The notes beneath the pieces were generated by a model that saw nothing but the letters and a program-made list of their open reading frames with translations, made no database searches and had not been told where the DNA came from. Made by a program: the position numbers and the translations under genes. Shown piece by piece: positions 1 through 64,000 of a DNA stretch of 64,000 nucleotides (position 1 is its first letter; each line of letters opens with the position of its first letter). The DNA comes from an archaeon (lineage in GTDB: Archaea > Micrarchaeota > Micrarchaeia > Anstonellales > Bilamarchaeaceae), in assembly GCA_020053355.1 (NCBI GenBank), contig JAGVNI010000007.1, positions 70,838 through 134,837 on the forward strand, in the 5' to 3' direction.

Positions 1-304
1 GCCGCAAGCCCAATCCCGGCTCCAAGAAGGCATGCCTTATCGAGCGCGGTCCATCCCTCCTCGCCGTATTTGAGGGAGAGCGCAGCCACCGCCAGTATGC
101 CTATTGCGTAGCCTATCGGCGTCCATGCGGTATCCCGCGCGCCTGCCGACCAGTAGCTTGCCGCGATGATAACCCCCAAAACCGCCCAGATTATCCATGT
201 GGCCTTGTTCGGTTTCGTCTTGCGGCTAAGGGTATCGAGGATGTAAGGGACGAAGGCCAGGAAGCCGATGATTCCGGCAAGAAGGCCAAGCAATCCGGAG
301 GCTG

Positions 305-308
<4 letters not shown>
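1..308 (-). CDS. Partial hypothetical small membrane protein. The ATG sits at 308-306 and overlaps the gyrA stop (ATGA). The 3' end runs off the window.
   Basis: The reverse-complement of 1-308 reads [96 protein letters not shown]... with several hydrophobic stretches. It is absent from the ORF track because it is incomplete. Confidence 0.4.
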
Positions 309-2758
<2,450 letters not shown>

Positions 2759-2760
2759 CT

Positions 2761-4650
2761 TTATATGTCGAGGTTCTTGACCGTGGCGCCATGCTCCTCG
2801 ATGAATGCGCGCCTCGGCTCGACCAGATCGCCCATCAGGAGCGTGAACAGCTCGTCTGCCACGAGCGCATCCTCCACCGTGACCCGCTTCAGCGTCCGCG
2901 TCTCCGGGTTCATAGTGGTCTCCCAGAGCTGGTCGGCGTTCATCTCACCAAGGCCTTTGTAGCGCTGGACGTTGGCATCCCCGCCGACGGCCTTAAGCGC
3001 GTCGGCCAGCTGCGCGTCCGTGTACATGTACTGCACGCTCTTGCCTTTCTGCACCCGGAAAAGCGGGGGCTGGGCGATGTAGAGGTATCCCTTGTCTATC
3101 AGCGCCCTGAAATAACGGTAGAACAGGGTGAGGATAAGCGTCCGGATATGCGAGCCGTCCACATCGGCATCGGTCATGATGATGACCTTGTGGTATCGCA
3201 GCTTGCCCATGTTGAAGTCCTCCTTGAACCCGGCCCCAAGGGACAGGACGATGTTCCGGATTGCCTCGCTGTCGATGATTTTGTGGATTGGGGCTTTTTC
3301 CACGTTCAGGATTTTGCCCCGAAGGGGCAGTATGGCCTGGTAGCGGCGGTCCCTTGCCTGCTTGGAGCTGCCGCCTGCCGAATCGCCCTCCACGAAATAT
3401 ATCTCGCATTTCGCCGGGTCTTCTTCCGAGCAGTCCGCCAGCTTGCCCGGGAGCACGCTGCTTTCGAAGACGTTCTTCCTGCGAATCAGGTCCTTCGCCT
3501 TCTGCGCGGCTTCCCTCGCTTCCATGGAGTTGATGATTTTCAAAGAAATGATTTTCGCGATAGGCGGGTGCTCCTCGCAGTATGTCTTGAAGGCGTCATA
3601 GAACAGGCTGTCCACCGCGCCGCGGATTTCACTGTTGCCGAGTTTCGTCTTGGTCTGGCCTTCGAACTGCGGCTCGGGCACCTTCACGCTGATAATCGCT
3701 GTCAGGCCTTCTATGGCGTCATCCCCGGTAATCTTGTGCTCCTCCTTGACAAGCTTGGCCGATTTCGTATAATCGTTCACGGCCCGTGTAAGCGCGGTCC
3801 GGAATCCGACCACATGCGTCCCGCCCTCAATCGTCTTGATGTCGTTCACGAAGCTGTAGATGCTGTCGCTGTAGCCGTCGGTGTACTGGAGGGCGATTTC
3901 GACTTCCACATGGTCGGTCTTCTTGTTCAGGTAATACGGCTCGTGGAGCTTGTTTCGCGCTTCGTTGATGTGCTTGACGAACTCGACGATTCCGCCTTCG
4001 TAGCAGAACTCCTCCTTCTTCCCGACCCGCTCGTCCGAGAGGGAGATTCTCAGGCCCTTGTTGAGGAAGGCGAGCTCCATGATGCGCTCGCGGAGGTAAT
4101 CGTAATCGAATTCAATCGAGGGGAATATCTGCGAATCGGGCTTGAACGAGACAATGGTCCCCCGCACGGCCGAGTGCGCGCCCACCTTGAATGGCTCCCT
4201 CGGCTTTCCCCTGGCATATCCGATGGTGTGGCACTTGCCGTCCCGGTGAACCTCGATGTCCATCCACTCGGAGAGGCCGTTGACGACGCCCATGCCTACC
4301 CCGTGCAGGCCCCCTGAGACCTTGTATGCCTTCTTGTCGAACTTTCCTCCTGCATGGAGGGCGCTGGCAACCAGCTCCAGGCCGGATTTGCCTGAAGGGT
4401 GCATATCCACCGGGATGCCCCTTCCGTCGTCCTTGATGAGCGCGGAGCCGTCTTTCCGGAGCTCCACCTGTATGTTCTTGCAGTGGCCTGCAAGGGCTTC
4501 GTCTATGCTGTTGTCCACGATTTCGTAGACCAGATGATGAAGACCCCTTTTGGACGTGTCGCCTATGTACATGCCAGGCCTTTTCCGGACCCCGTCCAGG
4601 CCTGTCAGGACCTGTATTTCCTTCGCTGTGTAACCGCTATCCTCAGCCAT
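2761..4650 (-). CDS. gyrB: DNA gyrase subunit B
   Basis: The 629-aa product has a GHKL ATPase N-terminus ([19 protein letters not shown]) and Toprim motifs (EGDSAGGS). It ends 2 nt before the gyrA start. Confidence 0.95.
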
Positions 4651-4754
4651 ACAATTACCACTAGTTCCTTGATGTGAATTTACGTCGTAGAGAATTCAGT
4701 ATTCTTGCCAAAAATATATTGTCTGGGAGGCTTTAAATTGGTATGGTTTTTTAC

Positions 4755-4808
4755 GGCATTGCACACAAAATAATGCCTGCACATAAACTCTTTTGGCTGC
4801 ACATTAAT
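4755..4808. promoter_or_regulatory. Operator-like repeats in the gyrB/island intergenic region
   Basis: An inverted repeat GGCATT-N11-AATGCC lies at 4755-4777. It is followed by a direct repeat of G(C/G)CTGCACAT(A/T)AA at 4776-4788 and 4796-4808. Confidence 0.3.
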
Positions 4809-4865
4809 TAGGCCTTTTTTGACGATAAAGATTTCATTTTATGACCGTTCCCACCTCTCAAAGGC

Positions 4866-4873
4866 TATAAATA
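4866..4873 (+). promoter_or_regulatory. TATA box for a leaderless transcript of the 4896 gene
   Basis: TATAAATA lies 23-30 nt upstream of the ATG at 4896. This is typical archaeal promoter geometry. Confidence 0.45.
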
Positions 4874-4895
4874 TACCTTTTCAAAATATAATTAT

Positions 4896-5603
4896 ATGAC
4901 GGAACAGCTAGCGCAAGTCGATTCCCCCAAATATTGGCGAATTTTTATAACTGCCGCTTCGGAATTTGACATACAAGGCGTTAATCTTCGAGAGGGGATC
5001 TGCAAGCACCTCAAATTACCGGGTCAAGTTTCGAATATCAAAGACGGAGTTGAACTAATTATATACGGAAACAAGATACAAGCAGAAGAAGCGAAAAAAA
5101 GAGTTTATGGCATTTGCAGGGCAATTCATGGTAGTGAAGATGTCGCCGGACTTGATATAACTCTCTCCGAGCGTCTATTTGACTTCGATATTTCCTCAGT
5201 AAAAGTAAATATTCTTCGTTCTGATGACCTACGGGAAATGGTTTGGGGCTTACAAGGGGCGGGAAGGGTCTTTCAGAAACAATTAGAACAAAAAAAGAAT
5301 CAGTGCTTTATTTCAATTACTTCGATTATAGGCTATGCTGTCGATGATGGAAGCAGTATTGCTCTCCTACAAAATCACCAAATCATGCTTCGAGAGATTC
5401 TTCAAGAGACCCCGTTTGATGAAGAGTTGACTAATTGGTTATTCACTTTCTTAGAAAAAATGATTGATAGTGATCGCCCTGGGTTATTAGGACTTATCGG
5501 GGCTCTTGAAAAAGAGACCGACCAATCAATTGAATCGAAGAGTAAGGATTACCAAGAACTTTACAGAAAAATCAAATTGAGGAAGGTAAAAAAGGGAAAT
5601 TAA
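4896..5603 (+). CDS. Hypothetical protein (235 aa), candidate toxin partner of the downstream Panacea-domain gene
   Basis: A complete ORF in the AT-rich island, 58 nt upstream of the DUF4065-like gene. I recognise no family from the sequence. Confidence 0.5.
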   Translation: MTEQLAQVDSPKYWRIFITAASEFDIQGVNLREGICKHLKLPGQVSNIKDGVELIIYGNKIQAEEAKKRVYGICRAIHGSEDVAGLDITLSERLFDFDISSVKVNILRSDDLREMVWGLQGAGRVFQKQLEQKKNQCFISITSIIGYAVDDGSSIALLQNHQIMLREILQETPFDEELTNWLFTFLEKMIDSDRPGLLGLIGALEKETDQSIESKSKDYQELYRKIKLRKVKKGN

Positions 5604-5660
5604 CGCAGGGAAATACACCACCGTAACGTATATTAACTCCTTTCGCCCCATAAAACTAGT

Positions 5661-6092
5661 ATGCGAACCGAGTTGGTGCAGCTCATTGGCGACTATTATT
5701 TTTCAATGTTTGGTGAGCCAGTTAGTGTAGAATCTTTTCAAAAAAGGCTACAATTTCAAAAATTTGTCTACACATTGGCGCACTTCAACATCATCCCAGA
5801 AGCAAAACCCTTATTCAATTGGTATATCCGAGGCCCTTATTCAAGCACAATTATGGATATTGCGTATGAACTTAGGAGTTCGGATATGTCCTTTGAGTCT
5901 AAACCACTTCCATCTGAACTATCCTTTTTTAATGAAATTAAAAATGATTCTCGAAAAATAGAATTATACGCCTCGCTTTTGTTCCTGAAGGATGCAAGGT
6001 ATTCTAAATCCGAGGCCAAAAAGCTGATTTTAATAAGAAAACCAGATTATTCACTCGAAGAAATTGAAGAAATGATTTCTCATATTCGTTGA
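5661..6092 (+). CDS. Panacea (DUF4065)-like antitoxin-type protein
   Basis: The segment FQKRLQFQKFVYTLAHFNI...KPLFNWYIRGPYSS resembles the KLQKLLYYAQ...PLF..W.YGPV core of DUF4065/SocA-like proteins. Confidence 0.5.
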   Translation: MRTELVQLIGDYYFSMFGEPVSVESFQKRLQFQKFVYTLAHFNIIPEAKPLFNWYIRGPYSSTIMDIAYELRSSDMSFESKPLPSELSFFNEIKNDSRKIELYASLLFLKDARYSKSEAKKLILIRKPDYSLEEIEEMISHIR

Positions 6093-6127
6093 ATGCAATT
6101 CGAACAAGCTCGATATGATCTACATTT

Positions 6128-7243
6128 TCATAACTGAGCGGTTGTACTCGGTTTTTTCGTTATTCCGAACAACCCGCCGTCAGATGACAACAAAAAAAGA
6201 CCTTTTTCATTTTCTATCGTCTTCATTTTCACATTAGTTTTCTTATTTTTCAATGCCCCATAGTTTTCATGAACTAGTTTAGATAACACATCCTTGTCTA
6301 TCCCAAAAATGAACTCTGAGTTAGGCATTATGTTGTCAATATCCAGCATATTACTTAGTTTAGAATGCTTTCCACTGCCCACTAATCTTTTTACGAACTG
6401 ATATGTGTTTTCTCCAATAGTGATTCGGTCCATTCCTTCATTGCTAGGTCCCTCTACCCGTAACTCTCTTTTTTCTAATATCCCTGGCAATAACTCTTTC
6501 TTTTTTGGGTAAAGATCGATTAGCTTAGCTTTATACTCTGAATATAACTGATTCCCAATTCTTTCAAAACCAGCATATTTGCATAATCTGGTATAATGTT
6601 TCAATACCTGCAACTCATACCTAGATGATTCACTTTGATCACTTCCTGGGGGGTCAGCAACAACCAGACTTGATCCTAAATCAGCATTGCTGATTAAGGT
6701 TGAAATAACAAATCGAGCTGTAGTTACCGCTGGAAGTAATCTCGCATTCTTTTGTTCTACCCCGGAAGTTATCTGAGTTCTTTGGGTCTTATGATTAAAC
6801 GTTCCTTTGCATTCAAACACCATTTCCCTTCCTTCAGACGTAACTCTATAATCTGGCCTCCTTGAAGACCCCTCAACCTCGCTTATCTCTTCCCAGTTTA
6901 AGTCAAATGTTTTCTGCATAAATAATATCCCAATTCCAACTCCCACTGCTTCGGCTACCCTACGCCTATGTTCAGAACCCATTCGCCTACAGAAGAACCC
7001 CGGTTTATCCAAAAGAAAGCTTCCTAACAGAAATCTGCCGTTATAAAAGTACTCCTCCATGCTGGGTCTGCTTACTGGATAAAGATAACGCCCCGCGGTA
7101 GAAATAAGTTCGAGATAAGTAAAACGAAATTTGTTTTGATGATTGCGAAGACGATGATCAATCGGATCTGAAAATCGTTCTAATGTTAGATCTACCCCCC
7201 TTTCTTTCTTCAATAGCGCTTCAGTTTCGAAATCAAGTTCCAT
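6128..7243 (-). CDS. PD-(D/E)xK nuclease-fold protein (371 aa), candidate defence/restriction effector
   Basis: The motif RRPDYRVTSEGREMVFECKG reads as D...E.E.K. It is preceded by a hydrophobic beta strand (AVGVGIGILFM) and followed by a 220-aa C-terminal domain of unknown function. Confidence 0.55.
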   Translation of the reverse strand: MELDFETEALLKKERGVDLTLERFSDPIDHRLRNHQNKFRFTYLELISTAGRYLYPVSRPSMEEYFYNGRFLLGSFLLDKPGFFCRRMGSEHRRRVAEAVGVGIGILFMQKTFDLNWEEISEVEGSSRRPDYRVTSEGREMVFECKGTFNHKTQRTQITSGVEQKNARLLPAVTTARFVISTLISNADLGSSLVVADPPGSDQSESSRYELQVLKHYTRLCKYAGFERIGNQLYSEYKAKLIDLYPKKKELLPGILEKRELRVEGPSNEGMDRITIGENTYQFVKRLVGSGKHSKLSNMLDIDNIMPNSEFIFGIDKDVLSKLVHENYGALKNKKTNVKMKTIENEKGLFLLSSDGGLFGITKKPSTTAQL

Positions 7244-7312
7244 ATTCTTTCCTCGGTGTCGGTATATTCCAACTTAATTTTATAAATCAGTACCGACGTT
7301 AAGCCTAAAAAC

Positions 7313-7333
7313 TAGTACGTACTAAGTACGTAC
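7313..7333. promoter_or_regulatory. Palindromic operator (TAGTACGTACTA plus a second AGTACGTAC copy) abutting a start codon
   Basis: A perfect 12-bp palindrome at 7313-7324 and a repeat of AGTACGTAC at 7325-7333, directly before the ATG at 7334. Confidence 0.4.
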
Positions 7334-7492
7334 ATGGGAAAAGGGCGAATACAGGTAGAATACGACGATGTAGATAGTCGTGAAGTAAAAGGAATGACGA
7401 AACGTCGTTGCGGCTACGTCTACTTATCGCCAGCATGGATAGACCGAAAGGTGCTGGTTCTATTGTTGCCTGAAAAGGAGATGAAAAAATGA
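7334..7492 (+). CDS. Small protein (52 aa), possible AbrB/MazE-like antitoxin or regulator. Not in the ORF track.
   Basis: MGKGRIQVEYDDVDSREVKGMTKRRCGYVYLSPAWIDRKVLVLLLPEKEMKK. Its TGA stop overlaps the ATG of the next ORF (ATGA at 7489-7492). The operator palindrome lies just upstream. Confidence 0.35.
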   Translation: MGKGRIQVEYDDVDSREVKGMTKRRCGYVYLSPAWIDRKVLVLLLPEKEMKK

Positions 7493-7779
7493 CGAGATCT
7501 ACTACTGAAGAATGGGATCAGAAAAATAGCATATTACTCAAACGCATGCAGATATACGAAATAGAATATCGCGAACGAAATTGTCTCAAGAAGACTGATA
7601 ACCACTTGAAAACAGGATGCCACGAAGTAGGTGGAGTAATCTATTGTCCAGCACTAAAAAAGTCTAAAGCAAGAAAATTCAAAAAAGAGATTGAGCAGCA
7701 GATTGCGCTCGCTTCAACGCTGAGCTCAAATACTTACTCGAATACTACTAGACGAGAAAACCCTCTACCGCTTGATTGA
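7489..7779 (+). CDS. Hypothetical 96-aa protein, coupled to the small upstream gene. Possible toxin.
   Basis: ATGA translational coupling with the 52-aa ORF. It contains C-x11-CH-x7-C. Its 3' end overlaps the convergent 7748..8836 gene by 32 nt. Confidence 0.3.
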   Translation: MTRSTTEEWDQKNSILLKRMQIYEIEYRERNCLKKTDNHLKTGCHEVGGVIYCPALKKSKARKFKKEIEQQIALASTLSSNTYSNTTRRENPLPLD

Positions 7780-8836
7780 GGAGCTCATGCTGCGGACAAT
7801 ATTTACCGACGAAGGTCCCTCGTCTAAGACTTACTGCGCTTTGCTGGAGGGCAAAACGACTTGCCACGGTTTCATAGCTGTATACTGGTTGGTGGAGTTC
7901 ATGCTCGGAACAAAGCTCGTAGATCTGGCCCATCTTCCGTATGTCGATGAAAGGACTGAATCCACTCTCTGAAACAAACTCGTCAGAGGGGTAGCGATTG
8001 GTCTGTTCTTTCCTTGAAAGAAGACCGAGACTAGCCTCATCGAATAGCCGGAGCTTAGTATAGTCCATGTCTCCCCCAGGATTTTGGTATTTTCTTATCG
8101 ATGTACTCTTGATGCCGAAGAAAGATAGCAGGCTCGGATAAGATGCTGGGATCCCTTTCCTTCTATACAGTCGTTCTACACCGCTCATATGCACCCATAG
8201 GGATTTTTTTGAGAATTCACGTAGAAAGACGAACTTCTCGTAGTTTCCAGTAAGGGAACGGTGTCTGATGTCGAGGCTCACGATGCCTGCGGCAAGGGCA
8301 GCTTCGATTTTATTCTCGAATGCCTCATCGTTATCACTTGCCATATCAATCAATACTCTTGGGAGTTTATCCTTTGACCGAATGGCGTCGATACAGTTCC
8401 CGATGTCTACCTCTAGCGATTCCACCGAACTCTCTGGTGATCGCTCGGGTATTGTCACGATGTCCAGTTCGCTCATCAACTGGCCACGGACATAGTTTCC
8501 AACAAACGTGTCGTCAAGGTCTCTCCATTTCGTTCCTGCACCAGGTTGTGCGCGTTGTAGAGTATGAGAAGCAACGCGAGAAGATTGGCCAGCAAGGCGC
8601 AAGTTTAATTCTTGGGAAAACGAGTCGTCGCTTCCCTTGACATTGAGTCCGAGCCGATTGAGATCATCGTCGATTATCTCGAATAGTTCATGAGGATATT
8701 CATAAGAGGTCTTTCCGAAACAGTGACTAAGACCTTTCTTGTAGCCATACTCGGTTGGCGTCAGTGCCCGCGTAGGCAACAGAACATGATTCGTTGGGGT
8801 TTCGAGAACCCATCCACCATCAATCAACTTCGTCAT
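7748..8836 (-). CDS. Hypothetical 362-aa protein, possibly a TGT/DpdA-like TIM-barrel. Weak.
   Basis: The start is taken at MTKLIDGG, whose ATG overlaps the stop of the upstream 75-aa gene (ATGA). GGWVLETPTNHVLLPTRALTP loosely resembles the hG.veTP.FMPVGT motif of tRNA-guanine transglycosylase-family enzymes. There is a C/H cluster near the C-terminus. Confidence 0.5.
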   Translation of the reverse strand: MTKLIDGGWVLETPTNHVLLPTRALTPTEYGYKKGLSHCFGKTSYEYPHELFEIIDDDLNRLGLNVKGSDDSFSQELNLRLAGQSSRVASHTLQRAQPGAGTKWRDLDDTFVGNYVRGQLMSELDIVTIPERSPESSVESLEVDIGNCIDAIRSKDKLPRVLIDMASDNDEAFENKIEAALAAGIVSLDIRHRSLTGNYEKFVFLREFSKKSLWVHMSGVERLYRRKGIPASYPSLLSFFGIKSTSIRKYQNPGGDMDYTKLRLFDEASLGLLSRKEQTNRYPSDEFVSESGFSPFIDIRKMGQIYELCSEHELHQPVYSYETVASRFALQQSAVSLRRGTFVGKYCPQHELLNQAVEGFLV

Positions 8837-9060
8837 ATTTTGTTCCCTCCTTCTTTCTTTTTTTGTATCGAAACTAATATACATGCAGCACCTATCGCTA
8901 CGACAGTTCCACGAGTGAATCGTTGGACCTCCACATTCGATTTTTTCAGAGTTTCTAATACCTTTTCGTCCAGTGCAGACAGCCCGGAATGAAGTAATTC
9001 GGATTGGGCAGTTTCGAGGATCTTCTTCTCTTCTTCGGAGACCAATATCGTAGTTACCAT
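8833..9060 (-). CDS. Small 75-aa protein with a C-terminal hydrophobic helix (tail-anchored)
   Basis: Complete ORF. The hydrophobic segment is VVAIGAACILVSI. It lies 46 nt downstream of the RHH gene and is translationally coupled to the 362-aa gene. Confidence 0.45.
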   Translation of the reverse strand: MVTTILVSEEEKKILETAQSELLHSGLSALDEKVLETLKKSNVEVQRFTRGTVVAIGAACILVSIQKKKEGGNKI

Positions 9061-9106
9061 GAATGTCAGAAATATATTCCTATATACATTATATAAACAT
9101 ATCTGT

Positions 9107-9253
9107 TCATTTTTTATTATCAGCCAACCAGCTTTCTATGGCTGTTCCAATAGCTTTGGAAATGCTGCCCTTTTTCAGTCCAAATACGAGTGCAGCTTTC
9201 TTTCTGAGGCGATTCTCAAGTTCATCGGGTAAAACGATTTGCATTCGTCCCAT
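9107..9253 (-). CDS. Ribbon-helix-helix (CopG/antitoxin-type) DNA-binding protein, 48 aa
   Basis: MGRMQIVLPDELENRLRKKAALVFGLKKGSISKAIGTAIESWLADNKK is a classic RHH beta-strand plus two helices. The listed 110-aa ORF has an implausible hydrophobic N-terminal extension, so I take the start at the internal MGRM. Confidence 0.6.
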   Translation of the reverse strand: MGRMQIVLPDELENRLRKKAALVFGLKKGSISKAIGTAIESWLADNKK

Positions 9254-9273
9254 AAACACATAACTACATATAC

Positions 9274-9282
9274 ATTTATAAT
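9274..9282 (-). promoter_or_regulatory. TATA box for the RHH-led operon
   Basis: On the minus strand TTATAAAT lies about 22-29 nt upstream of the RHH ATG, in an AT-rich repeat-containing spacer. Confidence 0.4.
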
Positions 9283-9395
9283 CATTAATATATGAGATAT
9301 ACACATATACACATGCCGAGGCGATTGAAATAACGATGGGTTGCATTAGTTGTGGTTCCTCTGACATCAAAATGAACGGCAGGGCGCTATAAACG

Positions 9396-9779
9396 CTATT
9401 TTTTCCGTGACTCGTTCTCCCTGACCCTGTACCGGACAATCCTTTTCACCAGGCCAAACGGTATCGGTTCATCAATCGGGAACTGGACGGACCCTTTCGC
9501 CTGCTTATAAGGGGAAAGCTCATTTTTGAAGACGGCAATCGCCGACGGGGTGGGGTAAAACCCGATATGCTTCTTAAACGCTGCAAAATGCACAAGGTTG
9601 CCGTTCTGCCTGAATGTCGGTATCCCGTACCTAATCGTTTCTTCGGCATTGGGTGCGGACTCCCTGATGGCCAGCCTGAGTTTTCTTAATATACCCTGGA
9701 TTTCTGGCGGAAATGCGGCGATATACCCGTCCATGGTTTTTTGCTGTTTTTTTGGCATTTCCATACCTATTGCTCCCAT
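9396..9779 (-). CDS. DUF1801 (YdhG-like) family protein
   Basis: MPKKQQKTMDGYIAAFPPEIQGILRKLRLAIRESAPNAEETIRYGIPTF...LVHFAAFKKHIGFYP matches the DUF1801 pattern. The true start is probably at MPKK, near 9758. Confidence 0.65.
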   Translation of the reverse strand: MGAIGMEMPKKQQKTMDGYIAAFPPEIQGILRKLRLAIRESAPNAEETIRYGIPTFRQNGNLVHFAAFKKHIGFYPTPSAIAVFKNELSPYKQAKGSVQFPIDEPIPFGLVKRIVRYRVRENESRKK

Positions 9780-9831
9780 GGCGGCATACTGCGGCCGGTA
9801 TTGCGATAAAACACGGGCCCGGGCGGTTTTT

Positions 9832-12123
9832 TCACCCGGCCTCGAAAATCTTCATCTTGGCCTTCCACTGCTCGACCGCGTCCTTGAACTTGTCCTTGCT
9901 TACGAACAGGATGGAATCCAGCAGGCGGTTGCGCATGATGACTATCACCGTCTTGTCGCCGACAGCCGCGAAGCTCTGCGGCTGGTGCTGGCCGAGGTTC
10001 TTCGCCAGCGCGTGCATGTACGAGAACAATTTCATGCCGAGGGCGGTCATCACCGTGCTCCCCCCTTCGGAGAATTCCGCGAGGATGACCTTTTCCTGCT
10101 TCATGATGATGGCGCCCTTAAGGAGGCCCTTCCCGAGCATTTCCTGGACGAGCTGGTCCGGCGACACCTTCCTCTTCTTTATGACATCGCGCTCGAAACT
10201 GAGGCCTTCCACCCCGGCCTCCTTGGCATACCTGCCGAGCGCCCAGCCGCGCAGTGATGCGGGCACGGTAACCAGGGAGGTCACATAGACCTCGTTCTGC
10301 TCGTCGAGCATCTTTGTGATGCTGTCTTTCCACCTGGGCCAGTTGTCGTCGGCCAGCTTCTTCCTTCCCTTCAGGCTGGATACCGCATTCTCGACCCTTG
10401 CCAGATAATCATCGATCAAAGCCTTGCTCCTTGCGGTCATGTCCTTTGTGAGTATGTCTATCTTCTCCGATTTCACGGTCGTGAAGACGTCATATTCCTT
10501 GCTGATGTCGAAATCCTCCTTGGCGTATTCTTCCACCAGCGATTCAAGCTCCTTCATCCTGTCTTTGAGGGAGGCGGCCTTGGCGAGGAACATGTCCTTC
10601 TCCTGCCGTATCACGATGCCGTATGCCCGCTCAAGCACGGTAATCTTCGCGAAATTCTCAAGGGCGAAATACGCCATCAGGACGCCTATCAGCGTCATTC
10701 CTATCGCTATCACGCCCATGTCGTTCTTCATGAGGAAATCCAACGACTCAAGGAGGGGGGGAATGCTCGCAGGCGGCGTCGCGACGACTGTCGCCATGTA
10801 ATACCCGGCCGCCAGCATCACCACGGCGACGACCATATCAGCCTTCCAGCGCACGTCCGTCCTGCCGAACGCCTTCCGGAAGCCTGTCGTGAGGCTTGCT
10901 CCGGCGACCCTTTCGCTAATCATCGTGAATGCGAGCACGATGATGTTGTATATGAACAGGAGGACAGCCAGCGTAACGCCTACTGCAGCGCCGAAGGCCA
11001 GGAAATAGTTCTTCAGGATGCCGTTGAATGCCAGGAGGATGAAATTCGTCGGCGCGAGAGGAAGGAGGTTTATGTGCTTGACCCGGATGTCCGGCGTCCG
11101 CATCCCTGCGATGACGTTGTCCGGCGCCTCCTGGGACTGGAACTCGTAATATAACTGGTATCCCTCCTCGTTCGACTTTGCCGACGTCCAGTTGACAATG
11201 GAATATCCGCCTGACTCGGTTGCGGAGATGGACTGTATCGATGAGATGCTTTCGGTGTCGAGCACCATGTTCGACGGGACCTTGTCCGTGATGCCCATTC
11301 CCGCCACCTCGACTCCGATGTCCTGCCCGCCGCTTGTAGATACGGGCTTGACCGTAACCAGGACGTGGTAGCGGTAGCTGGCGTTCTGCACCGTGTACGT
11401 GCCGACCTTCCGGGTGGCTTCAAGCATGTACGGGATGCCGAAATCCGAGTGGGTGCACAGCCCGAACTCGTCACTCGAGTAGATGGGATTCGCGTTTATC
11501 TCCGCGATGCGGTTGATTATCAGCCTGGTCTTGCCGAGGAACTCGTCCCTCTCCGTATCAGTGCCCTCGCGGAGCGTGAGCACCATCCTGCGGGCATCAA
11601 GGAGAAGCGAGCGTATCTCGTTGTTCGCCTTCACGTATGATATCATGGACCCTGCAAGGACCTCCTCGTCCGATGCGGCGATTTTCCTGCATTTCTGCGA
11701 TGCGCTCGAACATAGCTTCGTGCATGTCGAGACATCCGAGCAGACCACGTTGCTGAGGCCGATATTGGCGCTGCATGCCGTGTCTGCCTGTATCCTGGAT
11801 TTGGAGAACTCGTCAAGGCTCTGGTCGGCTACCAGGAGGTCGACATCTGTCAAATTCGGGTTGACCGAAGTATAGACCGCAGAGGTGTCCACAGTGACAG
11901 TGACCTGCCTCTGGATTGTCATGCCGGCTTCCTTGTTGGAAACCGGCGAGAAGTCATAAATCAAATAATCCGCGCTACCGTCCCCGTCCAGGTCGGTAGG
12001 CTGGGCGCTGGTCACCTGCTCGGCCTTTCCCCCTTGGTACGGGCTTTCACCAAGGCAGCCAAAACCCATCAGGAATATTGCAAACAATAAGACTATGCAC
12101 CGGCGCATGAAGTGTGTTTCCAA
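9832..12123 (-). CDS. Large membrane protein (763 aa): signal peptide, extracellular domain, multi-TM core, cytoplasmic coiled-coil tail
   Basis: The N-terminus has a hydrophobic signal sequence (RRCIVLLFAIFLMGFGC). Several TM helices lie mid-protein and the C-terminal 250 aa are charged and helical. I recognise no family. Confidence 0.55.
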   Translation of the reverse strand: METHFMRRCIVLLFAIFLMGFGCLGESPYQGGKAEQVTSAQPTDLDGDGSADYLIYDFSPVSNKEAGMTIQRQVTVTVDTSAVYTSVNPNLTDVDLLVADQSLDEFSKSRIQADTACSANIGLSNVVCSDVSTCTKLCSSASQKCRKIAASDEEVLAGSMISYVKANNEIRSLLLDARRMVLTLREGTDTERDEFLGKTRLIINRIAEINANPIYSSDEFGLCTHSDFGIPYMLEATRKVGTYTVQNASYRYHVLVTVKPVSTSGGQDIGVEVAGMGITDKVPSNMVLDTESISSIQSISATESGGYSIVNWTSAKSNEEGYQLYYEFQSQEAPDNVIAGMRTPDIRVKHINLLPLAPTNFILLAFNGILKNYFLAFGAAVGVTLAVLLFIYNIIVLAFTMISERVAGASLTTGFRKAFGRTDVRWKADMVVAVVMLAAGYYMATVVATPPASIPPLLESLDFLMKNDMGVIAIGMTLIGVLMAYFALENFAKITVLERAYGIVIRQEKDMFLAKAASLKDRMKELESLVEEYAKEDFDISKEYDVFTTVKSEKIDILTKDMTARSKALIDDYLARVENAVSSLKGRKKLADDNWPRWKDSITKMLDEQNEVYVTSLVTVPASLRGWALGRYAKEAGVEGLSFERDVIKKRKVSPDQLVQEMLGKGLLKGAIIMKQEKVILAEFSEGGSTVMTALGMKLFSYMHALAKNLGQHQPQSFAAVGDKTVIVIMRNRLLDSILFVSKDKFKDAVEQWKAKMKIFEAG

Positions 12124-12159
12124 GGTGTTCTTTTAAAATCTTGCCGCGGACGCTAATAT

Positions 12160-13440
12160 ATGCAGAAGGTGTTAGCGCGGGTCTTGCCGGCGATAAAACC
12201 GAGCCCCGAAGAGCTTTCGGCGGAACTGGCTTTCGCTGAGCTCATGGTCGCGCACATCCGGGACAACGCCCCCAAGGGATGCGATGTGGTCCTGACCGGC
12301 TCGATGGCGAAGCGCACGTTCCTTCGCGACAAGAGGGACATCGACATCTTCGTCCTCTTTAACCGCTCGGTGCCGAGGGATTCGCTGGAATCCTTCATCA
12401 AGGACATAATGGCATCATCATTCCCTGGCCTGGGCTACCAGTTGAGCTACGCGGAGCATCCGTACTCGCGCTTCCATTTCGAAGGGAGGCGGATAGACCT
12501 GGTCCCTGCGTACAAGATAACGAAAGCAGCGGAGCGAATCAGCTCTGTGGACCGCTCGGTCCTCCACACGGGATTCGTGAATTCCCGCCTGAAAAAAAAG
12601 CAGGTGGACGACGTATTGCTCCTCAAGCAGTTCCTCCGGGGAAACGGGATTTACGGGGCGGAAATCAAGATAGAAGGATTCTCCGGGTACCTCTGTGAAC
12701 TCCTGGTAATCAGGTACGGCGGCTTCCCGGCCCTTCTGAAAGCTGCGGCCAAATGGAAGGCGGGGGCCCCAGCCGGATTATTCATCGATATCAAGAAATA
12801 CTACAAGATTGCCGAAGCCAAGGAAGCGGCGAAACGCTTCTGCAGTCCCCTAGTCGTTATAGACCCAACCGACAAGAACCGCAATGTCGCCGCGGCGGTC
12901 TCTGAAGCCAACCTTAAGCTGTTCATCTCGCTAAGCAAGGCATTCATAAAGAAACCCGCCGAGGGGCACTTCTTCAAGAAACCGGTCACATTCGATGAGC
13001 AGGCCGCAAGGGCATCGAAGGGGAAAAAGCTCTTCCTGCTTTCCATGCCCCGGCCGGACATCGTGGACGATATCCTCTGGGGCCAGTTGCACAAGATGCT
13101 CGGGCAGCTGAAATCCCATCTGAAGGAGTTCGGCCCCAAGGCAATCCTGGCAGACGATTCGCGCCATCTTGTCCGCCTCGCCATCATATTGGAACATGAC
13201 CGCCTTCCGGATAAGATGCTCGTTGCGGGCCCGCCATTGGCAATGAAGAAGCATGTCATTGAATTCAAGAAGCGGCACAAAAAGGGGAAATTCATTATCA
13301 AGAAGAAGAAGCTCTTCGCCGAGGTGAAGCGCCCGGTCGTAAAGGCCGAGGACGCGATTCATGCGTTCTTCCGCGCGTTCGCGACGACGCGTTCGCATCT
13401 CGCGTACCCGGAAGAGATGCTTGTCATTGAGCGAAAATAA
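12160..13440 (+). CDS. cca: CCA-adding tRNA nucleotidyltransferase, archaeal class I
   Basis: 426 aa. A Pol-beta-like NTase motif (GSMAKRTFLRDKRDIDIFVLF) and the overall layout match archaeal CCA enzymes. Confidence 0.85.
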   Translation: MQKVLARVLPAIKPSPEELSAELAFAELMVAHIRDNAPKGCDVVLTGSMAKRTFLRDKRDIDIFVLFNRSVPRDSLESFIKDIMASSFPGLGYQLSYAEHPYSRFHFEGRRIDLVPAYKITKAAERISSVDRSVLHTGFVNSRLKKKQVDDVLLLKQFLRGNGIYGAEIKIEGFSGYLCELLVIRYGGFPALLKAAAKWKAGAPAGLFIDIKKYYKIAEAKEAAKRFCSPLVVIDPTDKNRNVAAAVSEANLKLFISLSKAFIKKPAEGHFFKKPVTFDEQAARASKGKKLFLLSMPRPDIVDDILWGQLHKMLGQLKSHLKEFGPKAILADDSRHLVRLAIILEHDRLPDKMLVAGPPLAMKKHVIEFKKRHKKGKFIIKKKKLFAEVKRPVVKAEDAIHAFFRAFATTRSHLAYPEEMLVIERK

Positions 13441-13481
13441 TAAAGTTCCATTTATATTCATTTCTATACACATCCAGTCAC

Positions 13482-14306
13482 ATGGCTTCTGGTAACAAAC
13501 AGGTGCGCACAGGAACCGCCCTTCCGGCTTTCCAGGGCTTCGACCCGGGGAAGGCTTCGGAGCGGCTAAGCTCGTTTTGCGATAAGTTCCATATCGATCC
13601 GGAAACAATCCGGCGCATCATCGTAGAACCCGTCCTCCAAAGCGGGGAAGTAATCTCATTCATGGGCGAAGCCCCTCTCTACGCATACGCCTGCGGGACG
13701 CAGACCGATGCCATAACGCGGATGGCCGAAAAAGTGATGGTTGCCTCAGGCATCGCCCAAAATCCCGAAGCAAAGGATGCCAAGCTTGAACTCTGGCGGA
13801 TTCTCCGGGATTTCTCGGTCGGCTACGGCATCCCGGTGGAGGAGCAGCTCGGGCTGATTACAAAAAGGGGATTGCAGGACAAGTTCAATTTCCAATCCGT
13901 TCATACGCTGACCGCCATGCGCTTCATGATGGACCTAGCCGGCAGATTGGAAGGGCATCTTCCATCCTTCGGCAGGATAAAATCCGCTTACATAGACATC
14001 TGGCCCGAGAACATGGGGCCGGAAACGTTTTCCGCCGTCTTCAACATGTTCATCCAGGGGCAGGTGCCCACAACCCAGGAAGACGGCTCGGCCCTCAACG
14101 TCTTCCCGACGCATTGCCGCTCCCTGACAACCCCGCCCCTCAAACCGGATACTCCGTATATCGTATCCACAACCAACCTATCGGGCGCCTATTCCTTAGC
14201 GAGCATCCTGCCCCCGGAGGAATCGCTTGGCATAAGGCTGGACCTCCTTCTCTGGAGGAAGGCCGACACGCTCATAATAGCGGATGTCACAGGCTCATTC
14301 GCGTAG
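13482..14306 (+). CDS. Hypothetical protein (274 aa)
   Basis: Complete ORF with codon usage typical of the flanks. No recognisable family. Confidence 0.5.
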   Translation: MASGNKQVRTGTALPAFQGFDPGKASERLSSFCDKFHIDPETIRRIIVEPVLQSGEVISFMGEAPLYAYACGTQTDAITRMAEKVMVASGIAQNPEAKDAKLELWRILRDFSVGYGIPVEEQLGLITKRGLQDKFNFQSVHTLTAMRFMMDLAGRLEGHLPSFGRIKSAYIDIWPENMGPETFSAVFNMFIQGQVPTTQEDGSALNVFPTHCRSLTTPPLKPDTPYIVSTTNLSGAYSLASILPPEESLGIRLDLLLWRKADTLIIADVTGSFA

Positions 14307-14327
14307 CGTTTCTGTTATCGCCCGGTT

Positions 14328-14846
14328 TCATCCCGCAAGGTTGCTGATGCCGACAATGAAGACTATCCAGGCTCCCCAGTAAATCAGCGAAGGGAGCAGC
14401 ACAGCCACGGCCGCCTGCCAGAATCCCAGCTTGTTTATCTCACGCAGGCCCCGGAAAGCATTGCCGAAGGACACCAGTGGCGTAAGCTCGCCGACGCAAG
14501 GCACCCACGCAAGAAGAAGGGACGGCGTCGAAGCGTAGAAATACACCTGGAATGTGTCTGCCATTGGGCGTTTCCCACCGAAAAGGCCAATCAGGAAATG
14601 CGATATCACCGGGAGGAAAAACCCGATGCCAAGCGCATATGTGAATGTGCCTAGGGCCATTGCGATTAGGGAGATGAAAACGTCCCTGGTTGCGACGAAT
14701 GCAAGCGCAAAATTCGCCACGCTTCCGAAAACGAGAAGGATGATGAAATATGTGAGCGAGGAAACGAATCCTTCCTTAAGCAGCCCAACGAATTCCTTCT
14801 CCTCGGTGCTCCATATCGTTTTCTTCAGCTTCTCAAGGAATCCCAC
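14328..14846 (-). CDS. Yip1-like small integral membrane protein
   Basis: 172 aa with 4-5 predicted TM helices and a soluble N-terminus, consistent with the Yip1/DUF1282 family. Confidence 0.45.
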   Translation of the reverse strand: MGFLEKLKKTIWSTEEKEFVGLLKEGFVSSLTYFIILLVFGSVANFALAFVATRDVFISLIAMALGTFTYALGIGFFLPVISHFLIGLFGGKRPMADTFQVYFYASTPSLLLAWVPCVGELTPLVSFGNAFRGLREINKLGFWQAAVAVLLPSLIYWGAWIVFIVGISNLAG

Positions 14847-14855
14847 CGTCTCACC

Positions 14856-16103
14856 TCAGAGCATCACTCTTTCGCCAGGAAGCGGGGCAACCGACTTGAA
14901 CCCGTGCTCCTCTTCCAGCTCTTGCGCGAAATCCTCGGGCTTGTCGCCGTGGACGAGGAGGATTTTCTCAGGGTTCGCCTTCTTGATGAACCTTAGGAGG
15001 TCGGTGCGCCCGGCATGCGCTGACAAATCCAGGTATTCGACCGGCAAGTCGACCGCCAGTTCCTGCCCGTCTTTCACGATATTGCCGTTGTTCTGGAGCA
15101 TCCAGCCGTTCGTCCCTTCCACGCAGTAGCCCGTGAAGATGATTTTCGATTCTGAGTTCGCATTGAAGATATAGTTCAGGACCGGCCCGCCGTTCAGCAT
15201 GCCCGCGGTGGATATTATCACCGAAGGCTCGCGAAGGGCAGCCTTCTTGTCCGGGATGGACTGCACCAGCGTCACGCTCCGGACCGCCTTCTTGAACGAG
15301 TCCGGGTCTTTTAGGTATTTGGGGTACGCCATGTAGATGCGCGACATCTCGCGGCCCATGCCGTCGACGAAAATCGGTATCTCCCGGTCGTAGCTCCGGA
15401 GAAGCGCAATCAATTCCTGCGTCCGGCCGAGGGCGAAAGCCGGGAGCAATACGTTCCCGCCGTTTTCCAGCGTCTCATAGATGCTCTCCATGAACTTCTC
15501 TTCCGCCTGCCTCCTCGGCGGGTGGTCCCTCTTGGCATACGTGCTTTCAATCATGAGGGTGTCCACGCCTTCGGCGAACTTCGCGCCCCTGTGCATGAAC
15601 GTCTCCTCGATTTTGAAGTCGCCGGTGTAAAAGAAGCTCTTGCCCCTGTGCGTTATCTCCACCATGGCCGCGCCGCTGATGTGGCCTGCGTCATACAGCT
15701 CGATTTTCGTCTCCCCGCTGTTTATCGGATGCCTGTATAAGAGCGGGTTCCAGAATTTCTGCGCCTTCTTGAGGTGCCCCAGGCGATAGGGCAAATCGTC
15801 CCCCATGATTTTCATCGAGTCCATCCAGAGGACTTCGCAGATGTCCTTCGTGGGCGGGGTCGAGTACCATCGTATCCGGTTCTGGACGTAAAGGGCGGGG
15901 ATGCAGCCCGAATGGTCCAGGTGCGCATGCGAGAGCACCATCATGTCCGGCTTGACCGGAGTCTCGAGGGGGAACTTGGCCTGCCCGCTCTCGTCGAATA
16001 TCTTGATTCCGTAGTCGAGCATGATGTTGCGGTCAGTATGAAGCATGAACGCGCTCCGCCCGACTTCCCTTGAGGCGCCCAAACATTCGACGAATGTCTC
16101 CAT
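14856..16103 (-). CDS. beta-CASP / metallo-beta-lactamase ribonuclease (aCPSF2/RNase J-like)
   Basis: The HxHxDH motif (SHAHLDHSG) plus downstream beta-CASP motifs. 415 aa, with no KH domains. Confidence 0.8.
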   Translation of the reverse strand: METFVECLGASREVGRSAFMLHTDRNIMLDYGIKIFDESGQAKFPLETPVKPDMMVLSHAHLDHSGCIPALYVQNRIRWYSTPPTKDICEVLWMDSMKIMGDDLPYRLGHLKKAQKFWNPLLYRHPINSGETKIELYDAGHISGAAMVEITHRGKSFFYTGDFKIEETFMHRGAKFAEGVDTLMIESTYAKRDHPPRRQAEEKFMESIYETLENGGNVLLPAFALGRTQELIALLRSYDREIPIFVDGMGREMSRIYMAYPKYLKDPDSFKKAVRSVTLVQSIPDKKAALREPSVIISTAGMLNGGPVLNYIFNANSESKIIFTGYCVEGTNGWMLQNNGNIVKDGQELAVDLPVEYLDLSAHAGRTDLLRFIKKANPEKILLVHGDKPEDFAQELEEEHGFKSVAPLPGERVML

Positions 16104-16177
16104 GGTGCAGAATCGGATACAAAACTTTAATAGTTACCTCTCCCCTTCAATCTTTGCTCCCAAGCACAGATGCCGTA

Positions 16178-18003
16178 TGGAAGGCCAGGCAATATTGGAT
16201 TTCGAGTGGATACTGCTGTTTGCCGCAATCGCCGGCATAGTCGCAGTCCGCCTCAGGATGCCACCCGTAGCAGGCCTGCTGCTTGCGGGGATGGTGATGG
16301 GCCCGAACATGCTCAACCTCGTCGACCTGCCCACGATAGACATGCTTGCAGAGCTCGGCGCGGTCCTCCTCCTATTCATGATAGGCGTCGAATTCTCAAT
16401 CACCAAGCTGCTTTCATCAGGCCTTCGCGCAATAATAAGCAGCGCCATCCTCGTCTTCCTCACGTTCACGGTGATGCACGAAGTGGCAATACTCCTCGGC
16501 TACGACTATGTGACCTCCCTTTTCATAGCCGCCATGCTCTCGCTGAGCAGTACGGCAATCATGATGAAGATTCTCGAGCAGAAGCGCCTGATAGACCGCC
16601 ATGAGACCCCCGTGCTCATCACCATGCTTATAATAGAGGACCTGATCGCCGTCTTCATGCTCACGTTCTTCTCCAGCATGAAATCCGGCACCTTCAGTTC
16701 CGAAGACCTAATCGGCGCAGTCCTAGTCTCCCTCGCGGTCATGGTGTTCGCCTATCTGGTGCTCCTTCGCTTCCTGAAAAAGTTCTCAACCCTGTTCTTG
16801 CGCTACCAGGCCGAGGATACGCTCATCCTCTTCGCGTTCGCCCTTGGCGTCGGCATGAGCGTGCTCGCCTCGGTCGTCGGGCTCACCCCCTCAATCGGCG
16901 CGTTCCTAGCAGGAAGCCTGATAGCCGGCCTGCCGATTGGCCGCGATGTCGAGCATGCGATTAGGCCTTTCAGCCATGTCTTCTCGTCATTCTTCTTCCT
17001 CTCGGTCGGGATGCTCATCAACCCGGCCGTCATGATAGTGTCCGCCGACCTAACAGCAATCCTGATAGCCGCATTCATGGTGACGGTGTTCCTTGCGACC
17101 GCATTCACATTCTTCTTAATCAGCTCCAGCGGGCGTTCGTCCGTCTTTGCCGGCCTGGCGATGCTGCCCCTGGGCGAGTTCTCCCTCCTTATCGCCAAGG
17201 AAGGCGTGGGCGTCGCATCCGCCGACCTGGTCGGTATAGCATCAATCGGCGTGCTGATCACTTCCCTGGCATGTTCCATCTCCTTGAACCGCAGCGAGCG
17301 CATGTACGCATGGCTCAAAGACAAACTGCCCGTCTGGTTCCTGGACAGCCTGAGGGACGCTTCCGGGTATTTCAGGAACGTCTTGTGCGCTTTCGAGCCG
17401 GGCGGGTACTTCCACCGTATTTTTATCGCCGAGCTGAAAAAGAGCTACTCCGACATCTTCTACATCGTGGGCGCGCTCATCTTCTATTATGCGGCGAAAC
17501 CGTACCTGCAATTCGAGATGGCCCTGTTCGGCTACAGCATCATGGCCTACTCGGCTCTTCTGATGCTGATGGCCGCCCTTTTCCTTGTTTCACTCACCCG
17601 CCTGTTGCTTTCAGCCAAGCGCATGTTCGACGCCCTCGCCACAATTTTCTCGAGGTCCACACCCCAGGCCAGCCGGGCGTCGATTGTCCGGAACATCCTG
17701 ATCGCCGGCACCCTTTTCATGCTGTTCGCCAACTCCTACCTGTTCATCGACATCCTGAAACTGCCCAAGGAATTCAACTGGGCGTCATTGCTCTTCGGCG
17801 TCCTGTCCGTCTTCTTCCTCTGGAGCGCCATCCGCGCATCATCGTTGTGGCTGTTCCTGCGCGAGCACAGGCCGCTCGACATCCTCAAAAGCCAGATTGT
17901 GGCCTCGAAAGACGATTTCATCATAGTAGGTGGTGACGGCGGCCCCAAGGAAAAGAAGAAGACGAAGACAGGCGGCAGGAAGAAGGTCATCTTCCTCAGA
18001 TAA
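16178..18003 (+). CDS. Monovalent cation:proton antiporter (CPA2/Na+/H+ exchanger family)
   Basis: The likely start is MEGQAILDFEWILLFAAIAG. The protein is polytopic (12 or more TM helices) with characteristic GxxxG-rich helices. The listed ORF starts upstream at 16045 with a non-membrane extension. Confidence 0.75.
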
Positions 18004-18057
18004 GCTCCGGACTGTGCTTGATAGCCGGGAAAAGCGGCAGAAGGGGACTGCACGCAA

Positions 18058-18544
18058 TATGGCCGGCATCGCTAAGTTTAAATTACGCGTATCCAGATAT
18101 CATATGTATATGCCGACGCTCGACCCAGTCGCGAAAAGCCTTCTTAACGGCGTAGCCCTGATACTGATTCTATACGTCGTTGCAGTGCCGTTTTTCATAT
18201 ACATCGAAGGCTTGACGATGATTGAATCCATTTACTTCGTCACGGTGTCGATAACAAGTGCCGGTTACGGGGACATAGTGCCTAAGACGGATGCGGGACG
18301 CATGTTCACGGTCGTCCTCCTGCTCTCCGGGGTTTCGATATTCTTCTATCATGTGACGCACATCGGCCAGTTCAAGGAGAGGATGATTGACCCGCACATC
18401 CAGCGCAGGCTCCAAATCCTCCGCAACCTGACCTCCCTCCAGGGCGGGGAAATGGAATCGGCCCAGCTCAAGAAAATCAAGGAGAAGATGTATCTGGACA
18501 AGGACAAGGGCGATGACCGGAACCAAGGGTTCGGTAGGCTATGA
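18058..18544 (+). CDS. Two-TM K+ channel (KcsA-like pore, filter TSAGYGD)
   Basis: The likely start is MAGIAKF. It has TM1, a pore helix, a selectivity filter (SITSAGYGD) and TM2. Its stop overlaps the next gene's ATG (ATGA). Confidence 0.7.
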
Positions 18545-19239
18545 ACGCCCCGGACCTCTATGGGGAGAAGTTCGCCAGGAATCCTATCACGAAGGCCCAG
18601 CAGGCCCGGGTGCAAAAGTCGGTATTCGCGATAATCGGCCTCGGAGGGACGGGCGGCTTCATACTCGAGAACCTGCTCCGGATGGGGGCCGAGAAGCTCG
18701 TTGTTTTCGACCACGACCGCTTCGAGCTCTCCAACTTCAACCGCCAGTCGCTCGCGACCGAGGAATTCCTGGACATGCCGAAAGTCCACGCGGCAATCGC
18801 GCGCGCAAAAACCATCAATAACGGCATCGACATCCGCACGCATGAGGAGTTCGGCGAAGAGTCGGGCCCGGCTATCAAAGGCGCCGACATCGTCCTGGAC
18901 GGGACGGACAACGTGAAATCGAAGCTCATCCTTTCCCGGATGGCCCGCTCAATGGAAATTCCGTATGTCTTCTGCTCAGCCCAGGATTCGCGGGGCATAG
19001 TCAGCGTCTTCACATCGTATCGGTTCGAGAAAGCATTCCACCTCCCGAAAGAGGAGGAAGCCCTCGAGCGCTACCAGATGTGCCAGAGCATCATCTGCCC
19101 AGCCGCTTCGCTCGCAGGGACGCTCGCAGCATCGCAGGCCGTTAATGTCCTTCTGAAAAAGCCCTTCGCCAAGGCCCCGCAGGCGATTTTCTTCGACCTC
19201 TTCAAAAAGGACGTGTTCTGGAAGGGGCGGCTCGGATGA
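18541..19239 (+). CDS. ThiF/MoeB/HesA-family E1-like protein (possibly TcdA-like)
   Basis: A Rossmann motif (AIIGLGGTGG) and the ThiF fold signature. It is short (232 aa) and lacks a CxxC zinc motif. Confidence 0.8.
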   Translation: MNAPDLYGEKFARNPITKAQQARVQKSVFAIIGLGGTGGFILENLLRMGAEKLVVFDHDRFELSNFNRQSLATEEFLDMPKVHAAIARAKTINNGIDIRTHEEFGEESGPAIKGADIVLDGTDNVKSKLILSRMARSMEIPYVFCSAQDSRGIVSVFTSYRFEKAFHLPKEEEALERYQMCQSIICPAASLAGTLAASQAVNVLLKKPFAKAPQAIFFDLFKKDVFWKGRLG

Positions 19240-19526
19240 ACGATTTCTTCGTGATTGCCCCGTGCGCTACCGCAAACGGTGTGGAGATTAAGCTTAACGG
19301 CAAGACTATTGACATGGCCAAAGCCGGGGCCGCGTTTACCAAGCTGGGCGATGTTGTGGGCAGCAGCCCGGTCGTCCTCCTTGCGAAAATCGGCGGCTAT
19401 TCCGTCAGCGTCTACGGGAGCGGAAGGATGATGGTGAAGGGAAAGCGCAAGCCGTCGGACAAGGCGGCAAATGCGCTTGCCAAGAAAATAGTCTCAGCTC
19501 TCGAAAAGGAAGGTGCGCTCATATGA
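19236..19526 (+). CDS. Small hypothetical protein (96 aa), coupled on both sides
   Basis: ATGA overlaps with both the upstream E1-like gene and the downstream PHP gene. No C-terminal GG. Confidence 0.5.
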   Translation: MNDFFVIAPCATANGVEIKLNGKTIDMAKAGAAFTKLGDVVGSSPVVLLAKIGGYSVSVYGSGRMMVKGKRKPSDKAANALAKKIVSALEKEGALI

Positions 19527-20188
19527 GAATCGATTTCCACGTCCACACGAATGCATCCATCGACTCCCTAATCGAGCCGAACGCCCTTGCAAGGAAATCC
19601 CTCGAAACCGGCATCATCCCGGCAATAGCGGACCACAACAATATCGGTTCGCATGCGAAGATGCGCGCCCTCAAGGCACCGTTCATACCGGCCGAGGAGA
19701 TTTCCACAGACAAGGGCGACCTGATAGGCCTATTCATCAGCGAGCTGATTCCCAAGAAGACGCCCATCCTTGAGGCAATCGACATAATCCACGCCCAGGG
19801 CGGCCTTGCCTACCTCCCGCACATGTTCGACTACGGGCGCTCGAAAGGCCGTGCGAGCGAGGGCGAATCGTCGAAAGCCGACATCATAGAAATCTTCAAC
19901 GCACGCTGCATGCGCAAGGAATACAACGAGAATGCGGCGGCGTTCGCGAAAGCGCACAAGCTTCCCGGCGCGGCAGGGAGCGACAGCCACTTCTTCTTCG
20001 AATTCGGCCGGACATACACCGACCTTCCGGATTTCGGCCCCGGCGACTTGGACAACCCGAAGACGCTCCTAAAATCCCTTCATACCCAAAACCCGAAACT
20101 CGTTACCCATACGGCCCCATTCTTTGTCCGGGGCACGACCTCAATCATCGCCATGACCAGGAAGCTTTCGCGCGCGCTCCGCAAATGA
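19523..20188 (+). CDS. PHP-domain metal-dependent phosphoesterase
   Basis: MRIDFHVHTNASIDS...AIADHNN...GSDSHF are the PHP His/Asp motifs. Confidence 0.8.
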   Translation: MRIDFHVHTNASIDSLIEPNALARKSLETGIIPAIADHNNIGSHAKMRALKAPFIPAEEISTDKGDLIGLFISELIPKKTPILEAIDIIHAQGGLAYLPHMFDYGRSKGRASEGESSKADIIEIFNARCMRKEYNENAAAFAKAHKLPGAAGSDSHFFFEFGRTYTDLPDFGPGDLDNPKTLLKSLHTQNPKLVTHTAPFFVRGTTSIIAMTRKLSRALRK

Positions 20189-20251
20189 CTGGCGCCATCC
20201 CTAAGGGAAAGGGCGAAATCTATTTAATGATAAGACAAGCATCCATCATCG

Positions 20252-21352
20252 ATGGCTGAATCTTTCGTCGGCATTGAAGTTGCCGTCATCGTTGTCACCG
20301 CGTCCATCGTCCTTGCCGGCATACTGGTCGGCCTCGGCCGGGCATTCGGCTTCAAGCGAATCGAGATGTTCGGGCTTGAGGAGCTGATACAGTCCATAAT
20401 CAACGCGGCAATCATAGGCTCCTTCGCCGCGGTAATCGAGCTTGTCGGCGTGATAAGCTCCTCGGTTGTCAGCGAGACGTGCTCCAAAGGCAACGTCATC
20501 ATGCAGCTTTCCTGCACCCTCGGCAACCTCAACGACGCCCTCTTCTCGCTCATGCAGGGGATGATTCAGCTCCTGAATATCGTCGGCTATTACCAGGACC
20601 TCGCCTTGGATTTCGGCGCGTTCTCGGTCTCCCCGTTTTCGAACCTCGCTTCCGTTTCCGGCGCACTTTCCCAGCAGCTCCTCAACATCAATACGTTGAT
20701 GATGCTGGTCGAATTGAACACCCAGATAGCGGCATTCATCGGGCAGAACGCCCTCGCCCTGCTGTTCCCTGTCGGGCTCGTCCTGCGCACGTTCTTCGCC
20801 ACAAGGAAAGTAGGGGGGTTCATGATAGCCCTCGCAATCGGCCTCTACGTCTTCTACCCGACTTTCATCCTCATCTTCCCGGACCCGGCGCCGGACATCA
20901 TGAACTCCACGATTCTGGTTGAGAACTTCACGAACAACAGCTTCTATGCGGCCGCCCCGGTGATAGACCTTAATGGCAACTACGCGATAGCAGGCAAACT
21001 CGACCTCCTAAGCGGTAGGTGCAACCCGGCCGACTACAACCTCTCGACCTGGATAGTTTTGGAAAACGGTACCAACGTCACCCACTCCACCAACGTCTCG
21101 AACACCACCACAATGTGCGACGACTACCTCATTTCGCAGAACTGGACCTCGAATGTCACAGCCAACCACACCATCGACATGAGCGGCGAATTGACGATGA
21201 TTCTCCAGTCTGACAGCAGCTCGCTCGCAAAATCCGCCCTGTATTCCGTCATCGCGCCCATCTTCTCGCTCGCAGTGACGTTCGTCTTCGTCCGGGAGCT
21301 TGCGAACATCCTGGGTAGCGAAATCGGCTTCAAGACAATCGCGAGCATATGA
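20252..21352 (+). CDS. Polytopic membrane protein with a densely N-glycosylated extracellular domain
   Basis: 366 aa with several TM helices. There are about 14 N-x-S/T sequons within roughly 120 aa, including NSTILVENFTNNS...NLSTWIVLENGTNVTHSTNVSNTTT...NWTSNVTANHT. Confidence 0.6.
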   Translation: MAESFVGIEVAVIVVTASIVLAGILVGLGRAFGFKRIEMFGLEELIQSIINAAIIGSFAAVIELVGVISSSVVSETCSKGNVIMQLSCTLGNLNDALFSLMQGMIQLLNIVGYYQDLALDFGAFSVSPFSNLASVSGALSQQLLNINTLMMLVELNTQIAAFIGQNALALLFPVGLVLRTFFATRKVGGFMIALAIGLYVFYPTFILIFPDPAPDIMNSTILVENFTNNSFYAAAPVIDLNGNYAIAGKLDLLSGRCNPADYNLSTWIVLENGTNVTHSTNVSNTTTMCDDYLISQNWTSNVTANHTIDMSGELTMILQSDSSSLAKSALYSVIAPIFSLAVTFVFVRELANILGSEIGFKTIASI

Positions 21353-21356
21353 TGGC

Positions 21357-21545
21357 ATGGCGATGCTTTCCCACAATCCCAACATCCTCTTTGCGACCGT
21401 CGCAGTCGTAGTCGCGTGGATTGTCATCTTCCAGCCGCTATCGAGGGCGTTTCCCGACCTGGGCCTCCTCTTCATCGGCCTCTGGCTCCTCTTCACCCTC
21501 GCCGCCTTTCTCTTCTTCCTGATGAGGATCTGGGGCCGCAAGTAA
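21357..21545 (+). CDS. Small 2-TM membrane protein (about 62 aa)
   Basis: MAMLSHNPNILFATVAVVVAWIVIF...LGLLFIGLWLLFTLAAFLFFLM. The start is chosen after the stop of the upstream gene. The listed ORF at 21300 overlaps the previous gene. Confidence 0.4.
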   Translation: MAMLSHNPNILFATVAVVVAWIVIFQPLSRAFPDLGLLFIGLWLLFTLAAFLFFLMRIWGRK

Positions 21546-21586
21546 TTGGATTCAGATTTTTAAACCATGCAATCGAAGGGATTTAC

Positions 21587-22369
21587 ATGTTCATGAACCG
21601 CGCCGTGACGGGCATCTCGCTTCTGGGCGGGCTTGTCGCAATCGTAATCTCCCTCCTTACAGGAAATCCGATAATGCCAATCGTCGCGGCTGTCTTCTTC
21701 TCCATGACGATGCTCCTCTGGAAATACGGGTATCTTATAATACCGTTTTTCACGAAAGCGACCAACATAATCGAGGTCCACGGCGGATACGAAGTCCCCC
21801 CGACCCGCGACTACATCATAAAGAAGGACGAGAACGGCTATTACGCGAGCAAGTTCCTCGAAATCCGCTTCTACGAGAGCTCGATGGACAAGAACACGGA
21901 AGAGAAGAAGACGATGTTCGATTCCTTCGAAAAGGCAATCAGCTCCCTCAAATACATCGTCAAGATATCGCTGATGATTAGCACCCTCGATTTGTCCAAG
22001 CACATAGATGAAATCAAGACCAAGCGCGGCAGCGTCGAAGCCAAGAAGGCGAAAGAGTCGAAAATCGCCGCGGACGAGAGCATGCGCATGGACAGGGAGC
22101 TTGCATACTGGAACCGCCTCCTGGACCGCATCACGCAGGGCGAGAGGCCGGTCGAAATCATCGCCTTCGCCACCACGACCGCATTCGGCCTCACAAGGGA
22201 CGAGGCCCTAAGCAGGGTGAGCAGGCAGGCCAAGGAACTGAAGACGATTCTTTCAAGCTCGCTTGGCTGCGATATCCGCGACCTCACTGATTTGGAGATG
22301 CTCCGCTGCTTCGAGTGGGACTTCTTCTTCCCGACCACGCAGGAGGAAATCAAGGACGCGTTGTTCTGA
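21587..22369 (+). CDS. Membrane-anchored protein (2 N-terminal TM helices plus a soluble domain)
   Basis: The start is taken at MFMNRAVTGISLLGG, in frame with the listed 21416 ORF, whose 5' part overlaps the small membrane gene. Confidence 0.5.
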   Translation: MFMNRAVTGISLLGGLVAIVISLLTGNPIMPIVAAVFFSMTMLLWKYGYLIIPFFTKATNIIEVHGGYEVPPTRDYIIKKDENGYYASKFLEIRFYESSMDKNTEEKKTMFDSFEKAISSLKYIVKISLMISTLDLSKHIDEIKTKRGSVEAKKAKESKIAADESMRMDRELAYWNRLLDRITQGERPVEIIAFATTTAFGLTRDEALSRVSRQAKELKTILSSSLGCDIRDLTDLEMLRCFEWDFFFPTTQEEIKDALF

Positions 22370-22451
22370 TTTCTCCGGAACCAAGTTTTATCCCGAACCC
22401 AAAACCCGAAACCGGGAACCGGAAACCCCAATCGCCAGACCGCCGTTCCTC

Positions 22452-22464
22452 CAGCCATTATATT
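22452..22464 (+). promoter_or_regulatory. TATA-like element upstream of the ATPase gene
   Basis: TTATATTTATATA lies about 50 nt upstream of the ATG at 22511. Confidence 0.3.
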
Positions 22465-22510
22465 TATATACCGCCCCGGCGATAGTTCTTACGTCTGAGG
22501 TAAGGCAACG

Positions 22511-24109
22511 ATGAAATCATCCTATATGCTCTCCAAGGAGGTCGCACGCAAGATGATTCTTGTGCATCCCCCGGAGCCGAGGAAAGAGCTTCTGCTTTCG
22601 CTCCCGACACAGGGCGTATATATCGGAAAGACGCGCTTTCTTAGGACGCCCGTCTTCTGGAACCCCGCAAAACTCATCAACCCGCACCTTGCGATAATCG
22701 GCATAACCGGCTCGGGCAAATCCTACACCGTGAAGACGTTCCTCACCCGCGCATCCATGATTTGGAACACGAACGCGGTCATATTGGACTGGGTGGGCGA
22801 ATACAACGAATGGGTGAGGCAGGCAGGCGGCCGCGTCATTAACCTGGCCAAGGAGCGCCTGAACATCCTCGACCTCGTCGGCCTCCCGAAAAGGAGCAGG
22901 ATAAAGCAGATTATCTCCGCCCTCGACATCCTACTCGACCTTAAAAGCTACCCGAACGAGCGCGACGACATAGAAGAGGCGCTCGAATTCGTCTATTACA
23001 AGGCGAATAGCGCAAAACCATCGCTCAAGGAGCAGGCCAAGGCGATGCGGGACGAGCAGAAGAAGATGCATAAGTTCAAGCTCAATAAAGAGGACGTCAA
23101 GGAGGCGCTCGGCGAACTGTGCGAAGGCGGAAGGTGCGAGAAGCCGACGCTTGCGCATGTCGTCCATATACTCGAACGCAATGGCAAGAAGAAGGCGGCG
23201 CGCCTAGTCAAGCGCTTCACGGCCGAAGGTTCGGATTTCTTCGCAGGCTCCTCGACGCTGAACATCAAGGACATAACGTCCAGCGGCCTGGTCGGCATCG
23301 ACCTGCACGACCTTCCGAGCGAGGAGATGCGCTCCCTTGCCGGCCTCACAATCCTGCAGTATATCAAGGAGCTGATGCGCGCCGAGGGCATGCAGAAGGA
23401 CAACAAGCATGTGCGCCTTTTCGTCGTGCTGGATGAGGCGTGGAAAATCGCCCAGGATGAGCGCTCGGACGTCATAACAATCGTCCGCGAAGGGCGCAAG
23501 TACAATTTTTCCTTGGTCATCGCCACGCAGAACCCCTCGGACATGCATAAGACGATTTTCAGCAACATCGGGACGGTGTTCGTCCTGCGCCTTATCCTAA
23601 AGGAGTATCGCGACTATGTCCGGAACTCAATCGGATATTCCGATTTCATCGACGGGGAGATATCCAAGTTCGGCGTGGGCGACGCCGCAGTCAACATGAT
23701 ATTCGCGGAAAGGCAGTCCCGCGTCATGACGTTCCTCATGGACAAGATTGACGGGGAAGAGCCATTGCTCATATACAAGATTCGGGGTGGAGAGATGATT
23801 GTCGAAATAGAGCGGGAGCAGTTCGTGCGGATGCTTTACGAGATAGGCCTCAACGAAAGCCAGCTCGGCCTGATTAAAAGCGAGTTCGAGCGCGGGGACG
23901 GCCTCCTCGACGGGGAACAGCTGGTTGCCGTTTTGGAGAAATTCGGCTACTCGAAGCCGTCCATAATCTCGTTCCTGCGCCAGTTGGGCATAGATGAGAA
24001 GAACCTCATCAAGGTCTTCTCGCTTGTCCGCATGCGCAAAGCCACAAAAGGCGTCGTGAACGTGGTCCTCGAGGACGGGGCGAACCCGCCATCCCTCAAG
24101 GGAATCTAA
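22511..24109 (+). CDS. VirB4/HerA/FtsK-superfamily ATPase (DUF87-type)
   Basis: Walker A (GITGSGKSYT), Walker B (LFVVLDEAW) and REGRKYNFSLVIATQNPSD, which is typical of DUF87, TraG-like and VirB4-like ATPases. Confidence 0.75.
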   Translation: MKSSYMLSKEVARKMILVHPPEPRKELLLSLPTQGVYIGKTRFLRTPVFWNPAKLINPHLAIIGITGSGKSYTVKTFLTRASMIWNTNAVILDWVGEYNEWVRQAGGRVINLAKERLNILDLVGLPKRSRIKQIISALDILLDLKSYPNERDDIEEALEFVYYKANSAKPSLKEQAKAMRDEQKKMHKFKLNKEDVKEALGELCEGGRCEKPTLAHVVHILERNGKKKAARLVKRFTAEGSDFFAGSSTLNIKDITSSGLVGIDLHDLPSEEMRSLAGLTILQYIKELMRAEGMQKDNKHVRLFVVLDEAWKIAQDERSDVITIVREGRKYNFSLVIATQNPSDMHKTIFSNIGTVFVLRLILKEYRDYVRNSIGYSDFIDGEISKFGVGDAAVNMIFAERQSRVMTFLMDKIDGEEPLLIYKIRGGEMIVEIEREQFVRMLYEIGLNESQLGLIKSEFERGDGLLDGEQLVAVLEKFGYSKPSIISFLRQLGIDEKNLIKVFSLVRMRKATKGVVNVVLEDGANPPSLKGI

Positions 24110-24126
24110 GCGGAGGTGGCACATAA

Positions 24127-24831
24127 ATGGCCGAAGAGAAAATCACGGTATCCGGAAAACAGAAGAAGCCGCTTAAAAGCCTGGCCACGCTGCTGAGCGG
24201 GCTCGGCTTCACAAGGATAACCTATGCCAAGAACGTGCTCTCTGTCGAGAAAATCAAGGGCACCGACCTCCAGGGCAAGCCGTACCTTGAATACCGCGTG
24301 GAATTCAAGGACGACACCATCGACTTCCTCTACAGCTTCTCAGCCAAAAGGAGCCGCATCGCCCGCCTTCTCGACCTTATGCCGACATTCCTGAACATAC
24401 TCCAGGTGGCCGAGGACTACTACGATGTCCGGCCGACCGGCATCTTCATGCACATCAACGCGCTTCTTTCCGAGACGTCCAAGATAATCGACCGCGACGC
24501 ACTCGAGTTTTCGACGCAGCTCTCCGAGCTCCAGGCGCGCTATACGGACATGAACGCCAAATACGACGACCTTGTCCGCTCGGGCGAGGCGAACACGCGG
24601 CTCCTCCTGGAGTGCGAAAGGAAGCGGGATGAGGTCCAGAAGAAACTGACCACGCTAAGCGGCATGGGGGACGACCTCCTGAAAGAGACCCTGTACAGCT
24701 GGATTAAGCTCCACGGCGGGACAATCGACGTCCGCGAATTCTCCAAGGCGCACACGGTCGCGGTCACAAGGGCCGAAGACGGCCTCAACATGCTGATACG
24801 CGAAGGCTACATCCGGAGGCGCTTCGAATGA
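24127..24831 (+). CDS. Hypothetical soluble protein with a probable C-terminal winged helix
   Basis: 234 aa, lying 18 nt after the ATPase gene. Its stop overlaps the next ATG. Confidence 0.5.
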   Translation: MAEEKITVSGKQKKPLKSLATLLSGLGFTRITYAKNVLSVEKIKGTDLQGKPYLEYRVEFKDDTIDFLYSFSAKRSRIARLLDLMPTFLNILQVAEDYYDVRPTGIFMHINALLSETSKIIDRDALEFSTQLSELQARYTDMNAKYDDLVRSGEANTRLLLECERKRDEVQKKLTTLSGMGDDLLKETLYSWIKLHGGTIDVREFSKAHTVAVTRAEDGLNMLIREGYIRRRFE

Positions 24832-25106
24832 GCCGGAAGAGGAAAAAGAAAGCGGGCGCATCCGCAGCAAGCCAATCACGTTCGAACGAAGCTGGAAACC
24901 GGAAACAGGAAACCGCGAACCCTGCGCAGGAAGCGGAAGGCGCGGGGCAGGAAGCCCCCATCACCCAGTACATCTTCACCTTCGAGCTGATCCGCCACTA
25001 TCCGACGGTGCGCTCGTTCATCGTGAAGCAGCCGCTCAAGCGCTCGTTCAAGGATACGGTGTCCGAGCTGTTCGGGGGCAACAAGAAAGGGGTTTACCGG
25101 ATATAA
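24828..25106 (+). CDS. Small basic protein (92 aa)
   Basis: ATGA overlap with the upstream gene. The N-terminus is Lys/Arg-rich. Confidence 0.4.
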   Translation: MSRKRKKKAGASAASQSRSNEAGNRKQETANPAQEAEGAGQEAPITQYIFTFELIRHYPTVRSFIVKQPLKRSFKDTVSELFGGNKKGVYRI

Positions 25107-25154
25107 CCGGCGCAATCCATTCAACTGCCATCACTCCAACCAGAGGGTTTTGAC

Positions 25155-25277
25155 ATGAAATCCGAAGGCATTCCCAAGATGGGGATATCGCGAACTGCGG
25201 TTCGCGAGCATGCTCATGGTCGATTCGTCGACCATGACATACAAAACCCCACTTGGCAAGACATGAGAGGGTTTTGA
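25155..25277 (+). CDS. 40-aa uORF upstream of purD
   Basis: It starts within an exact 18-nt copy (25143-25160) of the purD initiation context GAGGGTTTTGACATGAAA (25267-25284). It stops 1 nt before the purD ATG. Confidence 0.3.
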   Translation: MKSEGIPKMGISRTAVREHAHGRFVDHDIQNPTWQDMRGF

Positions 25278-25278
25278 C

Positions 25279-26583
25279 ATGAAAGTTCTTATCGTAGGCA
25301 ACGGGGCCAGGGAGCATGCGATAGCCGAGAAACTGGCTCAGGACTGCGAATTGTACGCCGTAATGTCCAAGAAGAACCCGGCAATCGCCCAGCTATCGAA
25401 AGAATACTGGATAAGCGACATCGAGAACGCCGAAGCGGTCGGCAAGGCGATTGCGGGCCGGGAGTTCGATTTGGGATTCGCCAGCCCGGACGCCACGCTG
25501 GCCGCGGGTGTCAGCGACATCCTGGCCAAATGCGGGATGCTTGTCGCATCCCCCTCAAAGGAAGCCGCGCGCATCGAGTGGGACAAGTCGTTCATGCGGA
25601 GCCTGCTTGAGCGGCATAAAATCCGCGGCTCGCCGAAACACGAGGTTGTCACAACCGTCGGGGACGCACGGAGGGTCGTCAAGGACCTGGGCATGGTCGC
25701 AATCAAGCCCCTTGGTCTGACCGGAGGCAAGGGCGTAAAAATCAGCGGCGACCACTTCAGCGAGATAGATGAGGGGATGGAGTACGCGAAATCGCTCATA
25801 GACAAGGACGGCAGCGTCCTTATCGAAGAGAAGCTCGTGGGGGAGGAATTCACGTTCCAGTGCTTTTCGGACGGCTCCCGGATTGCGACGATGCCGCCTG
25901 TGCAGGACCACAAGCGGGCATTTGAGAATGATTTGGGCCCGAACACCGGGGGGATGGGCTCGTATTCCTCAGGGGCCCGCCTGCCGTTCACCAAAGAGCA
26001 GGATATGGACGAGGCCAAGAAAATCCTCCAGGGCGTCATACATGCCATGAAAAAAGACGGCAACCCCTTCCGGGGCGTCCTGTACGGGCAGTTCATGGTC
26101 ACCGCGCACGGCGTGAAAATAATCGAGTTCAACGCCCGCTTCGGCGACCCGGAGGCCATGAACGTCATCTCGCTCCTCGAAGACTCGCTCACCAATGTCT
26201 TCCTCTCGATTGCCGAGGGGCAGCTGTCGAACCCGTCTTTCTCGGATGATTGCACCGTCGTCAAGTACATGGTGCCGCAAGGGTATCCGGACAAGCCGCT
26301 TAAGGATGCCGCCGTATCGATTGACGCTTCAGGCATCGAATCATCTGGCGCGAAGGTGTACTATGCGTCCGTTTACGAGGAGAAGGGGAAAATCCTGACT
26401 ACCGGCTCCCGGGCTTTCGGCGTGCTCGGGCGGGCGGGGAACCTGCAGGATGCCGAGCGGATTGCCGAGAAAGGCTGCTCATGCATAAGCGGGCCCGTAT
26501 GGCACCGGCCGGACATCGGGACGATGGGGCTAATCAGCAGGAAAGTGGAGCGCATGCGTTCCATCCGGGGCGAATCATCATGA
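25279..26583 (+). CDS. purD: Phosphoribosylamine--glycine ligase
   Basis: MKVLIVGNGAREHAIA... is the GARS N-terminal domain, followed by ATP-grasp and C-terminal domains. 434 aa. Confidence 0.9.
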   Translation: MKVLIVGNGAREHAIAEKLAQDCELYAVMSKKNPAIAQLSKEYWISDIENAEAVGKAIAGREFDLGFASPDATLAAGVSDILAKCGMLVASPSKEAARIEWDKSFMRSLLERHKIRGSPKHEVVTTVGDARRVVKDLGMVAIKPLGLTGGKGVKISGDHFSEIDEGMEYAKSLIDKDGSVLIEEKLVGEEFTFQCFSDGSRIATMPPVQDHKRAFENDLGPNTGGMGSYSSGARLPFTKEQDMDEAKKILQGVIHAMKKDGNPFRGVLYGQFMVTAHGVKIIEFNARFGDPEAMNVISLLEDSLTNVFLSIAEGQLSNPSFSDDCTVVKYMVPQGYPDKPLKDAAVSIDASGIESSGAKVYYASVYEEKGKILTTGSRAFGVLGRAGNLQDAERIAEKGCSCISGPVWHRPDIGTMGLISRKVERMRSIRGESS

Positions 26584-27815
26584 AAACCGGGATGCGCCTC
26601 GCGCTGGTCCTGCTGGCGCTCCTTTCCGCTTCATATGCCTCCAGTTTCGGGTTCTCCAGGATAACGCTTCACCGGACATGGGAGATAACGAGCGATGCGC
26701 CATTCGAATTCACCGGGGCGCTGGCTGTCAATGACAGCAACCAGAGGGTCGTATCGGTGACCACGGAGCCCGAAATGGAGCGCTTCGTTGACGACAACGG
26801 GACAATAATGCTCCGCTACATCGGCAACGGCACGATTACCCTGAAGGCCGATGCGACCGTCGACATCGATTACGACCCGCAGCTTTCGGGGGATCCTTCA
26901 GTGCCAGGCCAACCCCTTGAATCCACAGACCTCACCCAGGCAGATGAGGATATCATGCACCAGGCCCGGGAGCTTTCGCACGATGAATCCGCGCTCTCAA
27001 CCATCCGCGACATGGTCAACTGGGTGCATGGCAATGTGACTTACGACATCGGCTACTGGGGCAAGTCGAAATCCGCCATCGACGTGTTCCGGGAAAGGCG
27101 CGGCGTATGCGTGGAATACACCCACCTCCTCATATCGCTCGCCCGCAGCCTCGGCTTCCAGACGCGCTATGTGAGCGGCTATGTCTATTCGAACACATGG
27201 CAGCCCCATGCGTGGGCGGAGATTTACCTTCCGGGCCATGGCTGGCTCCCTGCGGATGCGACATTCGGTCAGGCCGGCGTCCTCGACAGCACCCATCTGG
27301 CAATCCGCAAAAGCGACGACCAGTCCGCATCCTACGACCTCCTCCTCTCGCAGGATGAGGACGTGGACATCCAGGCCCGGGACAGCCTTGAAGTGGGCTT
27401 CGAATCCGAGGACCCAAAAGGCGTCTCCATCGGCCTCCATATGGATGAGCAGACTTATGTGGCCGAAGTCGCGATAGCGAACAGCAGGCCTGATTATGTC
27501 CTCGGCTCGTTCTCGCTTGCGCTTCCGGACAATTTCGGGGGGGAGAAGACATCCGTGCTGCTGCTGCGGCCGAACGAGACGCTGCGGCTGTACCAGGGGC
27601 TGAACCACTCATTGTTCGCGGAGGGCTTTTACTACACCGTGCCAGTCTATGCCTCATTCAACGATGCGCAGGACGACGATACATTGACAGTCGACCGCTT
27701 CTCCCCGCCGGAAGACGACGGGAGCGGGACCGCGGCCGGCCAAAGCGGCTGCGCATCATCGCTTATCCTGCTTTGCGCCATATCCTTGGCCGCGTTTGCC
27801 GCTTGGAAGCTTTGA
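26580..27815 (+). CDS. Secreted, membrane-anchored transglutaminase-like cysteine protease-fold protein
   Basis: The start overlaps the purD stop (ATGA). It has a signal peptide and a C/H/D core (RGVCVEYTHL...HAWAEIY...DATF), with a C-terminal TM anchor. Confidence 0.65.
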   Translation: MKTGMRLALVLLALLSASYASSFGFSRITLHRTWEITSDAPFEFTGALAVNDSNQRVVSVTTEPEMERFVDDNGTIMLRYIGNGTITLKADATVDIDYDPQLSGDPSVPGQPLESTDLTQADEDIMHQARELSHDESALSTIRDMVNWVHGNVTYDIGYWGKSKSAIDVFRERRGVCVEYTHLLISLARSLGFQTRYVSGYVYSNTWQPHAWAEIYLPGHGWLPADATFGQAGVLDSTHLAIRKSDDQSASYDLLLSQDEDVDIQARDSLEVGFESEDPKGVSIGLHMDEQTYVAEVAIANSRPDYVLGSFSLALPDNFGGEKTSVLLLRPNETLRLYQGLNHSLFAEGFYYTVPVYASFNDAQDDDTLTVDRFSPPEDDGSGTAAGQSGCASSLILLCAISLAAFAAWKL

Positions 27816-27875
27816 CCCGGAAGATGGGCGGGCAATCCGCTGATTAAAAAAACACTTCCACGCATTCAAGAAGCC

Positions 27876-28949
27876 ATGGCGTTAGTCCATGTTGTCGGCG
27901 GAGGTCCTGCAGGCTCGATAGCCGCAATAAGCGCTCTTCGCAGCGGGCACGAAGCCGTGCTTTCCGAGGAGCATCCTGAGGCCGGCCTGCCGCGCAACTG
28001 CTCCGGCCTTTTCTCCAAAGACGGCCTGGCGACGCTGTCCCCCTTCATCGATTACCGCAAGCATGTCGTCAACCCGATCCGGGGCGCGCGCATCAATTTC
28101 GCAGGCACGGATTTTATCGTGCGGCGCAAGGCCCCCGTGGCATTCGTCTGCGACCGGGCGGGGATGGACAAAGAGCTGGCAGCAAAAGCCGAAGCCGAAG
28201 GGGCAAAAATCCGTTATGGCGAGCGCGTGCGCGCAACGTTCCACAGCAAAAATATCATCGGCGCGGACGGGCCGCTCTCGTCGGTGGCGCGGCATTTCGG
28301 TTTCCCGCCAATGACCCGCCACGCAGCCACGCTCCAGGCGCAAATCAAGTACAAGGCGGAAGACCCGCACATGATAGAGATGTTCCTCTCGGGCGAGCGC
28401 TTCCCCGGGTTTTTCGGGTGGGTAATCCCGCACGACGAGACGACCGCGGAATTCGGGGTGGGCGTCGAGTTGCCAAACCGGCCAGCCGCAGCCTGGAATC
28501 ATCTGCTGAGGATGAAAAGGATAACCGTTCCGCCAAATCCGAAGGGTTTTGTAATCCCCCTCAAACCGCGTTCCCGCACATCCATGCGAAAGTCGGGATT
28601 CAACGTACTCCTCGCCGGCGACGCCGCTGGACAGGTGAAATCCACGACGGGCGGGGGAGTCATCTTCGGCGGCAATTGCGCCGCCCTCGCCGGAAGGCAC
28701 GCACAATCCCCTGCCCGCTATGAATTCGAATGGCGGACGAGGTTCGGTCCTGACCTGGTCATGCATCGCGCCATACACCGCTTCATTTCATCCCGTTCCG
28801 ACGCCGCCCTCTCTTCCTTCGGGAGAAGGATTAAGAAACTGAATATCGATTCCTATCTGTCTGATCATGGCCATATGGACAGGCCTACGAAAATGCTGCG
28901 CCCGCAGCTTCTTGCGCACATGCTGAAAAACATCGCTGGCATTGCGTGA
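27876..28949 (+). CDS. Geranylgeranyl reductase family FAD-dependent oxidoreductase
   Basis: A dinucleotide-binding motif (VVGGGPAGS) and the overall GGR-like organisation. It sits next to GGGP synthase. Confidence 0.8.
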   Translation: MALVHVVGGGPAGSIAAISALRSGHEAVLSEEHPEAGLPRNCSGLFSKDGLATLSPFIDYRKHVVNPIRGARINFAGTDFIVRRKAPVAFVCDRAGMDKELAAKAEAEGAKIRYGERVRATFHSKNIIGADGPLSSVARHFGFPPMTRHAATLQAQIKYKAEDPHMIEMFLSGERFPGFFGWVIPHDETTAEFGVGVELPNRPAAAWNHLLRMKRITVPPNPKGFVIPLKPRSRTSMRKSGFNVLLAGDAAGQVKSTTGGGVIFGGNCAALAGRHAQSPARYEFEWRTRFGPDLVMHRAIHRFISSRSDAALSSFGRRIKKLNIDSYLSDHGHMDRPTKMLRPQLLAHMLKNIAGIA

Positions 28950-28973
28950 CGGTTTTTTATCGGAGGGATTTAT

Positions 28974-29747
28974 ATGGAAGGCAAGGTTGAACGCTACATC
29001 CATGAGGAACTATCAGCCCGGAAAGGCCTCCTCTTCGCTTTAATCGACCCGCTGGATTATAAGTCGGCGGCTGATGCCATCAAGACCGCCCGGAACGCGG
29101 ATGAGGGCGGGGCGGACATCATCCTGATAGGGGGCAGCACCGGCGTCCAGGGCGAGGTGCTGGATTCTGTCGCCAAGGAAATCAAGCAGGCGGTGTCGAA
29201 GCCCGTGGTCCTGTTCCCCGGCAACATCGGCACGCTCACGAAATACGCCGATGCGGTTTATTTCATGTCCATGCTCAATTCGCGCAACACCTATTGGATA
29301 AGCGAGGCGCAGGTCCTCGCGGCCCCGACTGTGCGGCACTACGGCATCGAGCCGCTTCCGGTCGCTTATGTCGTCGTAGAGCCAGGCGGCACGGTGGGCT
29401 GGGTGGGCGATGCGAAGAGAATCCCGCGTGACAAACCCAAGATTGCCGCAGCATTCGGCATGGCTGCCGAGTGCATGGGCTTCCGCTTCTTCATCACGGA
29501 TGTAGGAAGCAACCCAACGGACGGCCATATCCCCCTCGAGATGGTGAGCGCGGTGCGCTCGGCCATATCCATCCCCTACATCGCAGCAGGAGGGATACGG
29601 ACGCCTGAGCAGGCGAAAAACGTCATCAAGGCCGGGGCCGACATAATCCAGGTCGGGACCGCGTTCGAGAAGGAGAACTCCATCCAGAAAATCAAGGATA
29701 TGGTGAAAGCGGTCCGGGAAGGGGCAAAACTAAGGTCCAAACCATAG
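28974..29747 (+). CDS. Geranylgeranylglyceryl phosphate synthase (PcrB family)
   Basis: A TIM-barrel with IILIGGS and AAGGIRTPEQA motifs. 257 aa. Confidence 0.85.
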   Translation: MEGKVERYIHEELSARKGLLFALIDPLDYKSAADAIKTARNADEGGADIILIGGSTGVQGEVLDSVAKEIKQAVSKPVVLFPGNIGTLTKYADAVYFMSMLNSRNTYWISEAQVLAAPTVRHYGIEPLPVAYVVVEPGGTVGWVGDAKRIPRDKPKIAAAFGMAAECMGFRFFITDVGSNPTDGHIPLEMVSAVRSAISIPYIAAGGIRTPEQAKNVIKAGADIIQVGTAFEKENSIQKIKDMVKAVREGAKLRSKP

Positions 29748-29775
29748 TTGTTTCTCCGGCGCAACGGGCAAGATT

Positions 29776-30360
29776 ATGGAATCCCTCTTTGAAAGATACG
29801 GCCGGCATGCCGGGCTGGTTTCCCCGCTCGTCTTCCTCGTCTTTACGCTAGCCGCTATTTCCAATTTCCTCGGATACGACCCTTCAACGCATTACATCAG
29901 CGACCTCGGAGTCAATCCCCATTCGGCAATCCTCTTCAACGTCGGGGTACTGCTTTCCGGAATCACCGGCATCGCATTTTCCCTCCACCTCTGGAAGCGC
30001 ATGCCTGCAGGGGCGGCGAAATCCGGGGCTTTCCTTATGGGCGCGGCCCTCATGCCCTTCACGCTCCTCTCGGTTTTCACCGAGGCAGCCTTCGCCGTCC
30101 ATTTCATCCTTGCCATCATGTTCTTCTCCCTGGCGCTTGCCTCATTAATACTGGTGGGGGCCGGCCTGAGGTTCGAAGATGGGCGCATCGGGGGGTTCTC
30201 TCTTCTGATGGGCGCTTTAATCATGCCTTTGCCGTTTTCGGGATTCCACCCATTGGCGGAGCATGTCGCCGTCGCCGCGATACTCGCGTGGTCGTTGATC
30301 ATGTGGGCATATCTTGGCCGCCAGAACGAGTATATGCGCTACGAATGGATTTGGATGTGA
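29776..30360 (+). CDS. Hypothetical integral membrane protein
   Basis: 194 aa with 5-6 hydrophobic helices. Confidence 0.5.
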   Translation: MESLFERYGRHAGLVSPLVFLVFTLAAISNFLGYDPSTHYISDLGVNPHSAILFNVGVLLSGITGIAFSLHLWKRMPAGAAKSGAFLMGAALMPFTLLSVFTEAAFAVHFILAIMFFSLALASLILVGAGLRFEDGRIGGFSLLMGALIMPLPFSGFHPLAEHVAVAAILAWSLIMWAYLGRQNEYMRYEWIWM

Positions 30361-30388
30361 GGGCCAGAGCGCCATTTCCCCGCCAGAT

Positions 30389-31270
30389 TCAATCCGGCTC
30401 TATATGGATGCTGACTTCCTTGACTCTGGGCACATCCCGGAGGATTCTCGTCTCGATGTCATGCGATATCTGGTGGCCCCGGACGACGCTGGTGGAATGC
30501 GGCAGGTGGATGTGCAAATCGACCAGAATCCTGCTTCCGGCAATGCGCGCCCGGACCTTGTGGTAGCGGGTAATTCGTTTCGAGCCCTGCTCGTCCGCCA
30601 AGACCCCCTCGATTGCCCGCATAGTCGCCTTGTCCGGGCTGAAATCCATGAAAACGAAGAATGAGTGCTGGAGAAGCTCCAGCGAGATGTAAAGCATCAC
30701 CGCGCCTACGACTGCTGCGCCAAGGGGGTCGCCAATGGGGTAGCCGAGCCGGACGAGGATGAGGCCGAGGAGGACGGAAGCTGAGCTGATGACATCGGTC
30801 GTGAAATGGGCAGAGTCGGCTTCCAGGGCTGAGCTTCCCTCCTTCTTAGCGATGTCGCCAAGATACCTGGAGGTGAAAAGCGTCACAGGTATGGATATAA
30901 TCATGAGGATGATGCCTGCCTCGGAGAATTCCACGCCTCCGGGGGAGGAGAACTTCTGGTAAGCCTCGAATATGACCACAAAAGCTGTGCCGGTGATGAG
31001 GAGCGCCTGGAGCAGCGAGGAGAGGTTCTCGAATTTCTCATGGCCGAAATGGTGCGTGTGGTCTTCGGGCTCCTCGGCCTTTTTTATCCCCAGATACGCC
31101 AGCACAGATGCGAGGAGGTCGAAGAACGAATGCGCCGATTCAGCGTAAAGGCCGATGCTCCCGGTTATGGATGCCACGAAAATCTTGGAGATTAGCAGCC
31201 CCACGTTCACTGCTATGGAAAGCGACGCGGCACCGAGCTTTTTCGCCATGCGGTTTTCATGGAGAGTCAA
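30389..31270 (-). CDS. Cation diffusion facilitator (CDF) family metal efflux transporter
   Basis: HSFFDLLAS...HTHHFGHEKFE are the CDF signature motifs, followed by a C-terminal cytoplasmic domain. Confidence 0.85.
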   Translation of the reverse strand: MTLHENRMAKKLGAASLSIAVNVGLLISKIFVASITGSIGLYAESAHSFFDLLASVLAYLGIKKAEEPEDHTHHFGHEKFENLSSLLQALLITGTAFVVIFEAYQKFSSPGGVEFSEAGIILMIISIPVTLFTSRYLGDIAKKEGSSALEADSAHFTTDVISSASVLLGLILVRLGYPIGDPLGAAVVGAVMLYISLELLQHSFFVFMDFSPDKATMRAIEGVLADEQGSKRITRYHKVRARIAGSRILVDLHIHLPHSTSVVRGHQISHDIETRILRDVPRVKEVSIHIEPD

Positions 31271-31984
31271 ACATTTATAGCTTTCCTGATTAAGGGGTTA
31301 GGTGATAGATTGAACATATCCTTCATTGAATTCCTGGCCAAGCACGGGGCTATGAAATTCGGCGAGTTCACCCTGAAAAGCGGGCGGATTTCACCCTATT
31401 TCATCGATATGGGCGCCCTGACAAGCGGCGAGACCATATCTGATTTGGGCCGCTACTACGCATCGAAAATCCACGAGGCCTACGGGGACAGATTCGACGT
31501 GATTTTCGGCCCGGCTTACAAGGCGATACCGATAGCAATCAGCACCGCGATTGAGCTCAAATACCTCCACCGGATGGACAAGAAATGGCTATTCGACCGC
31601 AAGGAGATGAAGCTCCACGGGGCGGATGCCAATAGCGTCTTCGTCGGCAGCCAGAACGTCGACCACGGCGAGCGCGTCATCATCGTTGACGACGTCCTCA
31701 CGACAGGCGGCACGAAGGTCGAGGCTATCGAGAAGCTGGAAAAGACTTTGAAAGCCGAGGTCGTAGGCATAGTGATAGCCGTGGATAGGCAGGAAATCGG
31801 CAAGCGCAGGAGCGCGATTGCGGAATTCAGCGAGGAGACCGGCGTGCCGGTGCATCCGATTATCGACATCCACATGTCGTTCAACCACCTGAGGAACAAG
31901 CCGGTCGACGGCAAGGTCTACGTGAACGACAAGATATTCGGGGATTACCAGGCGTATATGGCGAAATACGGGGCGAAGTTCTGA
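31259..31984 (+). CDS. pyrE: Orotate phosphoribosyltransferase
   Basis: FGEFTLKSGRISPYFID and the PRPP-binding VIIVDDVLTTGGT. The listed start overlaps the divergent CDF start by 12 nt, so the true start may be a downstream TTG near 31306. Confidence 0.8.
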   Translation: MESQTFIAFLIKGLGDRLNISFIEFLAKHGAMKFGEFTLKSGRISPYFIDMGALTSGETISDLGRYYASKIHEAYGDRFDVIFGPAYKAIPIAISTAIELKYLHRMDKKWLFDRKEMKLHGADANSVFVGSQNVDHGERVIIVDDVLTTGGTKVEAIEKLEKTLKAEVVGIVIAVDRQEIGKRRSAIAEFSEETGVPVHPIIDIHMSFNHLRNKPVDGKVYVNDKIFGDYQAYMAKYGAKF

Positions 31985-31989
31985 ACTCC

Positions 31990-33192
31990 CTATCTCAGCA
32001 GCTTTATGCCCCTGCCCGCCTGGCTTGAAGTGGCGGTGCCAGCGTTTTTCCTTATGAACTCGGCCCCCTTCTGGTCGATTCCGGTGCCAGCCTCGAGCTT
32101 CCTCCTTACGACCTCCTGAACGCACGGAAGCCCCTTCGCTTCGGTGAAAAGCTGGATAAGCCCGGGTTCGCTCTGCTCGATGGCCGCAAGCTTGAAGCCC
32201 GCCGCGCTTCTCACCGGCATATATGAATACTCGTCATTCATGATAATCCTCAAACCGTCCGCATCCTTTTCCAGCTGTACGAAAGCCATGCCTGCAGGAA
32301 TGCGGGCGTTTTTCAGCGCGTCCCTGCCCCCGTAAGCTGCCGAATTCGACCTTGAGAATTCAATCAGCGCCTCTTTCTCGGCGGCGGTTGCGGTATCCGC
32401 CATCCTCTTTCCCGCGGCCAGCCTGACCGACAGGTGCTGGTACTCGTCCTCTGCAATCCCCATCAGTTCGTAAGGATTTGTCTCGAGAGCGACCCGTTTC
32501 ATCCCGGCGTCAATCCTTGTCTGCGTGAACATGTCCGCATGGCCGCCGATAAAATGCTGTGATGACCTTGATATCCCGTCCAGCAGGTCCTTATCCTCCA
32601 TAGTCGCGTTCCTGACTAACTTGGCCCTTGCTGATACTCTCACCGAAGGATGCTGGTAATCGTCAGTCCCGATGCTGAAAAGGTTGACGGCCTCGGATTC
32701 CATTTCGACGAGTTTCATCCCGGCAGCCACCCTTACGTCATTCAAGGGGCTCTTCGGCGCCCGGCCGACATAGAATTCGGTTGAGCGCGCAATCTGCATC
32801 AGAACCTCCCTGTCATTTTCGCTCTGGACCAGCCGCATTCCGAAGTCCCTTTTCAAATTCTCTGGCTGGTTGGATGTAAAGAGGGATTCGAGAGTCCGGA
32901 GGGTGTCAATCCTCCTCTGCTTTTTCGCGCTCACCGGTCGGCTCGGGTCGGATGCACGATATGCAGCCGTTGGCCGTGCACGCTTTTCCTCATCGGCAAG
33001 CTGCTGGTCGTATGCCGCTCTTTCGTCAGGGTCGGAAAGCACGCGGAACGCTTCGGATATGGCGACGAACCTCGCTTGGGCGCCGGGCGATTTGTCCCTG
33101 TCGGGATGCGTCTCAAGAGCCTTGTGCCGGTAGGCTTTCTTCACCTGTTCAGTCGTGGCAGCCCGGGGTATGCCTAATCGAGTGTAATAATC
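31990..33192 (-). CDS. DnaJ (J-domain) protein with C-terminal HEAT-like repeats
   Basis: DYYTRLGIPRAATTEQVKKAYRHKALETHPDR is an in-frame J domain. The only canonical start is an internal GTG at 33144. An ATG at 33194 is in the +1 frame. Confidence 0.6.
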   Translation of the reverse strand, partial: DYYTRLGIPRAATTEQVKKAYRHKALETHPDRDKSPGAQARFVAISEAFRVLSDPDERAAYDQQLADEEKRARPTAAYRASDPSRPVSAKKQRRIDTLRTLESLFTSNQPENLKRDFGMRLVQSENDREVLMQIARSTEFYVGRAPKSPLNDVRVAAGMKLVEMESEAVNLFSIGTDDYQHPSVRVSARAKLVRNATMEDKDLLDGISRSSQHFIGGHADMFTQTRIDAGMKRVALETNPYELMGIAEDEYQHLSVRLAAGKRMADTATAAEKEALIEFSRSNSAAYGGRDALKNARIPAGMAFVQLEKDADGLRIIMNDEYSYMPVRSAAGFKLAAIEQSEPGLIQLFTEAKGLPCVQEVVRRKLEAGTGIDQKGAEFIRKNAGTATSSQAGRGIKLLR

Positions 33193-33272
33193 ATCTGGCA
33201 GAAAATCACCTAATACCTAATCCTACATATAAACAAACATTTTATAACATATGCAAAATTAGGCTGCCAAAG

Positions 33273-34403
33273 CTATTTCCCCGCAATCTTCACCGCATCC
33301 ATGCAGGAATCCAGATACTCGTCGTCTATTCCGGTCACTTCGAGCCTCGTGCATTTCGCGCTCATGCCAAGGATGCCGGAGATGCTCGGGTTCGTCCTTC
33401 CGCTGTCTCCTGAAATGAGTTCCTTGATGTACGTTCCCGCCTCTGCCTTGATGATTAGCGTGGCATGCCTTGCATCCTGCCCTTCCCTGCGGATGAATTC
33501 CAGGTGCTTGATTTTCCGGTGGCGCACCAAATCAGCCCTCCGATGGGCCACGCGCGTGGGCGTCTGCTGGAGGAGCATCACGCCTTCAAGGGAGCGGATT
33601 TTCGCGGCTTCGCCCTCCCCGACATCCCCCCCGAATTCGACCTGCGCCTCATATGTCTTGTCGAAATGCGACTCAGTAACGACTTCCACGAATGAGCGGG
33701 GCACGAATCGCAGGTCCACCACTTCCACCTCGCCGCTCGCTGCGATGTCGCTGGCAAGAGTGCCGAGGTCGAACGCCCTCCTCTCCGGTGCGCTCACTTC
33801 CAGGACGAACGGCCTTCCGGCGCTGTTGGTGGCGTCGACATCCTCCCTCCCCGAAGCATGCATCACGTAATTTTTCGCCCCGGACGTTTTTTCCACCGGC
33901 TCGCCTATCCTCTCCTCGACGGATTCGTAGAATTTCCCCTTCCCTTCGCATCCTGGGCAGCCTTTTCCGTCGCATTTGGAGCATTTCCACCTGCTCTGCG
34001 AAAGGCCGGCCGCGCGTTTCTTGTACCTGCCGAATATGAACACGTCGCATTTCTGCAAATCAACGGCTCCCTTGGAAAAATCGAAAACAAGCCTGCATTC
34101 CCCCTCCGGCTGGTATTCGGCCCCGCCCGCTTTCCGGAGCGCTGAGGAAATCCTCCTATTCAGCAGGTTCTTTATGCTCTCGCCCTGCCTAAGGTGCGAG
34201 TCCCAGGCCTTCTCTTCCCTGGCCAGCCATTCCTTGTCAATCACCGTGGAGATGGAGAAGCTTTTCGCGCCATCGGCGGCAAGCATTGCAATGCCCGTCT
34301 CAATCATCCCGTCGCATTTGAGGGCTCCGCCCTCGCAAATCGCGCACTCGCCCTCCCCGAAGCGGGAACCGTTGGCCAGGTTGCAGATTTTACAGAGTAG
34401 CAT
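33273..34403 (-). CDS. pus10: tRNA pseudouridine synthase Pus10
   Basis: An N-terminal Cys-rich zinc ribbon, a THUMP-like middle and the catalytic region (HASGREDVD). This is the archaeal Psi54/55 synthase family. Confidence 0.75.
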   Translation of the reverse strand: MLLCKICNLANGSRFGEGECAICEGGALKCDGMIETGIAMLAADGAKSFSISTVIDKEWLAREEKAWDSHLRQGESIKNLLNRRISSALRKAGGAEYQPEGECRLVFDFSKGAVDLQKCDVFIFGRYKKRAAGLSQSRWKCSKCDGKGCPGCEGKGKFYESVEERIGEPVEKTSGAKNYVMHASGREDVDATNSAGRPFVLEVSAPERRAFDLGTLASDIAASGEVEVVDLRFVPRSFVEVVTESHFDKTYEAQVEFGGDVGEGEAAKIRSLEGVMLLQQTPTRVAHRRADLVRHRKIKHLEFIRREGQDARHATLIIKAEAGTYIKELISGDSGRTNPSISGILGMSAKCTRLEVTGIDDEYLDSCMDAVKIAGK

Positions 34404-34467
34404 GGTTATCCTTCAGGCTGGGGTTCTTGCGATGCCTTCCCGGCGATTCGCCCTCGACAATAGGGCT

Positions 34468-34812
34468 CTAGAAGAGCTCCCTGTGCGGTTCGGATGGAAG
34501 GGAGTTCTTTATCCTGTAACCTTCGATAATCAGCGCGGCCCTCTTTATCTTAGAGTCGAGGCCGGTCGATTCCTTCTCGCCTAGGACCTTTTCGACATAA
34601 AGGCCGAAATCAGCCAGGGTGTTGGTGCCGTTTTGCGACATCAATTTAAGCACTTCGACGACGACGCGCTTGCCCTTCTCGTCGCTGCCCCATATGCTGA
34701 GTGCGAGCGCCACCTGGTTGATGAAATGCGCCTTGTCGGATTCCGACATGCTTTTCCAGATGACGACTATCTTTTCCTTGCTCTCGTCGTTCAGAAAATC
34801 CAGTGAAACCAT
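34468..34812 (-). CDS. Hypothetical protein (114 aa)
   Basis: Complete ORF with no family recognised. Confidence 0.4.
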   Translation of the reverse strand: MVSLDFLNDESKEKIVVIWKSMSESDKAHFINQVALALSIWGSDEKGKRVVVEVLKLMSQNGTNTLADFGLYVEKVLGEKESTGLDSKIKRAALIIEGYRIKNSLPSEPHRELF

Positions 34813-34816
34813 ACAA

Positions 34817-35203
34817 TCATCCCGAAACCCAATCCCTGAAGTTCATTCTCCTGCCCGCTGATGCCAGTTCCAGCCTTTCCCCCAGGTCTACAGCGGATTC
34901 TATCGCGCGCTGGGTCATGACCGGGCTGATTGCCGCCCTCTGCGCTTCCGTCTCCTCGGCCCTCCTGACCACCATGTTCAGCTGCCTGCTGGGGGTCACC
35001 TCGCGCATGTTCTCCTCTCTTTGCCTGGGCGGGGCCTGCTGCCTATCCTCCCTTCTTTGGGTGGCGGCCCGCCGGCCCTCTTCATAGAACTCGGATACGA
35101 CTTCCGGTGTGAAGCCCTTCCGTGACCTCGCTGCTTCGTCGAGAATGTGGCTGATGAGCTGTGTGATATCCTCCTTCTTCTTCATCCCCTGTGAACCGGC
35201 CAT
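34817..35203 (-). CDS. Hypothetical charged protein (128 aa)
   Basis: Rich in Arg and Glu. Confidence 0.4.
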   Translation of the reverse strand: MAGSQGMKKKEDITQLISHILDEAARSRKGFTPEVVSEFYEEGRRAATQRREDRQQAPPRQREENMREVTPSRQLNMVVRRAEETEAQRAAISPVMTQRAIESAVDLGERLELASAGRRMNFRDWVSG

Positions 35204-35228
35204 GCTTATCTATCCGCAAGAGATTTTT

Positions 35229-36140
35229 TTAATGTTTCAGGAAGCGCCGCGAAAGCTCGGATGATGCCGCCAATACCAGGAAGAACGCGCCAACCGTCGC
35301 AGCGACCGAGACAGCCACGCCTTCACCGTAGAACGACCACCTTCCCAAAGCCGCTTTCATGAGCGCCTCGTGCAAAAGGAATATCTCCAGGCTATGGGCG
35401 CCTATGGCGGCAAGCGCAGGCCCCAGCAGGCGGAAATCCAGGACGGAAAGCACCGCGAAAATCGCAAATGGCGCAATCATCAGGGGGTTCGGGAGCAGCG
35501 AAATGATCGCGGAAGCATATGCCGGCATCTTCTGCCCCCTGGCAATGCCGATTCCGAAACAGAATTCGGCGAGGAAGAACAGCGGCGAGAACGACGTGTA
35601 CACCGCAGGCCCGGCAGAGATGCGGAAAATCGCGGTGATGATGAATGCCGCCGTCACAACCCACCTGCTCCACCGAACCAGCCGGTTGAGGTATGGGAAA
35701 GCGACATAGAACGCCATAAGCGGTATGATGAACCAGGCCGGGCTTATGATGGCGTATTCGGTATCGGGAAAGAGGAAGTCTATGAAGAGGAAATGCGTCA
35801 CTACGGCAAATGGGCCCGCATGCGTCACCTGCGTCGGGAACAATGCATAAACCGCAACAAGCGCCGGGTAATACACCGCCGCAATCCTAATCCACCTCCG
35901 TTTCAGCCAGTCGAAGGAGAACGAAACGGTGTCCTGGTATCTCGAGGCGAGGCTGTAGCCGCTCAGGATGAAAAAAAGCGATGCGCCGAAAAACCCGATT
36001 GGGCGCAGGTCTGCACTAGGCGCCAATTCGTAAAGGACGTGGAACGCCACGACAAGGGCTGCCGCGAGCGCCCGTCCGGCGTCAATCCATGCCACCCTTG
36101 TCTCTTGCGCCATCGTCCTGGCTCCGGGCCCCCCCGCCAC
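35229..36140 (-). CDS. Acyltransferase family 3 membrane protein
   Basis: WIDAGRALAAALVVAFHV is the acyltransferase_3 N-terminal motif, and the protein is polytopic. Confidence 0.6.
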   Translation of the reverse strand: MAGGPGARTMAQETRVAWIDAGRALAAALVVAFHVLYELAPSADLRPIGFFGASLFFILSGYSLASRYQDTVSFSFDWLKRRWIRIAAVYYPALVAVYALFPTQVTHAGPFAVVTHFLFIDFLFPDTEYAIISPAWFIIPLMAFYVAFPYLNRLVRWSRWVVTAAFIITAIFRISAGPAVYTSFSPLFFLAEFCFGIGIARGQKMPAYASAIISLLPNPLMIAPFAIFAVLSVLDFRLLGPALAAIGAHSLEIFLLHEALMKAALGRWSFYGEGVAVSVAATVGAFFLVLAASSELSRRFLKH

Positions 36141-38579
36141 TTAAAAGAAATGTTCGAGGCTTTTCTGCTTTCCCCCGAACTTCATGCTGTATTCGTCGTA
36201 TCCCAGTTCCTTCATGATTTTCATCACAGCCGGGAGCACCTGGTTGTTGATGTAATAGTCCGGGTCATAGTCCTTCGCGAGTTCCAGGGGCATCGCTTTT
36301 TCAGATATGCTCTTTCCCGCCTTGCCCACGACGTATGAGATTACCGTCCCCTTCTCCGCAACCAATCCGGCGGCAATCATCTTCTTTGCGGCGAACAGCT
36401 CCGGGCTGACGATTTCGTATTTCGTCGGGTCCTTGTTCAGTTGCGTGCTGATTGCGAGCTTCTCCAGGGGCACCTTCCCTGACTGCAGGTCGGCGACAAT
36501 CTCGCGGATTATCCGGACCGCCTTCTCCTTGCTTCCCTCTTTGAGAATCGCCTCGAGGACTTTCCGCTGGGTGTCCTTCGCGACAGACGACCAGTCGCGC
36601 CTAACAAGCTCGAACCCGCGGATTTTTATCCTGCCGTCCTCGCCAAGGAGCGCGTACTTCTTCTTCGCGCCCCGCTCGCCGGCGCCTTTCTTGCTGACAA
36701 ACACGCCCCGGGGGTAGAACCCCTCGAGTTCCAATTCCATCTTCTCAGGCAGGGCCTTGTTCACCTCATTCATGAAATCAAGGACGTCCTGCTTGTTCTT
36801 GTACAGGAGGAATACGCTGTCCGTATCCGAATAAAGCACCGAGAATCCCTTCCCCTCTGCGGTGGCAATCGTCTCCATGATGTGCTTCCTGCCCCACGCC
36901 GTCACGCTTTCAGCGCACGGCCGCGAATACCAGCGTGATCGCGCATAGCCCATGTAGCCGTAGAAGCTGTTCGCGAGAATCTTGAGAGCGTGCGAACGGG
37001 CCTCCATCCGGACATACGCATCGCCGGATTTGTCAAGCACCTTCAGCTGTTTTTTCAGCTCCATTCTCTTGTCTATCAGGTAGTTGAGCACGAACGGGAT
37101 TAGGCCCATCCCGCTTTTGGTGAACGCGGCGCCGGTTGGCGAAACGAAATGCCCGGCAGCCTCCGGCTTTCCGGATGCTCCGGTATCCTGCCCCGGGCCT
37201 CCTCCGCCTGCGCGCCCGCCATCTTCCGCCAGTGTGCCCGGGTCGATGTTGTACGACACGATTATCGAGGGGTACAGGCCGCGGAAGTCCAGCACCGCGA
37301 CATTCTCGTAAATCCCCGGCTCGGGGAGTTTCACGTACGCTCCCTGTATCGGCGCATTCACGCGCTCCATTATCGCGTCGCCTCCCGGCCTTGACGGTAT
37401 TATCTCCCCCCGCTCCGTCGCATGGAACATCAGCAAATTCTCCACCAGCTGGCCGCTGGTCGAAAGCGTCGTGTCGAAGAGGGGCATCTTCGCGACCCCG
37501 GAAAGCTCGGCTTCCAGGGGGAGGAACCGGGACGCGAGGGCCGATGTCAGCTCGGCGTCCACGAGGGAGTATTCGCACAGCTTGCCGATGTCATCGCTGT
37601 CCCACATCTGCCAGATTTCCTCCTTCTTAATCTTGACCTTCTTCTGCTTGAGGACGTCTTCGGCGACCGCATCGAGCGTGAATTTCTGCGTTTTTATTAT
37701 TCCGATGAATCCGAAGAACTTGACGGCCGGATAAAGGTCGAAATGCACCCGCCCGCCTATCCTTACGCCGTTTATCAGGCCCTTCTTGACCTCCTTCATC
37801 TGCCCCCCGAACCGGCCGAGGTAGAGGCGTATCCCGAGCGCGTTCGACCGGGCGGCCAGATATGGAAGGTCGAAATTAGCTGAGTTGTAGCCTACAAGGA
37901 CGTCCGGGTCCTCCTCCGCCACAATCTCGCAGAACCGCTCGAGCATCCTTTCCTCGCTCTTCATCGTTTCGACGAAACCCTGGCCCTCCGCGGCTTTCTT
38001 GTACGTGATGACGCCCTTCTTCTTCCCCGAGTAGCTTATCATCACCACCGGGTCTTTCTCCTCCCTCGGCGCGCCCTGGGGGTTGTAAGTCTCGATATCG
38101 AAACTCATGACAGAGAGCTTCGGGTCTTCCTGCTGCACGCCGATAATGCGCTTAATCACCCTTTTTTCACGCTCGTACCGGATTACGGAAAGCGGCGTGA
38201 GGCCCATGTCAAAAATAAACCTGCGGGAGAACGGAATGTTATACTCGTAGCAGGGGAAGGGGATGGCGGCCTTGACTGCCGGCACATGGGAAGGCTCGCG
38301 GCAGAACAGTTTCAGCATCTTTTTCGTTTCCTGCCCTACTTTCCTCTCCGCCACTTCCACGCGGATGGGCATGACGATTTCGCCGCTCTTCTTGACGCCG
38401 CGGGCCTGCAGGAGGTCGTCCTTGCGCTCGATTGGCGCTTCCACGTAGAAATACGGGTCGTACTGGTAGAACCTTTTGACAGTCTTCTTTCCCTTGAGGA
38501 TGAGCGTCACGTACGTCTTGCCGCCCCTTACCATGTAGCCGGCATCTATGAAGAAAGCGCGCTTCCTAGAAATAGCCAT
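36141..38579 (-). CDS. polB: Family B DNA polymerase
   Basis: The exonuclease motifs and the polymerase motif LYSDTDSVFL (YxDTDS). 812 aa. Confidence 0.9.
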   Translation of the reverse strand: MAISRKRAFFIDAGYMVRGGKTYVTLILKGKKTVKRFYQYDPYFYVEAPIERKDDLLQARGVKKSGEIVMPIRVEVAERKVGQETKKMLKLFCREPSHVPAVKAAIPFPCYEYNIPFSRRFIFDMGLTPLSVIRYEREKRVIKRIIGVQQEDPKLSVMSFDIETYNPQGAPREEKDPVVMISYSGKKKGVITYKKAAEGQGFVETMKSEERMLERFCEIVAEEDPDVLVGYNSANFDLPYLAARSNALGIRLYLGRFGGQMKEVKKGLINGVRIGGRVHFDLYPAVKFFGFIGIIKTQKFTLDAVAEDVLKQKKVKIKKEEIWQMWDSDDIGKLCEYSLVDAELTSALASRFLPLEAELSGVAKMPLFDTTLSTSGQLVENLLMFHATERGEIIPSRPGGDAIMERVNAPIQGAYVKLPEPGIYENVAVLDFRGLYPSIIVSYNIDPGTLAEDGGRAGGGGPGQDTGASGKPEAAGHFVSPTGAAFTKSGMGLIPFVLNYLIDKRMELKKQLKVLDKSGDAYVRMEARSHALKILANSFYGYMGYARSRWYSRPCAESVTAWGRKHIMETIATAEGKGFSVLYSDTDSVFLLYKNKQDVLDFMNEVNKALPEKMELELEGFYPRGVFVSKKGAGERGAKKKYALLGEDGRIKIRGFELVRRDWSSVAKDTQRKVLEAILKEGSKEKAVRIIREIVADLQSGKVPLEKLAISTQLNKDPTKYEIVSPELFAAKKMIAAGLVAEKGTVISYVVGKAGKSISEKAMPLELAKDYDPDYYINNQVLPAVMKIMKELGYDEYSMKFGGKQKSLEHFF

Positions 38580-38696
38580 GCAGCATATTCCGCATGAACA
38601 CTAATAAAAGATGGCGCTACCGCTAATGAAAATAAACCAAAAAAACGGGAAAATAATATTTTTAACAAATAAAAATGAGAAAAATATCGGAGAAGG

Positions 38697-39428
38697 TCAC
38701 CTGCGCAAGGCGGATTCCTTCTCTGTCAACTCGTGCATGACATCCTCGTGGATGAACCGCCTGCCGCCGATTTTGACGTGCGGAATCCTTCCACGGTCCA
38801 GGCGCCTCTCGAAGGCGTTCCTCTTGATGCGGATGCCTGTCTTGTGCAGCTCCTTGATGGCCTGGCTGACCGAGAAATAATTGGTGCTGATGTGCGTGAG
38901 CGATTCAATCGCGTCCCTTGGCACGAGCCTCCTCGTCCCGAACTTCACGCTCGGAATCGAGCCCTTCTCAATCCTGCCGATAAAGGCCCTGAAGTTGATT
39001 TTAGCGTTGGATTTCCGGTACTCCTCGAAGGCCTCCTTCACCGTGTAGAACTCGCTCTTGGTGCTGGTGATGTCGTCCAGGACGGACTTCGGTATGTACC
39101 TCTTCCTGCCGACCTTCACGAACGGGATAGTGCCTCTCTCTATCCTGCCGCCGAAAGCCCTGAAGGATATGAACACGTTGTTGTTCTTGAGGTAGTCGTA
39201 TGCCGAGCGCACCGAGAACAATTCATGCTTCCCCTCTAATTCGTCCTCGCTCGCCTTCTGGCGGTACAGGTTCTGCGCCACCTTGAAGACGCTGGCTACG
39301 GAGGATGAAAGCCCGCGCTCAGTCCGGTCGCGCTCGCGCTTTATCTCATCCAAGTCGATGGAGCGGAATCTGTCCACAAAGTCATCACTGATTTCGGTCT
39401 CGATTATTATCTTCTTCCCACGAGGCAT
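38697..39428 (-). CDS. Protein with three tandem excisionase/MerR-type HTH (HTH_17-like) domains
   Basis: Three units of about 50 aa with the same pattern (F/Y)(S/T)V..A......N.....AF.GRIE.G.IP.VK.G.RR.I. One example is YTVKEAFEEYRKSNAKINFRAFIGRIEKGSIPSVKFGTRRLV. Confidence 0.6.
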   Translation of the reverse strand: MPRGKKIIIETEISDDFVDRFRSIDLDEIKRERDRTERGLSSSVASVFKVAQNLYRQKASEDELEGKHELFSVRSAYDYLKNNNVFISFRAFGGRIERGTIPFVKVGRKRYIPKSVLDDITSTKSEFYTVKEAFEEYRKSNAKINFRAFIGRIEKGSIPSVKFGTRRLVPRDAIESLTHISTNYFSVSQAIKELHKTGIRIKRNAFERRLDRGRIPHVKIGGRRFIHEDVMHELTEKESALRR

Positions 39429-39552
39429 GGTTAACCACCTTTTCGTATCATTTCTTTCTCTTGTCCTTCAACTTATCCTTCTGTTATTATGTTAGTTTAT
39501 GACTATCAATGTTTATACTTATAAAACACACAATTTTTAAAGATACTGTTTG

Positions 39553-40839
39553 CTAGGCCCCTGCAGGTGGTTTTGATTTCATACGAAACACCAAATAAAG
39601 GCCCAAAACCAATACAATTACCCCTCCAAGTATGTAGATAAGTGGTATTCCCTGTTCCTGGGACGGCGGAGGCTGTGGATTCGTCTCGTTTCCGGTGTTA
39701 TTTACGGGGGGCGCAACGGCATATGTCGAAAATTTCCCCTCCTTCTCAGCCCGGTTGCCGGCCTTGTCCTTGACTTCCGCCCTGAACTTGACAATGCTAT
39801 CCGGGGGAAGCTTCGGGAAGTCGGCGGTGAACTTGTTCCTGCCGGTCGTATATACCACCGCGTTGCTCCACGGAGTCGTGGCATCAGAAGGCTCGAGCTT
39901 GTAATACATCTTCATGCTCGAGATGTCGAGCCCGTCCGCGAACTCGTTCGGGTCCCATACCTCTATTTGGAGCTGGTACCTGTCATTCATCGTCTGCGGG
40001 GTTATGTTGCCGAAAAGCGGGGCGTTGATGTCGTAAATGAGTTCCACAATCGGAAGCGTGGCGGGCGATATCGTCCCCTCGGTGATAATCCCGCGGTAGT
40101 TCACGGTGTACGGGACGGAGTCGCCGAACGTCTTTTCGTTCTCGAAGTGGCCATCCTGCATCTCGAACGTCTTGTTGAATATCGTCAATGTCGCCGGGAG
40201 CGGCGTGCCCGTATCGTCGCTGACATCCACGGTTATCCTATAATGGGGGAAGAGCACCTCGAATTCGGTGTCGTTGCTGATATTGATGCTGCCGGCCTGG
40301 CTTGCATCCACGTAGCTTGCGAAATACGGGTATACTCCCTCCTTTATCTCCTTGAAGTACATGCCGGAGCCATCCGTCACGCCGCTGTAATTGCCGACAT
40401 TCACAGTCGCATTCGGAAGCGCGGCCCGGAACTGGTCCCGGACGAAGAATTTGAGCGAGAAGACGTCACTCATGATTACGTCCACGGTCGGGCCATGCTT
40501 GCCGGCTTCAATCGTGACCGACTTGTCCGCGCCGCCGGCGGTGGCGTTGATTTCGATTTTGCAGTCAATCTCCCTCACATTCGTTCCCCCGTTGTAGATG
40601 TCGTAAAGGATCTGGCCGGACGCGTCGGTCTGTTTGGGGGGCGTTATGAAGTATTTGTCGCCGAAGCTCTGGCCCCGGTCGTATTTGACGATGACCGTGG
40701 CGTTGCTTACCGGCTTCAGGTTGCCGTCAAGGACGTTCACGGTGAACATGTCGTGGTATCCGGTGCAGTTCGTCTCCGCAAAAACGAGCGGAATCACTTG
40801 GATGGCCAGGATGAAAATGGCGACGTAGCGGAGGTTCAT
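39553..40839 (-). CDS. Cell-surface protein: signal peptide, beta-rich ectodomain, C-terminal TM anchor
   Basis: The N-terminus is MNLRYVAIFILAIQVIPLVFA. It has many NxS/T sequons. The C-terminus has a Pro/Gln-rich linker followed by PLIYILGGVIVLVLGLYLVF. Confidence 0.6.
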   Translation of the reverse strand: MNLRYVAIFILAIQVIPLVFAETNCTGYHDMFTVNVLDGNLKPVSNATVIVKYDRGQSFGDKYFITPPKQTDASGQILYDIYNGGTNVREIDCKIEINATAGGADKSVTIEAGKHGPTVDVIMSDVFSLKFFVRDQFRAALPNATVNVGNYSGVTDGSGMYFKEIKEGVYPYFASYVDASQAGSINISNDTEFEVLFPHYRITVDVSDDTGTPLPATLTIFNKTFEMQDGHFENEKTFGDSVPYTVNYRGIITEGTISPATLPIVELIYDINAPLFGNITPQTMNDRYQLQIEVWDPNEFADGLDISSMKMYYKLEPSDATTPWSNAVVYTTGRNKFTADFPKLPPDSIVKFRAEVKDKAGNRAEKEGKFSTYAVAPPVNNTGNETNPQPPPSQEQGIPLIYILGGVIVLVLGLYLVFRMKSKPPAGA

Positions 40840-40952
40840 GAGAGGAATTGGGCACCAAGCTTAAAAATGATATCCCAATGCCTGGCGGGAGGGAACGGGT
40901 GAAAAAGACGGAAAAGGAGGCCGGGAAAAAGGAAAAATGGAATATGCCGGGT

Positions 40953-41639
40953 TCAGAAGCGGAGAACGTACGCCTTTTCCACGTTCACGTATTTGGAGAT
41001 GTCGACTGCCCCATCTACCGCGTTCATCACGTTCGTGAAGACGATGTGGCTGGCCGATATTCCGAGGGCGAACGCCCCCCTCTCCACCGCGACGACCGGT
41101 ATAAGCGCGAGCCAGAGGGCGGGAGCTGTCGGTATGGTGTAGAGGAAGAGGACGCTTCCAACCGCATGCGCAGTGAAAGTCGAACCCAGGCTCCGGAGGA
41201 CGAGTTTGTCCGGAAGGAACTTCACCGCAATCGGTACCAGCCAATAGAGGGCGTAATACCACGCCTGCTGGCCGATGGGGTTTGCCCAGAACGCGAGCAT
41301 GGCTGCTGCCGGCACGATTATGCCGAGCTTGTCGCTTACGCCGCGCGCCCCGTTTTTCCAGAAGTAATACGCCGCGAACATCATCGGCGTCATCTTCGCC
41401 AAGTCGATTATCGCGACCGGCGAGCCCGCAACCGCGGCATTAGCCAGCTTTGCAAGTCCAACCGCCGCCACGCCGGCAACGCCGATGAAGGCGCCTGCCA
41501 CCGGGCCGAAGAACTCGAAGAGCGTGAAGCTCTTGCCGGTCACGCCGACCAGGGCGAAGACCGGCACCTGCAGCGCAATATACGCAAGCGCAGCGAAAAG
41601 GATGAGAAAAACGATTCCGCGAACAGCATTCTTGTCCAT
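40953..41639 (-). CDS. Small polytopic membrane protein, possibly an ECF-transporter S component
   Basis: 228 aa with about 6 TM helices. It lies directly upstream of and codirectional with folC. Confidence 0.4.
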   Translation of the reverse strand: MDKNAVRGIVFLILFAALAYIALQVPVFALVGVTGKSFTLFEFFGPVAGAFIGVAGVAAVGLAKLANAAVAGSPVAIIDLAKMTPMMFAAYYFWKNGARGVSDKLGIIVPAAAMLAFWANPIGQQAWYYALYWLVPIAVKFLPDKLVLRSLGSTFTAHAVGSVLFLYTIPTAPALWLALIPVVAVERGAFALGISASHIVFTNVMNAVDGAVDISKYVNVEKAYVLRF

Positions 41640-41718
41640 TTTTACCCCTCCAGCACTGGGACTGAGCTCGTCCTAAACCAGAAAGTGGGCGGTTCTGTTT
41701 TTATTATTTCCCTTTAGG

Positions 41719-42963
41719 CTAAATCGGCCTTCGCGCGGCCGCCATCGCATCGCCGAGCATGTACATGCTCCCGCATATGAGGACCATGCCCTTCTTCCCG
41801 GCCTTCCTTTTCGCCATCTGGACGCTTTTCGCGATATCCGGCACGGCCTCGGCTTCGGTATGCTTCATGGCTTCGGCTGCAATCTCTCCTGCGGATTCCG
41901 CCCGCGGATTATCCATCTGGTTTATCACCATCGAGTCGCAAAGAGGCGCGAGCATCGCAAGCATGGAGCGCCAGTCCTTGTCTTTGAGTGCGGAAAAAAC
42001 GCATACCAGCCTTTCCCTCGGGAACAAATCAAGGCTGCCGGCAAGCGTACGGATTCCATCCGGGTTGTGCGCCCCGTCCGCCACAATGAGGGGCTCGCGT
42101 CCGATGATTTGCAGCCTCCCCGGGTGCCTCGTTTTCGCGAGGCCGCCGCGTATCGCCGCTTCATCCGCGCCAAGCTCCTCGGCAACAGCGATGGCAAGTG
42201 CGGCGTTCTGAGCCTGGTGCCTTCCTGCAAGGGAAATGGAAAGCGACTGGTACCGCCCTTTACCGTAGTAATCGAAAACCGTTGAATCCATCCTGGCCTC
42301 CTTGATGGCAATCCCGATTCCGCCCGAACCCAGGCCAATCAGGGGCGCGCCGACTTCAGCGGCCCTTTTCCGGACAACTTCCAGCGCCTCGCCAACGCAT
42401 CCGGTCACGGCCGCCCCTTTCGGATTCTTGATGATGAAGGACTTGTCGGCAGCTATGTCCCGGATGCTTTTCCCGAGGTATTCCGTATGCTCGAGCGCGA
42501 CATTCGTCACCACCGCAGCGCGCTCCAATGCGATATTCGTCGCGTCATACTGCCCGCCCATCCCGATTTCCATGACCGCGTACCTGCATCCTTTATCCGC
42601 GAAATAGCGGTAAGCGATGGCCGTCAATGCCTCGAAAAGCGTCATCTTGTAGCCTTCGTCATGGAGTTTGAGCATCAAGTCCTCATAGGGCGCGAACTCG
42701 GCATCGGTTATCTCCGCCCCGTCCACCTTGAACCGCTCATTGTACCGCTCGATGTGCGGGGAGAAATACGCGCCTGTCCTGTGCCCGGCCGCGGTGAGCA
42801 TGCTGGAAAGCGCAGCCGTCACGCTTCCCTTGCCGTTGGTCCCGGTGACGAGGATGACCTCCATGCAGTCCTGCGGACGTCCCAGCGCTTCGCATATCTT
42901 CTGCGTGCGCGCAAGGCCGGGCATGATTCCGAATTTTGAAAGTTTCTCTTCCAGCCTTTTCAT
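41719..42963 (-). CDS. folC: Folylpolyglutamate synthase/dihydrofolate synthase (Mur ligase family)
   Basis: The P-loop VTGTNGKGS and Mur-ligase central and C-terminal domains. The start is taken at MKRLEEKL. Confidence 0.8.
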   Translation of the reverse strand: MKRLEEKLSKFGIMPGLARTQKICEALGRPQDCMEVILVTGTNGKGSVTAALSSMLTAAGHRTGAYFSPHIERYNERFKVDGAEITDAEFAPYEDLMLKLHDEGYKMTLFEALTAIAYRYFADKGCRYAVMEIGMGGQYDATNIALERAAVVTNVALEHTEYLGKSIRDIAADKSFIIKNPKGAAVTGCVGEALEVVRKRAAEVGAPLIGLGSGGIGIAIKEARMDSTVFDYYGKGRYQSLSISLAGRHQAQNAALAIAVAEELGADEAAIRGGLAKTRHPGRLQIIGREPLIVADGAHNPDGIRTLAGSLDLFPRERLVCVFSALKDKDWRSMLAMLAPLCDSMVINQMDNPRAESAGEIAAEAMKHTEAEAVPDIAKSVQMAKRKAGKKGMVLICGSMYMLGDAMAAARRPI

Positions 42964-42998
42964 GCTTCGCCCCCTGACATTTCCGGTCGTAAAATTAA

Positions 42999-44183
42999 TC
43001 AAAGCGTCGTCTGCCTGCTTGAGAGCATTTCCCGCATGAGGACGCCCTGCTCCATGAACCGCGAGAGCGGCAGGCGCAGCCTTGTGGACACATAGTTCAG
43101 CGAATCCCTGAAAGAGAGGAATTCCCTATGCGGCTGCAAAAGGGCGTTGCGGACATTCTCCCTGACGTTGAAAACGCCGAGCGGCACGTATCCCTCATAA
43201 GCCTCGCGCAGGACGATGGCCCCGGCCTGTTTCCCCATCCTCTTCATGGCTTCCAGTACTGCGAACTTGCAGCTGTAATAGCATCCGCCGACGGATGAAT
43301 ATCCGCTTTTCGGCCGCAGGGACTCATGGTCCGCGAAAATCATCTCCTCCTTCCCCATGATATGTATGAACGCCTCAATCCATTCGTACTGCCACGGCGT
43401 GGGGGTGAGTATGACCGAATAGTAATTGTTGAGGCTGGCAAACTCATATACGTGGAACGAGTCGATGACGTCCAGATGCCTTACCTCATCGTAAAGGTGG
43501 TCGGCGAGCGCGCTGTCCACCGCGGTGATGGACCATCTCGTAGGGACGAGCTTGCGGTTCTTGCGAAGGCCCATCGTCCCTGTGGAAAATGCCTTCTGTA
43601 TCTGGGAGAAGAGGACGCCTTCATGGAAGGCATCCGCAACAGCGTCTGCCGCCAACAGGTCCGTATCGTAAAATGATTTCTCGAGGTTTCGCTCCCACCG
43701 GACATTCCCGATGTCGAAGCGCTCGATGGAGCCGCTCGGCCCGAAAGGCTGGTGGTCCTCGTTGAACGTGAACCCGCGCGGCTTGTGGCGGAACTGCGCC
43801 TCGCTGTCAACGCTGTCCCTGGCAAGGGAAATCTCCTGGAGCTTGCCGACAAGCCGGTTGTCCAGCTCCTTTATGCCGACCCGGTGTTTTCCCCGGACCA
43901 AATCCAGCCTGAAGCGGATGATATCCTCCTGGCTTTTTTTGCCGGGAATCCAGGTCTCCGGTGTGTCAAGGATGGCCGTGTCGCCTTCGTAAGGCGCAAT
44001 CATCGGCCCGACATCCACCCTGGGGTATCCGTAATTGCCGATGAAAACCGATGGCGGCGAGCTGCCGTCAAGCCTTTCCCCGACCTCGACCGTTCGCCAC
44101 TGCTGGACGTTCGTCGTGATTTTCTTGAGGTAGGCGCCCTTTCCCATGCCCATAATCGTTCCCACTCGCCCTGGCTGTCTCAT
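42999..44183 (-). CDS. NreA-like (COG1602) archaeal DNA repair-associated protein
   Basis: [18 protein letters not shown] resembles the conserved Nre motif. It lacks an N-terminal zinc ribbon. Confidence 0.45.
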
Positions 44184-44262
44184 CTCCAGCTATTCTAACC
44201 CGTTCCTGGTATAAAAACAAGAGTGGGGCTCATTTCCGCCCCCCATAATATTTCCGCCCAAA

Positions 44263-46551
44263 TCACTCAAGCGGATAAATCGCGACGCCCTGCCTGCTCA
44301 CCGCAATCGAGCCTTCATACGGCTCATTGAGGACCAGGTAGACTTCCTTCTCCTTGCCCCGCATGAGCGCCACATGCGGCTTCAATGCCACATAGCCCGT
44401 GTTCTTCGCGTCCACAAAATAGAGGTACCTCGTCTTTCCCTCCGGGAACATGTCGAGAAGCGGCTTGCGCTGCTCAGGGTCCGGCGGAAGCACTATCATG
44501 GGCTTCGTCCTTGCCTCTTTCCGCTCTGCCGCCTTCTGCCTGATGTCTGAGAGAGCGTCCCTGATTTTGCCCTGCCTCGGATGCACCCTCACCGCTTCAT
44601 TCTCGAGCGATGATGCCTGCGCTTCAGGGTGCTGGTATTTGAGGCTCACATAGAAATTCCCATCAAGCGATATCAGCGGAGAGATTCCGGTCAATTCAAT
44701 CTCCCGGCATGATACGACTGTCAGGAAATTCAGCGTATCGCTGTCCATCAAGGACATCTTTTCAGCGAGCGGGTAAAGCCATCTCTTCTCCCCGGATTTC
44801 CCATACAGCCTCTTTATCGCGGCCCGTTCGCTCTCACGGGGGGTAATCACCGCACCGGTCTCAAGGAGCGGCGGGCCTTTCGGGCCGTGGAAGGCGGCCT
44901 CGAAGCCGTAATCTGAATCCATCATCTCGTGCCCCGTTTCGCTTCCGGGCCATATGCCCAGCCATTCTCCCTTGCGCGAAGCGATGCGCACGTTCGGGTA
45001 CATGAACGTGATTTCCTGCCACTCGGCGACAGTCCCGATTTCCATCACGAAATATTCCTTCTTCCCGAGCGTCATCCTCGGGATGCGGCCTCCGTTGAGG
45101 CTCTGCATAATCGAGCTTTCAAGTTCAGTTTGCCCCTTGTCCTCGGGAACCGGGTGTATGAACACCGGCTTGCCTTCCGGAAGGAGCGCGGAATACTTGA
45201 AAAGCTCCTCTTCGGTCAGGAACCTCGTCTTCGTGCTGATTGACCATTCGCCGGTCTGGGGCTGGCTGAGGTCAATCCCTCCGCTCACTTCCCCAAGGAA
45301 CTCGTAATCGGTCGAACTCTCTGGCCAGATGTGCAGCAGGCAGCCGGTCCTCGCGACCCTTTTCGCACCGGCAAACGGCGCATCGACGACATAATACTCG
45401 CGGCCATTGAACTCCCGCCTCGTCTCTTTCGCGAACTGCGCGAGAATCCCTATATCCCCTTTCTCCAAGCTGTCCCGCCTGGGCACCGGAAGCACCCATT
45501 TGGTCTCCTTTTCCGGGAAGTCCTTCTCGCAGGCTTCCTGCTCCCTGCCGCTCAGCCTGTATTCAGCATGCTTGTCTTCCCACGGGAGGCCGAACACCAA
45601 TTCAATCGATATGCTCGTCTCTTCCGGCTCGATGATTTCCGGGTCTAGGAAAACGAAAGGTACTGATTGCGGAGCTGCGGTTCCAGGCCCTGCCTGCGCG
45701 GGCGACTCTTCGCCTTCTGGCTGGCCGTATGTGGAAAGCAGGGATTCTCCGGCTTCCGCCGCGTCTCCCTGTCCGGACCCCTGGAGGCCTTCTTCGACAA
45801 GTTTCCGAAGATTCCGCTCAAGGCTTTCCCCTTCCCTTGCCTCATCCTCTTTGGCAGCCGCCTCATCGGCGATGCGTTCCTCTTCCACTTCCTGGACTCT
45901 CTGAAGGGACAATTCCACGCTGCTCTCCTGCGGCCTTGGCTGTACCGGTGCCACCTTGGGGGCAAGTGCTGACAATCTAGCCGCCTCTGCGGCTTCCTTC
46001 TGCTTTGCCGCCGCATCCTCTGCGACGCGTTGCTGCTCGATTTCAAGGAGCTCGGCAAGCGACCTGCTCACGCTGGATTCGCGGTCCCTCTCCTCAGGTT
46101 CGGCAGCTGGTGCCGGCGTCTTCTTGCCGGTGGCTGCCGCAATCAGTTCAGGCAATGAGAATGCCACGCTTTCCGGAGACGGCCTTGGAGGCTCGCTTTG
46201 CGCTTCCTGCGGCGCAGCCGGTGCGGATTTCGGCGGCAATGATGCCGGCCTCTCCCTTTTCGGCGGTGGCGCCATCATGGGCGGCCTCGGTACGCCGCTT
46301 GCCGGCAGCCCCGGCCTCGTGTCTTCGAATATCTCCACGCCTTCGTCGCCAAGGTCAAGCTCGACTGTTGCCTCGCGCCTCCTCGCCGAGGGCGGGGGCG
46401 GCGGCGCCCGTGATGGCTTCCTCTCTGTAAGCAGTATCGGTTCTTCCTCGGCTTTGCGGGCCTTCCTGAAATAAGGGTGCGGCCCGTCGATTATCGGCAG
46501 CCCCATCCTTCCGCTGACGGTCCCACCCAGTCTTTTCTGCCAGTTCATCAA
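44263..46551 (-). CDS. Large hypothetical protein with a Pro/Ala/Glu-rich low-complexity N-terminal half
   Basis: 762 aa. Roughly residues 40-300 are PAPE-rich and repetitive. The C-terminal 450 aa are globular. Confidence 0.55.
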   Translation of the reverse strand: MMNWQKRLGGTVSGRMGLPIIDGPHPYFRKARKAEEEPILLTERKPSRAPPPPPSARRREATVELDLGDEGVEIFEDTRPGLPASGVPRPPMMAPPPKRERPASLPPKSAPAAPQEAQSEPPRPSPESVAFSLPELIAAATGKKTPAPAAEPEERDRESSVSRSLAELLEIEQQRVAEDAAAKQKEAAEAARLSALAPKVAPVQPRPQESSVELSLQRVQEVEEERIADEAAAKEDEAREGESLERNLRKLVEEGLQGSGQGDAAEAGESLLSTYGQPEGEESPAQAGPGTAAPQSVPFVFLDPEIIEPEETSISIELVFGLPWEDKHAEYRLSGREQEACEKDFPEKETKWVLPVPRRDSLEKGDIGILAQFAKETRREFNGREYYVVDAPFAGAKRVARTGCLLHIWPESSTDYEFLGEVSGGIDLSQPQTGEWSISTKTRFLTEEELFKYSALLPEGKPVFIHPVPEDKGQTELESSIMQSLNGGRIPRMTLGKKEYFVMEIGTVAEWQEITFMYPNVRIASRKGEWLGIWPGSETGHEMMDSDYGFEAAFHGPKGPPLLETGAVITPRESERAAIKRLYGKSGEKRWLYPLAEKMSLMDSDTLNFLTVVSCREIELTGISPLISLDGNFYVSLKYQHPEAQASSLENEAVRVHPRQGKIRDALSDIRQKAAERKEARTKPMIVLPPDPEQRKPLLDMFPEGKTRYLYFVDAKNTGYVALKPHVALMRGKEKEVYLVLNEPYEGSIAVSRQGVAIYPLE

Positions 46552-46705
46552 CTGATATGTATCTCGGAAACACTTTATAAATGTTTATTTTTATGGTCAA
46601 ATGTAATTTTCCATACCCCCCCTGCAAGGCCGACATGCCGCGCGCACATGGCTTGCGATATGATTTAATTACTTTATGCCCATCAGATTGCTCACTACTT
46701 TGACT

Positions 46706-46776
46706 GCGACCGTAGTCTATCGGTATGATTCGAGGTTGCCAATCTCGCGGGCCGGGTTCAATTCCCGGCGGTCGCA
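46706..46776 (+). tRNA. tRNA-Gly (anticodon GCC)
   Basis: The acceptor stem is GCGACCG/CGGTCGC with discriminator A. The D-loop has GG. The anticodon stem is CGAGG/TCTCG with loop TTGCCAA. The T arm is CCGGG-TTCAATT-CCCGG. A T-run follows. Confidence 0.6.
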
Positions 46777-46778
46777 AA

Positions 46779-46785
46779 TTTTTTT
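46779..46785 (+). terminator. Oligo-T terminator after the tRNA
   Basis: TTTTTTT immediately 3' of the tRNA. Confidence 0.4.
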
Positions 46786-46818
46786 AATAAAAATTTGGGT
46801 CCCCCGGGAATTGATGAG

Positions 46819-46836
46819 CAATTCCCGGCGGTCGCA
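46819..46836 (+). repeat. Direct repeat of the tRNA-Gly 3' end (CAATTCCCGGCGGTCGCA), copy 2
   Basis: An exact 18-nt match to 46759-46776. Confidence 0.6.
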
Positions 46837-46934
46837 TTCCCATTACTTTTGTCTTCAGCTTCTCACCGGGCAAAAGTAAAGGGATTGGTCAAAAGCCCTG
46901 AGGTTTACTCCGGCCGGAATTGTGTGGTTCCCTT

Positions 46935-46952
46935 CAATTCCCGACGGTCGCA
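46935..46952 (+). repeat. Direct repeat of the tRNA-Gly 3' end, copy 3 (1 mismatch)
   Basis: CAATTCCCGACGGTCGCA, followed by a T-run. The T-stem is disrupted, so it is not a functional tRNA half. Confidence 0.55.
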
Positions 46953-47123
46953 TTTTTTCCGCAGAAAAAATGGGACACGGGAAGCGCCGCTTCCCTCTGT
47001 CGCATTTTTGTTCACTTGCCTCGCGCATAGCGCTCGGCGTGAACACGGTTTATTACCTAGACGGCTTATTAGATCCGCTCTTCTAATCGAGGCTTATTCC
47101 TAATTCTCTTGGCTATCGTGCAC

Positions 47124-47735
47124 TCAGTAATTGCCGATGACCTGCCTCAGCGCATCGACGGCTTCTGCCACGGTCTGGAATATCCCGATTGGCTTTTGCG
47201 AGCGGTCGCTCACTGAAATCGGGAGCTCGCGGCGGACCTTCTCCTCCTCATCCGGCTCGATGACGATTCCTCTATCGAGCGAGCTGGGCCTGATTGTAAA
47301 CACGCCATTTGTCAAGAAGTTTCCAATCCGGAGCTTCGTGAACCTGGCCTCCCCGCCTATATCGAGTGTGAGCATTCCTGAAAGCGACCTGCTTGTGTTC
47401 CTGAGCTTGACCGCGGCGATGCACCCTTCCACCACGTTCCTTGGGGACACCACATCACCCATGCCGGAAAGCACGAACACGCCGTTGGCGAACATGAAAT
47501 CAGCGACGATGTCAATCCTCCGCAGTTCAGGATTGGCCTTGAAGATGTTGGCGTTGCCTTCCTCCCAGTTATCGCGGTCCTTGCCATACCTGCCATACCT
47601 ATGGTCGTAATAGTCCGTGAGCCCCTTCTCTTCAAGAAGGCCCCTCGTCCGGAAGACGCGCCTGAACTCGCGCTTCGATTCGGCCCTTGCCGTCTCCTCC
47701 GGTCCGCGAAGCAGAATCCTGTCGATTAGTGCCAT
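47124..47735 (-). CDS. Hypothetical protein (203 aa)
   Basis: Complete ORF with native composition. No family recognised. Confidence 0.5.
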   Translation of the reverse strand: MALIDRILLRGPEETARAESKREFRRVFRTRGLLEEKGLTDYYDHRYGRYGKDRDNWEEGNANIFKANPELRRIDIVADFMFANGVFVLSGMGDVVSPRNVVEGCIAAVKLRNTSRSLSGMLTLDIGGEARFTKLRIGNFLTNGVFTIRPSSLDRGIVIEPDEEEKVRRELPISVSDRSQKPIGIFQTVAEAVDALRQVIGNY

Positions 47736-47863
47736 ACAATCAATTAAGATATTGTGTCAATCTATATAAAAAACTGCTTAATCTGCCAGCCCCAGGAAAC
47801 CAATTCGTCATCCGCCGTTTGCCCGGCCGATAGCTTTTAAACACATGTCCCCACAGTGGATTC

Positions 47864-48661
47864 ATGTCCGAACTGGCAGAGGAGATGCTAAAGAACCTGG
47901 AAGTCTGGGAAGTCAAGAATCTTCTTTCGCACGAGCAGGTCATCTCCCAAAACCTGAAAAGGCTCAAGGAGGCCATGCTGAACATCGGCCATCTGGTAGA
48001 CCCTCTGATTGTGGACAAGAACACCGGCGTAGTGCTGGATGGCAACCACCGCCTCAAAGTCCTTGAAATCATAGAATGCCCGCATGCGACCGTGCAGGCG
48101 CTCGATTATTCCAGCGATGAAATCGGCCTGGGGACGTGGTATCCGACCGTGTCATTGACATCCGACGAAATATTCCACCTGGACTCCCTCAAGCACGAGA
48201 AAGTCGATTATGAGGCGGGAAAGGCGGCCGTCGACAGCCTCAAGGCGCCGTTCATGCTGATGGGGAAAGACAAGGAGTACCACCTGATAAACCCCGGCTC
48301 GTACAAGCTCATGGAGATGGTGGAAGAGCAGAACTACGTATTCTCGCTCCTTGAGAAAGGCACGGTCGATTACATCCCGGACGAGGAGGTGGACAAGTCC
48401 CTCTCGCTCAAGAAATCGGTCTTCTACCGGCGCGCATATAAAAAAGAGGAAGTCGTGAAAGCCGCCCAGGCCCACACCCCGTTCCCGCCGAAATCGACAA
48501 GGCACAAGATTCCCGGGCGCATAATCCGGCTGAACATGAAGCTCGGATGGCTGCACCGCTCGCGCGACGAGGCTTCCACAGAACTCACGCGCATGCTCAC
48601 AAGCCGCGTCTATGGCGGGAACGTCCGGAAATACTACGAGCCCGTCATCGTGATATACTGA
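47864..48661 (+). CDS. ParB/sulfiredoxin-like nuclease-domain protein
   Basis: LIVDKNTGVVLDGNHRLKVL matches the ParB N-terminal domain motif (DGxHR). Confidence 0.5.
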   Translation: MSELAEEMLKNLEVWEVKNLLSHEQVISQNLKRLKEAMLNIGHLVDPLIVDKNTGVVLDGNHRLKVLEIIECPHATVQALDYSSDEIGLGTWYPTVSLTSDEIFHLDSLKHEKVDYEAGKAAVDSLKAPFMLMGKDKEYHLINPGSYKLMEMVEEQNYVFSLLEKGTVDYIPDEEVDKSLSLKKSVFYRRAYKKEEVVKAAQAHTPFPPKSTRHKIPGRIIRLNMKLGWLHRSRDEASTELTRMLTSRVYGGNVRKYYEPVIVIY

Positions 48662-48673
48662 TTAATAAAAAAA

Positions 48674-48979
48674 TCAGATGTTGAACGGGTCGTAGATGAT
48701 GTTGCCCAGGGCGGCATCCCTCCTAGGGGGCGGCGCCCGGATTAAGGCATTGTCTATTACCTGCCTGTCGAATCCCACTATTATCCTCCCGTTTATCTGG
48801 AGGACCGGAACAGCCCCCTGGCCGGACTTCGCAATCATCTCCTCCGCCCTTTGCCTGTCCTTGGAGACGTCGTAGTCGGTGAACTTCACTCCCTTGCCGC
48901 CAAGGTACGATTTCGCCATCGTGCAGTATGGGCAGTTCGGCGTCGAATATACTATGACCTCGGGATCCTTCTTTTTCAT
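48674..48979 (-). CDS. Glutaredoxin/NrdH-like thioredoxin-fold protein
   Basis: The start is taken at MKKKDPEVIVYSTPNCPYC, with the CPYC active site. The listed ORF has a spurious N-terminal extension. Confidence 0.7.
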   Translation of the reverse strand: MKKKDPEVIVYSTPNCPYCTMAKSYLGGKGVKFTDYDVSKDRQRAEEMIAKSGQGAVPVLQINGRIIVGFDRQVIDNALIRAPPPRRDAALGNIIYDPFNI

Positions 48980-49106
48980 CGCCTCGGTTTTCTTCTTCCT
49001 TATCTCATCGATTCCGGGTTCGCTGGCAACCATCAATATCACCTGTGCAAACATTTTGCACAAACGTTTTATAAAAAGAACCAAGTAATGCCTTAATGGA
49101 AAAAAA

Positions 49107-49472
49107 TTGCACAGATGGTTTTTTATGGGAATTGACATGACGTGCATCGACCTTTCGGCCGCGGACCTCCTCCGCTGCTCGTTCGGCCTCTCGAAACGCG
49201 AGGTGGCGGTGCTCCTGCGGATGCTGGATATGAAGGGCTGGATGCCGGTATCGGGAATAGCCGCAGAGTCGCGCCGGGACCGCTCGGTGGTGCAGCGCGC
49301 CCTTTTTTCCCTGATTCAAAAAGGCATCGTGGAGCGCAGCCAGCGCAACCGGGCCGGGGGCGGGTACGAATACCTCTACCGCGCCCGGGACAAGTCCGCC
49401 CTGAAAAGGGCGATATTGGATAAGAGCAGGGTGTTCTGCCGGATGGTGGCGGGGCAGGTCCGGCAATGGTAA
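49107..49472 (+). CDS. Winged-helix transcriptional regulator (TrmB/MarR-like)
   Basis: The wHTH segment is LSKREVAVLLRMLDMKGWMPVSGIAAESRRDRSVVQRALFSLIQKGIVER. Confidence 0.55.
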   Translation: MHRWFFMGIDMTCIDLSAADLLRCSFGLSKREVAVLLRMLDMKGWMPVSGIAAESRRDRSVVQRALFSLIQKGIVERSQRNRAGGGYEYLYRARDKSALKRAILDKSRVFCRMVAGQVRQW

Positions 49473-49531
49473 GTATTTTATTTTTCAGGTTTGATAATCA
49501 GCCAGTAGCCCAAGTATAAGCAATCAGTCTA

Positions 49532-50617
49532 ATGGTGAACGTTATGGGAATTCTCTTAGCCCCGGGCCCGGTTCCGGTTTTGAAGGAAATATCAGAAGCG
49601 CAGTGCAAGGAGATGATAACGCACCGGAGCGGGGATTTCACGAAGCTCTACGGCGACATCGTCACGCGCCTGAAAGCATATTTCGGTGCCGAGGAGGCGT
49701 ACGTCATCACCGGTTCGGGCGCGCTCGGCCTCGAGACGCTCATCCTCAATCTCTGCGAGAAAAACGACCGCGTCCTCTGCCTGCCGAACGGCGAATTCGG
49801 CGACCACCAGGCGACCACCGTCAAGGTGTATGCCGATGCGACTGTCGAGCGCCTTGAGGACGGGAAAGGCTGGAACCTCGAGCGCGCGAAGCCGCATATC
49901 GATGCGAGCAGGGCCAAAGTGCTTGCGATGGTGTACAACGAGACATCGATGGGTGTCCGGAACGACATAAAAGAGATTTGCCATTACGCGAAATCCAAAG
50001 GCATGCTCACGATAATAGACGGCATCTCGGCATGGCCGGGCACCGAGTTCAACATGGAGGAATATTCCGTGGATGCCTTCGTGACCGGAAGCCAGAAGGG
50101 CATCGCAGCCCCGCCAGGAATGGCGCTCGTCGGGCTTTCAAAAGAGGCCGTCGGCATCTTCACGAAGCGCACGTTCATCCCGAGCTATTATTGCGACCTC
50201 CGCAGGCACAAGAAGCGCTACGAGCAGGACCAGCAGACGCCGAACACGCCTGCGGTCACCCTGTTCTGGGCCCTGCAGAAGGCTTTCGACGTGATGGACG
50301 GCAAAGGCGGCCTTCCGGCAGCGGTCAAGCGCCACAAGGAGGCATCCCTGCATGTGCAGGCGCGCCTGAAGACGATGGGGTTCCCGCTTACGGCCGAGGC
50401 CGGGTTCGAGTCGAATACCGTGACCGGTTTCGTCTGCAAGGATGCCGAGGGGGCCAAGGGCATAAAGGCGAAACTGGCATCAGACTACCAGATAAAGATT
50501 GTCGGCGCGCGCGGCAAGTTCAAGGACAACGGCCTCAGAATCGCGCACATGGGCAACTTCGAGATGAAGGACCTGGACGCCTGCCTGGACGGGATAGAGA
50601 AGATTATCCGGGGCTGA
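49532..50617 (+). CDS. Class V aminotransferase (SPT/AGT or PSAT-like), PLP-dependent
   Basis: The TGSQK lysine motif and the overall class V layout. Confidence 0.8.
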   Translation: MVNVMGILLAPGPVPVLKEISEAQCKEMITHRSGDFTKLYGDIVTRLKAYFGAEEAYVITGSGALGLETLILNLCEKNDRVLCLPNGEFGDHQATTVKVYADATVERLEDGKGWNLERAKPHIDASRAKVLAMVYNETSMGVRNDIKEICHYAKSKGMLTIIDGISAWPGTEFNMEEYSVDAFVTGSQKGIAAPPGMALVGLSKEAVGIFTKRTFIPSYYCDLRRHKKRYEQDQQTPNTPAVTLFWALQKAFDVMDGKGGLPAAVKRHKEASLHVQARLKTMGFPLTAEAGFESNTVTGFVCKDAEGAKGIKAKLASDYQIKIVGARGKFKDNGLRIAHMGNFEMKDLDACLDGIEKIIRG

Positions 50618-50704
50618 GCAACGTTTTTCGCCCCCGGGGGCAATCCCGCCGTCGTGCGGGAAAATCATTAAATAGGTTGGCTGAAAAAGGATTGACGGAT
50701 TGCC

Positions 50705-51925
50705 ATGGACTCGGTCACGGCTAATATCAACAAGCTAGTCTCCCTCACGTTCGACGAGAGGCCGGATATCCGCAAGCAGGCGGCAAAGTCACTCGGCGAG
50801 ATAAACGACCCCGGGGCGGTGTTCGCTCTCGTGCAGCTCAGCTTCGACAAGGACGCATCGGTCCGCGAAATCGCGCAGAAGTACCTGGACAAGAAGAAGC
50901 AGACCGAGCCGGAACTGATGTCGTTTGCTACAATCTTCTCCAGTCCTGAGAAGAAAGATGAGACGGAAGAGGCTTCGGCGGACGCCAAGGAGAAGATGCT
51001 CCGCCCGATAACCCAGATATTCGAGAAGCGCCTCGGGAAGGAAAGGGCTGAACTGGCAAAGACGAAGATGATGCCGACCATAGATAAAATTTACCTCAAG
51101 GCGCATGAGCAGCACGGCATCAAGACGAAGAGGTATGAGGAGAGCGGCCGCAAGGTCATGCAGGAATTCCTCACCAACTACCTGGAAGTGATGTCTGATT
51201 TGGACCGCATAGGGGACGGCCCGAACCTGCCTTTCGTGCCTGCGGCCCCGCCGGAAAAAGAGCCCGAGCCAATCATCCCGCAGCCAGTGCAACCCGGGCA
51301 AGCACACAATGTTGCGCGTGCTTCAACCCCGGAACCCCTGCTGGCGAACGAGCTCGAGGAAGTGGGAAGGAGCGAGGAGCCCCCGGACAAGCTGTCTTCA
51401 CAGGCAGCGTCATTGGAAGTGCAGGAAATCGAGGAATTCAAGGAGCACGAGGAAATCGAGCACCTTCCCGACACGTTCTTCAAAAAAGCATACGAGACGA
51501 TGATGCTCTCCGAAGGAGACGAGGACATCATGAAGCAGGAAATGAACCGCATGATAGAGGATGCCAGGCGCGAAATCGGCCTCGCATTCCGCATGGCCAA
51601 GAAACGCTTCAAGGAGATGAACATCACCAACATCACCAAAATCAAGGACGGCATGCGCAACATAAATACCGAGCTTCTTACAGCAAAAACCGTAGAGAAC
51701 ATGGAATACCAGAAAACCAAGAAGGCGAAGGCGACCGCCACCCGCGTCCTCGTGAACGACGAGACCGGCAACGAGGGCATCATCTACCTTTTCGACAACC
51801 GGGGCGCCCTCCTGCAGCCCGGGATGCGCATCAAGATTGTCGGCGGCCTGGCGAAGACATTCGAGTTCTCCGGTGAGACCGGCCTCACGCTGGGGAAGAA
51901 AGGGAACGTTTATATCGTTTTGTGA
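50705..51925 (+). CDS. HEAT/PBS-lyase repeat protein with an acidic linker and a C-terminal beta domain
   Basis: The N-terminus is PDIRKQAAKSLGEINDPGAVFALVQL..DASVREIA. 406 aa. Confidence 0.5.
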   Translation: MDSVTANINKLVSLTFDERPDIRKQAAKSLGEINDPGAVFALVQLSFDKDASVREIAQKYLDKKKQTEPELMSFATIFSSPEKKDETEEASADAKEKMLRPITQIFEKRLGKERAELAKTKMMPTIDKIYLKAHEQHGIKTKRYEESGRKVMQEFLTNYLEVMSDLDRIGDGPNLPFVPAAPPEKEPEPIIPQPVQPGQAHNVARASTPEPLLANELEEVGRSEEPPDKLSSQAASLEVQEIEEFKEHEEIEHLPDTFFKKAYETMMLSEGDEDIMKQEMNRMIEDARREIGLAFRMAKKRFKEMNITNITKIKDGMRNINTELLTAKTVENMEYQKTKKAKATATRVLVNDETGNEGIIYLFDNRGALLQPGMRIKIVGGLAKTFEFSGETGLTLGKKGNVYIVL

Positions 51926-51961
51926 CCGTTATTATGTCCGCAAATTCTTTGGTGGAACTCA

Positions 51962-52144
51962 ATGGAACTCACTAAATACGAAATCGCAAGGTTAATCGGT
52001 GCACGGGCCCTCCAGCTTTCGATGGGCGCGCCGCCTCTCATAAAAACGGAGGATGCCCACATCTCTTTTATACAGATAGCGGAAATCGAGCTGGAAAAAG
52101 GGATAATCCCCCTCTCGGTAGTGCACAACGGCACCGCAATCTAA
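51962..52144 (+). CDS. rpoK: DNA-directed RNA polymerase subunit K (Rpo6/RPB6 homologue)
   Basis: MELTKYEIARLIGARALQLSMGAPP is the RpoK signature. Confidence 0.8.
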   Translation: MELTKYEIARLIGARALQLSMGAPPLIKTEDAHISFIQIAEIELEKGIIPLSVVHNGTAI

Positions 52145-52749
52145 TCTTCGGCCAGGACGACCTCGTAGCCTTCGCCAAGCACCCGCAGAAGCACCCTTTT
52201 TTCGTCATCGACCCAGTCGTATTCCACGGCCCCGGTTTCGGACTTTATCTCCACGATATAGCTCTGGCGCCCGCTGTAGTTCTCCATCCGAATCACCCGG
52301 TAGTAGTTGTCCGTGATATATTCGGACGAGCCGTTGAAGGCGAGGTACATCGTATTGTTCCATGTCCATCCTTCTTTCAGCGCCAGCATCCACGGCTTGA
52401 AAAGAAGGATGTTGGGGTTGCTGAAGCTCACATTAGAGCCGTTCTCGTCCACGCCCCACCGGTCCAGGCAGACATCCGTGCCGTTCCGCTCCTCCGCGAC
52501 CCTGATTCTCGTGCAGCCCATCCCATCGAGGATGAGGAATGTCATATTGGCGGTCGTGTTGTTCATTATGTACGCGTACCGGTAAACCTCCCCGGGCTGG
52601 AGCGAGAACTCCTTGTTCTTCTGGAGCGGCGCCTCGCTGTAGGCTATTTTCGGGTTCTCGAAGAAGGACTTGAACATGGCGTTCCCGATTAGCACCATCA
52701 TGACCAGGGTTGCGACGGTCGCAACCGTCACGATGTCGAATTTGAGCAT
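52141..52749 (-). CDS. Membrane-anchored extracytoplasmic protein with many NxS/T sequons
   Basis: The N-terminal TM is IVTVATVATLVMMVLIG. Sequons include NTTANMT, NGT, NGSNVS, NNT, NGS and NYS. Confidence 0.5.
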   Translation of the reverse strand: MLKFDIVTVATVATLVMMVLIGNAMFKSFFENPKIAYSEAPLQKNKEFSLQPGEVYRYAYIMNNTTANMTFLILDGMGCTRIRVAEERNGTDVCLDRWGVDENGSNVSFSNPNILLFKPWMLALKEGWTWNNTMYLAFNGSSEYITDNYYRVIRMENYSGRQSYIVEIKSETGAVEYDWVDDEKRVLLRVLGEGYEVVLAED

Positions 52750-53265
52750 CTACTGCTGCCTCGCAATGTCGCCGTACTTCGCGTATGGCCTTCCTGTATC
52801 GCTTTTGAGGAGCTCGAAGACGACCTGGGACACCCTCATGCCGGCATGCAGTTTAATCGGGAATGGGGCGAGGTTGACTATTTCGAGCACTTGGCGGTTG
52901 TCGCTGCCCGGCTGCACGAGGGCGCTTGTCAGGTGGATGATGACGCCCATCCTCGCGTACCTGCTCCTGCCCTCCAGTTTCCCCATGACGTTTTTCGGGA
53001 GGGTGAGCTTCTCAAGCGTCTTGCCGAGGCACAATTCCCCCGGCTTCAATGTTATCTCCGCGGCCTTCTTCATCTCGTAGGCTTCCTCGAACCCGGTCTC
53101 CCGGAGGTCCACGATTTTCCGCGAATACTCGTCCTTGAAGAAAAACCACTCGTTGCCGAGGGTCAGGTCCACGCTCGCAGGCCCTATCTGGTCATCCTTA
53201 AGCGGCGTTATCTTCAGCGTCCCTTCTTTCAGCATTTTTTTTATGTCGTTGTCTGACAAAATCAT
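52750..53265 (-). CDS. dcd: dCTP deaminase (dUTPase superfamily)
   Basis: MILSDNDIKKMLKEG...GPASVDLTLG...GRSRYARMG. Confidence 0.85.
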   Translation of the reverse strand: MILSDNDIKKMLKEGTLKITPLKDDQIGPASVDLTLGNEWFFFKDEYSRKIVDLRETGFEEAYEMKKAAEITLKPGELCLGKTLEKLTLPKNVMGKLEGRSRYARMGVIIHLTSALVQPGSDNRQVLEIVNLAPFPIKLHAGMRVSQVVFELLKSDTGRPYAKYGDIARQQ

Positions 53266-53325
53266 AAGCGCACCAATCAGTTATCCGCCGCACACTTAAA
53301 ATATGTTTTCAGACGAGATTCCCTA

Positions 53326-54291
53326 ATGAGGGAGCGGATTGCGGCATTGGCGCGCGAGATTCGGGAGGGCTACGAAAGCCTGGGCCGCAAGGCCAAATCG
53401 GCCCGTGATGCCGACCCCTCGCTTGTGCTGGCTGTTCGCCGCGCCCCGGTCACGCTTTCCGCCTGCGCAGTGGATGGCGGCCTCCTTGCCGAGCGGATGC
53501 ACGGTGCGGATATCGTAGTGGCACGGGCTGTAGCTGCCCACTTCGTCTATGAAGGGTCAGCCCTCAAATCGTTCTCCTATACCCCATCGAAAAGCCCGCA
53601 GCCGGAAATCGAAATAAGGAACTCGCTCGAAGAGCACGAAGCGCTGATTTTCCGCTCGCTCATCCGCCTCAGGCACGAACTTTCCTGCGCACTCGTTGCG
53701 CTTCATTCCCGCAAACCGAATCTCCTCCTGCTCGACGGCTCGCTCCTCCCCCTTCCAGGGGACCGCCCCCAGGAAAGCAGCGAATTGCGTCCCCTCTACG
53801 ATGAGGTGGTTTCGCTTTACGGAAAACTGTACAAGGATTGCGCGGAAAACAATTGCATGCTCTGCGGCGTGGTGAAGGATTCGCGCTCGCGCAAACTGTC
53901 CCGTGAACTTGGCGCCTCCTGCTCGGACACCCTCCTTTGCGGATACCTCCTCGATGAGAATGAACGGACGCGGGAGATGGGATATTTCGAAGGCAAGGCC
54001 CCGAACGCGGACGTTGCGGCATTGGGCGCCCGCATACGGGTATTCTATCTCCGGCCCTCAAAAAACGACCTTCCTCTCCGCATAGAACTGCTCGATTCCG
54101 GCATCGACGAAGCGGCATCTGTCATCTGCAGCCTCTCGGCCATCAGCGAGAATTTCGCATATCCGGCGGTTCTGATAGAGGCGGATTTGTGCGCGGCGCT
54201 CGACCCGGCGGACCTTGAATCAATCGAGGCGTCGCTCGCGAATCTTTCCGGCCTGAAACCCCTTAGGAGGAATTCCCGGCCTTTCCGCTAG
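53326..54291 (+). CDS. NurA-like 5'-3' nuclease
   Basis: Two NurA-type acidic motifs, CAVDGGL and LLLLDGSLLP. Confidence 0.5.
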   Translation: MRERIAALAREIREGYESLGRKAKSARDADPSLVLAVRRAPVTLSACAVDGGLLAERMHGADIVVARAVAAHFVYEGSALKSFSYTPSKSPQPEIEIRNSLEEHEALIFRSLIRLRHELSCALVALHSRKPNLLLLDGSLLPLPGDRPQESSELRPLYDEVVSLYGKLYKDCAENNCMLCGVVKDSRSRKLSRELGASCSDTLLCGYLLDENERTREMGYFEGKAPNADVAALGARIRVFYLRPSKNDLPLRIELLDSGIDEAASVICSLSAISENFAYPAVLIEADLCAALDPADLESIEASLANLSGLKPLRRNSRPFR

Positions 54292-54296
54292 GCCAA

Positions 54297-55451
54297 TCAT
54301 TCCAAACCAATCCGGCCAAGCCGCGAAAGCAAACCGGAAATCTCAACCCTGCGGCCCTCGTAATAATTCCATTTCCCGTCATTGAACTGGTAAAGGTCGC
54401 TGTCGGTGATGATGAAAGCGAGGGCGTCATCCTGGAAGTCGCAGCTTGCATCGCCCCCCTCGCAGACGGAGAACTCGTTCCCAACCTTTCCCATGTAATG
54501 CCCGTCCTGCGGCTCGAACAATGCCGAGCCGGCCAGATTGGAGTTCGTGATGTCATCGGGCGTCTCTATCGTCCTGTTCGTGAGCATGATTACGCAGTGG
54601 CCGATTCTCATCTCCCCGCCCGTGTCATAGAAGTAGCAGACGGCATACGGGTTGCTGTCGCGGGTGTTCCCGACCCCAATCCCCCGCGTATCCGTAAAAT
54701 ACCAATACCTTCCGGAAGACGTGTCCTCATAAACGGTATAGTCGCCCGCCCCGCCCGTCCACGCCTCGATTTCGAGGTCCTCCTGCTTCATCCTATTCAG
54801 GAGCGCCTTGAAGAAGAGGGAATAATCCTCGCAGTCGCCCCCTTTCCTCGCGATGATTTCGTCGATTGAATACAGCCGGTCGCCTGTGGGGTCGTCCTTG
54901 TATGAGAAGCCCAATTCGTTCTCCATAAGGTATGTGACGCATGCGAGTTTCAGGACACCGTCATTTTCGCAGCTCTTTTCCACCTTGTTCATGAACCTGT
55001 CCGCCTTCAGCGTCGAAGGCAATGCGGAATTGTTCCGGAACCATTGTATGGACTCGTTAATCTGCCCGTCGATTGCAACCGCTTCTTCCCTGATGCGGGC
55101 GATGTCCTCGGTCGCTTCGCTCAGGGTGTTTTTCGTTTCTTCGAGTTCGGCCTCGCTTTCATTAAGCTGCTCGCTCAGGCCTTCGACCTCAATCGTCCTG
55201 TTCCCGAGTGCGAGGGTCAGGTTCTCAATCTCGTCCTGCTGCCGCTCGGCATCCCTGTTTTTTGCCCGGAGCTCGGCTTCAGTCATGCTTAGTTCGTTTT
55301 GGGCCGAACTGAGATTTGCTTCCACTCCGGCCAACTCAGTCTTGAGGTTCCTATTCTCGGCGGAACTCTGGAGGAAGAGGGCCAGGAATACGGCGGTGGT
55401 GATGGCGAATATTGCAATCAGTGCCACCAATACAATATCCCTTGCTTTCAC
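54297..55451 (-). CDS. Membrane-anchored coiled-coil protein with a transglutaminase-like core
   Basis: An N-terminal TM, about 120 aa of coiled coil, then a GGDCEDYSLFF Cys motif and a downstream IGHCVIM/D. Confidence 0.6.
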   Translation of the reverse strand: MKARDIVLVALIAIFAITTAVFLALFLQSSAENRNLKTELAGVEANLSSAQNELSMTEAELRAKNRDAERQQDEIENLTLALGNRTIEVEGLSEQLNESEAELEETKNTLSEATEDIARIREEAVAIDGQINESIQWFRNNSALPSTLKADRFMNKVEKSCENDGVLKLACVTYLMENELGFSYKDDPTGDRLYSIDEIIARKGGDCEDYSLFFKALLNRMKQEDLEIEAWTGGAGDYTVYEDTSSGRYWYFTDTRGIGVGNTRDSNPYAVCYFYDTGGEMRIGHCVIMLTNRTIETPDDITNSNLAGSALFEPQDGHYMGKVGNEFSVCEGGDASCDFQDDALAFIITDSDLYQFNDGKWNYYEGRRVEISGLLSRLGRIGLE

Positions 55452-55817
55452 AACCAGCCTCCTTTCCCTAGGCTTTTAATCCTTCTAATGCATAATTACT
55501 CCAGAGTGAGGGGCAGGCAGCCTACGTTTTTTCTTCTGAAAAAATGAGGAAGTTCCGCCCTCCGCGAGAGATACTGCCCTTTAAGGGGGCGGACACGGAA
55601 CAGAAACGATACCCAAAGTCCGCAAGGGCAAGGGATGCAACGCATCCTGAACTGCGCAAGCAGTTCGGGAGCTTTGGAACGAAGTTCCATTGATCGTGTC
55701 TTATCTCGATGACGGAGCAAGGCGCTTTGCGCCGCTCTCCTTAATCCGAAAGGATTTTGGGGCCTTTTGGCCGCGTAAGCGGACAAATTGCAGTCAAATG
55801 CTGCCGAAATACAGAAG

Positions 55818-55850
55818 GCGGACTATGCCCCTCACTTGAACTTTTTCTCC
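55818..55850 (+). repeat. 33-nt direct repeat, copy 1 (GCGGACTATGCCCCTCACTTGAACTTTTTCTCC)
   Basis: It repeats at 55968-56000 with 2 differences. It is part of a diverged tandem duplication of about 150-190 nt. Confidence 0.6.
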
Positions 55851-55967
55851 TTATCAACCCCTGTCAAAACTTCACTAAACATCCTGTCCGGTTTGACTCC
55901 GGCCTTTGTGAAACCTCAGGTGGGGGTCTGAAAGGGGACGCGCAAGTCAAACCGGAGAGCCCCTTTC

Positions 55968-56000
55968 GCGGACTATGCCCCTCACTTGAACTTTTCCTCC
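55968..56000 (+). repeat. 33-nt direct repeat, copy 2
   Basis: See copy 1. There are further shared blocks: AAAACTTCACTAAAC at 55866/56026, and CTGTCCG(G/A)TTTGACTCCGG at 55884/56072. Confidence 0.6.
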
Positions 56001-56093
56001 GGTCTGACACCGGATAAAACTTCACTAAACTTCAGCCGGTCTGACTCCGTACAGACGATTTTATCAATCGCCTGTCCGATTTGACTCCGGCTT

Positions 56094-56384
56094 TTGTGCA
56101 ATCTGGTGGCTCTCATGAAATCGATAACGGATTTGAAGGACTCGGACATCATCGAGATAAACGGCGAGAAATACCGGGTCCTTGCAAGCGGACCACCCAA
56201 TTCCCTATGGTACCATGAGGGCCGGAAGGATGTGGAATATGGGGTCGATTTGGTGAAGCTCGGGTCTGATGCGATAACCCCTACGCATCAACTGGGGTAT
56301 TTCTCAAAAAAGCCGGACGAATTCCGGGTTTATCGGCTAGGGAAAGAAGCGGTCCCTGAAAGCGTCGAGGCCGTCAAGTTTTGA
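56094..56384 (+). CDS. Small hypothetical protein (96 aa; the start may be MKSITDL at 56116)
   Basis: Complete ORF downstream of the repeat region. Confidence 0.4.
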   Translation: MCNLVALMKSITDLKDSDIIEINGEKYRVLASGPPNSLWYHEGRKDVEYGVDLVKLGSDAITPTHQLGYFSKKPDEFRVYRLGKEAVPESVEAVKF

Positions 56385-56400
56385 TCGTGCATCATGACGA

Positions 56401-58254
56401 ATGACGATGCGGGCCCCAAAACATATTAATAACCCCGCGACGTATTCCGATTTGATGTTCGAGATTCTTTTTTTGATAGGGCTTATAGCGCTGATCGGCT
56501 TCGCGGCCAGATGGGTTTTCGAGCGGACACGGGTGCCGGAAATCCTCATCCTCCTCGCCATCGGGTTCGCGCTCGGCCCGATGGGGCCGTTCTCCAGCTT
56601 CTCCGCATTCGACATCAACCTGCAGAGCTTCCGCGGCATAGCGCCCATAATAGGCGCGGTCGCAATAGTATCATTCGTTTTCGAAGCCGGCTTGCAGCTC
56701 AAGGTGGGGCGCATCCTCAAAAGCCTGTCCTTCTCCACAATGTTCGCGATTACCAGCCTCGTGCTCTGCATAGGCGTCCTCGCTGCCCTGCTGCATTTCG
56801 GATTCGGCTGGAACATCACCGCATCCCTCCTTCTCGCGACGATATTCGGGGGTCCCTCTTCCTTCGCAATCTATTCGATGCTCCCCCTCGTCCGCACGAG
56901 CAACCATTCGAGGGGCATCCTGTACCTGGAGGGCACGCTGTCGGCAATCCTGATAAGCGTCATAGCAATCACAATCCTGCGATACCCCGGCGTCGAGGCC
57001 GGGACGATGCCTCTCCTGCAGCTGGTCATCTCGTCGTTTTCAATCTCGTTCATACTGGGGCTCGCCGCCGGCCTTGCAATCCTCTGGCTGCTCTTCAGGT
57101 TCAGGATAAGGAAATTCGGCTACCTCCTCACTTTCTCCGCCCTGCTCATGCTGTTCTTCCTGGATTTCGAGCTGCTTGGGGGAATCGGGGTGATATCCAT
57201 CGCGCTAATCGGGCTGGTCATCGGGAACTCGGGCGACGTGTTCAAGTTGCTGGGCATCACCGGGCGTTTCGAGATGGACGAAGCGGCCAAGGGATTCCGT
57301 GACGAGATAAGCCTTTTCATCACCACGTTCTTCTTCGTCTACCTCGGCATGATGGCGAGGCCTGAGTTGCTGGCCGACCCCAGCTACATTCTCCTCGCGG
57401 TGACGATGATAGTCGCAATCCTTTTCTGCCGGTGCATCATACTGCTCATCGCGAACATGCTGAAGATATCCCAGCACAACGAAGACCTCCTGCTGGCGGT
57501 CATGATTCCCCGCGACATCCTGAGCGCGACCCTCGCCACATTCGTGCTGCTTTACCCCGGGCCCGCGAGCTTCAACATCGAAGTCGTGATAATCCCAATC
57601 GTCCTATCGTCCCTGGTCAGCGTGGCTGGGGCAGGGTATTACGAACGCCTGTTCCAGCATTCGTTCCTCTTCAAGCGCGAGCTGGATTTGAGCGACGGGC
57701 GAAAAATCGTCCTGCGCACAATCACGAGGGACGATTTCCCGAAGCTCCGGCAGTTCCTCAACGACCTGGTGAAAGAAAGCGCCCTGATAGCCTTCGACCG
57801 CTACGTCAACCCGATAGAGGAAAGCGAAATGGGCCGGGAGAGCCTGGACAAAATCAACCGCGGCGACATGTTGATGTGGGTCGGCGATTTCAATGGGCGC
57901 ATCATCGCGCGGGCGGTCGCGCAGAGGATGGAGAAGCGCGAGCGGGACAACGTTTGCCTGAGCCTTTATGTGGCCAGGGACTTCCGGGGGGTGCATCTCG
58001 GCACGACCCTGCTGCGCATGCTGATTGAGGAATCCCAGCGGGTCTTCAAGCCGCACAGCATCTACCTCTCCGTCTATTCGAACAACGAGGCCGCGGTGCA
58101 CCTGTACGAGAAGGAGAGCTTCCGCAAGGTCGGCGTGCTTCCGGAATGGGGCAAGTACGAAGACACATACCTGGACGAAATTTACATGGTATACGACCCG
58201 AAAGGGGCGCCGGCCGGGGGGCCGAAGCGGAAAAAGAAAAAGGGCGCTTCATGA
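56401..58254 (+). CDS. Na+/H+ exchanger-family antiporter fused to a C-terminal GNAT acetyltransferase domain
   Basis: A polytopic domain of about 420 aa, then an uninterrupted reading frame into a GNAT fold (VAQRMEKRERDNVCLSLYVARDFRGVHLGTTLLRMLIEE...AAVHLYEKESFRKVG). Confidence 0.75.
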   Translation: MTMRAPKHINNPATYSDLMFEILFLIGLIALIGFAARWVFERTRVPEILILLAIGFALGPMGPFSSFSAFDINLQSFRGIAPIIGAVAIVSFVFEAGLQLKVGRILKSLSFSTMFAITSLVLCIGVLAALLHFGFGWNITASLLLATIFGGPSSFAIYSMLPLVRTSNHSRGILYLEGTLSAILISVIAITILRYPGVEAGTMPLLQLVISSFSISFILGLAAGLAILWLLFRFRIRKFGYLLTFSALLMLFFLDFELLGGIGVISIALIGLVIGNSGDVFKLLGITGRFEMDEAAKGFRDEISLFITTFFFVYLGMMARPELLADPSYILLAVTMIVAILFCRCIILLIANMLKISQHNEDLLLAVMIPRDILSATLATFVLLYPGPASFNIEVVIIPIVLSSLVSVAGAGYYERLFQHSFLFKRELDLSDGRKIVLRTITRDDFPKLRQFLNDLVKESALIAFDRYVNPIEESEMGRESLDKINRGDMLMWVGDFNGRIIARAVAQRMEKRERDNVCLSLYVARDFRGVHLGTTLLRMLIEESQRVFKPHSIYLSVYSNNEAAVHLYEKESFRKVGVLPEWGKYEDTYLDEIYMVYDPKGAPAGGPKRKKKKGAS

Positions 58255-58277
58255 AAGGGCGCCATGCCCTTGCGCGC

Positions 58278-58685
58278 CTAACCGTTCCTTGACGCTGATA
58301 ATCCGCCTATGGCACCAAGGACGAAACCGGTTGCAATCCAGAATACGCTTCCATGCGCCGCCCCGACCACCATACTTCCGGCCGCCTCGGCTATCGACGG
58401 GGCATAATCGGTCGGAAGGCTTGTGATGATAATCCAGCGGGCGGCGCTCCCCGCGGTTGCGCAAACGAGCCCGAGCAGCGCGCCGATGATGCCACTTGTT
58501 GCCGCGCCATGCCCGGTTTTCCCGGCCAGATAATATCCTGCAATGAGGATGAACAGGCCCTCCAGCACGAATGCGGCAATTCCGAGAATCCCGATTTGCG
58601 CCGAAACCAGCTCCCCGGATGCCGCCAGGGCGACCATGAGGGCGGCAGGTATTGCCGAGCTCCGGATTATCCCCGCCGCGTCCAT
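58278..58685 (-). CDS. Small Gly/Ala-rich membrane protein (135 aa)
   Basis: It starts 1 nt after the srp54 stop. It has about 4 hydrophobic helices. Confidence 0.45.
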   Translation of the reverse strand: MDAAGIIRSSAIPAALMVALAASGELVSAQIGILGIAAFVLEGLFILIAGYYLAGKTGHGAATSGIIGALLGLVCATAGSAARWIIITSLPTDYAPSIAEAAGSMVVGAAHGSVFWIATGFVLGAIGGLSASRNG

Positions 58686-60035
58686 CTAGACGACCTTCAT
58701 GTCTCCCATCCCTGGGATGCCGCCCTTCATCATCTTCTCCATCTTCTTGCGGAAGCCGCGGTTCCTCTTGAACATGGTCATCATCTTCTCCATCTTCTCG
58801 AACTGCGAGAGGAACTCGCGCACCTCCTTTTCCGTGCATCCGCTTCCTTTTGCGATGCGGGCGAGGCGTGCCGGATTGCTTTTCAGGAGCGAGGCGTCCT
58901 TCTTCTCGGCCTTGCTCATGGAGTTGATCATGGACTCGAACTTCTTCAATTTCTCCTCGCTCTGCTGCACCATCTCTTTCGGAACATCCGCTGCCCCAAG
59001 CATGGAGAATATGTTTCCAAGGGGCCCGAGCTTCTTCGCGGCTTTAAGCTGCTCATAGAACGTCTCAATGGTCAGCTCCTCCCCCTCCAGTTTCGACATG
59101 TCCGTGTCTTTCTGGATTTCCTTGATTTTCTCCATCAAAGCCCCGATGTCCGGGACGCCAAGGAGCCGGCCCACGAACTTTTCCGAGTTGTACGTCTCGA
59201 AATCCGCGGGCTTTTCGCCAATCCCCACAAACGAGATTTTTGAACTGGATGCCGCGACGGAGCTGAGCGCGCCTCCACCCTTTCCGGAGCCGTCCATCTT
59301 CGAGACAATCACCCCAGACAGCGGCACTGCGCTGTTGAACTCCGTCGCCTGCTTTCCGGCAATCTGCCCGATGTCCGCGCTGACGACCAGGTAGCATTCA
59401 TCAGGTTTAAGAATTCCGGCTATGCCGCGCAGCTCCTCGACAAGGTGGCCGTCGAACGCGTTCCTGCCGGCCGAATCTATGATTAGTATGTCTTCTTTGG
59501 ACCTCTTCACCGCATCTGCCGCGATGATGGACGGGTCCTTCTCGCCTTTAATGGTATAGAACGCGGCCCCCACCTGCTTTGACAGCTGCTCGAGCTGCTC
59601 CTGCGCCGCCGGCCTGTCCGTGTCGGCTCCTACGAGGGCGACAGAAAGCCCCCTCGTCTTGTAATAATGGGCGATTTTCGCGCATGTCGTGGTCTTTCCG
59701 CTGCCATAAAGGCCGCACATCAGTATCCGGTGCCTATCAAGGCGCGGGGTGTAGCTCGCGCCCATCAGCGAGACAAGCTCCTCGTAGACGATTTTCGTCA
59801 CATGCTCCTTGAGGCTGAGGGCTTCGAGCTTGTCGGTCTTGAGGGCCCGCTCCTCAATCCTTTTGGAAAGCGCCAGGACCAATTTGACATTGACATCAGA
59901 GGAAATCAGCACGCGCTGGAGGTCCTTGATGAGCGCCTTGACGTCGTCCGCGTCCACATACGGCTTGCCTGTCAATTTGGCTAACGCTTCCCTGAGTTTT
60001 TTCCCTAGGTCCATAGCGCATCCCCAATTGCCCAA
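58686..60035 (-). CDS. srp54: Signal recognition particle protein SRP54
   Basis: An N domain, a G domain (MCGLYGSGKTTT, DTAGR) and an M domain with a Met-rich C-terminus. Confidence 0.95.
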   Translation of the reverse strand: MGNWGCAMDLGKKLREALAKLTGKPYVDADDVKALIKDLQRVLISSDVNVKLVLALSKRIEERALKTDKLEALSLKEHVTKIVYEELVSLMGASYTPRLDRHRILMCGLYGSGKTTTCAKIAHYYKTRGLSVALVGADTDRPAAQEQLEQLSKQVGAAFYTIKGEKDPSIIAADAVKRSKEDILIIDSAGRNAFDGHLVEELRGIAGILKPDECYLVVSADIGQIAGKQATEFNSAVPLSGVIVSKMDGSGKGGGALSSVAASSSKISFVGIGEKPADFETYNSEKFVGRLLGVPDIGALMEKIKEIQKDTDMSKLEGEELTIETFYEQLKAAKKLGPLGNIFSMLGAADVPKEMVQQSEEKLKKFESMINSMSKAEKKDASLLKSNPARLARIAKGSGCTEKEVREFLSQFEKMEKMMTMFKRNRGFRKKMEKMMKGGIPGMGDMKVV

Positions 60036-60081
60036 AACATTTTTTAGCAGCTAGGTATTTACTCTATTCCATATCCGGGGA

Positions 60082-60585
60082 TTGTTCATGGCGAATGCGA
60101 ATGGAGGCGCGGAGCATCAGGCGGCGTTCCGGCTAGCTGCGGCGGCGCTCGGCCTTGCCCTCACGCTCACCTCGATTGCCTATAACCGGACTTCGCTTGC
60201 TGTTTTCGTGAATGACGCGCTGATGTTTCCCATATACCTTGTCATGACAGTCATCCTGGCGCCCTTCCTGCTCATCAGCCGTGCCCTCCCATTCCTTCCT
60301 CCGTCGTTTGCTGTGGCGCTGGGCATGCTCGGGATCTTTTTCGGAATCCATTGCCTCTCGAGGTATCTCCCAATCTGGCAGTACCTTGTCAAGGCCCTCG
60401 AAATATTCCTGGAAATCATACTTAGCGGCTTTCTGGCCTTCTGTGCGATATTGGTCCTGTTCCCCCTCGCTATTTGGGCCGGGCAGGATTTCGACATGAC
60501 GATAATGTTCGCGGGCTTGCTTTTCCTCTCTTCCGCAAGTAGCATCCCCGGACGAATCATATCGTTCCTGCATTCCCTCGCTTAG
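60082..60585 (+). CDS. Hypothetical membrane protein (167 aa)
   Basis: Four hydrophobic helices. Confidence 0.45.
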   Translation: MFMANANGGAEHQAAFRLAAAALGLALTLTSIAYNRTSLAVFVNDALMFPIYLVMTVILAPFLLISRALPFLPPSFAVALGMLGIFFGIHCLSRYLPIWQYLVKALEIFLEIILSGFLAFCAILVLFPLAIWAGQDFDMTIMFAGLLFLSSASSIPGRIISFLHSLA

Positions 60586-60595
60586 GCGCGGATTC

Positions 60596-61489
60596 TCAAG
60601 GCGTGATGTCCTTGGTGCGGCTGAGGGCGTAAAGGAGGGCAATCGCGATGATTGCGCGCGCTACCTCTGCAATTAAGGAAATGACTGGCCAGGGCACGGC
60701 CAGGGTGTTGTGGATCGTGAATGCCACGGTGGCCGCAAGGTAAACGCCCGCGAACAGGCCCGCTGCTTCCGTATCCAGCTTTCTTCCCAGGGCGTGATAG
60801 AGAATCACGAAGGCGAATATGAAATCGCGTATGAGCGCCACAACCATCGAGCCGTCGAATTCCCAGGCCTGGACGTTGCCCAGCTGATAATCCAGTGCGA
60901 AAATCACGGCTTGGTCGAGAAGGAATAATATTATCGCAAAAGCAAATGCGTTTCCTATCGCATTCTTTATCCGCACGGGCTTGAACTCCAGGACGAGGAG
61001 GAGCCAGAAGTAACCCATTGCCGCGCCGGCTCCCATACTTAGAAGCTCGCCGGCGAAGAGGGGGAGGCCGAACAGCGGGAACATCTCCAGAACCTGGCTC
61101 CCATCCCCATAACCTCCGGAGAATGCCATCGTTTCGACAGCCTGGGCTGCGAACAAAAACGCGAATATGATGATGCATACCGAGGCGGAAATGATGAACG
61201 AAGCGGCCGAGACCGAGCGGCAGAACGCCACATCGCGTTTCATCTTCGCGATGCCTCCGGCTTCAAGAATCAGGTACGAGATTACCGGCCCGCTCACAAC
61301 TGAGAGGATGGTGGTCACATACACGCTGGCCCAGACGATGTTTTCCGGGGCCAAGCCGCCTGTTGCCGCAAACGCGACTGCCAGCGAAAGGAGCATGATG
61401 CCGGTTGCCAGTATGATGAAGAGGACCGCCACTAGGATGATATGCTCCAGCCGGACATCCACTTCCCTCTTGGCAATTGTGAATTTCAT
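60596..61489 (-). CDS. Hypothetical polytopic membrane protein (297 aa)
   Basis: 7-8 predicted TM helices. No family recognised. Confidence 0.5.
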   Translation of the reverse strand: MKFTIAKREVDVRLEHIILVAVLFIILATGIMLLSLAVAFAATGGLAPENIVWASVYVTTILSVVSGPVISYLILEAGGIAKMKRDVAFCRSVSAASFIISASVCIIIFAFLFAAQAVETMAFSGGYGDGSQVLEMFPLFGLPLFAGELLSMGAGAAMGYFWLLLVLEFKPVRIKNAIGNAFAFAIILFLLDQAVIFALDYQLGNVQAWEFDGSMVVALIRDFIFAFVILYHALGRKLDTEAAGLFAGVYLAATVAFTIHNTLAVPWPVISLIAEVARAIIAIALLYALSRTKDITP

Positions 61490-61541
61490 CAGCGGAAAAT
61501 ATGCACGATAGGCGATAAAAAGGTATCCCGGGCGTTTCCCC

Positions 61542-62048
61542 CTACCAGCTCGTTATCGTGCCGTACTTCACATCCGCCTTCTCGAGCACGATGTCCGCGA
61601 ACCTGCGCTCTATCGGTATCACCGAATCGCGCATCCGGAGGAGGTGTATCAGCTGGAGGTCCTTATCCGGGACCGTTCCCCTTGCGGCCATGCCGCTCAG
61701 GCATTCATGCGCGTATGCGAGCGAGCACTTGACCAGCGGTTCGGGAATCTCTCGTGAAAGCGCGTCCCGGAGGACCGGCAGGACCTCATCCAGCCCCACC
61801 CTCGCGGCGACTAGTGCGGCCGCGCACCTCGCTTCGACGGAGTCCATGTCCTGTTCGCGGTACCCGTCCCCGCGTATCAGGGCCGTAATCCTCATCATCT
61901 CGCCCGGGCGGAGCGGTCGCCTGTCTATTTCCCCGATTACTGCGTACCCGAGGAATCCCGGCGCCCTTTTTCTCGAGAAATCGAAAAACTCATCCAATGA
62001 AACCGGCCTCCCGTCCGCCGGCTTTGCCTTTTGGTGAACATTTGACAT
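61542..62048 (-). CDS. Hypothetical protein (168 aa)
   Basis: Complete ORF. No family recognised. Confidence 0.45.
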   Translation of the reverse strand: MSNVHQKAKPADGRPVSLDEFFDFSRKRAPGFLGYAVIGEIDRRPLRPGEMMRITALIRGDGYREQDMDSVEARCAAALVAARVGLDEVLPVLRDALSREIPEPLVKCSLAYAHECLSGMAARGTVPDKDLQLIHLLRMRDSVIPIERRFADIVLEKADVKYGTITSW

Positions 62049-62079
62049 AAACTAACATTAATTATAAGTAAATAAAAAC

Positions 62080-63405
62080 CTACCAGTAGAGCCATGCCAG
62101 GAGCGCCAGCAGCAGGATGCCCGCCACCGTGACGATGAGGCCGGATTTCACCATGTCCCACACGCTGATGTAGCCGGTCGAATACGAAATCGCGGACGGC
62201 GGCGTTCCTACGGGGAAGATGAAATCGAGCGAAGTGCCTATGCCTGCAAGCACGCCGAGCTGTTTCAACCCGAAGCCGAGGGCTTTTGCCAGCGGGATGA
62301 CGATGGGGACAATCAGCGCGGCTGTGGCGGTGTTCGACGCGCTGAGAGTCAGGATGACCGTGAATGCGAGCACGGATACGTACAGGAGCAGCGTCGCCTG
62401 GCCGGTGACGAATCCCACCAGCAGGCCGCCCAGGTATAATCCCAGCCCTGAGGACTCAATAGCCGCGCCGAGGCTGAGGCCGCCTCCGAACATCAACAGC
62501 GATGCCCAATCTATCTTGGACATGTCGCTTGTTTCGAGCAGGCCCAGCGCGTACAGGATGACGACCGCGCAGATGGCGATTGTAGCATCGGCAACGTTAT
62601 GCACCGAAACGCTCACCCAGGCGGCAATCGTCAGCAGGGATACTGCGAGCACCAGTTTCTGCTCCAACGAATACGGTTCGGGCTCATCATCCAGCCCGAC
62701 CTTTTTCACTTCCGGCGGGAACACCCGGAGCAGTATCGCCCAGGTTATCGGCAGGAAGATGACCACGAAAGGCATCGCGAGGTAGCTCCACTCGAAGAAC
62801 GACACCTGCACGCCCTCGGCCGCCAGGTCGGCGACAGTGATTCCGTTCGGCGGCGTCCCGACTATGGTGCCAATGCCTCCGATTGTGGAAGCGAAGGAAA
62901 TCGCAAGCACGAGCGCCTTGGCATAATTCGATTTTCGCTTCTCCATCTTCCCTTTCTTTATTACGTATAGCGTTATCGGGAGCATTATGGCGGTCGCGGC
63001 CGTGTTGGCCATCCAGAGCGAAAGGAACGCGGTCACGCACATCAGCCCGAGGAGGAAGAGCTTCGGGTCATGCCCGAAGCGGGAGAGGAACCTCCTCGCT
63101 ATCTGCTGGTCGAGGCCGTGCTTCTCCAGCGCCCGCGCTATCACGAAGCCGCCGAAAAAGAGCACTATTGTCGGGGCGAAATATGGCGAAAAGGCGTCCT
63201 TGGGCGGCGTCCCTGCAAAAATCAGGAGCACAGTCGCTAGGAGCGCGGTCGCATGGAGCGGGATTGCCTCGGTGAACCACATCACGCCGGTGAAAACTGA
63301 TATTGCCAGGACTGCCTGCGCCTTCGCGTCGATGCCCAGCGGAATTACGAGCATCAGGAGGGCAAGGATGACTGAGAGAGCGATTGCCCAAAGACGTGCT
63401 GCCAT
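62080..63405 (-). CDS. DASS/ArsB-NhaD superfamily anion:Na+ symporter-like transporter
   Basis: The start is taken at MAARLWAIALSVIL. An AT-rich TTTTTTAAA element lies about 45 nt upstream. The listed ORF's first 170 aa look non-coding. Confidence 0.6.
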   Translation of the reverse strand: MAARLWAIALSVILALLMLVIPLGIDAKAQAVLAISVFTGVMWFTEAIPLHATALLATVLLIFAGTPPKDAFSPYFAPTIVLFFGGFVIARALEKHGLDQQIARRFLSRFGHDPKLFLLGLMCVTAFLSLWMANTAATAIMLPITLYVIKKGKMEKRKSNYAKALVLAISFASTIGGIGTIVGTPPNGITVADLAAEGVQVSFFEWSYLAMPFVVIFLPITWAILLRVFPPEVKKVGLDDEPEPYSLEQKLVLAVSLLTIAAWVSVSVHNVADATIAICAVVILYALGLLETSDMSKIDWASLLMFGGGLSLGAAIESSGLGLYLGGLLVGFVTGQATLLLYVSVLAFTVILTLSASNTATAALIVPIVIPLAKALGFGLKQLGVLAGIGTSLDFIFPVGTPPSAISYSTGYISVWDMVKSGLIVTVAGILLLALLAWLYW

Positions 63406-63555
63406 GCCACTAAATCCCGGAAAAACAATAAAACTAGTGCCCCTCGCTAGTTTTTTAAACATTTTTACGGATATGACTTGAATACAATACGAATTATATC
63501 GGATCAAATGATCAATGTCAAAACTAGGATTCGAACTATTTAGAGGTGAAACAGT

Positions 63556-64000
63556 ATGACGAAACAGGTAAACGGAGATCAGGTCTATGTGCTTCCGGAA
63601 GGGTCCCAGAGGGTTCTGGGAAGGGACGCGATGAGAATCAACATCGCAATCGGCTATGCAGTGGCCAACATCGTCAAGACGACTCTCGGCCCCAAAGGCA
63701 TGGACAAGATGCTTGTCTCGGATTTGGGCGACATCGTGATAACCAATGACGGCGCCACAATCCTCGAGGAGATGAACGTCGACCACCCGGCCGCGAAGCT
63801 GATGGTCGAAATCGCGAAGACGCAGGACAAGGAGGTCGGCGACGGCACCACGACCTCGGTCGTGATTGCAGGCAACCTCCTCTACCGGGCCGGAGAACTT
63901 CTGAATCAGGGCATCCACCCGACTGTGATAATCAAGGGCTACGAGCTCGCCTCGAAAAAGGCCGAGGATGCGCTTGCCAAGCTCGCCGATCCGGTGAAGC
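63556..64000 (+). CDS. Thermosome (group II chaperonin) subunit. The N-terminal part of the gene continues beyond the window.
   Basis: [11 protein letters not shown]...ITNDGATIL...[14 protein letters not shown] is the chaperonin ATP-binding signature. A GAGGTGA Shine-Dalgarno sequence lies 8 nt upstream. Confidence 0.9.

Follow-up and report, generated by a model that had tools for sequence, protein, structure and literature searches.

A conserved archaeal fusion of an NhaP-type membrane domain with a GNAT domain, possibly a membrane-resident acetyltransferase

The 64-kb window analyzed here (the whole stretch of DNA under study, 64,000 nucleotides) contains a gene in which an NhaP-type CPA1-fold membrane domain is joined to a C-terminal GNAT acetyltransferase domain. 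Conservation across its relatives indicates that this fusion is one genuine conserved gene, real and old. Our working explanation, which we hold tentatively and at somewhat less than even probability, is that the product may be an acetyl-CoA-dependent acetyltransferase that resides in the membrane on a repurposed carrier domain, as opposed to a canonical Na+/H+ exchanger bearing a regulatory tail; the membrane domain would still bind or conduct a non-canonical ligand, cooperating with the enzyme.

Structure and distribution of the fusion gene

An uninterrupted 617-aa ORF runs on the + strand from position 56401 to 58254, in exact agreement with the single unbroken frame described in the initial annotation of this DNA. 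The start assigned there, at 56401, is probably 18 codons too far upstream. MFEILF, encoded from window position 56455, is the N-terminus of all 25 homologues in the alignment, and a 100% identical protein (P0001) is annotated at 599 aa. In addition, a TATA-like box was found approximately 27 nt upstream of the ATG at 56455 and within the first 18 codons of the 617-aa frame. Because the homologues begin at MFEILF and the box lies inside these codons, we placed the start of the most likely coding sequence at 56455 (Table 1). The box is conserved in the close relatives L001 to L004, unlike the sequence further upstream, and its position implies a leaderless mRNA.

Table 1. Features of the fusion gene in the window (amino acids numbered from the ATG at 56455)
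Feature	Position	Strand	Basis
TATA-like promoter box ATATTAATAA	56423..56432	+	read from sequence; conserved in L001-L004
Most likely true coding sequence, CPA1-fold and GNAT fusion, 599 aa and stop	56455..58254	+	homologue starts at MFEILF; P0001 annotation
Membrane domain, aa 1-400, 13 TM helices, NhaP-type CPA1 fold	56455..57654	+	Pfam, profile match, AF2, Foldseek
Unwound TM5 'GGPS', aa 132-135, invariant Ser135	56848..56859	+	AF2 break; profile alignments to SOS1, PaNhaP, MjNhaP1; motif census
TM6 'EGTLSA', aa 159-164, ND motif absent	56929..56946	+	alignments, motif census
TM11 Arg326, invariant and corresponding to PaNhaP Arg337, partner of conserved Glu	57430..57432	+	alignments
Unwound TM12 'MIPRD', aa 350-354, Arg353 and fusion-specific Asp354	57502..57516	+	AF2 break, alignments
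Conserved basic linker, aa 401-416, QHSFLFKRELDLSDGR, TM13 to first GNAT strand	57655..57702	+	alignment
Predicted cytoplasmic GNAT acetyltransferase domain, aa 417-582	57703..58200	+	Pfam PF00583, PF13420, PF13508, PF13673; AF2; Foldseek; dN/dS
GNAT motif A, acetyl-CoA pyrophosphate loop 'RGVHLG', aa 511-516	57985..58002	+	alignment
Disordered Lys/Arg-rich C-terminal tail KGAPAGGPKRKKKKGAS	58201..58251	+	pLDDT <50

The same architecture was found at full length (587–627 aa) in 26 distinct proteins with 46% to 100% identity, and the linker between the two domains is conserved among them (pattern YYER..FLF..E..L.DGR, mean pairwise identity 59%). The combination of a CPA-type polytopic domain and a C-terminal GNAT in one frame, as initially reported, is therefore real. 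It is also as rare as had been supposed: a search for the fusion in other genomes detected the gene in 18 of 185,579 species genomes, and among 1.84 billion cluster representatives, which were searched exhaustively, it occurred only in two full-length clusters and fragments. All carriers belong to the Micrarchaeota or Diapherotrites/Iainarchaeota, the Diapherotrites member having 40% identity. No paper describing a CPA-GNAT fusion came up in our literature search.

That a sequencing or assembly error produced a frameshift joining two neighboring genes is extremely improbable. Two related loci are indeed damaged, L018 by a frameshift and L016 as a fold-back assembly chimera. However, one intact fusion ORF of 590–627 aa is present in 16 of the 18 species-representative genomes with the gene; these 16 assemblies are independent of one another and were produced in different studies. 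The 26 distinct proteins extend this continuity down to 46% identity. Conservation of the linker, which spans the junction, argues in the same direction, and both halves are under coding-type purifying selection in a single frame (dN/dS of 0.04–0.17 for the membrane domain and 0.04–0.11 for the GNAT domain). The L018 frameshift lies inside TM12/13, away from the domain border, so this locus does not represent a natural split at the border, and no such split was found among the related loci. On the strength of the conservation over independent assemblies, we ruled out an artefactual origin. Synteny (SRP54, thermosome, NurA, and others) was limited to relatives with at least 80% identity, and a conserved operon partner was not found, no neighbor family recurring in the divergent fusion loci.

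The membrane domain and its ion-binding site

The Pfam model Na_H_Exchanger (PF00999) matched aa 31–406 of the 617-aa ORF with 66 bits (cutoff 26.2), and the family profile matched PaNhaP and MjNhaP1 with an E-value of approximately 4e-39. The AF2 model including the membrane domain had a pLDDT of 77, and Foldseek gave TM-scores of 0.74 to both 4czb (MjNhaP1) and 4cz8 (PaNhaP). Helices in the model break at 131/136 in TM5 and 349/355 in TM12, which defines the two unwound stretches. Totals of Lys and Arg in the loops (18.8 inside vs 2.8 outside) indicate an external N-terminus and a cytoplasmic C-terminus, which places the GNAT domain in the cytoplasm. This is the compartment where acetyl-CoA is available. 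The fusion protein thus resembles PaNhaP and MjNhaP1 in its 13-TM fold, its unwound TM5 and TM12, its orientation, its Glu154/Arg337-type pair, and its Arg362-type arginine, and the architecture of an elevator-type carrier is kept, with two unwound crossover helices, the pair formed by Glu159 and Arg326, and Arg353. It differs from them in bearing a C-terminal enzyme domain and in the residues of the ion site.

All three ion-binding carboxylates of PaNhaP, Asp93, Asp130, and Asp159, are replaced in the fusion family. Ser135, invariant in all members, occupies the position of PaNhaP Asp130 and MjNhaP1 Asp132 (TD motif). In TM6, Glu159 retains PaNhaP Glu154, while Ser155 is replaced by Gly160, Asn158 by Ser163, and Asp159 by Ala164 in the window protein. 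These four replacements, including that of Asp130, hold in all 30 fusion sequences; residue 164, which follows Ser163, is Ala, Thr, or Ser in 30/30 and Asp in none. In contrast, 140 standalone relatives have Ser at 160 in 89% and Asp at 164 in 94%. Single D130S or D159S substitutions abolish transport by PaNhaP, in which the Glu154/Arg337 ion pair has also been described (PMC4381880), and in the MjNhaP1 mechanism Asp161 carries the proton or Na+ (PMC4381896). Because both ion-coordinating Asp residues are lost in all members and Asp-to-Ser changes kill PaNhaP transport, the label "Na+/H+ antiporter" given to this protein initially is doubtful.

Other charges of the site persist. Glu159 and Arg326 do not vary within the fusion family, and most members also have Arg353 (PaNhaP Arg362), with Ser at this position in P0017, P0018, and P0020. 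Asp354, directly after this Arg, occurs in 83% of the fusion members, whereas 96% of the standalone relatives have Gly. The charges remaining in the buried core are paired (Glu159/Arg326 and Arg353/Asp354). Ser163, Thr359, and Asp354 form a near-invariant set of fusion-specific polar residues at the crossover, and further fusion-specific residues (Arg19, Trp20, Pro144, Asn150, Gln340, and Tyr396) are located at the cytoplasmic face. Since these crossover residues are near-invariant and dN/dS of the domain is low, the sequence comparisons indicate that the ion site is remodelled, not decayed. We also considered that the carboxylate had been relocated from position 164 to 354. This idea is weakened by the deepest-branching members (P0038, P0039, P0016, and P0021), which have neither Asp164 nor Asp354; position 354 is Gly or Asn in these and in P0027. 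The absence of Asp354 from the deepest branches also speaks against a uniform new site.

The nearest relatives of the membrane domain are an uncharacterized standalone CPA clade (P0045–P0185, for example MBN2251807.1 from Altiarchaeota), with approximately 30% to 34% identity over the whole domain. Like the fusion, these proteins have a Gly-Gly-x-Ser-Ser crossover ("GG(T/S)SS") and have already lost the TM5 Asp. Unlike the fusion, they carry "LES..TD" in TM6 (with Ser160 and Asp164), Gly354, Trp209, and Phe287, and they consist of approximately 400 to 420 aa with no GNAT.

The protein could still be a cation/proton antiporter that uses a non-canonical site (Glu77, Glu159, Asp354) and in which the GNAT is a regulatory tail that ties ion or pH homeostasis to metabolic state, by sensing acetyl-CoA/CoA or as an auto-acetylating switch; we consider this quite unlikely. 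The conserved carrier architecture with its Glu-Arg pair and Arg353 is consistent with it, as is the Asp gained in unwound TM12 beside the old site, and the nearest standalone clade is widespread although its TM5 Asp is gone, so one-carboxylate sites may work. C-terminal regulatory domains are also common on CPA antiporters. KefC and NhaP2 carry KTN/RCK tails, SOS1 and SLC9C1 carry cyclic-nucleotide-binding domains, and the homologue P0037 has TrkA_N; SOS1 and SLC9C1 are moreover the best solved-structure matches outside archaea. In all four, as in the fusion, a cytoplasmic globular domain comes after the CPA membrane domain. They differ in that the tail of the fusion is not a ligand-sensing fold and has intact catalytic-type residues, and in that its transport site is non-canonical. 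GNAT-fold proteins can nevertheless sense acetyl-CoA, for example PanM (PMC3398536).

Against continued antiport stands the loss of transport in PaNhaP upon either single substitution, both types of change being combined in the fusion, together with the deepest-branching members that lack both Asp164 and Asp354. The full conservation of the catalytic-type GNAT residues, in a domain more constrained than the membrane part, is more in keeping with an enzyme than with a pure sensor. Finally, the same window contains a separate canonical-looking CPA2 gene with its Asp kept (16045–18003), so that the organism has no need of the fusion for cation/proton exchange. The initial proposal that the GNAT couples acetyl-CoA status to ion transport thus describes something possible, but it is not the best-supported reading because the ion-coordinating Asp residues are replaced in all members.

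The GNAT domain and its relatives

Pfam GNAT models matched aa 436–597 of the 617-aa ORF (Acetyltransf_1 with 43.6 bits, cutoff 20.7; Acetyltransf_4, _7, and _10 also passed). These were the only Pfam matches in the C-terminal part, in which no KTN/RCK, CBS, or CNBD domain was detected. The AF2 model of this domain had a pLDDT of 94, and Foldseek TM-scores of 0.78 to 0.88 were obtained to 4jwp, 2ge3, ArsN1, YncA, and PAT. Its nearest folds are amino-acid-analogue N-acetyltransferases, namely ArsN1, YncA, PAT/BAR, PA4866, and Ttr; PAT/BAR, YncA/MddA, ArsN1, PA4866, and Ttr acetylate glutamate-analogue amino acids. With these enzymes and with the 2ge3/2i79/PA1377 group the fusion GNAT shares the acetyl-CoA loop and a conserved Tyr. 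The best sequence-profile matches were 2ge3 (5e-29) and 2i79 (8e-28), and the closest sequence relatives with a solved structure (2ge3, 2i79, and PA1377) are uncharacterized proteins.

The acetyl-CoA loop, on which the initial annotation had made its GNAT assignment depend, is present. In motif A, Arg511 and Gly516 are invariant, and 16 of the 26 members have the canonical RGxGLG with Gly514. The subclade of the window protein has RGVHLG, in which the middle Gly is replaced by His514; its dN/dS is still 0.06–0.11. Motif B ("N..A...Y") is represented by Asn544, Ala547, and Tyr551, which show no variation across the fusion family and 38 standalone relatives, Tyr551 being at the position of the catalytic Tyr of many GNATs. 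The GNAT is the more conserved half of the fusion protein, and by these features it apparently is an active acetyl-CoA-dependent acetyltransferase.

We tested the domain for membership of the PAT/ArsN1/YncA families and rejected it. The NCBIfam scores stay below the curated cutoffs (ArsN1a, 42.9 bits vs 170; ArsN1b, 33.4 vs 210). At the aligned β4 position the fusion has Cys or Ser ("NV[C/S]LSLYV") where 4j3g, the closest solved GNAT, has a Glu that we take to be the catalytic base of PAT enzymes (E-x-S-V-Y-V context). The signature blocks RERDNV, LPGW, and YLDxIYM are peculiar to the fusion GNAT family.

In a Rosetta-stone analysis of eight genomic contexts, the standalone GNAT relatives never adjoined CPA or other transporter genes. 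Their neighbors were genes for AspRS- and GluRS-type synthetases, EF-1alpha, ribosomal proteins, NAC, and RpoL. The position of these relatives among translation and transcription genes, never beside transporters, makes it less likely that the two domains were already partners in solute acetylation before they were fused.

These neighborhoods are among the points in favor of a housekeeping protein acetyltransferase that would modify N-termini or lysines of proteins at the membrane surface, in the manner of the Golgi-anchored NAA60, with the CPA-fold domain serving only as an inert dimeric anchor, no longer capable of transport. We regard this as unlikely. The dismantled ion site is consistent with it, the standalone GNAT relatives are automatically annotated as RimI/RimJ-like, and the archaeal and eukaryotic N-terminal acetyltransferases SSO0209, NAA50, and NAA60 match the GNAT significantly, although more weakly. 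The disordered tail, which is basic in nearly all members although its sequence is not conserved (mean identity 20%), could bind RNA or anionic lipids. A Lys-rich tail is found in only 4 of the approximately 50 ORFs of the window, and we discarded the idea of a genome-wide trait. However, if the domain were only an anchor, neither a dN/dS of 0.04–0.17 across 400 residues nor the retention of invariant polar residues at the buried crossover (Gly133, Ser135, Glu159, Ser163, Arg326, Arg353, and Thr359) would be expected. The folds that match the GNAT best belong to small-molecule enzymes and not to protein N-terminal acetyltransferases. Reduced archaeal genomes have information-processing neighbors by default, which makes the genomic context weak evidence for this reading.

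A possible carrier-linked acetyltransferase

In the repurposed-carrier explanation that we tentatively prefer, the carrier-like domain would bind or conduct a non-canonical ligand at the remodelled crossover, which Ser135, Ser163, Thr359, Arg353, and Asp354 may line. The GNAT may dock at the cytoplasmic face or funnel of the carrier, as the conserved surface residues suggest. In the version that we prefer, which is possible although somewhat unlikely, the carrier would supply the docked GNAT with a small amine-bearing solute (an amino acid or analogue of one, or a polyamine), which the GNAT would N-acetylate. Alternatively, ligand binding in the membrane domain could gate the enzyme. Scores below the PAT/ArsN1 family cutoffs and the uncharacterized state of the closest solved relatives count against a repurposed carrier, as does the lack of conserved neighbor genes hinting at a pathway.

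An improbable but specific form of solute acetylation would be transport-coupled, or "vectorial", N-acetylation. Here an elevator-type CPA-fold carrier, its cation site swapped for an amine-solute site, would hand its substrate directly to the tethered GNAT, so that passage and acetylation become one step. If true, host-dependent DPANN archaea would have a group-translocation-like system specific to them; we know of no description of group-translocation-like N-acetylation for the CPA superfamily or for GNATs.

Membrane-held GNAT-fold enzymes have precedents, with no homology of the membrane parts implied. NAA60 is a GNAT-fold N-terminal acetyltransferase held at the membrane by amphipathic helices, and MprF is a flippase fused to a GNAT-fold synthase that uses aminoacyl-tRNA and has no acetyl-CoA loop. 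Unlike the fusion, the first has no transporter fold in its anchor, and the second has a different membrane domain and a different donor.

Should cation exchange have been lost from the membrane domain, the family would be a natural and strongly conserved case of an NhaP/NHE fold recruited to another purpose. It carries the same Asp-to-Ser type of change that experimentalists use to kill transport and would then provide a useful contrast for the requirements of the fold. The fusion also belongs to the small number of multi-domain membrane proteins in Micrarchaeota and Diapherotrites that are lineage-specific and universally intact. The genomes of these archaea are tiny, the organisms depend on hosts, and to our knowledge their membrane biology is almost undescribed; a membrane-bound acetyltransferase could bear on the uptake, detoxification, or modification of scavenged compounds or proteins. 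In current records the protein is labelled as "GNAT family N-acetyltransferase" in some cases and as "K+/H+ antiporter / cell volume regulation protein A" in others; both names are inadequate.

A lineage-restricted two-domain archaeal gene

The initial annotation described an unbroken 617-aa frame joining a Na+/H+ antiporter to a GNAT domain, and this ORF was found as described (see the table). Residues 31–406 match the Pfam Na_H_Exchanger model (PF00999; 66 bits, gathering score 26.2) and residues 436–597 the GNAT models (Acetyltransf_1, 43.6 bits), with Acetyltransf_4, _7 and _10 likewise exceeding the Pfam cutoffs in the C-terminal part. NCBIfam gave only sub-threshold matches, to K+/H+ antiporter models at the N-terminus and to ArsN1, RimI and PseH models at the C-terminus. 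Because every homologue in the alignment begins with MFEILF (window position 56455), database protein P0001, identical in sequence, is listed with a length of 599 aa, and the TATA-like box ATATTAATAA is kept in close relatives, the shorter frame is most likely the CDS, predicted to be transcribed as a leaderless mRNA. The DNA further upstream of the box is not kept. Residues below are numbered according to the 599-aa form.

Features of the fusion gene and of other loci in the window
Feature	Position	Strand	Description
Second CPA-family gene	16045-18003	+	652 aa; Pfam Na_H_Exchanger 149.7 bits
RNase P RNA, archaeal	55506-55835	+	Rfam RF00373 68.2 bits (gathering score 84), E 1.7e-18
Putative ORF	56094-56384	+	96 aa; between RNase P RNA and fusion gene
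Fusion ORF as first described	56401-58254	+	617 aa, uninterrupted
TATA-like box	56423-56432	+	~27 nt upstream of 56455 ATG
Likely true CDS	56455-58254	+	599 aa; homologue starts and TATA-like box

Among 5.8 billion clustered proteins, the same architecture occurs in 26 distinct full-length proteins (587–612 aa, 46–100% identity), whose named sources are Candidatus Micrarchaeota or Norongarragalinales; beyond these, matches fall sharply to antiporter-only proteins of at most 33% identity. With one genome per species, 18 fusion loci were detected among 185,579 species, all in Micrarchaeota, Iainarchaeum or unclassified archaeal MAGs, and 16 of them contain a single intact ORF (590–627 aa). In a HMMER search of 1.84 billion cluster representatives, the best 150 of 2,376 matches contained only two full-length fusions, P0022 and P0038 (the latter from a Diapherotrites MAG, 40% identity), plus fragments. 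Independent CPA-GNAT fusions may exist in unrelated CPA clades, the HMMER matches examined being these best 150. The linker between the two domains is conserved across the family alignment, and dN/dS values of 0.04–0.17 for the membrane domain and 0.04–0.11 for the GNAT domain indicate purifying selection. With 26 proteins, 16 intact loci, this linker and these dN/dS values, the in-frame fusion is borne out and an artefact is effectively excluded: the fusion is real, ancient and lineage-restricted. Our literature search for the CPA-GNAT architecture found no paper, and databases name the fusion either GNAT family N-acetyltransferase or K+/H+ antiporter. Both components, the CPA1 fold and GNAT, are already known; their combination is new.

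Loci L018 and L016 were considered as natural gene splits and rejected, both representing damage. In L018, an Iainarchaeum orthologue, a frameshift at approximately 840–870 lies within TM12/13, where frame 1 ('...PRDLLSAVLFILFQ*') resumes in frame 3, which points to an indel introduced in assembly or to a pseudogene. In L016, a contig of a long-read MAG, the membrane-protein and SRP54 region that lies downstream reappears in inverted orientation where the first half (5') of the fusion gene should be (approximately 4100–5850 versus 6760–8580), most likely a fold-back assembly chimera.

A constrained NhaP-fold domain without the canonical ion ligands

An AlphaFold2 model based on the family alignment (pLDDT 77, pTM 0.72) contains 13 TM helices, with TM5 broken at residues 132–135 (GGPS) and TM12 at residues 350–354 (MIPRD). 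Its top Foldseek matches are the archaeal CPA1 antiporters MjNhaP1 and PaNhaP (TM-score 0.74 on the target), which a profile of the fusion domains and their nearest standalone relatives also matches at E ~4e-39. The loops carry 18.8 Lys plus Arg residues on one side versus 2.8 on the other, which orients the N-terminus to the outside and puts the C-terminus, together with the GNAT domain, in the cytoplasm.

The ion ligands of PaNhaP are Glu73, Asp159, Asp130 via water, Ser155 and the Thr129 carbonyl. In MjNhaP1, Asp161 (the equivalent of PaNhaP Asp159) bears the proton and Na+ by turns (PMC4381896). On the profile alignment, with which plant SOS1 alignments agree, PaNhaP Thr129, Asp130, Ser155, Asn158 and Asp159 correspond to Pro134, Ser135, Gly160, Ser163 and Ala164 of the window protein, replacing the ligands Asp130, Ser155 and Asp159, whereas Glu154, Arg337 and Arg362 are kept as Glu159, Arg326 and Arg353. 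The antiporter label of the initial annotation therefore fits the NhaP fold, by profile and Foldseek, but is doubtful as to function, and we infer that the fusion protein differs from a canonical Na+/H+ exchanger to which a regulatory tail has been added. Within the core helices, charges lying 4 or more positions away from any helix end are limited to Glu159, Arg326, Arg353 and Asp354, plus Glu77, which sits near the end of TM3; judging from the sequence, the buried charges would balance one another in two pairs instead of making up a negatively charged cation site. A non-canonical yet working antiporter regulated by the GNAT domain is supported by precedent and by Asp354, but it seems improbable, as the D130S and D159S mutations abolish transport by PaNhaP (PMC4381880) and some family members are without any candidate carboxylate.

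Motifs were tabulated on an alignment of the best 150 of 2,376 representatives, and 30 fusion sequences were then compared with 140 standalone relatives. The standalone proteins keep Ser160 (89%), Asp164 (94%) and Gly354 (96%), whereas the fusion family has Gly160 (83%), Thr, Ala or Ser at 164 (100%) and Asp354 (83%). The ligand loss is thus largely specific to the fusion, except that in these representatives the standalone crossover reads GG(T/S)SS, so this clade also lacks the TM5 Asp. Because Ser163, Thr359, Asp237, Tyr140, Pro144, Asn150, Arg19, Trp20, Gln340 and Tyr396 are fusion-specific and almost invariant, we conclude that selection reshaped the site and that it has not merely decayed. 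Five members (P0016, P0021, P0027, P0038 and P0039) are without Asp354; since one of them is the Diapherotrites protein, the TM6 Asp had probably been lost already in the ancestor of the fusion, with Asp354 gained later. The NhaP-fold domain is strongly constrained even without its canonical ligands, and the main interest of the family lies in a CPA1 domain that is naturally Asp-less yet conserved.

The GNAT domain and possible roles of the protein

Modelled alone with 39 sequences, the GNAT domain reached pLDDT 94. Its structural neighbours (TM-score 0.78–0.88) are the acetyl-CoA-bound 4j3g/4jwp, 2ge3, ArsN1, YncA, several phosphinothricin acetyltransferases, PA4866, BAR, the tabtoxin-resistance protein and SpeG; the best solved relatives by sequence profile are 2ge3, 2i79 and PA1377, all uncharacterised. 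The acetyl-CoA loop that the initial annotation proposed to look for is present, as RGxGLG in 16 of 26 members and as RG(V/A/F)HLG in the window's subclade, with Arg511 and Gly516 invariant across the fusion family. Asn544, Ala547 and Tyr551 are invariant even when standalone GNAT relatives are included. The cytoplasmic enzyme domain has its cofactor and catalytic-type residues intact. Although it resembles 4j3g/4jwp, ArsN1, YncA and PAT in fold, membership of PAT/ArsN1 was rejected by score (NCBIfam ArsN1a, 42.9 bits versus a cutoff of 170) and is also disfavoured by its beta4 Cys/Ser, which aligns with a conserved Glu of 4j3g, taken here as the one that PAT enzymes use in catalysis.

Standalone GNAT relatives (30–37% identity, approximately 175–185 aa, all unnamed) occur in Micrarchaeota, other archaea, Armatimonadetes and CPR bacteria, and none of those found by the search is fused to another membrane domain. 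In none of 8 contexts of these relatives does the GNAT gene lie next to a CPA or other transporter gene. A class-II AspRS-type synthetase lies upstream in 3 of the 8, immediately so in 2 (overlapping in one) and 3.7 kb off in the third, and EF-1alpha precedes the AspRS-type gene in one; a GluRS-type synthetase precedes the GNAT in another context, and others lie amid ribosomal-protein, NAC, RpoL and exosome genes. These surroundings speak for a protein acetyltransferase on an inert membrane anchor, a rather unlikely reading given the constraint on the buried site of the membrane domain. We tentatively favour a membrane-resident acetyltransferase whose carrier-like domain would still bind or conduct some non-canonical ligand and cooperate with the enzyme. 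Our preferred mechanism for such an enzyme, itself a more doubtful proposal, is that the GNAT domain would directly acetylate an amine-bearing solute that is being carried; were transport-coupled acetylation demonstrated, the interest would be much greater.

Gene surroundings and the second CPA gene

The fusion gene is neighboured by an archaeal RNase P RNA, a small ORF and genes for a small membrane protein, SRP54 and NurA. Sharing of these neighbours is limited to relatives at least 80% identical, and divergent fusion loci have no recurring neighbour gene. The RNase P RNA match, just upstream, covers the full RF00373 model length. The 96-aa putative ORF matches no Pfam model, and it lacks conservation across the related loci that were examined. 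By eye, a direct repeat of approximately 33 nt, 'cggactatgcccctcacttgaactttt(t/c)ctcc', is seen at approximately 55819–55851, overlapping the 3' end of the RNase P RNA, and again about 150 nt downstream (approximately 55969–56001), and the shorter motifs 'aaacttcactaaac' and 'tttgactccgg' recur at 55868–55905, 56017–56050 and 56063–56095. The pattern suggests that the RNase P 3'/terminator region was partly duplicated in tandem.

In other archaea, the standalone GNAT gene repeatedly comes right after an aaRS gene (L020 2595–4543, L021/L022 1379–5060, L025 1–4989 and L026 2258–4498), encoding an AspRS-type enzyme in L020 and L021 (4-nt gene overlap) and a GluRS-type one in L026. In two cases a CTP_transf_like nucleotidyltransferase gene follows and overlaps the GNAT gene.

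The second CPA protein of the window has a Pfam score (approximately 150 bits) far above that of the fusion (66 bits) and shows a CPA2-like 'SLSSTA ... IIEDL' pattern with the Asp kept. A long extra hydrophobic region follows its CPA core, giving approximately 16 hydrophobic segments overall. Both CPA proteins end in similar Gly-Pro-Lys-rich tails, GGPKRKKKKGAS (58201–58251) and GGPKEKKKTKTGGRKKVIFLR (17940–18000), and such basic C-termini are found in only 4 of the approximately 50 large ORFs of the window.
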